Shown here: positions 1 to 16,152 of the stretch, one piece after another
Numbering within the stretch: the first letter of the stretch is position 1
Layout of the letters: each line of letters opens with the position of its first letter
Assembly: GCA_043805855.1 (NCBI GenBank)
Contig: JAZDHP010000047.1
Coordinates: 1 to 16,152, forward strand
Direction of reading: 5' to 3'
Length of the DNA: 16,152 bases
DNA from: Candidatus Micrarchaeota archaeon
GTDB taxonomy: Archaea > Micrarchaeota > Micrarchaeia > Norongarragalinales > UBA8480
Made by a program: the position numbers and the translations under genes
The notes under the pieces: generated by a model
Database searches by the model: none
What the model was told of the DNA's origin: nothing
Seen by the model: the letters and a program-made list of their open reading frames with translations, nothing else

Positions 1-597
1 CTAATTGGACTATTTGTAATGACTGCAATGTTCGCATTCGCAAGCCAAATTGGCAGAACTCGTTTAATGCCCGGCGCCGACCACGAACAAATGAAAATGC
101 TAGTCGACAACCACGACAAGAAAAAAGCACCCTTCATAGAAGCAACAGGAGCACGAGCAGGAGCACTACTTGGGGATTGTAGGCACGATCCACTTCAATC
201 AATTCTGGGGAAGGAGAAGCTTTATTTAGCCAAACAAAGGGCTAAAGCGACTGGAAAAGGCGAATTGACCGCTAAAGCTACTTTAATTTCATTTGAAAAG
301 CTTTGGAAACGCTTATTTAAAAAGTACCCCAATCTTGTCGAACAACACCCAAACAATTATGAAGCAATTGTTTTGCCAAGGAAAGAAAAAGTTTACACAC
401 TTGGCTACAAGAACGGCAAAACAATACTAAGCAGAATTTATTCACTTAACCGGTATTTTGCTGAAAAAGAAGTTGTTGAATTAGAAGTGCCGACAACCAC
501 TGTAACGCTAACGAGCGACCACAAAATTATAACCACAAAGGGAAGCAAAACCGCGAAACGCGCACGAGTTGGACAAGAGCTAATAACTTTAAGCTAA
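1..597 (+). CDS. lonB: Archaeal Lon protease (LonB), N-terminal part (5'-truncated by window) fused to N-terminal split-intein half
   Basis: Frame is open from base 1 (LIGLFVMTAMFAF, end of the LonB membrane segment). It contains the LonB motif APFIEATGARAGALLGDCRHDPLQ, then switches to intein-like sequence and stops at TAA 595-597. Confidence 0.93.
   Translation, partial: LIGLFVMTAMFAFASQIGRTRLMPGADHEQMKMLVDNHDKKKAPFIEATGARAGALLGDCRHDPLQSILGKEKLYLAKQRAKATGKGELTAKATLISFEKLWKRLFKKYPNLVEQHPNNYEAIVLPRKEKVYTLGYKNGKTILSRIYSLNRYFAEKEVVELEVPTTTVTLTSDHKIITTKGSKTAKRARVGQELITLS
199..594 (+). mobile_element. Split intein, N-terminal half (IntN, 132 aa)
   Basis: Begins with Ser (SILGKEKLYL, block A) right after extein DPLQ. 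Block B TxxH motif TLTSDHKII is present, followed by AKRARVGQELITL, the usual end of the N-splicing domain. Confidence 0.88.
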
Positions 598-598
598 G

Positions 599-818
599 TT
601 CATTTTCCATTTCAGTTTATCAACTCCCTACTTTTGCCCAGTCTTGGCTCGACTTGGTTAATTCGCAAGATCGCTTTTAATGTTTTCCCCACCTAACGGC
701 AGGTCGGCGCAAAGTGCGCCTAAAACAATAAAAGCTCCTTGCTCAGCCAAAAGGCACAGTTCGTTCGAGCCAAAGAACTGGGCTCGAGCGGAGTCGATAA
801 ACTATGGAAAACAATGAA
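599..818 (+). promoter_or_regulatory. Long imperfect inverted repeat (599-652 vs 765-818) able to sequester the endonuclease SD and start codon
   Basis: TTTTCCAT 603-610 pairs with ATGGAAAA 804-811. AGTTTATCAACTCC 614-627 pairs with GGAGTCGATAAACT 790-803 (13/14). GCCCAGTCTTGGCTCGA 636-652 pairs with TCGAGCCAAAGAACTGGGC 765-783 (2 bulged nt). Confidence 0.75.
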
Positions 819-1925
819 AATAAATCACCGGCAGAAATTTCACCGGCAACGACGTGTGTTGAGAAAAGCATAAGCGATCCAAAAGCCAATCCTTCAAATA
901 TGTTAATTCTAACGGCTGAAGATATTTTGAAAACTTATCCAGAATACGAAGCAGAATCAGCAAGAAAGTATTATGAATTTCTAAAATTAAAAGAAGCAAA
1001 TCCAACTTTTGGCTACAAAAAGCTAGCAAAAATGCTCGCATTGCCAATCTCCGCTACTCGCGGCTGGAAGCAATGGAATTGCAAACCAAATCCAATTAAA
1101 GCAATTGAAAAATTAACTCAAATTGGATTACTGCCTCTACATTCGGATAACCAAAAACTACCAGCTATTCTTCGGCTACTGGGCGCTGGATTTACAGATG
1201 GCGGAATTGACTGGAACTTAAATACGTTTCACTTTAACTCAGCTAGAATGGAAAATATTGAAGCATGGAAAAAAGATTTTCTAGAAGTTTTTCCGTACGG
1301 TGAAGAAACCTTGAGCGCCATTATAACTGGATACAACCAAAGCTCAAATGGAATAAGAACAACAGATCGATCAATTGTTCGTTTCTTTGCTGCTCTAGGC
1401 TGTCCAGTTGGAAACAAAACAATGATCAGCTACATATTACCAAAATGTGCGTCACAACTTTCAATAGAACTTAAAATAGCTTTTTTAGATGGATTTTTCA
1501 GCTGCGAAGTAGCAATGCCACAATATCCCATTTGGAGACAAACTAGAAATTTCGTAAACTTTTCGCTCAGTATGAGCAAAATAGAAGAAAAAGAAACTGA
1601 ACATTTAGAGTTCTTAAAAACATTCTGCGAGTTATGCAAGAGCATAGGCATTGAACACACTTCAATAAATCGAGTCCCGCAGAAGAAAATTCACAAGGAT
1701 GGAACACAGCGCAGAAAAGACGGGAAAACATGCGATTCATATAGGATTTTGTTCAGCAACACGTCAGAAAACGTTATGCGCACATACAAGCTAATTCCGC
1801 TAACCTATGCAATTGAAAAGAAACAAAAGTTCAACGAAGCAATAAAAACATACGAGCAACGTCACAGAATACCAATAAACACACCTAGAGAAGAACTTCC
1901 AGAATTGCTCAAACTCTCAAAATAG
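804..1925 (+). CDS. Free-standing intein-type (DOD) LAGLIDADG homing endonuclease with N-terminal HTH
   Basis: HTH-like FGYKKLAKMLALPISATRGW, motif 1 LRLLGAGFTDGGI, intein-endonuclease-like FFAALGCPVGNK, and motif 2 AFLDGFFSCEV. Own ATG with GGAG at 790-793. Confidence 0.85.
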   Translation: MENNENKSPAEISPATTCVEKSISDPKANPSNMLILTAEDILKTYPEYEAESARKYYEFLKLKEANPTFGYKKLAKMLALPISATRGWKQWNCKPNPIKAIEKLTQIGLLPLHSDNQKLPAILRLLGAGFTDGGIDWNLNTFHFNSARMENIEAWKKDFLEVFPYGEETLSAIITGYNQSSNGIRTTDRSIVRFFAALGCPVGNKTMISYILPKCASQLSIELKIAFLDGFFSCEVAMPQYPIWRQTRNFVNFSLSMSKIEEKETEHLEFLKTFCELCKSIGIEHTSINRVPQKKIHKDGTQRRKDGKTCDSYRILFSNTSENVMRTYKLIPLTYAIEKKQKFNEAIKTYEQRHRIPINTPREELPELLKLSK

Positions 1926-1965
1926 TGATTGTTCTTTTAAAAGAATGATCGTTCTTTTAAAAAAA
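1926..1965. repeat. Tandem 20-bp repeat with palindromic core
   Basis: TGATTGTTCTTTTAAAAGAA / TGATCGTTCTTTTAAAAAAA (18/20). The first unit contains the perfect 14-bp palindrome TTCTTTTAAAAGAA (1932-1945). Confidence 0.75.
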
Positions 1966-1982
1966 CAAGGCGTAAACGGCAC

Positions 1983-1991
1983 TTTTTAAAA
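1983..1991 (+). promoter_or_regulatory. Putative TATA box for a leaderless transcript of the Lon C-terminal ORF
   Basis: TTTTTAAAA ends 25 nt upstream of ATG 2016, typical archaeal leaderless spacing. No SD is evident. Confidence 0.5.
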
Positions 1992-2015
1992 CTTCTAACG
2001 CTACAGTTAGTTCAT

Positions 2016-2135
2016 ATGCCGAAAATAACCCGCGAGAAAATCGTGAAGAAGAGAGTATCGAAGAAAAAAGCTTGGTTCTACAATGCAACCACTGCTACAG
2101 GTAACTATTTCGCTAACAAAGTTCTAGTTCACAAC
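2016..2135 (+). mobile_element. Split intein, C-terminal half (IntC, 40 aa)
   Basis: Block [16 protein letters not shown] and block G VLVHN, followed by the +1 Ser nucleophile (TCA 2136-2138). Confidence 0.9.
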
Positions 2136-3380
2136 TCAGGAGGCCTCGGCACACCCGCTCACTTGCGTATTGAAGCTGGCGCAATTCACCGCGCGCACAA
2201 AGGTGTGTTGTTCATTGACGAAATTGCAACGCTAAAGCCACGCGCACAACAAGAACTGCTCACCGCAATGCAGGAGAAGAAATATTCCATAACCGGCCAG
2301 AGTGAAATGAGCTCCGGAGCACTTACAAAAACACAACCTGCGCCGTGCGACTTTGTATTAATAGCTGCAGGCAATTATATGGACGTTAAGCACATGCACC
2401 CAGCGCTGCGCTCTCGTATACGCGGTTACGGTTATGAAATTTACATGGACGAATCAGTACCAGACACGCTTGAAAACCGCACAAAACTAGCGCAGTTCGT
2501 TAGCCAAGAAATTAAAAAAGATGAAAAAATCCCAGCGTTCTCGCGCGAAGCTGTGCTGGAAATTATAAACGAAGCACGCAAGCGCTCAGGGAGAAAAGGT
2601 AAACTTACGCTTAAACTCCGTGAACTCGGCGGACTCATAAGGGCAGCTGGAGATATTGCCAAGCAGGAAAACGCAACGCTTGTAACGCTCGTTCACTTGG
2701 AAGCAGCTAAGAAACTCGCGCAAACGCTAGAGCAGCAAATGGCAACGCAAATTCTCGAACAGCGTAAAGATTACAAGGTATTTTCAACAACCGGTGCCGA
2801 AGTTGGCAAAGTAAACGGTCTCGCAGTAATGGGCGACAGTGGAATTGTTTTACCAATAGTTGCCGAAATCGCGCCGTCGTCAAGCAAAGAAGAAGGCCGC
2901 ATTATAGCAACTGGTAAACTTGGGAGCATTGCGAAGGAAGCGGTTGAAAACGTCTCTGCAATTATCAAGAAACACACTGGCAAAGACATTTCAACTTACG
3001 ACATCCACGTTCAGTTTCTACAGACGTATGAAGGCGTAGAGGGAGACAGTGCGTCGATTAGCGTCGCAACTGCGGTTATCTCCGCGTTAGAGGAAGCGCC
3101 CATTCAGCAAAACATTGCAATGACCGGCTCCATTTCAGTGCGCGGTGAAGTTTTACCAATTGGCGGCGTAACGCAAAAGGCAGAAGCTGCAATAAGCGCC
3201 GGACTGAAAAAGATTATCATTCCAAGGTCTAACTACGATGATCTCGCGTTGACTAGCGCACAGAAGAAGCAAATTGAAATAATTCCAGTTTCAAACCTCG
3301 TTGAAGTACTACAAAGCGCATTGGCACCGTCCAGTAAGAAAAAGCAACTGTTGGAAAAAATCACGAAGGAACTAAAGTGA
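2016..3380 (+). CDS. lonB: C-terminal split-intein half fused to LonB C-terminal part (AAA+ remainder and protease domain)
   Basis: After VLVHN the sequence resumes Lon[24 protein letters not shown], Walker B VLFIDEI, sensor IAAGN, Arg finger [11 protein letters not shown], catalytic Ser in VEGDSAS and Lys in [10 protein letters not shown]. Confidence 0.95.
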
Positions 3381-3425
3381 ACTGTTTTAAAGAGACGACA
3401 AACTTAACTTTATTGGTGATAGACT

Positions 3426-3860
3426 GTGGAAGTAAAAATTTTACACGAATTAAATGGAGTTACAGCCTTAGCTGGCGTTGATTTTGAAACACACAACACG
3501 CACGAATTTAGAAGAGGCAAAAGTAACCTTTCAGTTTCGCATTTAGTGCGCGGAGCTTTCGCAAGCGATAGAAAAATAGATGACATAGCAAGTGAACTAC
3601 ACGCGGAATTAAAGAAAAATCCAAAGCTAGAAGTCGGTTTCGTGCGAGGAGACATGCACGGCATGCCCATGTTTTTCTTAAATAGAACTGGAGATCAGAA
3701 GAAAAATTGGCAAGTGAAATTCCACAAAACCGGCGGCGTCGAAACCATGCACGGCACACACATGTATGTTGAAATCTTGCGCAGATTTAAAACACCTCCA
3801 GCACAAGCACTAGCGTTAAAAGCTAGAGTTGCAAAATTTGAAAGGGAATTACATCAATAA
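3426..3860 (+). CDS. Hypothetical protein
   Basis: 144-aa ORF with GTG start and SD-like GGTGAT at 3415-3420. Fills the gap after lonB. No recognisable motif. Confidence 0.7.
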   Translation: MEVKILHELNGVTALAGVDFETHNTHEFRRGKSNLSVSHLVRGAFASDRKIDDIASELHAELKKNPKLEVGFVRGDMHGMPMFFLNRTGDQKKNWQVKFHKTGGVETMHGTHMYVEILRRFKTPPAQALALKARVAKFERELHQ

Positions 3861-3874
3861 AAAAAATTAAGTTA

Positions 3875-4225
3875 ATGGGAATTAATGTGGAACACTTAAA
3901 AACAATTGCGCGGGTTGTTCACGAGAACTTTGGCGGCGTTACTGGCGTTGGCGTTGTAAATAAAACTAATAGACTAACAGGAACGCCGAAAACATTACTT
4001 GTTTTACACACGGAAGTACCAGGAGGACCGCAGCACGTAATTAACACGCACATAGGCCAGCTTTTAGAACCCTATGGATTTCAAGTGAAACTATGGCCTG
4101 AAATAACCGCTGAACGAATGAGAATAGTCGTAGCAAAAGGTAGGCACGCAATAACAATAACAAGTCAACCTACGAGCAAAAGTAGAGCTGGCGCAATAAT
4201 GATCCACCAAATAGGCATGAGCTAA
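3875..4225 (+). CDS. Hypothetical protein (possibly C-terminally truncated, frame continues to 4282)
   Basis: 116-aa ORF co-oriented with neighbours. No known motif. Confidence 0.65.
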   Translation: MGINVEHLKTIARVVHENFGGVTGVGVVNKTNRLTGTPKTLLVLHTEVPGGPQHVINTHIGQLLEPYGFQVKLWPEITAERMRIVVAKGRHAITITSQPTSKSRAGAIMIHQIGMS

Positions 4226-4348
4226 GAAGATGCGAAAAAAGCCGCAATTGCAATGATGCAAGCAGTTAGAAAACCAACTTAGCTCATTCAGTTCGTTACA
4301 GTTAAACAAGTGCCTTTTTTATTCACTAATAACTTATTCACTATAACT

Positions 4349-5716
4349 ATGGAAATAGAACGCATATTTGCTAAAATCGCCAGCGAGGTTTCGCCTTCGC
4401 CGGTAGAACTTGCTGTTGAGAAGAAGTTCGCAGCGAAGGTAATTGCAAATCTGGAGAAATTCTTGCCAAAAAACGCTAAGGTCACTTTTGTTGGAAGCGC
4501 TGCGCGGGATACTGGACTACGCGGCGATCGAGACATTGACCTCTTTGTGGCGTTTCCCCGCGAGATGGACGAAGATAAAATAGTTAAGCTTACTTTCAAC
4601 GCGGCGAAAAAGGCAGTTAAAACAAAATGGGTGACACACTACGCGGAGCACCCTTATTTGCAAACCATCGCTGGAGATTTCCAGGTTGAAGTTATTCCTT
4701 GTTTTCAAGTTGAGCCGCACACTGGGATAAAAAGCGCAGTTGACCGTTCGCCATTGCACATGGAATATTTACAAAAGAAATTAACACAACGTCAGCGTCG
4801 CGATGTGCGCGTGATGAAAAAGTTGTTGAAAGTAAACGGAGTTTACGGCGCTGAAGTTACAATCGGCGGCTTCTCTGGTTTAGTTTGTGAACAGTTGATG
4901 CTGAAATATGGCGACCTTGAAAGTTTATTGCGCGAAGCTACAGAATGGCGCCCTCCGGTTATTGTCGACTATGAAGGTTCGTGGAATAGTGAAACAAAGC
5001 AAGGCAAAACTGCTTTGCTGCAAAAGTTCAAAGACACGGGTTTAATTTTAATTGACGTTATTGACAAGAATAGAAACGCAGCTGCGGCAATTACAAACGA
5101 GAGCCTCGCGAAGTTTATCCTACTTAGCCGTGCGTTTGTCAAGAAACCAAGTTTGGAATTTTTCAAAGAGAAGAAAGTGAAAATTAATGTTTCAAAGATA
5201 AACGCCATGTTGAAGAAACGCGGCACGGTTTTCATAACTATTGAAGTGAAGAAACCAGATTTTGTTGACGATATTATATTCCCGCAGTTTAAGCGCAGCG
5301 AGAAGAACATCGCTCGTGAATTGCAACGCGTTGGGTTCAACGTGATTGGCAGTTGTGACCTTTATGAAAAAGGGCAACTGTTGTTCGAAGTGCAAAACAA
5401 TATGCTACCGGCAGTTAAGCAAATTATTGGCCCACTAGCATGGGATACTGCAAACGTTGCGAAATTCTTAAAGGGCAAAAAGCCACTGCGTGGGCCGTAC
5501 ATTGAAAATGGAAAAATGTGCGTCGACATGAAGCAAAGCAAGCGCGGCGTAATTGAAATGATTAAAGTAATTTTACACCGCAGTGAAACTGGAATAGCTT
5601 CACACTATCAAACTGCTATGAAAAAAGCAAAAGTGCAAATTGTGAAAAAGGTTGACAAGCAAAACGCAACGATATTGCATAACTATCTATTCGCAGAAAT
5701 TGGTTTAAAACTTTAG
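4349..5716 (+). CDS. cca: Archaeal (class I) CCA-adding tRNA nucleotidyltransferase
   Basis: Nucleotidyltransferase motif VGSAARDTGLRGDRDIDLF, plus YAEHPY, SAVDRSPLH and VYGAE...GGFSGLVCE. ATG 4349 is preferred over GTG 4310. Confidence 0.95.
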   Translation: MEIERIFAKIASEVSPSPVELAVEKKFAAKVIANLEKFLPKNAKVTFVGSAARDTGLRGDRDIDLFVAFPREMDEDKIVKLTFNAAKKAVKTKWVTHYAEHPYLQTIAGDFQVEVIPCFQVEPHTGIKSAVDRSPLHMEYLQKKLTQRQRRDVRVMKKLLKVNGVYGAEVTIGGFSGLVCEQLMLKYGDLESLLREATEWRPPVIVDYEGSWNSETKQGKTALLQKFKDTGLILIDVIDKNRNAAAAITNESLAKFILLSRAFVKKPSLEFFKEKKVKINVSKINAMLKKRGTVFITIEVKKPDFVDDIIFPQFKRSEKNIARELQRVGFNVIGSCDLYEKGQLLFEVQNNMLPAVKQIIGPLAWDTANVAKFLKGKKPLRGPYIENGKMCVDMKQSKRGVIEMIKVILHRSETGIASHYQTAMKKAKVQIVKKVDKQNATILHNYLFAEIGLKL

Positions 5717-5744
5717 ATTTCAAAATAATAGACGGCGGTTAATT

Positions 5745-6050
5745 ATGGAAAGGAGAATTGAAGAAACAACAATTGAATCACTTGCTAGAGCTAATGAAGC
5801 GGCGGAACAACTCTCGCGCAGATTAAGGCGACCTGCAAATAACATGGGCAGAACCAACATTTCTCTAAGTGAAAGGCAAGTAACCCTTTGCGGTAAACGT
5901 TTAACTGCCGACCAAAAAAGAACAATGCTCGAACAAGTGGCACACGTAGCCGAATTACATAATTTAATGGCAACTATAGTGCACCATAATTCAACTAAAA
6001 TTACCGCTATATTTGCACCAAAAAGAAAAACCGCTCGAGGAGACGCTTAA
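5745..6050 (+). CDS. Small basic hypothetical protein
   Basis: 101-aa ORF with SD-like GGCGGT upstream. Its C-terminal helix-strand-strand pattern resembles ORFs at 6077 and 7792. Confidence 0.65.
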   Translation: MERRIEETTIESLARANEAAEQLSRRLRRPANNMGRTNISLSERQVTLCGKRLTADQKRTMLEQVAHVAELHNLMATIVHHNSTKITAIFAPKRKTARGDA

Positions 6051-6076
6051 AAATAGATTAATTCCAGTTAATAACT

Positions 6077-6334
6077 ATGGCCGAAATTGCAGCTAGCGAA
6101 TTGGCAGATTACCTTAAAAGAAATGCACGAAAGCTGAGAGGAACTGCAGTTCTTCCAATGGATGAACAAGTAATGCTACACGCTAGGCGGAAACCAGTTC
6201 CCAAAGTTCATAAAGAATTTGCAATTGCAGAGGCGGAGTTAATCGCAACTAGGAGAGATTTAGGATTTGTGCAGCACGACCACACAAACGGCGCGTTCAG
6301 TATTACGTTTACACGAAAAGGAGGAAGAGCATAA
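6077..6334 (+). CDS. Small basic hypothetical protein (paralog of 7792-8052)
   Basis: 85-aa ORF ending 3 nt before proS. EAELIATRRDL...GAFSITF resembles EAKQIAGERGL...GAHEIHF. Confidence 0.7.
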   Translation: MAEIAASELADYLKRNARKLRGTAVLPMDEQVMLHARRKPVPKVHKEFAIAEAELIATRRDLGFVQHDHTNGAFSITFTRKGGRA

Positions 6335-6337
6335 AAC

Positions 6338-7789
6338 ATGTTAATGAGTTCACGCGAATTTAACGAAGATAAGGAAAAGGACTTTTCAAAATGGTACAAC
6401 ACCATAATCTACGCGGCTGACTTGGCTGACATTCGGTACAACGTACAAGGTTTTGTAGTGCACAAGCCGTGGTCAATGCGCGTTTTCAAGAAACTATACA
6501 AGTTATTTGAAACTGAATTGGAAAAAGACAACCACGAGCCAGTGCTATTCCCGACAGTTATTCCAGAAGAGAATTTCAATATTGAAAAAGAACACGCTGC
6601 AGGTTTCACGCCAGAAGTTTACTGGATTACAAAACAAGGAGATAAAGAGATGCCGCGCAAGCTAGCGCTGCGTCCTACAAGTGAAACTGCGTTTTACCAA
6701 ATGTACAACTTATGGATAAAAAGCTATACGGATCTACCGATGAAGCTATACCAGTCGTGCACAGTGTTTCGCAACGAGAGCGAGACAAACCCATTTATGC
6801 GCGGGCGGGAGTTCATGTGGATTGAATCGCACGACGTGTTTGCAAATGAAAAAGACGCACGGCATCAAGTTGCAGTTGATGAAAAGACAATTGAAACGTG
6901 CAGCAAAGCAATGGCAATGCCTTTTTACTTCTTCAAGCGGCCGCAGTGGGATAAGTTTGCCGGCGCAGTTGAAACCTACGCTGCTGACACTTTACTACCT
7001 GATGGAAAAGCGCTGCAATTTGCAACAACTCACTATCTTGGAATTAATTTCGCTAAGGCGTTTAACGTGAAGTACAGCGACGAGAGCGGAAAAGAGCACT
7101 TGCCGCACACAACGTGTTTTGGTCCTGGAATTTGGAGAATGATGGCTGCAATTATTTCAGTTCACGGCGACGCAAAGGGTTTGATATTTCCATTTGCAAT
7201 TGCACCGTTGCAAGTGATAATTGTACCAATTCAAAAAACTGGCGAAGAGAAGCATATTGAAGATTATTGCAATGAAGTGAAAGAACAACTTGAAGCTAGC
7301 GGAATTGAATGTCGCGTTGACAACAGTAGCAAAACTCCCGGTTACAAGTACAACTATTGGGAGTTGAAAGGAGTACCGCTGCGAATTGAAGTTGGCGGCC
7401 GCGAGGCAAAAGAGAAAAACGCAACTGTTTGCCGGCGCGACAATAGAGAGAAAATCACTTGCAAGTTGACTGAAGTCGCAGTAAAGGTTAGGGAAATCGG
7501 CGCAAAACTAGACGTAGATTTACTTAAGAAAGCACAGGATAATTTCAAAGCTAGAGTGAAAAGCGCAAAAACAAAAGAAGACGTGTTGAAAGTTATCGAA
7601 GAGAAGTGCTACGCGAAGACGTTCATCTGTTCAACTGAAAAAGAGGGATTAGAATGTGCACAGGAGTTACAATCATTTACCAAAGGCGGCAAAGTACGCG
7701 GTGAACTCGTAGGTGAAAAGCCAGCGAAGGGTAAGTGTTGCGTTTGCGGCAAAACAGGAGTACAAGTTTACGTAGCGAGGCAGTACTAA
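6338..7789 (+). CDS. proS: Prolyl-tRNA synthetase, archaeal/eukaryotic type
   Basis: FSKWY, LALRPTSETAF, motif 2 FRNE...PFMRGREFMWIE, HGDAKGL, WELKGVPLRIEVG, C-terminal Cys cluster and terminal ARQY. Confidence 0.97.
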   Translation: MLMSSREFNEDKEKDFSKWYNTIIYAADLADIRYNVQGFVVHKPWSMRVFKKLYKLFETELEKDNHEPVLFPTVIPEENFNIEKEHAAGFTPEVYWITKQGDKEMPRKLALRPTSETAFYQMYNLWIKSYTDLPMKLYQSCTVFRNESETNPFMRGREFMWIESHDVFANEKDARHQVAVDEKTIETCSKAMAMPFYFFKRPQWDKFAGAVETYAADTLLPDGKALQFATTHYLGINFAKAFNVKYSDESGKEHLPHTTCFGPGIWRMMAAIISVHGDAKGLIFPFAIAPLQVIIVPIQKTGEEKHIEDYCNEVKEQLEASGIECRVDNSSKTPGYKYNYWELKGVPLRIEVGGREAKEKNATVCRRDNREKITCKLTEVAVKVREIGAKLDVDLLKKAQDNFKARVKSAKTKEDVLKVIEEKCYAKTFICSTEKEGLECAQELQSFTKGGKVRGELVGEKPAKGKCCVCGKTGVQVYVARQY

Positions 7790-7791
7790 TT

Positions 7792-8052
7792 ATGCCAAAT
7801 TTATCTGCACAGAAATTATTGGAATTTATAGCAAGAGAAAAGGAACAAATATCTGCTAGATTAAGCGCAAATCGGCGCGGAGTTGAATTTGGAGATAGCG
7901 GCACCCCGCAAGAAACTGTAATTAAAATAAGCAGAGAAGCTAAGCAAATCGCAGGAGAAAGGGGACTTACGACCGCTTATAACCGGGCACAAACCGGAGC
8001 TCACGAAATTCACTTTATCACACGCAGCGCTGAAATGAGAAGACGCAGATGA
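7792..8052 (+). CDS. Small basic hypothetical protein (paralog of 6077-6334)
   Basis: ATG 2 nt after the proS stop, 86 aa. Pattern similarity to ORF 6077. Confidence 0.7.
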   Translation: MPNLSAQKLLEFIAREKEQISARLSANRRGVEFGDSGTPQETVIKISREAKQIAGERGLTTAYNRAQTGAHEIHFITRSAEMRRRR

Positions 8053-8084
8053 AATTCACTTTGAAAAATGGAGAAGTTGTTAAC
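8049..8084 (+). repeat. Direct repeat copy 1: duplicated 5' end of the GNAT gene (encodes MKFTLKNGEVVN then stop)
   Basis: ATGAAATTCACTTTGAAAAATGGAGAAGTTGTTAAC matches 9505-9540 at 34/36. Confidence 0.9.
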
Positions 8085-9342
8085 TGACTGGCTCTGTTTC
8101 CAATAGCCATTGCCAAACTGGCTTAACTGTTACCTTTTTTGGCAGATGTTTCCAAGTGTCTTGGTTAAAAGTTAAAATGAGCCCGACGGTAGCTTTTGTT
8201 TCGTGCATAGCTTCAACTAGCCCTTTAGTTTCCCTTTTGAAATTATTTTGGTCAAGGTCATAACAAACTTGAATCGCTTCGCGCCTTTGTGGTATTACAA
8301 AATCACACTCAGAATTTCTTCCAGCATAGTAGTAGACCTCACTGCCAATTCTTTTCAAATGTATTGCAACTAAGTTCTCGAGCAAAGCGCCTTTTTTCTC
8401 GTTGAAACTCACAGTATTTTTAGTCACAATACCATTATCAACACAATATACTTTCTTCAGGTTTTTGTCAAAGCGCTTTATCTTCCTATCAAATCTATGT
8501 ACTGTAAAAATTAGATAAGTTTCTTCTAAATAGTTAATGTATTTCTGCACTGTGTTAGCGCTTATTAGAAAATTGTCAGCTATAGAACGGTAGCTTATAA
8601 GATTTCCTGCATTTGACAACAAAAACTTTGCCACTGCCTTAAGATCCGAAGGCTTTCTAATTTTATAACGAATTACCACATCTTTCTGAATGATGTCGCT
8701 AGGAACTTGGACTAACACAGAATCATTTGAAAATACCGTTGATTCAGGCATCCCGCCGTTTAAAAAGTAATTTGAAAATAAATTAGAAAGCATTGCTTTT
8801 TCCTCTGTTGAATAAAAACTATTAGCTGAAAACTTTGCGCCAACCGCCTTCAAGAATTCAGTAAAAGAAAAGGGATATAACTCTACGTCGACGTGCCTAC
8901 CAGTTAAATGCGTTCCAAGTTCTTTGCTCAACAAATTCGCATTTGAACCGGTTATAAACAACTTATAGCCCTGCCGCAAGAGTCTATTTACAAAGAGTTC
9001 CCAACCAACTATATTTTGTATTTCGTCAAAAAGGATATTCTTCCGTTTTCCAAAAACAGTTAGAAACACTTCCATCAACGGTTGAAAATCCCTTGCTGTA
9101 AATCCCGATATCCTTTCGTCATCAAAGTTAAAATAGTAAAAATCTTCGACAAAATTGCTTTTCATAAATTGCTTCAACAAAGTGCTTTTTCCACAGCGCC
9201 TCACGCCTTTTACTACAAAGGCAGAAGAACCTTTAAACGAAGAAATAGCCGCAAGCCGCGCTCTAGGTACAGTGTCCTTTAGTGCTTCAAACTCCGACAA
9301 TTGGTCTTTTACAATCAAACCCAAAACCGACTTAGATAACAT
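8080..9342 (-). CDS. AAA+ ATPase, COG1373 type (AAA_14 + winged helix + DUF4143 nuclease-like C-terminus)
   Basis: Walker A GVRRCGKST, Walker B ILFDEIQ, ITGS, LTGRH, GGMP, and C-terminal ENLV...ECDFVI...AIQV. ATG 9342 is preferred, about 26 nt downstream of a TTTAAATA box on the minus strand. Confidence 0.9.
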   Translation of the reverse strand: MLSKSVLGLIVKDQLSEFEALKDTVPRARLAAISSFKGSSAFVVKGVRRCGKSTLLKQFMKSNFVEDFYYFNFDDERISGFTARDFQPLMEVFLTVFGKRKNILFDEIQNIVGWELFVNRLLRQGYKLFITGSNANLLSKELGTHLTGRHVDVELYPFSFTEFLKAVGAKFSANSFYSTEEKAMLSNLFSNYFLNGGMPESTVFSNDSVLVQVPSDIIQKDVVIRYKIRKPSDLKAVAKFLLSNAGNLISYRSIADNFLISANTVQKYINYLEETYLIFTVHRFDRKIKRFDKNLKKVYCVDNGIVTKNTVSFNEKKGALLENLVAIHLKRIGSEVYYYAGRNSECDFVIPQRREAIQVCYDLDQNNFKRETKGLVEAMHETKATVGLILTFNQDTWKHLPKKVTVKPVWQWLLETEPVS

Positions 9343-9367
9343 AATAATAATAATAAACAATACCCCC

Positions 9368-9427
9368 TATTTAAAGATGCTCATTATAATGAGCAACAAT
9401 GTGCTTAATTGCTCAATATAATAAACA
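9368..9427 (-). promoter_or_regulatory. TATA box plus two operator-like palindromes upstream of the ATPase
   Basis: Minus-strand TTTAAATA at 9368-9375. Perfect 18-bp palindrome TGCTCATTATAATGAGCA at 9378-9395, with a degenerate copy TGCTCAATATAATAAACA at 9410-9427 (15/18). Confidence 0.65.
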
Positions 9428-9504
9428 CATCAAAATTAGCTTGAAATGAGTTTTAGTGTAAAGAGTAAAAAAACCAGAAGTCATTAATAATTGGAAAAGA
9501 AAAT

Positions 9505-9540
9505 ATGAAATTCACTTTGAAAAACGGAGAAGTTGTTGAC
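9505..9540 (+). repeat. Direct repeat copy 2 (functional start of GNAT gene)
   Basis: ATGAAATTCACTTTGAAAAACGGAGAAGTTGTTGAC, 34/36 identical to 8049-8084. Confidence 0.9.
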
Positions 9541-10047
9541 ATTGAAGAGTTCGACAAACGCGTTACTGGAAAGAATATATTAGCTTATTTTGCGCCGATT
9601 ATGCGCGAAAAGCCAGAACCTTTTTTAGAAATGAACCGCGCACCTACGTTGAAAGAAGAAAAAGAGTGGGTCGCTGCTGCATTTAAAGGAATGAAGAAAA
9701 AAACCGATTTGAAACTAGTTGCATGGAGTAAAGGAAAAATAATTGGAATTACAGATGCTAAACTTGGAAGATATCGCAACAGCGACAAAGCAAGCGTCGG
9801 AATTGCAATTGCTAAAAAATATCGCGCGTTTGGTTTAGGGAAAAAACTCCTTACTGAAATTGTTAAACTTACAAAGAAAAAATTAAAGCCAAAGATAATC
9901 TACTTAACCGTTGTCGCTGGTAACAAAAACGCGTGGAAAATGTACGAAAAAGTCGGGTTCCGTGCAGTTGCAATTTTACCAAAGTGGATGAAAGTACGCG
10001 GAAAATACTGGGGCATGGTTTATATGCGTTACAAGCCACGCGGCTAA
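9505..10047 (+). CDS. GNAT family N-acetyltransferase
   Basis: Acetyl-CoA motif IAIAKKYRAFGLGKKLL and C-terminal VVAGNKNAWKMYEKVGF. Confidence 0.9.
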   Translation: MKFTLKNGEVVDIEEFDKRVTGKNILAYFAPIMREKPEPFLEMNRAPTLKEEKEWVAAAFKGMKKKTDLKLVAWSKGKIIGITDAKLGRYRNSDKASVGIAIAKKYRAFGLGKKLLTEIVKLTKKKLKPKIIYLTVVAGNKNAWKMYEKVGFRAVAILPKWMKVRGKYWGMVYMRYKPRG

Positions 10048-10313
10048 AGCAAATCTTCAAAAAATCTGCGCACTGTCGCTATTATTTCTTCGCGTTTCTC
10101 TGGATTAAGTGACACTTCCAAGCCATAACCCGTTGGCTTTACAAGTAGAAAACCGTCTTGAATGAGCTGACGGCTGGTTTCCTTGTACGCGCCTTTCAAG
10201 TGAGAAGGACAACTCTTGTGCAAATTGTCAACCGAAGTGTGAGACGCGCCCCACTTGCGCTTGCGAAACAACTTGTGAAGAATGTCTGCTTTAATTTGAT
10301 CTAAACTCGGCAT
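10044..10313 (-). CDS. Small hypothetical protein, probable winged-helix fold
   Basis: 89 aa from ATG 10313. Helix-helix-helix then beta hairpin (QLIQDGFLLVKPTGYGLEVSLNP). Confidence 0.65.
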   Translation of the reverse strand: MPSLDQIKADILHKLFRKRKWGASHTSVDNLHKSCPSHLKGAYKETSRQLIQDGFLLVKPTGYGLEVSLNPEKREEIIATVRRFFEDLL

Positions 10314-10420
10314 ATACACAAGTCAAAGCTGACATTATTGTTAACAACTACGAAAAAAGTGGACGAACAACAAAAGGTTAATAAACGTTCAACGTTCATT
10401 TTAGTAAAGGTTGAAAGTAT

Positions 10421-10744
10421 ATGAAAGACGAATCTGTGCTCGTGGAACACTTTGGACAAACGCCAGTTATCCTAGTTATAGACTTTCTTCTAGAGAACAG
10501 ATTGTTCGACTATTCCAAGCAGCAAATTGCAGAGGAAAGCGGCATTGGACGCGTTACATTGTTTAACAACTGGAACAAAATAGAAAAATTAGGCTTGGTG
10601 AAAGAAACTCGTCGGTTTGGCAAGACAAAGCTTTACAAATTAGACGAAGCGAACCCCGTTGTGAAAAAGTTAATCGAACTTGAAATTCTACTAGGAGAAA
10701 AAGCCGCTGAACCGCAAACGATAAAGGCTAAAGCAAGAGTCTAA
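10421..10744 (+). CDS. Winged-helix transcriptional regulator
   Basis: YSKQQIAEESGIGRVTL HTH followed by LGLVKETRRFGKTKLYKL wing. Confidence 0.85.
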   Translation: MKDESVLVEHFGQTPVILVIDFLLENRLFDYSKQQIAEESGIGRVTLFNNWNKIEKLGLVKETRRFGKTKLYKLDEANPVVKKLIELEILLGEKAAEPQTIKAKARV

Positions 10745-10794
10745 GCCGCAGAAAAAAGTTTAACTTCATAAACACTACAAATATTGTGAATCGA

Positions 10795-11553
10795 ATGAAA
10801 GAACAAAAAGTTAACATAATCAACAAACAAGGAGAAAAGTTAACTGGAATTGAAACCCTTCCAGAAAATCTCAAAGGAAAGGCACCTGCGGTTATTCTGG
10901 TTCATGGCTTTGCTGCAGGTAAAGATGAGTACGGAATGTTTACTAGTTTAATTAAACCACTTTCGGAATTGGGAATTGCTACGTATCGTTTTGACTTTTC
11001 CGGCGTTGGCGAAAGCGAAGGGGATTTTCGAGAAACTACACTTACTAAATTAAGTGGAGAACTGGAGAAAATTCTCGAGTTTGTCAAAACCCAGCCGAAC
11101 GTTGATATAAAACGAATTGCCATTATTGCGCAGTCGCTTGGAACTTGCGTTACACTTGCATTACAACCTAGAGTAAAATGCATTGTACTGATTGGATCAG
11201 TTGGAAGGCCAAAGGAAACCTTAGTGTCTCTCTTTGGGCTAGGGCACAAACCGCAAGGAGAATCATTCCGCACACTCACAAATGGAAAAGTAGTATACTT
11301 GAACCCTAGCTTTTGGAAAGATTTTGACAACTATAACTTACTTACAAATGTTGGAAAATTAAATTGCCCTGTGTTGTTCGTGCACGGCGGAGCCGATGAC
11401 CGCGTGCCGCTTACCGAAATGGAACTTCTTTTTGCCAGTGCAAAAGAACCAAAAGAAAAAACGATAATTCTAGGAAACAACCACAACATGCGTCCGCATC
11501 TTGATAAGTTAAACGAAGCAGTAATCAAGTGGCTAACTGAGAACTTAGTTTAA
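10795..11553 (+). CDS. Alpha/beta-fold hydrolase
   Basis: VILVHGF, RFDFSGVGESEG, nucleophile elbow AQSLG, acid HGGADDRVP, and His in GNNHNM. Confidence 0.9.
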   Translation: MKEQKVNIINKQGEKLTGIETLPENLKGKAPAVILVHGFAAGKDEYGMFTSLIKPLSELGIATYRFDFSGVGESEGDFRETTLTKLSGELEKILEFVKTQPNVDIKRIAIIAQSLGTCVTLALQPRVKCIVLIGSVGRPKETLVSLFGLGHKPQGESFRTLTNGKVVYLNPSFWKDFDNYNLLTNVGKLNCPVLFVHGGADDRVPLTEMELLFASAKEPKEKTIILGNNHNMRPHLDKLNEAVIKWLTENLV

Positions 11554-14174
11554 GTTAGCGTTTCCACTATTGTCGCGGTTCCAATTTCTTTGTCGCGGTT
11601 GAAAACGTGTACTGCGCCACTTGCTCCTTCTTTCAACGTTTCATCGTGCGTTACGACGAAGGTTTGCTTTACTATTGTTGGGAGCGTTTCGTGCATTGCT
11701 CTGGCAAGTAACTGAACGCCGTTTGTATCTAGATTATGCGTAGGTTCGTCAAGAACAAGCCACGAGAGATTTGGAACAAGTACCATTGCGAGCGAAATAC
11801 GTAAACATAGCGCTGCGCATGTCTTTTCGCCTCCGCTGCATTGTTCAATTGGCTTCCACTCGCTTCCAGCTAAAACTTCTAGCAAATAGTCATCTTCAGT
11901 TGCGACAACACGGCACGACGCGTAGTCGCGATAGGGGTAAATGCTCTTCCATATTTCTTGCATTGCACTGTTAACCGCAGTTATCAATTCTGTGCGGAGT
12001 TGCGTTTGGGTTTCTACAACGCTGTTTTGGAAAATAGTTAGCTGTGAAGCGTTGCTTTCGATGTCAGCCGCGTTTTTCTTTACAATTGAAAGCTTGGCGA
12101 ATTGCGTTTCCAAGCGCGAAACTAATTCCGTTTTCTCTTTTACTTCACTCACTACGTAGCGGAGTGAAACTTTATTTGATTCTAACTGCGATTGCAACGT
12201 CGAGTGCTTTTGTCGCGTTTCTCGCAATGTTTTCTCGTCGAACTGCAACTGTGCCTTTCTTTGCGTTAATTCCTCGTGTTTTTGTTTCAACACTTCGGTT
12301 TTTTCAATTAACTCAATTGCTTTCAACGCGGCGCGCGACTCAGCTAGGCGCGTTTCCAAATGTTTTTTACTGTCAAATAATTTCAACACTAGAGACTTCT
12401 TGTCAATTTCTTCCCTCATCGTGGCGTAGTCCGCTTGAAGCTGGGTTAAACGCGTCTCGCTTTTTTCAATTTGGGTTAAGTTTTCTTTCAAAATGTTAAA
12501 CCGCTGTGATTTAGCACGCAGCGCATCAACAGCCGCCTTGCTTGTTGCAACTACTTTGGAAATTCTCTGTAATTCGCTTTGCACTTGCGCCGCGTCTCTT
12601 GAAAGCGCTGTTTCGCGGATAGTTAAATCATAGCACTTTTCCGCTAGCGGTAAGAGTTGCCGCCAAGTCGCGAATACTTTTTCCATATCTGCCAGTTTCT
12701 TTTTAGCTTTGCTTGCAATTGAACGGTTTTCTTCAAGCACAACGCGTTCGCTTCCAAGTGACTTTTTCTTTTCAACAATTAGTGACCCGCATTTATCCTC
12801 GTTTAATTGTTGATCGCAAGTTGGGCAGTTTGCACCTTGCTTTGCAAGCAGCGAAAGCGACGCTTCCAATGTAAACACGGCTTCGCCTTTAGCTGCAATT
12901 GTTTTTTCAGTTTCCATTAGCAACTCGCGTTGCTCGTGCATTGCCTTTTCCAAATCTGCAATTGATTGAAATTGTTTTTCAAACAACTTCATCGCCTGGA
13001 CTTGCTCTTGCAGCGATTTCACCTGCGGCGAGATTTGCTTTAACTCCGCAGCAATTGAAGCTTGGCTTGACTGTAATCCGCTTTCGGTTTTTGCCAATTC
13101 CATATATTCCTGCGAAGCAGTTTCCAAATCCTCACTAACATTTACTAACGCGGCCATCTCTGTTTCAATTGATTGCACCGAAAGCTGTTCTAGGTTTTCC
13201 TTAACTGCATTTAACTCTCCAGAGAGGCGCTCGGCATTAACTGTTAATTCGTTAATCGAATGTTCTAAGTCAACACGTTCTTGAAGTGCACGCGCACACT
13301 GTTCCAAGAGAGAAGTACACTGCTCTCGCGTGAACTCGGAAAGTGCTTCAGGCATAACTGAACCTGCGCTTGAAGTTAGGGATTTAATTTCTGCGGCTAA
13401 TTTTGCAACTTCTAAGCTCAATTCTTCATTTAGTTTGGCAGATTCTTCAATTGACTCTAACTCGCGTTTTGAATTTTCAATATTAGTAACCAACACAAAC
13501 TCTTGAGATTCTAATTCGCTTTTCTTTTGGCTAGCGCTCGCTAAGGCGTTTTTGTAATTTTGTAAATCACCCTGAAGGGAAGTTACATCAACCCCCGCGA
13601 GGAAATTTTCAAGACTGGCTTTTTCACCGCGCAATTTTAGCAACGCTGCGTTTGCATTCGTACGCACGTTTTCAAAAAGAGAAATTCCAAGCAACTCATC
13701 AAACTGCGCCTTGCGACTGCCTTTTGGCAGCGAGAGAAAATAGTCAATTTTGTTCTGTTCGCCGTAAATCACGCGTACAAAAGTATCATAGTCAACTTTT
13801 AACACTCGTGCAACGCTCTCGGTAACGCGCACTGGCTGGGGACCTTCAATCAACGCACTGCCCTTGCGTAAAAAAGCTTCTGTACCTTTTGCAGTAACCG
13901 CTCGCGTGACAATGTATTGCTGTCCGTTTACTTGGAATTGCACTTCAACAAGCGCAGATTCCTTCTTCTCGGGGCGCGACATAATTACGTCGGAAAGGTT
14001 AACTTGCCTGCTTTTCAACGATGGAAACGAACCAAAGAAAGCAAAACATATAGCGTCGAGGCAACTGGTTTTTCCAGAGCCCATTGTTCCAATTAGCAAG
14101 TTAGTTCCTTTGGAAAAGCTCAGCTCGGTGTTAGAGTGGCTCTTCCAGTTCACCATCTTGAGCTTCTCAATCAT
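11550..14174 (-). CDS. rad50: DNA double-strand break repair ATPase Rad50 (SMC-like)
   Basis: Walker A GTMGSGKTS, Q-loop YGEQ, long coiled coil with central zinc hook CPTC, signature CSGGE, Walker B LVLDEPT, H-loop VVTHD. Confidence 0.9.
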   Translation of the reverse strand: MIEKLKMVNWKSHSNTELSFSKGTNLLIGTMGSGKTSCLDAICFAFFGSFPSLKSRQVNLSDVIMSRPEKKESALVEVQFQVNGQQYIVTRAVTAKGTEAFLRKGSALIEGPQPVRVTESVARVLKVDYDTFVRVIYGEQNKIDYFLSLPKGSRKAQFDELLGISLFENVRTNANAALLKLRGEKASLENFLAGVDVTSLQGDLQNYKNALASASQKKSELESQEFVLVTNIENSKRELESIEESAKLNEELSLEVAKLAAEIKSLTSSAGSVMPEALSEFTREQCTSLLEQCARALQERVDLEHSINELTVNAERLSGELNAVKENLEQLSVQSIETEMAALVNVSEDLETASQEYMELAKTESGLQSSQASIAAELKQISPQVKSLQEQVQAMKLFEKQFQSIADLEKAMHEQRELLMETEKTIAAKGEAVFTLEASLSLLAKQGANCPTCDQQLNEDKCGSLIVEKKKSLGSERVVLEENRSIASKAKKKLADMEKVFATWRQLLPLAEKCYDLTIRETALSRDAAQVQSELQRISKVVATSKAAVDALRAKSQRFNILKENLTQIEKSETRLTQLQADYATMREEIDKKSLVLKLFDSKKHLETRLAESRAALKAIELIEKTEVLKQKHEELTQRKAQLQFDEKTLRETRQKHSTLQSQLESNKVSLRYVVSEVKEKTELVSRLETQFAKLSIVKKNAADIESNASQLTIFQNSVVETQTQLRTELITAVNSAMQEIWKSIYPYRDYASCRVVATEDDYLLEVLAGSEWKPIEQCSGGEKTCAALCLRISLAMVLVPNLSWLVLDEPTHNLDTNGVQLLARAMHETLPTIVKQTFVVTHDETLKEGASGAVHVFNRDKEIGTATIVETLT

Positions 14175-14227
14175 TGAAAGAAAATAGAAAGCGAAAAAGG
14201 GTTAAACCTTACTAAAGTAACAACTTC

Positions 14228-14959
14228 ATGCCTTCAATACAGGAAATGCGCCGCGAGTTAAAACCAGTTTATGGCCGCTACACAGACGCAGTAATTTCAA
14301 TGATTGGACTACGACCGCATGAAGCTGTGCTTGCTGCTGCGAAACGCGGAGATTTGTTAGAAGCGCATAGTGTGCAAGTTGCGTTATGCCAACAAAGAGA
14401 CTTTACGAAATGGAAAGGACAACCTGACTTTTTTTCTAAGCTAATGAACTGGCAAGAAAGAGAACAAAAACCAGGTTGGTTCAGCAAACCATTGAAGGCT
14501 CCTGGTCTAAAAAGAAACGGTATCCAAATAAGATTGAAAATAAACAGGAATAACCCTTCAGACATAATTCATACAACTTTAGGCAAAATTGGCGAAGTTG
14601 ACATTAGAACCGGTAAGATCGGACGTGTAAGGGCACTATTAGTACCTCATTTACAACAAAGTACTAAAGAACTGCCTTCAAAAGAAGCGAGAAAAATAGA
14701 AGGATGGAAAAACGCAGTTATGATTGCGTTAGAACAAGAAGCAAAAGAAAGGGATTGTGATTTAATCGCATTTAGCGCTGGAACTGGCCATTCAAGAGAA
14801 AATATTTCACAAAAACCAATTCAAGGGGAAATCTTAGAAACATACGGCAGGCTACCAATGCAGCATGGCTATAAACTAGCTCAAATTGAAACCGAGCCAG
14901 ACCCAATGTTAGACTATTTTCAAAAATTAAAGTGGATCAAACGCGTTTCTATGAAATAA
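14228..14959 (+). CDS. Hypothetical protein, possibly GNAT-like fold at C-terminus
   Basis: 243-aa ORF. GWKNAVMIALEQEAKERDCDLIAF and YGRLPMQHGY loosely echo GNAT motifs (weak). Confidence 0.65.
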   Translation: MPSIQEMRRELKPVYGRYTDAVISMIGLRPHEAVLAAAKRGDLLEAHSVQVALCQQRDFTKWKGQPDFFSKLMNWQEREQKPGWFSKPLKAPGLKRNGIQIRLKINRNNPSDIIHTTLGKIGEVDIRTGKIGRVRALLVPHLQQSTKELPSKEARKIEGWKNAVMIALEQEAKERDCDLIAFSAGTGHSRENISQKPIQGEILETYGRLPMQHGYKLAQIETEPDPMLDYFQKLKWIKRVSMK

Positions 14960-15197
14960 GCCCAACTTCTTCGACGTTTACTTCGCCGACGCCTGGAACT
15001 TTTTGCGTTAACTCTTCGTAGTCAACTGCAGCTTTGTCTTCGCACACGTAAGAGATTTTGATAATCTTAACTCCAAAAACATAATCTTCAATCTTTCCCT
15101 GGTTAAAACCTTGAATCTTTTTCAAATCTTCAAGCAGTTCGTTTAAATCCTTACCTTCTTCGGCAGAAATTCTTAATAACGTTAAAACCTTTCCCAT
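14949..15197 (-). CDS. ef1b: Archaeal translation elongation factor 1-beta
   Basis: MGKVLTLLRI...IEDYVFGVKIIKI...VPGVGEVNVEEVGLI, about 82 aa. Near its usual Zn-finger neighbour. Confidence 0.85.
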   Translation of the reverse strand: MGKVLTLLRISAEEGKDLNELLEDLKKIQGFNQGKIEDYVFGVKIIKISYVCEDKAAVDYEELTQKVPGVGEVNVEEVGLIS

Positions 15198-15199
15198 GT

Positions 15200-15622
15200 T
15201 TATTTTACCTCGCAAATTCTTTTCAAAATTGAACTTTTATACTTTTCCGGCTGAAACGCCTTCAACCGCACCACTTGCGTTTTGCTTAAACCCATTTCGT
15301 CGAGTTTCTCGCGAATCTCCTTTTCGCCAAGCGTTTTCTGATCGTACCCAAGGCAAATTACCGCTGGCCTATATTTTACAACCGCAGCAAAGAAGTTATT
15401 CGTATCACCGAGTACAACTTCGTCGACAACTTTTAAACTCGCGACGATCTTCAACCGCTCTCCCTCAGTGAAAAGCGGCGGCTTGCCTTTTATCTTTATG
15501 ACGTTTTCATCGCGGCTAATTACTACAATTAACTTGTCTCCAAGAGCTCGCGCCTGCTGAAATAAAACAACGTGGCCCAAGTGAAGCAAGTCAAAAGTAC
15601 CAAACGCCATTACAAGTTTCAT
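15200..15622 (-). CDS. ribL: FAD synthetase (cytidylyltransferase family)
   Basis: FGTFDLLHLGH (HxGH), VISRD, ICLGYDQ, KYKSS. Confidence 0.82.
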   Translation of the reverse strand: MKLVMAFGTFDLLHLGHVVLFQQARALGDKLIVVISRDENVIKIKGKPPLFTEGERLKIVASLKVVDEVVLGDTNNFFAAVVKYRPAVICLGYDQKTLGEKEIREKLDEMGLSKTQVVRLKAFQPEKYKSSILKRICEVK

Positions 15623-15665
15623 AAATAACCCAGGAGGTCGGCCGCGCTGAAAGCGCCGTCGTTAT

Positions 15666-15821
15666 CTATGGACCAGTGTAGCCACATGACAGGCACTTGT
15701 AGCCATTTTCATTAGATCTACACGAAGCACAGCGCGTTATCTTACCCTTGCATTCTTTGCTTGGGCAGTTAAGCACAGCGTACTTGTCAGTTTCCCGTCC
15801 ACAACTTGAACAAACGACCAT
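15666..15821 (-). CDS. Small Zn-finger protein (DUF1610/HVO_2753-like), not in ORF track
   Basis: Hand translation gives MVVCSSCGRETDKYAVLNCPSKECKGKITRCASCRSNENGYKCLSCGYTGP: four Cys pairs and terminal CGYTGP. SD-like GAGGT upstream. Confidence 0.88.
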   Translation of the reverse strand: MVVCSSCGRETDKYAVLNCPSKECKGKITRCASCRSNENGYKCLSCGYTGP

Positions 15822-15964
15822 ATTTTCAACTAACCTCTCTAAAAAATTAATACACTAAATAGTTACAATAAAAAGAATAATGAGCGTTTTTATACGTTTG
15901 TAACCACAAAATAGATACACACCCACTTGGCCGAGGTCTCAAAGGCCCGGCCTTGAGGGCCTTT

Positions 15965-16127
15965 GGGGCTATAGTATAACCTGGATAGAACATTAGCTTG
16001 CGGAATTTCGCAGTCTCATGACTACATGAATGCAGACAGCTAAGGATCGGGGTTCAAACAGCTTTTTCTTTTTTGAAAAAAGAAAAACTTGGGAAAAAGA
16101 AAAAGCTTGACAATCCCCGTAGCTCCG
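15965..16127 (+). tRNA. tRNA-Arg(GCG) with two introns (16004-16037 at 37/38, 16059-16113 at 59/60)
   Basis: Acceptor GGGGCTA/TAGCTCC with G73, D-loop GGATA (A20), anticodon stem TTAGC/GCTAA with GCG at 16000-16002, T-stem CGGGG/CCCCG, and T-loop TTCAAAT after intron removal. No encoded CCA. Confidence 0.9.
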
Positions 16128-16152
16128 TTAGCCATAACCGCTCCAGGCGTTT

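Follow-up and report, generated by a model that had tools for sequence, protein, structure and literature searches.

The origin of natural split inteins is an open question, and to our knowledge only a single model for it is in print. It was put forward by Dassa, London, Stoddard, Schueler-Furman and Pietrokovski (2009; PMC2677866), who proposed fractured genes as an intermediate in the passage from contiguous to dispersed split inteins and who based the model on phage-like metagenome fragments with invading endonucleases. The endonucleases in question are of the GIY-YIG or Vsr-like type, a kind that the paper describes as “not known to be present in inteins”; of LAGLIDADG and HNH enzymes it says only that they “could fracture genes” (PMC2677866). 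The lonB locus described here shares with these loci a first gene part ending in IntN, a free-standing endonuclease gene, and a second part starting with IntC, but differs in having a LAGLIDADG enzyme, a cellular archaeal chromosome and LonB as the host protein; it is set apart from them because its endonuclease has the LAGLIDADG fold instead of the GIY-YIG or Vsr-like one. Contiguous LonB inteins, of which a table in Novikova et al. (2016; PMC4760082) gives 10 from Euryarchaeota, and which also occur in DPANN relatives of our organism, likewise reside in the LonB AAA+ module, but each is encoded within one ORF and splices in cis. Cyanobacterial DnaE and Nanoarchaeum equitans PolB are essential enzymes whose two unlinked genes each encode one protein half together with one intein half. 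The lonB halves are likewise encoded separately, here and, in unlinked form, in seven relatives; unlike either of those systems, the halves at the present locus are still adjacent, an endonuclease gene is present, and the nucleophiles are Ser1 and Ser+1, with no cysteine. No description of a split LonB intein with a free-standing endonuclease was found in our literature search.

The window analyzed is a stretch of 16,152 nucleotides from a Candidatus Micrarchaeota archaeon (GCA_043805855.1, JAZDHP010000047.1:1-16152) and, like all sequence data used here, comes from a metagenome bin. It begins at the contig start, inside lonB at about residue 140 of the protein, and because the contig begins mid-gene, the assembly lacks this allele's Walker A motif and the larger part of its membrane anchor. 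The locus consists of three ORFs, all on the plus strand, which our translations reproduced base for base against the earlier description. ORF1 (1..597, frame 1, open at its 5′ end) carries the 3′ end of the LonB N-extein (1..198), from the tail of the second membrane helix as far as ...RHDPLQ, followed by IntN (199..597), a 132-aa tail (199-594) closed by TAA at 595-597. After a non-coding spacer with a long hairpin (598..803), the 3′ arm of which stops just before ATG 804, comes ORF2 (804..1925, frame 3, 373 aa), the free-standing endonuclease gene. A further spacer (1926..2015) contains a palindrome with T-runs (1929-1968) and a TATA-like box (1984-1991) about 30 nt 5′ of the IntC ATG. ORF3 (2016..3380, frame 3, 454 aa) opens with the 40-aa IntC (2016..2135), ending in ...VLVHN, and continues with SGGLGTPAH into the LonB C-extein (2136..3380), which comprises the LID and Lon_C protease domains in addition to the remaining AAA+ module. 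ORF1 and ORF3 lie 1418 nt apart. The first-pass annotation would place the contiguous Lon inteins of Thermococcales at this same lonB site.

The split of LonB into two ORFs with a 132-aa IntN and a 40-aa IntC, as proposed in the first-pass annotation, thus agrees with both coordinates and translations, as does its placement in an archaeal chromosome. That annotation also held the pieces to be in different frames or separated by stops: ORF1 is indeed in frame 1, and TAG 1923, TGA 1926 and TAA 1938 were all confirmed as in-frame stops, but ORF2 and ORF3 share frame 3. IntN and IntC are placed on separate polypeptides by the stops, by the change of frame and by a TATA-like box conserved in front of IntC, as well as by the unlinked halves of relatives. 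Of 62 split loci, 39 have a TATA-like hexamer that begins at −32..−27 relative to the IntC ATG (0-6 of 62 in any other 6-nt bin), and the box at the present locus falls in the same range.

Both intein halves have the motifs expected of a split class-1 intein. The Ser codon at 199-201, directly after ...DPLQ, occupies the class-1 nucleophile position 1, where Ser or Thr is found in all 13 aligned IntN sequences; IntN also contains T-S-D-H, which we take to be the block B T-x-x-H motif. T105 and H108 of this motif show almost no variation across the IntN alignment (A1), the T..H pair being kept in 12/12 sequences that reach block B (the thirteenth ends at a contig edge before it). IntC has blocks F and G and a C-terminal His-Asn followed by Ser+1 in the ...VLVHN|S junction of ORF3, with terminal Asn and Ser+1 each present in 14/14; the penultimate His is replaced in 4/14, by K, S or R in three of 12 split IntC and by S in the contiguous intein of a same-order relative (G022). 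Neither half contains cysteine. Both are basic (K+R 26 versus D+E 12 in IntN, 10 versus 1 in IntC), in contrast to the DnaE and gp41-1 pairs, which are charge-complementary according to Dassa et al.

Pfam gave no significant Hint or LAGLIDADG match on ORF1-ORF3, and no families on ORF1 or ORF2, while NCBIfam intein_Nterm matched ORF1 below its cut-off (E 0.009). The HMM check suggested for these domains was therefore negative at the level of Pfam, but a profile of the IntN alignment retrieved from the PDB only inteins or intein-like domains (21/21), with the Mja KlbA intein on top (E 6e-9). In addition, a contiguous 161-aa mini-intein from a relative is tiled exactly by the two halves in alignment, IntN corresponding to residues 1-121 and IntC to residues 122-161. 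In a Foldseek search with a model of this mini-intein, which was built from an IntN-only alignment (A5) and is of low confidence over its last 24 residues, the top 44 matches listed were all inteins, with a TM of about 0.6 to the best-ranked; the NeqN/NeqC structures 5oxx and 5oxz ranked low. Judged from the relative's mini-intein model together with the IntN profile, the IntN/IntC pair is predicted to have a HINT fold. The fused Aes123 PolB1 split intein (PDB 9hth), one of the cysteine-free split inteins employed as tools, came up in both the profile search and the fold search. It likewise uses Ser nucleophiles, but in sequence it resembles the present pair only weakly and over a limited stretch (E 0.043, some 40 residues); the likeness is mainly one of fold, and activity of the Lon pair is a prediction.

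The product of ORF2 is a double-motif LAGLIDADG homing endonuclease with an N-terminal helical domain, a putative HTH in the first-pass annotation, in line with the earlier proposal of a free-standing gene of this type between the intein halves. Its AlphaFold model (pLDDT 86.6) gave 52 PDB matches in Foldseek at E ≤ 0.001, and those listed are LAGLIDADG-fold proteins, mostly homing endonucleases but also a maturase and WhiA, with I-Tsp061I (1e-6), the TliVMA intein and I-DmoI on top and with PI-SceI and PI-PfuI among the rest. It has two LAGLIDADG helices, ...GFTDGGID and ...FLDGFFSCEV, which we read as the two motifs, and the catalytic D132 and E235 are invariant in 19/19 homologues. At the sequence level, the endonuclease part of NF038162 matches ORF2 at E 5e-19, with a score far short of the cut-off for the whole protein; Pfam has no family for ORF2 at E ≤ 1, and a profile of the 19 homologues has no match among PDB sequences at E ≤ 1. 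The true start may be ATG 900 (M33), which is the start of most homologues and also the point from which the model is confident.

The flanking protein is LonB. Residues 9-67 of ORF1 correspond to TIGR00764 (LonB) positions 144-196 and ORF3 continues to position 607, so that after removal of the intein the two pieces tile the model, positions 1-143 being beyond the contig start. ORF3 alone, at 658 bits, passes the LonB equivalog cut-off of 516.6, and Pfam finds Lon_C and LonB_AAA-LID on the C-extein. A second, diverged allele (allele B) is present in the same bin on contigs C28 and C41, with IntN, the 3′ end of the endonuclease gene, a stop (a single TAG between endonuclease and IntC) and IntC. 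Its N-half on C28 spans TIGR00764 3-196 and is the only full N-half in the bin; where the N-exteins of the two alleles overlap, 66 residues show no amino-acid differences, while the DNA is 89.5% identical with 20 synonymous differences. Contigs of both alleles break inside the cassette. No intact lonB was found elsewhere among the genome contigs; other Lon-related ORFs are present on contigs C62, C21 and C24.

Comparison with relatives yielded empty, contiguous and split lonB alleles alike, the three kinds for which the first-pass annotation had proposed to look. In G022 the equivalents of IntN, this same endonuclease and IntC form one contiguous intein of 497 aa at the same site. Ten of 40 same-order relatives have lonB split there with both halves found, and in seven of the ten the halves are unlinked: 90 kb apart on opposite strands of one contig, separated by 22 or 30 kb, or each within a long contig of its own. 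Two genomes of the same genus (G002 and G003) have empty sites, and the cassette is patchily distributed on the LonB tree. Alignment of IntC identified 215 species genomes with an IntC-LonB junction, the IntN alignment containing no stretch conserved enough for such a search; among the best 80 of the 215, the gene is split in 71, with the three-ORF layout in 23, of which 3 have only endonuclease remnants. A split LonB intein family is therefore widespread in DPANN archaea, and the intein that the first-pass annotation regarded as a new trans-splicing one, while undescribed in the literature we found, is not a singular case. As to the sequence of the present locus, a 16-kb contig of a relative in an independent public assembly is colinear with most of 1-3381, including 340-1211, where the only irregularity is a compensated pair of 1-nt indels at 944/947. 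Among the public runs listed, only three DNA runs contain this locus, with small shares (0.06-0.07) and represented by contigs only, with about 1597-1938 uncovered, and no RNA run containing it is among them.

Against a same-genus copy with about 80% protein identity, dN/dS is 0.14 for IntN, 0.065 for the endonuclease, 0.07 for IntC and 0.06-0.07 for the LonB C-part, values that are rough because dS is saturated (1.2-2.0). By this measure all three parts of the cassette are under purifying selection.

We regard the locus, with a probability of roughly 0.85, as a functional trans-splicing split intein derived by fission in situ from a bifunctional Lon intein, with probable homing as a cassette. 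As a split intein divides lonB into two genes, LonB is probably joined after translation, and trans-splicing is much the best reading because the halves are unlinked in relatives, selection on all three parts is purifying, a promoter-like box of its own precedes the C-half and no intact second lonB accompanies it; the comparative data in this way lend support to the proposal of trans-splicing made at the outset. Fission in place is indicated because ORF2 is homologous to the domain inside the contiguous intein of G022. We infer that association of the halves, splicing and homing proceed as follows. An ancestral bifunctional Lon intein, located in the AAA+ module with ...DPLQ before it and SGGLGTP... 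after it, would have come apart in place into three genes, the first coding for the N-extein with IntN, the second for the intein's own LAGLIDADG endonuclease, and the third, under its own promoter, for IntC with the C-extein. The membrane-anchored N-half and the soluble C-half would be produced separately, IntN and IntC would associate into a HINT domain, and a class-1 reaction (Ser1, TxxH, His-Asn, Ser+1) would ligate the exteins to give full-length LonB. In lonB alleles that lack the intein, the endonuclease probably still makes its cut, whereupon repair would copy the whole three-gene cassette into the cut allele. Homing of the cassette as a unit, also part of the initial proposal, is plausible because of its patchy distribution on the LonB tree, the empty sites within the genus and the retention of the catalytic D and E by the endonuclease. 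The analysis gave no support to the further suggestion of a post-translational switch for Lon.

The intein halves might instead serve only as interaction domains that bring the LonB halves together without covalent joining, which we consider unlikely. Loss of the penultimate His in some relatives, split and contiguous, would fit such a role, and there is a precedent in a fragmented ribonucleotide reductase, reported to be assembled via mobile-element domains (PMC3045599). The residues specific to splicing chemistry are nevertheless kept throughout, from Ser/Thr1 and T..H to the terminal Asn and Ser+1, and the break interrupts the AAA+ fold at a point after the membrane anchor and before Walker B. 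It is more improbable still that a decaying intein sits in a dead lonB pseudogene, with another Lon-like protein as a substitute, even though DPANN genomes are reduced and the Lon-related ORFs on the three other contigs could be named as candidates: every piece is open, dN/dS is low throughout, the extein overlap with allele B has diverged at synonymous positions only, the C-half by itself scores as LonB, and the same break recurs in 71 of the best 80 loci.

A real gene with one contiguous intein could be hidden by an error of assembly or sequencing or by a mixture of strains in one contig, and it is true that the sequence begins at a contig end inside the gene, that two alleles are present in the bin with contigs breaking within the cassette, and that a contig of the same-genus genome G001 also breaks there. 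On that view, however, the change of frame, all four stops and both spacers (206 and 90 nt) would have to be wrong, while allele B independently has a stop between endonuclease and IntC, 23 three-ORF loci come from other assemblies, seven relatives have unlinked halves, and the relative's 16-kb contig, from another study, is colinear over 340-1211; we give this explanation very little credence. Least probable of all is ribosomal bypassing or stop-codon read-through to give one precursor that splices in cis, a possibility raised for fractured genes by Dassa et al. (PMC2677866). The shared frame of ORF2 and ORF3 and the lone TAG between them in allele B would suit it, but ORF1 lies 206 nt off in a different frame, ORF2 and ORF3 are separated by three stops, the C-half has its own TATA-like box, and the mechanism is impossible for relatives with unlinked halves.

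With trans-splicing as the preferred reading, the LAGLIDADG case, once only predicted, is now seen in a cellular and probably essential protease gene. Because the contiguous ancestral form and the dispersed end state both occur in close relatives, the pathway to split inteins can now be tested both comparatively and in the laboratory. Cysteine-free halves with Ser nucleophiles are also of the kind wanted for protein ligation under oxidizing conditions. As regards annotation, pipelines may label such LonB genes as truncated or broken, although an intact protease is probably made in many DPANN genomes.

The spacers had been described at first as structured, which applies strongly to 598-803 (minimum free energy −77.4 versus −46.6 ± 4.1 for shuffled sequences, z −7.4, with none of 200 shuffles as good) and only mildly to 1923-2015 (z −2.4). 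Rfam has no match for 598-803 at E ≤ 1, yields nothing on the conserved hairpin of locus L090, and on 1-4400 gives only a chance miRNA match (E 0.99). A repeat or MITE was rejected as the source of 598-803, of which neither the genome nor the 80 loci contain a second copy, and homology to the same-genus spacer was likewise rejected, since the two cannot be aligned. A more far-reaching reading, to which we give somewhat less than an even chance, would make DPANN lonB the largest natural split-intein family, cysteine-free, arising by in-place fission of a LAGLIDADG intein, homing as a cassette, and with all stages of its birth coexisting. These stages may comprise the empty site, the contiguous bifunctional intein, a two-piece form with the endonuclease fused to IntN, the three-gene cassette, the cassette without endonuclease, and unlinked halves; the long RNA hairpin in the IntN-endonuclease spacer may be the element that restrains the endonuclease. 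The same genome also carries an ordinary contiguous RtcB intein.

Re-reading the sequence bore out the ORF coordinates of the first-pass annotation, which had described a lonB gene broken by a split intein with a separate endonuclease ORF between its halves. ORF1 (1..597, plus strand, open at its 5′ end) encodes LonB up to ...RHDPLQ, followed by a 132-aa tail (IntN, 199-594) and TAA; ORF2 (804..1925, plus strand, 373 aa) lies in a different frame; and ORF3 (2016..3380, plus strand, 454 aa), which shares the frame of ORF2 and is separated from it by three stops (TAG 1923, TGA 1926, TAA 1938), starts with 40 aa ending in ...VLVHN (IntC), followed by SGGLGTPAH. The NCBIfam LonB model TIGR00764 is matched by ORF1 at model positions 144-196 and by ORF3, which also carries the Pfam Lon_C and LonB LID domains, with 658 bits (cut-off 516.6) up to position 607. 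The N-terminal ~140 residues of this allele are absent because contig C47, which the window spans in full, begins within lonB. The remaining genes, such as those for a CCA-adding enzyme, a class II aminoacyl-tRNA synthetase and a Rad50-like ATPase, are those of a chromosome rather than a virus.

The proposed identity of the two tails as halves of a Hint-type intein held up at the level of the family and of the fold, whereas curated models matched the window's own ORFs weakly (NCBIfam intein_Nterm, E 0.009; Pfam Intein_splicing, E 0.43). In alignments of relatives, IntN (n = 13) conserves Ser/Thr at position 1, W36, KYP, YEAIVLP, NR and T..H, and IntC (n = 14) shows no variation in YN.TT, in the terminal Asn or in Ser+1. 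With an E limit of 10, a profile built from the IntN alignment yielded 21 PDB sequences, every one an intein or intein-like domain, the best being the M. jannaschii KlbA intein (E 6e-9). At the same lonB site, a relative (locus L044) carries a contiguous 161-aa mini-intein; the window IntN aligns to residues 1-121 of this mini-intein and IntC to its residues 122-161, with neither gap nor overlap. In sequence the mini-intein resembles the Pho RadA intein (E 7e-6), and its AlphaFold model (pLDDT 76.8, with the last 24 residues poor) retrieved only inteins in the top 44 listed Foldseek rows (Pho RadA, Pab PolII, TvoVMA and TFIIB mini-inteins), with a TM of about 0.6 to the best-ranked ones. Both halves are basic, in contrast to the charge-complementary DnaE and gp41-1 pairs treated by Dassa et al. 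(PMC2677866).

No Pfam family matched ORF2; its description as a LAGLIDADG endonuclease is supported by predicted fold and conserved residues. It matches the endonuclease part of the NCBIfam model for intein-containing RtcB (E 5e-19), and D132 and E235, the acidic residues ending its two LAGLIDADG-like helices, are invariant among 19 homologues of 27-41% identity. A confident model from the same alignment (pLDDT 86.6, pTM 0.83) gave 52 PDB matches in Foldseek under an E limit of 0.001, with I-Tsp061I, the TliVMA intein, I-DmoI, PI-SceI and PI-PfuI at the head of the list. The model shows residues 1-28 as disordered, and since most homologues begin at the position of M33, the true start may be ATG 900. 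The same bin contains an RtcB gene (C59:12806-15685, minus strand) with an ordinary contiguous intein whose LAGLIDADG domain is 23% identical to ORF2; fracturing is therefore not common to every intein of this genome.

Independent assemblies contain small shares of the window stretch, in three public runs. A relative's 16-kb contig in one of them is colinear over 1-191, 340-1211, 1365-1447 and 1974-3381, with a compensated pair at 944/947 as the sole indels; the two others include short contigs at least 99% identical over 183-415, 2887-3037 and 3085-3235. These are contigs rather than reads, and speak for presence and colinearity only. The bin itself (1.03 Mb, 67 contigs, 92% complete) has no intact lonB elsewhere. 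It does contain a second, diverged allele, on C28:1-1198 (minus strand), with a complete LonB N-half and an IntN cut by the contig end, and on C41:1-1551, which starts with the 3′ end of the endonuclease ORF, followed by IntC and the LonB C-half, the two ORFs being in one frame and only a single TAG plus 9 nt apart. C47 is 89.5% identical to C28 in DNA over the common extein stretch, with no amino-acid differences, and 77% identical in DNA to C41. In a LonB C-part tree the second allele groups with a same-genus genome (G001) and not with the window (support 98/98); at this locus the bin probably combines two strains or species. Two small ORFs of the window (3426-3860 and 3875-4225; 144 and 116 aa), without a match in Pfam, separate lonB from the CCA-adding enzyme gene. 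They represent an insertion or deletion difference, because on C41 the CCA-adding enzyme gene directly follows lonB.

Among 40 relatives of the same order, scored at the same intein site, empty, contiguous and split alleles are all present. The gene is intein-free in 21 genomes, including same-genus G002 and G003, and has a contiguous intein in three (497 aa in G022, 165 aa in G027, and a candidate, the similar-sized insertion of G035). Both halves of a split lonB were found in ten, and two more (G024, G040) have a putative N-half of fitting length; one state is complex (G031) and three are not assigned (G011, G015, G038). The halves are unlinked in 7/10 split genomes: in G028 they occupy opposite strands of one 241-kb contig with 90 kb between them, in G029 and G033 they are 22 kb and 30 kb apart, and in G019, G032, G036 and G037 they reside on separate contigs, with at least one half far from a contig end in the last three. 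One intein-free lonB (G014, L019) has an in-frame TAG within the match, to be explained by gene breakage, by an error or by recoding.

As to origin, the G022 gene is a single 1190-aa ORF with its 497-aa intein at the same junction, and this intein aligns with all three window parts (20% identity to IntN, 33% to ORF2 in the middle, 41% to IntC at the end), which makes the three ORFs the pieces of a single bifunctional intein. In Dassa et al. 2009 (PMC2677866), fractured genes carry GIY-YIG or Vsr-like endonucleases read as invaders, and of LAGLIDADG/HNH enzymes it is said only that they “could fracture genes”. The window enzyme, in contrast, is of the LAGLIDADG type with a homologue inside a contiguous intein, and fission in place is a simpler reading than invasion. 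Same-genus empty sites, the conserved endonuclease and contig breaks within the cassette in three assemblies fit a cassette that is still moving. On the LonB C-part tree (25 of 41 genomes, with possible blurring by co-conversion of exteins) the split state requires six changes, at least three of them forced by well-supported branches; conversion by empty alleles may also have led to losses.

The feature is real and very probably functional; that its halves associate and splice, that the endonuclease is active and that the genes are transcribed is what we infer for it. Between the window and G001, dN/dS is 0.14 for IntN, 0.065 for the endonuclease, 0.07 for IntC and 0.07 for the LonB C-part, values that are rough because dS is near saturation. 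In 39/62 split loci the IntC ATG is preceded by a TATA-like hexamer with its start 27-32 nt away, as opposed to 0-6/62 in each other 6-nt bin; in the window the box is at 1984-1991, and a palindrome with T-runs (1929-1968) lies upstream of it. Given the general layout of archaeal promoters, this would fit a C-half transcribed from a promoter of its own into an mRNA with a short leader or none.

The spacer between IntN and the endonuclease (598-803) folds into a long hairpin (MFE -77.4, z -7.4) whose 3′ arm extends right up to ATG 804; it has no second copy in the genome, matches nothing in Rfam and could not be aligned to the spacer of the same-genus copy. Possible roles are a brake on translation of the endonuclease, a terminator or an insulator. 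Among 16 such spacers folded, z was below -4 in five and between -1.5 and +0.5 in 11. In seven other fractured lonB loci, the stretch from the IntN stop to the start of the endonuclease contains a common, conserved hairpin of ~110 nt (L049:2054-2164, L059:391-506, L061:1767-1871, L090:2089-2199, L092:2041-2151, L093 about 1320-1430, L108:1541-1652), with an outer stem AATTTTTTC...GAAAAAATT and an inner stem with TTAAAC and TTTAAT; of the 29 pairs predicted by RNAalifold, 11 show compensatory double changes. It has no match in Rfam, and the window spacer lacks its sequence.

Relatives of the IntC-LonB junction are encoded in 215 of 185,579 species genomes, a count overlapping the order sample by several loci, with record titles naming Micrarchaeota, Iainarchaeum/Diapherotrites, Woesearchaeota and Nanoarchaeia. 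IntN and endonuclease profiles sorted the 80 best loci from these 215 genomes into 23 with three ORFs as in the window (three with endonuclease remnants only), seven with two ORFs, the endonuclease still being fused to the N-half, ten with an upstream endonuclease ORF and no IntN seen (often at the locus edge), six with IntN upstream and no endonuclease, 25 with IntC-LonB alone in the locus, eight of contiguous type and one without the junction motif. The window cassette belongs to a large DPANN family and adds a further form to the known fractured genes and split inteins. The 10 LonB inteins listed by Novikova et al. 2016 (PMC4760082) are all from Euryarchaeota, and full-text searches outside subscription journals turned up no account of a Lon intein in split or fractured form.

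In the two-ORF forms (L069, L096, L100, L103, L113, L114, L119; Woesearchaeota-titled), N-half, IntN and endonuclease form one ORF and only IntC with the LonB C-half is separate. Because in several of them a GAGG or GGTGG-like stretch replaces the TATA-like box before IntC, translation from one operon transcript is suggested. Five further loci (L050, L062, L082, L097, L101) have a region resembling the ORF2 endonuclease further downstream than the junction, within the ORF of the LonB C-half; it probably marks an additional intein elsewhere in LonB.

Follow-up and report, generated by a model that had tools for sequence, protein, structure and literature searches.

Control of intein-derived and intron homing endonucleases in cellular archaea has been little described, and the worked examples that we found are phage genes. 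In the fractured genes of marine phages, a hairpin was reported in the 5′ UTR of the endonuclease at 15 of 16 loci (Dassa et al. 2009, PMC2677866). For I-TevI, I-TevII, I-TevIII and segB of T4 and for Aeh1 mobE, hairpins that sequester the RBS have been shown experimentally (Edgell et al. 2010, PMC2988022). Frpo of conjugative plasmids is a related device at the DNA level: ahead of ssb, its stem-loop restores promoter boxes (Couturier et al. 2023, PMC9849209). Here we describe an archaeal locus in which a long predicted stem, termed the rod, covers the start of an endonuclease gene freed from a Lon intein. We consider it an even chance that the rod is a cis-acting translational lock that arose from a domesticated structured element, with expression from promoters past its left arm, chiefly one headed by a box of the radA type.

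The window, a stretch of 16,152 nt, opens within lonB of a Micrarchaeota genome (G000). Its first genes lie on one strand in the order N-extein with IntN, free endonuclease ORF, and IntC with C-extein. This is the layout of fractured phage genes, in which the host N-half with IntN, a non-coding spacer, a free endonuclease gene, and IntC with the C-half share one strand as well (PMC2677866).

1..597, + strand: 3′ part of the lonB N-half (1-198) and N-part of the split intein (199-594), with the stop at 595-597; from sequence reading and contiguous intein-bearing Lon homologues
804..1925, + strand: free-standing LAGLIDADG-type endonuclease gene (373 aa), by homology a derivative of the Lon intein's endonuclease domain
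1978..1993, + strand: conventional promoter motif of the C-half gene, at leaderless spacing (PWM 9.8)
2016..3380, + strand: C-part of the split intein (2016-2135, 40 aa, ending in VLVHN) and lonB C-half; from sequence reading

By our annotation, the lonB intein is broken up, with IntN and IntC on either side of a free endonuclease gene. The splicing residues Ser1, TSDH, VHN and Ser+1 can be read in the halves, and we take them to be the nucleophile 1, TxxH, terminal HN and +1 nucleophile of inteins; searches of the halves gave no Pfam intein match. Neither half contains Cys (Ser1, Ser+1), Ser is also the first residue in 23 of 26 other IntN, and IntN is closed by a stop codon in 26 other genomes examined within the order. 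The split LonB intein (199-594, 2016-2135; L058-L080) is natural across the order, its halves often lying far apart, and contiguous, once-split, twice-split and endonuclease-less forms were all found there. Endonuclease loss and uncoupling of the halves, described as later steps for fractured phage genes (PMC2677866), are both seen in the window's order too.

ORF 804 shares homology with the endonuclease domain that contiguous Lon inteins of relatives contain, and the acids of both LAGLIDADG-type motifs, D132 and E235, are invariant in 23 sequences. The two marks of a LAGLIDADG homing endonuclease, paired motifs with catalytic acids and homology to intein endonucleases, are therefore present in the putative protein. 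Pfam LAGLIDADG_3 was matched weakly by three of the 23 members (E 0.013), and a search against the PDB gave no matches. A metagenome scan yielded four close homologue loci with DNA (L081-L084), whose endonucleases are 65-80% identical; one close homologue carries the name Candidatus Micrarchaeota.

Further observations were made around these genes. A second lon allele in G000 (C28:1-475 and C41:1-2440; 75-84% aa identity) repeats the IntN and endonuclease-tail/IntC layout and is accompanied by a second CCA-adding gene, which points to a strain mixture or a duplication; both contigs stop before they reach the rod region. In the window, a near-perfect palindrome of 40 bp (1929-1968) separates the endonuclease stop from the IntC promoter; it is absent at this place from L081-L084, in which IntC begins after the endonuclease stop or overlaps it. 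Unrelated orphan ORFs lie directly 3′ of the IntN stop in two homologues (L082:978-1430, L058:1-375), and the window carries orphan ORFs among its housekeeping genes (3426-3860, 3875-4225, 5745-6050, 6077-6334 and 7735-8052; no Pfam hits). Free-standing relatives of the endonuclease (P0016-P0021; 36-38% identity, one named Ca. ainarchaeum) also have an N-terminal extension. Contiguous endonuclease-bearing inteins occur elsewhere in G000, in radA (C29:45030-47555) and in a gene that by eye is RtcB-like (C59, about 13100-16200, minus strand).

Between IntN and the endonuclease gene, a sequence-only reading had placed a built-in silencing hairpin. Its central observation, that 599-652 and 765-818 are degenerate reverse complements of each other, was borne out with correct coordinates, and GGAG (790-793), the AUG (804) and the TATA-like TTTTAATG (675-682) lie where it placed them. 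The structure is larger than first described: the whole of 599-818 forms one nested rod.

599..652, + strand: left arm of the rod, T-rich, with anti-AUG (605-610), 3-nt bulge (611-613) and anti-SD (614-627); from the fold, kept in L081-L084
661..746, + strand: conserved core of three stems, with an A.A opposition (680/728), a three-way junction at the apex and two variable hairpins; from fold and comparison, common to the multi-copy f9 element
760..792, + strand: local leader hairpin that, without the left arm, covers the GGA of the SD, using G-U pairs of the sense strand; from the fold
765..818, + strand: right arm of the rod with the SD (GGAG 790-793, extended to 797) and AUG 804; from the fold

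The long helix is favoured, as that reading had supposed. Positions 590-830 fold at -86.7 kcal/mol (z -8.15), a stability reached by none of 200 shuffles, and after composition correction none of 1300 sampled 241-nt windows, out of 4249 in the genome, was equally extreme. In the fold of 560-900, GGAG and the AUG have a pairing probability of 0.96-1.0. Two details of the earlier picture need correction. TTTTAATG does not lie inside a loop, since 665-742 is a nested stem (665-669/738-742, 673-679/729-735 and 681-686/722-727, with two small hairpins on top) in which seven of its eight bases are paired. The local pairings of the right arm that were to leave the start free (762-771/781-790, 757-762/775-780) do exist, but the local hairpin also spans the GGA of the SD (pairing 0.86-1.0 in transcripts from 705 or 757).

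Searches with Rfam covariance models, those for SRP RNA and ribozymes included, gave no credible match for the rod or the f9 element; BLAST of the rod against 401 genomes returned short chance matches only, and pattern and protein searches of viral contigs found no rod or protein match. An identity as SRP RNA was rejected, the SRP RNA having been found elsewhere in the genome, and a hammerhead or HDV-like fold was rejected by eye against the known cores. In L081, a 51-nt insert in the rod apex (2223-2276) matches a double-hairpin repeat present at many sites of G000 (best E 1.5e-13).

The proposal that the endonuclease start is occluded on lon read-through RNA holds as a prediction. Opening the region from the SD to AUG+12 on the predicted read-through RNA would cost 16.5-23.0 kcal/mol in all five copies (23.0, 17.4, 20.5, 16.5 and 18.8 kcal/mol), and SD and AUG are predicted to be paired on the long transcript in 5/5, as in a switch of the T4 type. 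Among 136 crudely called SD-led starts of the genome the median is 7.1 kcal/mol, and the endonuclease gene alone exceeds 15. SD motifs at the spacing of the endonuclease gene are used elsewhere in the genome. The extension from AUG 804 to Met900, a second start treated below, comprises whole codons in 5/5 DNAs, and the SD-led start is in frame in all 14 complete close proteins as predicted by gene callers (extension of 28-54 aa; one partial protein left out), although a shared DNA motif inside the extension, the box described below, is read in two different frames. For this reason AUG 804 looks real.

The rod is kept in all four metagenome homologues (sense-strand z -3.6 to -6.4), and the spacer before the endonuclease start, 206 nt in the window, measures 206-290 nt over the copies. 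In L082 a foreign ORF separates IntN from the rod, which stays beside the endonuclease; the rod therefore travels with the endonuclease start. Measured against four-fold sites (identity 0.41-0.49), the rod arms are conserved far above neutrality: identity is 0.88-1.0 in the inner right arm, 0.76-0.96 in the inner left arm, 0.79-0.92 from SD to AUG and 0.56-0.85 in the outer left arm. One DNA contig from sequencing runs spans 340-1211 with 66 substitutions and two gaps, the gaps lying outside the rod. No rod follows the IntN stop in 27 other loci of the order (all z above -3.5). Two distant homologues with the same split (G021 and G057) have neither rod nor box and carry a strong ordinary TATA instead, which speaks against a lock.

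The covariation that the sequence-only reading had called for was observed: 7 of 58 consensus pairs changed on both sides. Among 500 shuffles, the cell count of double changes was reached by none and the pair count by seven; the structure was derived from the same five sequences, and the changes amount to about 4-5 independent compensatory events. Arms also pair better with their own partners than with swapped ones (whole arm rank 2 of 120 permutations, core 4 of 120). For the SD/AUG part of the stem alone, partner matching was not significant (rank 13 of 120), and this, with the number of DNA copies being five, weighs against the lock.

The left bulge is conserved in the homologues with 3-4 nt. 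From the bulges, the sequence-only reading had speculated that the outer stem has a BHB-like geometry open to cutting by the tRNA splicing endonuclease. Such cutting would excise SD and AUG as an intron. The bulge conservation, a 3-4-3 geometry that can be drawn in the window and a splicing endonuclease encoded in the genome are compatible with such cutting, yet we regard it as almost certainly not the function of the stem. In a BHB substrate, a stable stem carries one 3-nt bulge on each strand, and 4 bp separate the two. The bulges at 611-613 and 812-814 are 8 bp apart, not 4, and the variant around CCAU/AUGG has only one outer pair before a mismatch and no equivalent at the AUG in any of the four homologues. 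The helix preferred between the bulges has 6-8 bp, and no conserved substrate was found.

Expression of the nuclease would require a way around the rod. The sequence-only reading had assigned this to a short transcript from the TATA at 675-682. That assignment did not hold up: the PWM score of 6.3 in the window falls to 2.8-4.6 in the four homologues, and in 4/5 copies the transcript would still be blocked by the leader hairpin (opening 9.7-15.6 kcal/mol; window 6.2). Three other elements of the region were considered; PWM scores of at least 6 are expected by chance about twice per locus.

721..736, + strand: promoter-like motif facing the endonuclease, with a weak ATAA-type TATA and a predicted start near 754-759 (PWM 6.0-6.3 in 5/5; near invariant)
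672..687, - strand: mirror promoter-like motif facing left, antisense to lon-N, on the same bases as the TATA of the sequence-only reading (PWM 8.8 in the window, 4.6-7.7 in homologues)
752..786, + strand: stretch resembling the empty Lon homing site, a possible autorepression operator; significant only in the window

A transcript from 721-736 would free the SD in the window and in L084, and partly in the other three copies (opening 7-14 kcal/mol). The mirror motif at 672-687 is not significant by score alone. If both motifs formed a back-to-back promoter pair, the leftward one (687-672) would give an RNA, starting near 651, that is antisense to lon-N, complements the left arm and damps read-through or frees the start in trans. 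The leftward motif has the best promoter score in the region (8.8), the start predicted for it coincides with the left arm's inner edge, and most f9 copies have an opposite-strand gene on that side. We nevertheless give such an antisense RNA only a slight chance, in view of the scores of at least 6 that arise by chance, the L081 insertion that breaks the upstream part of the motif (4.6), mirror ORFs of 3-27 codons that are not conserved, and apex hairpins that would be left unexplained. The homing-site likeness at 752-786 ranks fourth of 2.06 million positions; it may be due to chance because the homing site is itself quasi-palindromic, and it was rejected as a general feature of the rod. Its overlap with the predicted start region recalls the autorepression operator of I-TevI (PMC2988022), with the difference that the likeness here is clear in one of five copies and marginal in a second.

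The idea of an internal promoter for the endonuclease survives in another form, since the best candidate is a promoter overlooked earlier, which lies behind the rod.

840..857, + strand: 18-bp box common to the promoters of radA, MCM, a Fic gene, a DUF736-like operon and six other LAGLIDADG genes; from the matrix, with a partial copy at 825-834
864..874, + strand: weak TATA-like element, AAAAGCATAAG, belonging to the box promoter; an unrelated gene in G001 (L207) is preceded by this variant with equal spacing
900..902, + strand: second, leaderless-type start Met33 (Met900), 60 nt from the box; Met kept in 14/14 complete close homologues

With a matrix trained on nine other genomic sites and 840-857 held out, the box at 840-857 reached the top score of 31.8 bits, and all four homologues scored 19.2-31.8 bits. 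Scores of at least 24 bits occur at 11 of 2.06 million positions, nine of them training sites, and the next score is 18.6. The 11 sites precede radA, MCM, a small ORF upstream of radA, the Fic gene, the DUF736-like operon, the gene at 804 and five other LAGLIDADG genes; the site of the sixth other LAGLIDADG gene scores 17.8 bits. Five of these six genes lie in or beside the rRNA operon. Besides 840-857 of the window, the sites are G000 C29:47724, C29:48799, C2:12045, C28:13122, C67:3882, C19:14322 and C5:56591-64118. The exact box pattern matched 24 times in 7 of 68 genomes, with 21 matches within the genus and none in the controls. The box precedes radA-like genes in 4/4 genomes of the genus (G000 and three others) and MCM-like genes in two of the three others, where these names denote resemblance to the G000 proteins.

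The box usually lies about 28 nt before the TATA and 56-66 nt before a leaderless start; the distance to Met900 is 60 nt in the window and 57-60 nt in the homologues. Before the unrelated gene in G001, the weak TATA AAAAGCATAA is found again with identical spacing. CATAA is depleted at ordinary TATA positions (0.19x), which counts against it. The position of the box relative to the TATA would fit an activator. We therefore regard the box as heading a candidate promoter for the leaderless start at 900 that would bypass the rod. Judging by the neighbouring genes only, the box regulon may answer DNA damage; activation by TFB3 upon DNA damage has been described, in a paper whose available part holds nothing on the 18-bp box (PMC7289017).

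If the box promoter bypasses the rod, loss of SD and AUG would be a simpler way of silencing read-through, and the retention of both needs the less supported promoter at 721-736, a point against the lock. This retention would also be explained by translational coupling, in which ribosomes at the upstream stop melt the foot of the rod and yield a low, translation-dependent amount of the AUG-804 form. The stem does start 1 to about 20 nt past the upstream stop in 5/5 copies, including that with the foreign ORF of L082. The anti-SD, however, lies at least 25-30 nt past the stop, a distance over which a terminating ribosome is not expected to unwind the RNA, and the spacing is not fixed; coupling is accordingly of low probability in our judgement.

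The rod core also occurs where no start codon is covered, namely in several copies of a structured element of roughly 400 nt in another family (f9), and the sequence-only explanation of the rod as an antisense copy of this gene's start is thereby not supported as an origin. A covariance model built from the core only found a match in G043 before a DUF736-like gene (per-genome E 0.0024, a rough value). Following this gene and the element through f9 recovered the full core five times and a left-part-only copy another five times, in 5 of the 10 f9 genomes searched, with 1-3 copies per genome; the arms of the element cover no start codon. Three copies precede a DUF736-like gene (atlas score 0.91), which has ordinary promoters in other families. 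In the 10 cores, the TTA/TAA pair is present in 10/10, the A.A opposition is invariant, and of the 40 cells at four flanking positions 39 are paired, with both sides showing changes. Among 16 chosen loci, L148 was hit by the rod HMM (E 2e-5), while the f9 HMM gave no hit on the rods; the link between rod and f9 rests on the core in these comparisons. Because this core resembles a multi-copy element that covers no start codon, the rod looks like a domesticated insertion.

The full copies are located at L183:1400-1760, L154, L155:1075-1420, L190:1355-1690 and L148:1270-1660, and the partial ones, which retain the left part only, at L187, L188, L191, L192 and L193. The full element consists of the rod and downstream hairpins, including a conserved CTGAAGA...AAAGTC motif. 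A 19-mer core pattern gave 20 hits in genome contigs that behaved as chance. A strict core pattern found only G000 and G043 among 401 genomes, with two control hits; since it was written after G043 had been seen, the latter hit is not independent. With a looser pattern in 68 genomes, only L183 was real besides G000 and G043, and L179-L182 and L184 were dropped, as was a weak model hit in the spacer after secY in G022 (L149).

In the light of these copies, the rod could chiefly be one more copy of a structured element, either mobile or a non-coding RNA, its fold being maintained because a protein or a processing enzyme recognises the core, with coverage of the start being secondary. The full and partial copies, with their invariant A.A, three-way junction and two-sided changes, agree with such an origin of function, as do the better fold of the f9 element on the sense strand (-66 vs -46) and copy L183, which has no sense gene behind it. 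The core, moreover, is the most conserved part of the rod and is unneeded for occlusion. Still, we find this reading unlikely. The rod is single-copy in G000 by genome search; the refuting case that the sequence-only reading had itself named, a multi-copy MITE unrelated to the gene, is borne out in part by the f9 copies. In the loci compared, SD, anti-SD and in-frame AUG are limited to the endonuclease clade and conserved there. The homology is confined to the core, and no mobiliser was found: Y1 transposases are encoded in 3/5 genomes, flanking no rod at the three loci, and reverse transcriptase in 0/5. Palindromic repeats of the REP/REPIN and MITE type occur as dispersed copies with a conserved stem mismatch and a variable apex. 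The f9 element shares these three traits, but it is about 400 nt long, occurs in few copies and has no adjacent Y1 transposase or cognate transposase with matching ends.

The strand on which the rod acts is a matter of conflicting evidence. The opposite strand of 590-830 folds equally significantly (z -8.24), and the strand of action therefore cannot be read from energy alone. The five-rod consensus folds better antisense (-59.7 vs -44.8), and sense A.C oppositions are about as frequent in the outer stem as G-U pairs, both of which argue against an RNA lock; the f9 element folds better sense, and the leader hairpin uses sense G-U pairs. Counts of G.T against A.C did not decide between the strands: they were 27 vs 10 for the template in the five rods, being non-independent and including the flanks, and one f9 row was mis-anchored.

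The rod could also be a single-stranded-DNA promoter, an archaeal counterpart of plasmid Frpo captured by a homing endonuclease and possibly the first in archaea, but we hold this to be rather improbable. According to such a scheme, with the same low probability, the folded template strand of incoming or damaged DNA would obtain a canonical TTAA TATA and BRE from the left arm in place of the weak ATAA. Equally improbable is the corresponding start in the unpaired region near 743-764, by which the nuclease would be transcribed when an empty allele can be met. The asymmetry of TTAA on the left and ATAA on the right holds in 10/10 cores, the mirror motif outscores the forward motif in 4/5 rods, and the mirror spans promoter, leader and start. 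On the template strand, the first apex hairpin carries a G..A loop with a closing C-G pair in 5 of 6 copies inspected; DNA loops of this kind are stable. The position of three f9 copies before a DUF736-like gene with ordinary promoters in other families would also fit. Against this stand the sense preference of the f9 element, the location of L183 and L190, which are not before DUF736-like genes, and the acceptance of AATAA at ordinary promoters here (2.05x). DNA parameters give the template strand the better z in only 2/5 full rods, and no archaeal precedent was found in the literature searched. If it were true, the nuclease would be wired twice, through the rod and the radA-type box, to foreign or damaged single-stranded DNA and be RNA-locked otherwise.

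Returning to the translational lock, we envisage that lon-N read-through RNA folds and buries the SD and AUG 804, so that the nuclease would not be made from the housekeeping lon transcript. Its production would instead rely on transcripts beginning past the left arm, chiefly a leaderless mRNA that the box promoter supplies and that is translated from the start at 900; this mRNA would be co-regulated with radA and presumably be on when recombination is induced. The longer AUG-804 form may stem from the weak promoter-like motif at 721-736. The core would derive from a dispersed structured element like that of f9, the arms having been remodelled around the start site. A complication for the lock is that the T-rich left arm could terminate transcription before the rod forms. 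Taken together, the arrangement suggests a cutter held off until recombination is switched on.

The locus offers a concrete, testable circuit that would combine an RNA lock against read-through with a promoter box. Seven endonuclease genes of one genome have this box in common with radA and MCM, which suggests that selfish nucleases of separate origin have joined a single host regulon for recombination in a DPANN archaeon. The locus further points to an undescribed family of structured elements and to a series of intein-splitting intermediates within one order. It also indicates natural cysteine-free split inteins, which are wanted for protein labelling (PMC13014065). In a literature search that covered few subscription papers, we found no description of the locus, the box or the element, and nothing on Micrarchaeota Lon inteins, translational repression of archaeal endonucleases or LAGLIDADG-2 RNA. 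Relative to the literature searched, the shared radA-type box and the dispersed structured core are new, while the control scheme itself is already known.

Compared with fractured phage genes, the host gene here is a cellular archaeal Lon, as opposed to phage replication genes, and the endonuclease is the intein's own freed LAGLIDADG-type domain, where an invading Vsr-like or GIY-YIG gene is found in phages (PMC2677866). The spacer of 206-290 nt (206 nt with a nested rod in the window) contrasts with spacers of 27-51 nt that hold a short hairpin with a phage late-promoter element, and the covarying three-way-junction core common to a dispersed element and the radA-type box behind the hairpin are additional differences from those genes. 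As with the T4 and Aeh1 hairpins, the long transcript would hide the RBS, the transcript of a nearer promoter would lack the inhibitory strand, and the timing is proposed to match recombination (PMC2988022). In those systems the hairpin is short and local and the promoter is a late one of the phage; the present one has a predicted 220-nt rod of two layers, a candidate archaeal promoter box and a second, putative leaderless start. With Frpo and ssi, the rod shares a long imperfect stem-loop, promoter-like boxes in the stem and, for some copies, a position before a probable single-strand-binding protein gene (PMC9849209). It differs from them in being chromosomal and, as a putative promoter, of the archaeal TATA type, with a conflicting strand preference.

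Follow-up and report, generated by a model that had tools for sequence, protein, structure and literature searches.

The fractured lonB locus

The analyzed stretch of DNA, hereafter called the window, comprises 16,152 nucleotides of a Candidatus Micrarchaeota archaeon, and its gene content is that of archaeal housekeeping, with genes for a CCA-adding enzyme, ProRS and an EF-1beta-like protein. The lonB gene is fractured into LonN-IntN, a LAGLIDADG-type gene and IntC-LonC, all located on the + strand. The first open reading frame (1-597) encodes the 3' end of the LonB N-half and an N-intein, which starts at the serine codon 199-201 and ends with the stop at 595-597. It matches NCBIfam lon_rel with an E-value of 7e-12 and intein_Nterm with an E-value of 0.003, the latter under the cut-off, and its intein occupies the same site as the contiguous LonB inteins. 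The third open reading frame (2016-3380) encodes the C-intein (2016-2135), ending in HN/S (HN/SGG), and the C-half of LonB. This gene is of the leaderless type and is preceded by a TATA box at 1985-1992 (+ strand, matrix score 8.6), 31 nt before ATG 2016. A promoter of its own is predicted for IntC-LonC in most split loci, so that lon would not need read-through. The layout, in which the host gene consists of two open reading frames with intein halves and an endonuclease gene lies between them, is that of a fractured gene. Intein splice-junction and endonuclease catalytic residues are present; trans-splicing and nuclease activity are predicted.

The free-standing endonuclease gene (804-1925, + strand) encodes an N-terminal part that appears HTH-like by eye. 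Residues 1-32 form a variable extension, and the domain common to in-frame intein endonucleases begins near Met 900. Searches of Pfam and PDB with the protein gave no match. A match to NF038162 (E 5e-19) falls in the intein part of that model, an in-frame homologue (L033) matches LAGLIDADG_3 above the cut-off, and the motif acids D132 and E235 are invariant in 21 of 21 relatives. The LAGLIDADG-type label is based on these observations and is thus transitive. The closest named relative is a Candidatus Micrarchaeota bin, with 84% identity in the endonuclease and 83% in the Lon C-half. The 14 closest endonucleases share 61-84% identity, and their one GTDB locus (L001) begins inside the gene.

Several further features were observed in the window. 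Within the first endonuclease codons (824-850) TCACCGGCA occurs twice, and on the - strand a terminator-like stem was called by a scan in this region. Many homologues have a CACCGG-like motif ahead of their second promoter, in some cases in another reading frame. Directly 3' of the endonuclease stop, tandem near-palindromic T/A repeats (1929-1968) represent a candidate terminator or binding site. At 14174-14228 divergent genes apparently use one TTTAA/TTAAA core as a bidirectional promoter. A 36-nt direct repeat (8049-8084 and 9505-9540, 94% identity) is a copy of a gene start across an AAA_14/DUF4143 gene, possibly an insertion scar.

Fold and conservation of the hairpin

A preliminary description of this DNA had noted that 599-652, beginning just past the lonN stop, is a degenerate reverse complement of 765-818, and sequence and coordinates of this arm pairing were confirmed. 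It had also proposed folding of 590-830, for which RNAfold gave -86.7 kcal/mol (z -8.15), a value equaled by none of 200 shuffles. This was the lowest energy among 319 sliding windows of 241 nt, the 310 non-overlapping ones having a mean of -49.0 and a best value of -72.6. Pair probabilities of 0.95-1.0 were obtained for the helices 605-610/804-809, 614-621/796-803 and 623-627/790-794. Thus, both GGAG and AUG 804 are paired. In the U-rich left, antisense arm (599-652, + strand), delimited by the fold and by comparison of homologues, 603-610 pairs with the AUG and the first codons and 623-627 forms the anti-SD. The right arm (765-818, + strand), defined by sequence and fold, contains the leader, the SD, AUG 804 and the first codons. 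The SD (790-798, GGAGnnGAT) matches the full SD in seven of nine positions. With an assumed anti-SD sequence, its duplex amounts to -6.6 kcal/mol, within the range of three other SD-led genes of the window (-4.7 to -8.8).

Between the arms lies an inner conserved core (665-742) that was absent from the preliminary description. It is built of a helix (673-686/722-735) on which a three-way junction (684-725) sits as a cap, and in the window the core is more stable on the - strand (-37.4 vs -26.6). The TATA-like TTTTAATG is present at 675-682 as had been described, but it is situated in this inner helix and not in an open loop. The alternative local fold of the right arm was also partly borne out. 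Without the left arm RNA folding yields a local hairpin (760-792, + strand) in which 760-771 pairs with 781-792, but the AUG region is only partly freed, and the stem still covers the GGA of the SD (G790-A792). The unpaired probabilities along G790-A792 are then 0.0, 0.06 and 0.13 at 37 C. A search of 400-2200 against the families of Rfam 15 gave four chance-level matches only, all far under threshold.

Homologous loci were collected in one GTDB scan with the endonuclease alignment, which gave 47 loci, all in LonB and at the same site. By reading, 16 of these are contiguous inteins (including L039, with N/frameshift, and L042, which is cut off), five are half-split with the endonuclease fused to IntN, and 26 have a free endonuclease. 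The half-split LonB inteins, in which IntC is separate, are L029, L032, L034, L037 and L038. Of the 47 loci, 16 have a homologous rod ahead of the endonuclease gene, 15 complete and one cut at its 5' side (L019), the complete ones having z values of -4.1 to -11.4. It occurs in none of the 21 loci with the endonuclease in frame with IntN, nor in the free-endonuclease loci L006, L025, L045 and L046; L001 and L020 lack the upstream DNA. In L009 the core is gone and a bare SD/anti-SD mini-hairpin is kept. L002 is decayed and L013 and L021 retain only the left arm, and in all three the loss of the rod is accompanied by loss or damage of the SD-led start. In the endonuclease tree a single clade (98/93), separate from the in-frame genes, unites the hairpin-bearing genes and the group of the window, and L025 represents a separate, hairpin-free full split. 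This tree omits L024, L042, L044, L046 and L047 because of short matches, uses nine of 20 database proteins, contains one unreliable row (L045) and is midpoint-rooted only, with no outgroup. L046, which stood outside the tree, resembles the L025 split.

A covariance model built without the window matches it in the right place (671-738) but not significantly (7.6 bits, E 3). The homology of the window element is therefore based on its position, the tree, the SD register and a junction descriptor. The latter, written after the sequences had been inspected, has one match in the window (0.01 expected) and is found in six of the 47 loci, always at this site. Searches with blastn found nothing in phages and one 30-nt chance match in plasmids. 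In 414 kb around the lon loci no second hairpin was detected away from lon; the next match (22.6 bits) falls in L003, where the sequence is rich in A/T. Longer close relatives with the parts fused were also sought, and only two distant RtcB inteins came up, which is weak evidence. In two of these loci the Lon C-half contains another intein, which seems to be split as well and has the endonuclease domain on the N side (L041:7340-9026, L045:4560-6232). In L015 (3142-4968) two open reading frames between endonuclease and IntC resemble, by eye, a diversity-generating retroelement's accessory gene and its reverse-transcriptase gene.

Covariation, a further check proposed in the preliminary description, was found among 15 homologues, with both partners changed in 19 of 43 pairs. 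In the model-fitted alignment 93.9% of the cells are paired, and 66 cells covary compared to 21 in shuffles (0 of 500 reach this value) and 4-19 in slid controls; since the alignment was fitted to the model and the sequences are related, these inflated figures do not represent a probability. With a plain MAFFT alignment as input, two helices escaped RNAalifold owing to register errors. In the variable helix all eight pairs changed on both sides, and the SD/anti-SD helix is paired in 99.3% across homologues. The outer left arm is lineage-specific and complements the SD, start and first codons of its own lineage, this tracking extending as far as about 50 nt beyond the start codon. In all 17 elements the start codon follows the SD by 12-15 nt. 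The gated start opens an acidic micro-ORF in 11 of the 17 and the endonuclease itself in five (the window, L003, L004, L012 and L041), and the frame is broken in L024.

Promoters, the acidic micro-ORF and the proposed switch

Leaderless genes of these loci have a TTWA-type core that peaks 26-32 nt before the start (139 regions). The matrices derived from them were trained on TTAA-like cores, so that the scores are partly circular; a sigma-70 scan was set aside as inapplicable to archaea. By motif only, the two TATA-like sites in the rod reach the 98.6-99.8th percentile. Site A, TTTTAATG (675-682, + strand), is the best + strand match in 598-900 (99.1st percentile), with a predicted start near 705. 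Site B (727-734, + strand; 98.6th percentile, predicted start near 758) is the positional equivalent of the homologues' TTTAATG. The equivalents of site B score at or above the 99.3rd percentile in all 16 homologues, and TTTAATG in the 3' strand is the top + strand match in 12 of the 16 (one tie). The site at 675-682 that the preliminary description had pointed out is the top + strand match of 598-900 in the window, where site B has drifted and scores slightly lower, but the better and conserved site of the homologues is the equivalent of 727-734. Both sites score higher on the + than on the - strand, and either would yield an RNA that lacks the left arm. In homologue elements such as L016 a GAA-N4-TTC palindrome is present in both arms, with the right copy over the predicted start site; it is a possible repressor operator and is absent from the window.

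The accessibility of the gated start differs between the two RNAs in silico. The median energy required for opening is 22.7 kcal/mol on the long RNA and 9.8 kcal/mol on the short RNA from the 3' site, and it is lower on the short RNA in 16 of 16 elements. In the window opening of the start region (788-818) costs 23-27 kcal/mol with the left arm and still about 10 kcal/mol without it, and in the comparison of the two RNAs the long one requires 22.6 kcal/mol. The short RNA is not cost-free, with 8.8-10.3 kcal/mol, compared to 3.9-11.3 kcal/mol at 11 other starts of the window. A remnant of a second, leaderless-type promoter precedes Met 900 (869-876, + strand). It is weak here (81.5th percentile), and therefore AUG 804 is probably the main entry in the window. 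Counting by eye placed a TATA-like hexamer exactly 28 nt before the equivalent Met in 11 of 24 loci, and this second promoter would bypass the hairpin in many homologues. Of the 15 loci scored for an upstream promoter of the long RNA, a clear one was found only in L008, with possible ones in L010 and L015. The strong TATA in L008 lies 29 nt before the arm and 590 nt past the lon stop, and may serve both directions. Two short - strand open reading frames, asparaginase-like by eye, are located between lon stop and hairpin in this locus (4095-4633).

In 11 loci, e.g. L005 (2926-3075) and L016 (3665-3811), an acidic open reading frame of 43-56 amino acids (about 45) lies between hairpin and endonuclease; it is absent from the window. 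It contains invariant E, L, R and W residues, and the SD-like motif that serves the following gene lies within its C-terminal codons. The nuclease start behind it has its own SD-like motif and is moderately occluded (7.1-16.8 kcal/mol). The micro-protein is non-hydrophobic with a median net charge of -8. Its family comprises 169 database matches at 90% clustering and 80 at 50%, five of the 80 being long and repeat-like. Comparison with Pfam, PHROGs, PADLOC, Atlas and phage collections gave no meaningful match. According to locus tags, the genome bin of L008 harbors four copies with 74-93% identity to each other, and two copies lie on one 985-kb contig. A genome scan found only one copy of the Lon endonuclease in the L008 bin. 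Of 21 over-long gene calls, picked by length, 16 read by eye as a translation of the 3' arm of the hairpin, which indicates that arm and micro-ORF travel together. Between L005 and L016 the hairpin is 95% and the micro-ORF 92% identical, compared to 68-69% for IntN and endonuclease. Throughout, the parts show only weak co-inheritance (Spearman 0.0-0.36), and for this reason the L005/L016 contrast alone was used.

The reading preferred here, which is held with moderate confidence, is a cis-acting fold-back that gates one SD-led start and silences it on long transcripts. A transcript starting upstream of 599, by lonN read-through or from an upstream promoter, would fold into a rod of about 200 nt. 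As this rod pairs SD, AUG and first codons, ribosomes would be unable to load. If transcription began at a TATA-like site within the rod, the RNA would lack the left arm and could be translated. In most relatives the stop of the gated 45-aa acidic open reading frame overlaps or abuts the nuclease start, which would allow translational coupling. For genes that overlap, 13 of 14 tests in Haloferax and E. coli showed strict coupling (PMC6728339), and such coupling would extend the block to the nuclease. In the window the micro-ORF is gone and the nuclease would be gated directly. The fold, its conservation, the covariation and the difference in accessibility in silico were observed, whereas transcripts, promoters, repression, coupling, nuclease activity and toxicity are inferred. 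The claim that SD and AUG are sequestered on a long RNA and released on a short one is supported by the covariation, the start-tracking arms, the co-loss of hairpin and SD-led start and the drop in opening energy in 16 of 16 elements, but, as the TATA of L008 indicates, lon read-through is perhaps not the sole source of the long RNA.

Alternative readings and known systems

Two rival explanations were kept alive by the scarcity of wobble pairs, the absence of a strand bias, better folds on the - strand, the multi-copy micro-ORF and the module shared by L005 and L016. These points together also suggest that the hairpin and this endonuclease gene did not originate together. Of 637 pairing cells 592 are Watson-Crick, six G.U and five A.C, with no strand bias. 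Internal G.U pairs make up 19 of 674 on the + strand (2.8%) and 16 of 682 on the - strand (2.3%), compared to 30 of 326 (9.2%) in coding controls. Such near-pure Watson-Crick pairing, together with conserved extrahelical bases and a variable top, would fit an element that acts at the level of DNA, as the ssDNA or cruciform form of a small mobile cassette composed of hairpin and micro-ORF. Its complementarity would be maintained via template switching or a recombinase, its insertion between IntN and endonuclease would have divided the intein, and the block of translation would be a by-product or a later use. Template switching is described to homogenize the arms of inverted repeats (PMC8604942). 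The size of the micro-ORF family, its several copies per genome and the closer relationship of the L005/L016 module are in line with this explanation, but the L008 bin may be chimeric. The preliminary description had named a multi-copy element unrelated to this gene as the case against its claim. By locus tag the micro-ORF occurs in several copies per genome; the hairpin has no second copy beyond lon in the 414 kb and none in phage and plasmid collections. Inverted repeats enclosing a passenger, as in a MITE, were not found; the open reading frame begins within the right arm and continues beyond the repeat. The arm is moreover aimed at SD and start, and a DNA-level element is therefore considered unlikely. 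Equally tentative is an extended version, in which rod and 45-aa open reading frame form a multi-copy mobile DPANN cassette with terminator, promoter, gated SD and coupling SD. This would have landed between IntN and the endonuclease domain, split the intein and freed the endonuclease, would still move or swap and be read on both strands or as ssDNA, and its micro-protein would be an endonuclease inhibitor or the first archaeal type-I-like toxin. If hairpin and micro-ORF move alone, they would represent a new kind of small mobile regulatory cassette.

Less probable still is a function through a structured RNA transcribed antisense from the - strand, in the manner of a type I toxin-antitoxin system or of art200, which would pair with the leader of the micro-ORF/nuclease mRNA. 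The - strand folds better in 12 of 17 elements, and the unpaired bases, pyrimidine-rich on the + strand, give purine-rich loops when read on the - strand (A 316, G 185, U 180, C 52). In the window the top hairpin is intact only on the - strand, where its two A.C mismatches become G.U. Internal G.U pairs in the window element number zero on the + and three on the - strand. The multi-copy small open reading frame and the precedent of IS200, which joins a 5' stem with a cis-antisense RNA (PMC4513863), point in the same direction. However, the G.U counts over all loci give no preference for the - strand, the - orientations at both TATA-like sites score lower (84-99.5th percentile), the micro-protein is acidic and non-hydrophobic, and an imperfect second copy of the target in cis would be superfluous.

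The left arm may double as the lonN terminator. All 16 homologues harbor a U6 tract in this arm, which could stop transcription before the rod forms, and the U-rich arm probably ends most lonN transcripts. Archaeal termination is described to involve U-tracts with aCPSF1 (PMC8716108). That the element is mainly a terminator or insulator of lonN, with incidental pairing of the start region, is in addition consistent with retention of the left arm after loss of the right arm in L013 and L021 and with the promoter of IntC-LonC. It explains neither the covariation of the variable helix (8/8) nor the invariant anti-SD, and the arm in the window lacks a run of five or more U, which makes this reading very improbable.

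In a BHB, 4 bp separate two 3-nt bulges, which lie on opposite strands and are flanked by helices. The preliminary description had seen such a geometry in the outer stem, and the 3-nt bulges exist, with 611-613 present in the favored fold, but there they are spaced 6-8 bp and not 4. The alternative CCAU/AUGG register, which would be canonical, has one outer pair followed by a U.C mismatch, lies at +5.4 kcal/mol and has a probability of 1.7e-4. The Micrarchaeum enzyme accepts relaxed BHB/BHL substrates (PMC12397907), but a BHB with a probability above 1e-7 on the + strand occurs in none of the 16 homologues. From the coordinates, cutting could not activate the gene because both cuts would remove SD and AUG with the 'intron'. 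Cleavage by the tRNA splicing endonuclease as the step that turns the nuclease on was hence rejected as extremely improbable for its wrong bulge spacing, unpopulated register and lack of conservation.

Single-stranded DNA hairpins of the attC type have Watson-Crick-only stems, fixed extrahelical bases and a variable tip, and the present element shares all three. It is longer, however, overlaps promoter and start codon, and no integrase was seen in the window. Computational methods have difficulty in distinguishing RNA motifs from those of ssDNA (PMC5737381). Type I toxin-antitoxin systems have, according to PMC12390103, been described only from some bacterial phyla. A small hydrophobic toxin was not found here; the open reading frame is absent in the window and acidic in relatives, and PADLOC reported nothing. 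As to an antisense RNA over the leader, the - strand folds well but has lower promoter scores. The tnpA leader of IS200 combines an SD-sequestering stem, a terminator against impinging transcription and the antisense RNA art200 (PMC4513863). The layered silencing of the start site of a selfish gene is similar, whereas the IS200 stem is described as lying wholly within the native mRNA, and no transposase or IS ends were identified here.

Among fractured-gene loci a hairpin was predicted in the endonuclease 5' UTR in 15 of 16 and a late promoter in ten (Dassa et al. 2009, PMC2677866). The order of IntN, endonuclease and IntC and the hairpin upstream of the endonuclease start are shared with the locus described here. 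Those loci were judged to be phage or viral, encode GIY-YIG or Vsr-like enzymes and were explained by invasion (PMC2677866). In contrast, the host gene is here the cellular LonB, half-split forms exist, and the enzyme shares 29-34% identity with the endonuclease that contiguous inteins of this site carry in frame. The loci form a series of contiguous intein, split after the endonuclease, and free endonuclease with hairpin, in the gene of a cellular housekeeping protease, and therefore the question of how inteins are split is directly testable. They also supply natural split inteins. A literature search, which covered few subscription papers and none of the motifs in the supplement of PMC5737381, gave no description of split LonB inteins in DPANN archaea or of this element.

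The principle of hiding an SD is known from phages, and the archaeal element matches no Rfam family. In T4 I-TevI, I-TevII, I-TevIII, segB and Aeh1 mobE an SD-sequestering hairpin is combined with an internal late promoter, and the short RNA lacks the 5' arm (PMC2988022), which bears out the phage precedent cited in the preliminary description. According to the same source, phages from which the I-TevI hairpin had been deleted did not lose viability through the nuclease, but intron splicing was impaired. Nuclease toxicity is thus not a given as rationale for silencing. The gated fold-back preferred here resembles the T4 type in that the SD of the endonuclease, or of a coupled leader open reading frame, is paired on the long transcript in silico. 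It differs in being located on an archaeal chromosome with TATA-type sites, in forming a rod of about 200 nt with conserved core and junction, in an arm that extends far into the coding region and usually in a micro-ORF in between. A phage late promoter or context was not found for this element, whose neighborhood is housekeeping and which has no phage match by blastn. The rod represents a conserved, covarying and probably cis-regulatory structure in DPANN archaea, and this comparison suggests that archaea reached the solution of T4-like phages for keeping a homing endonuclease off on host transcripts.
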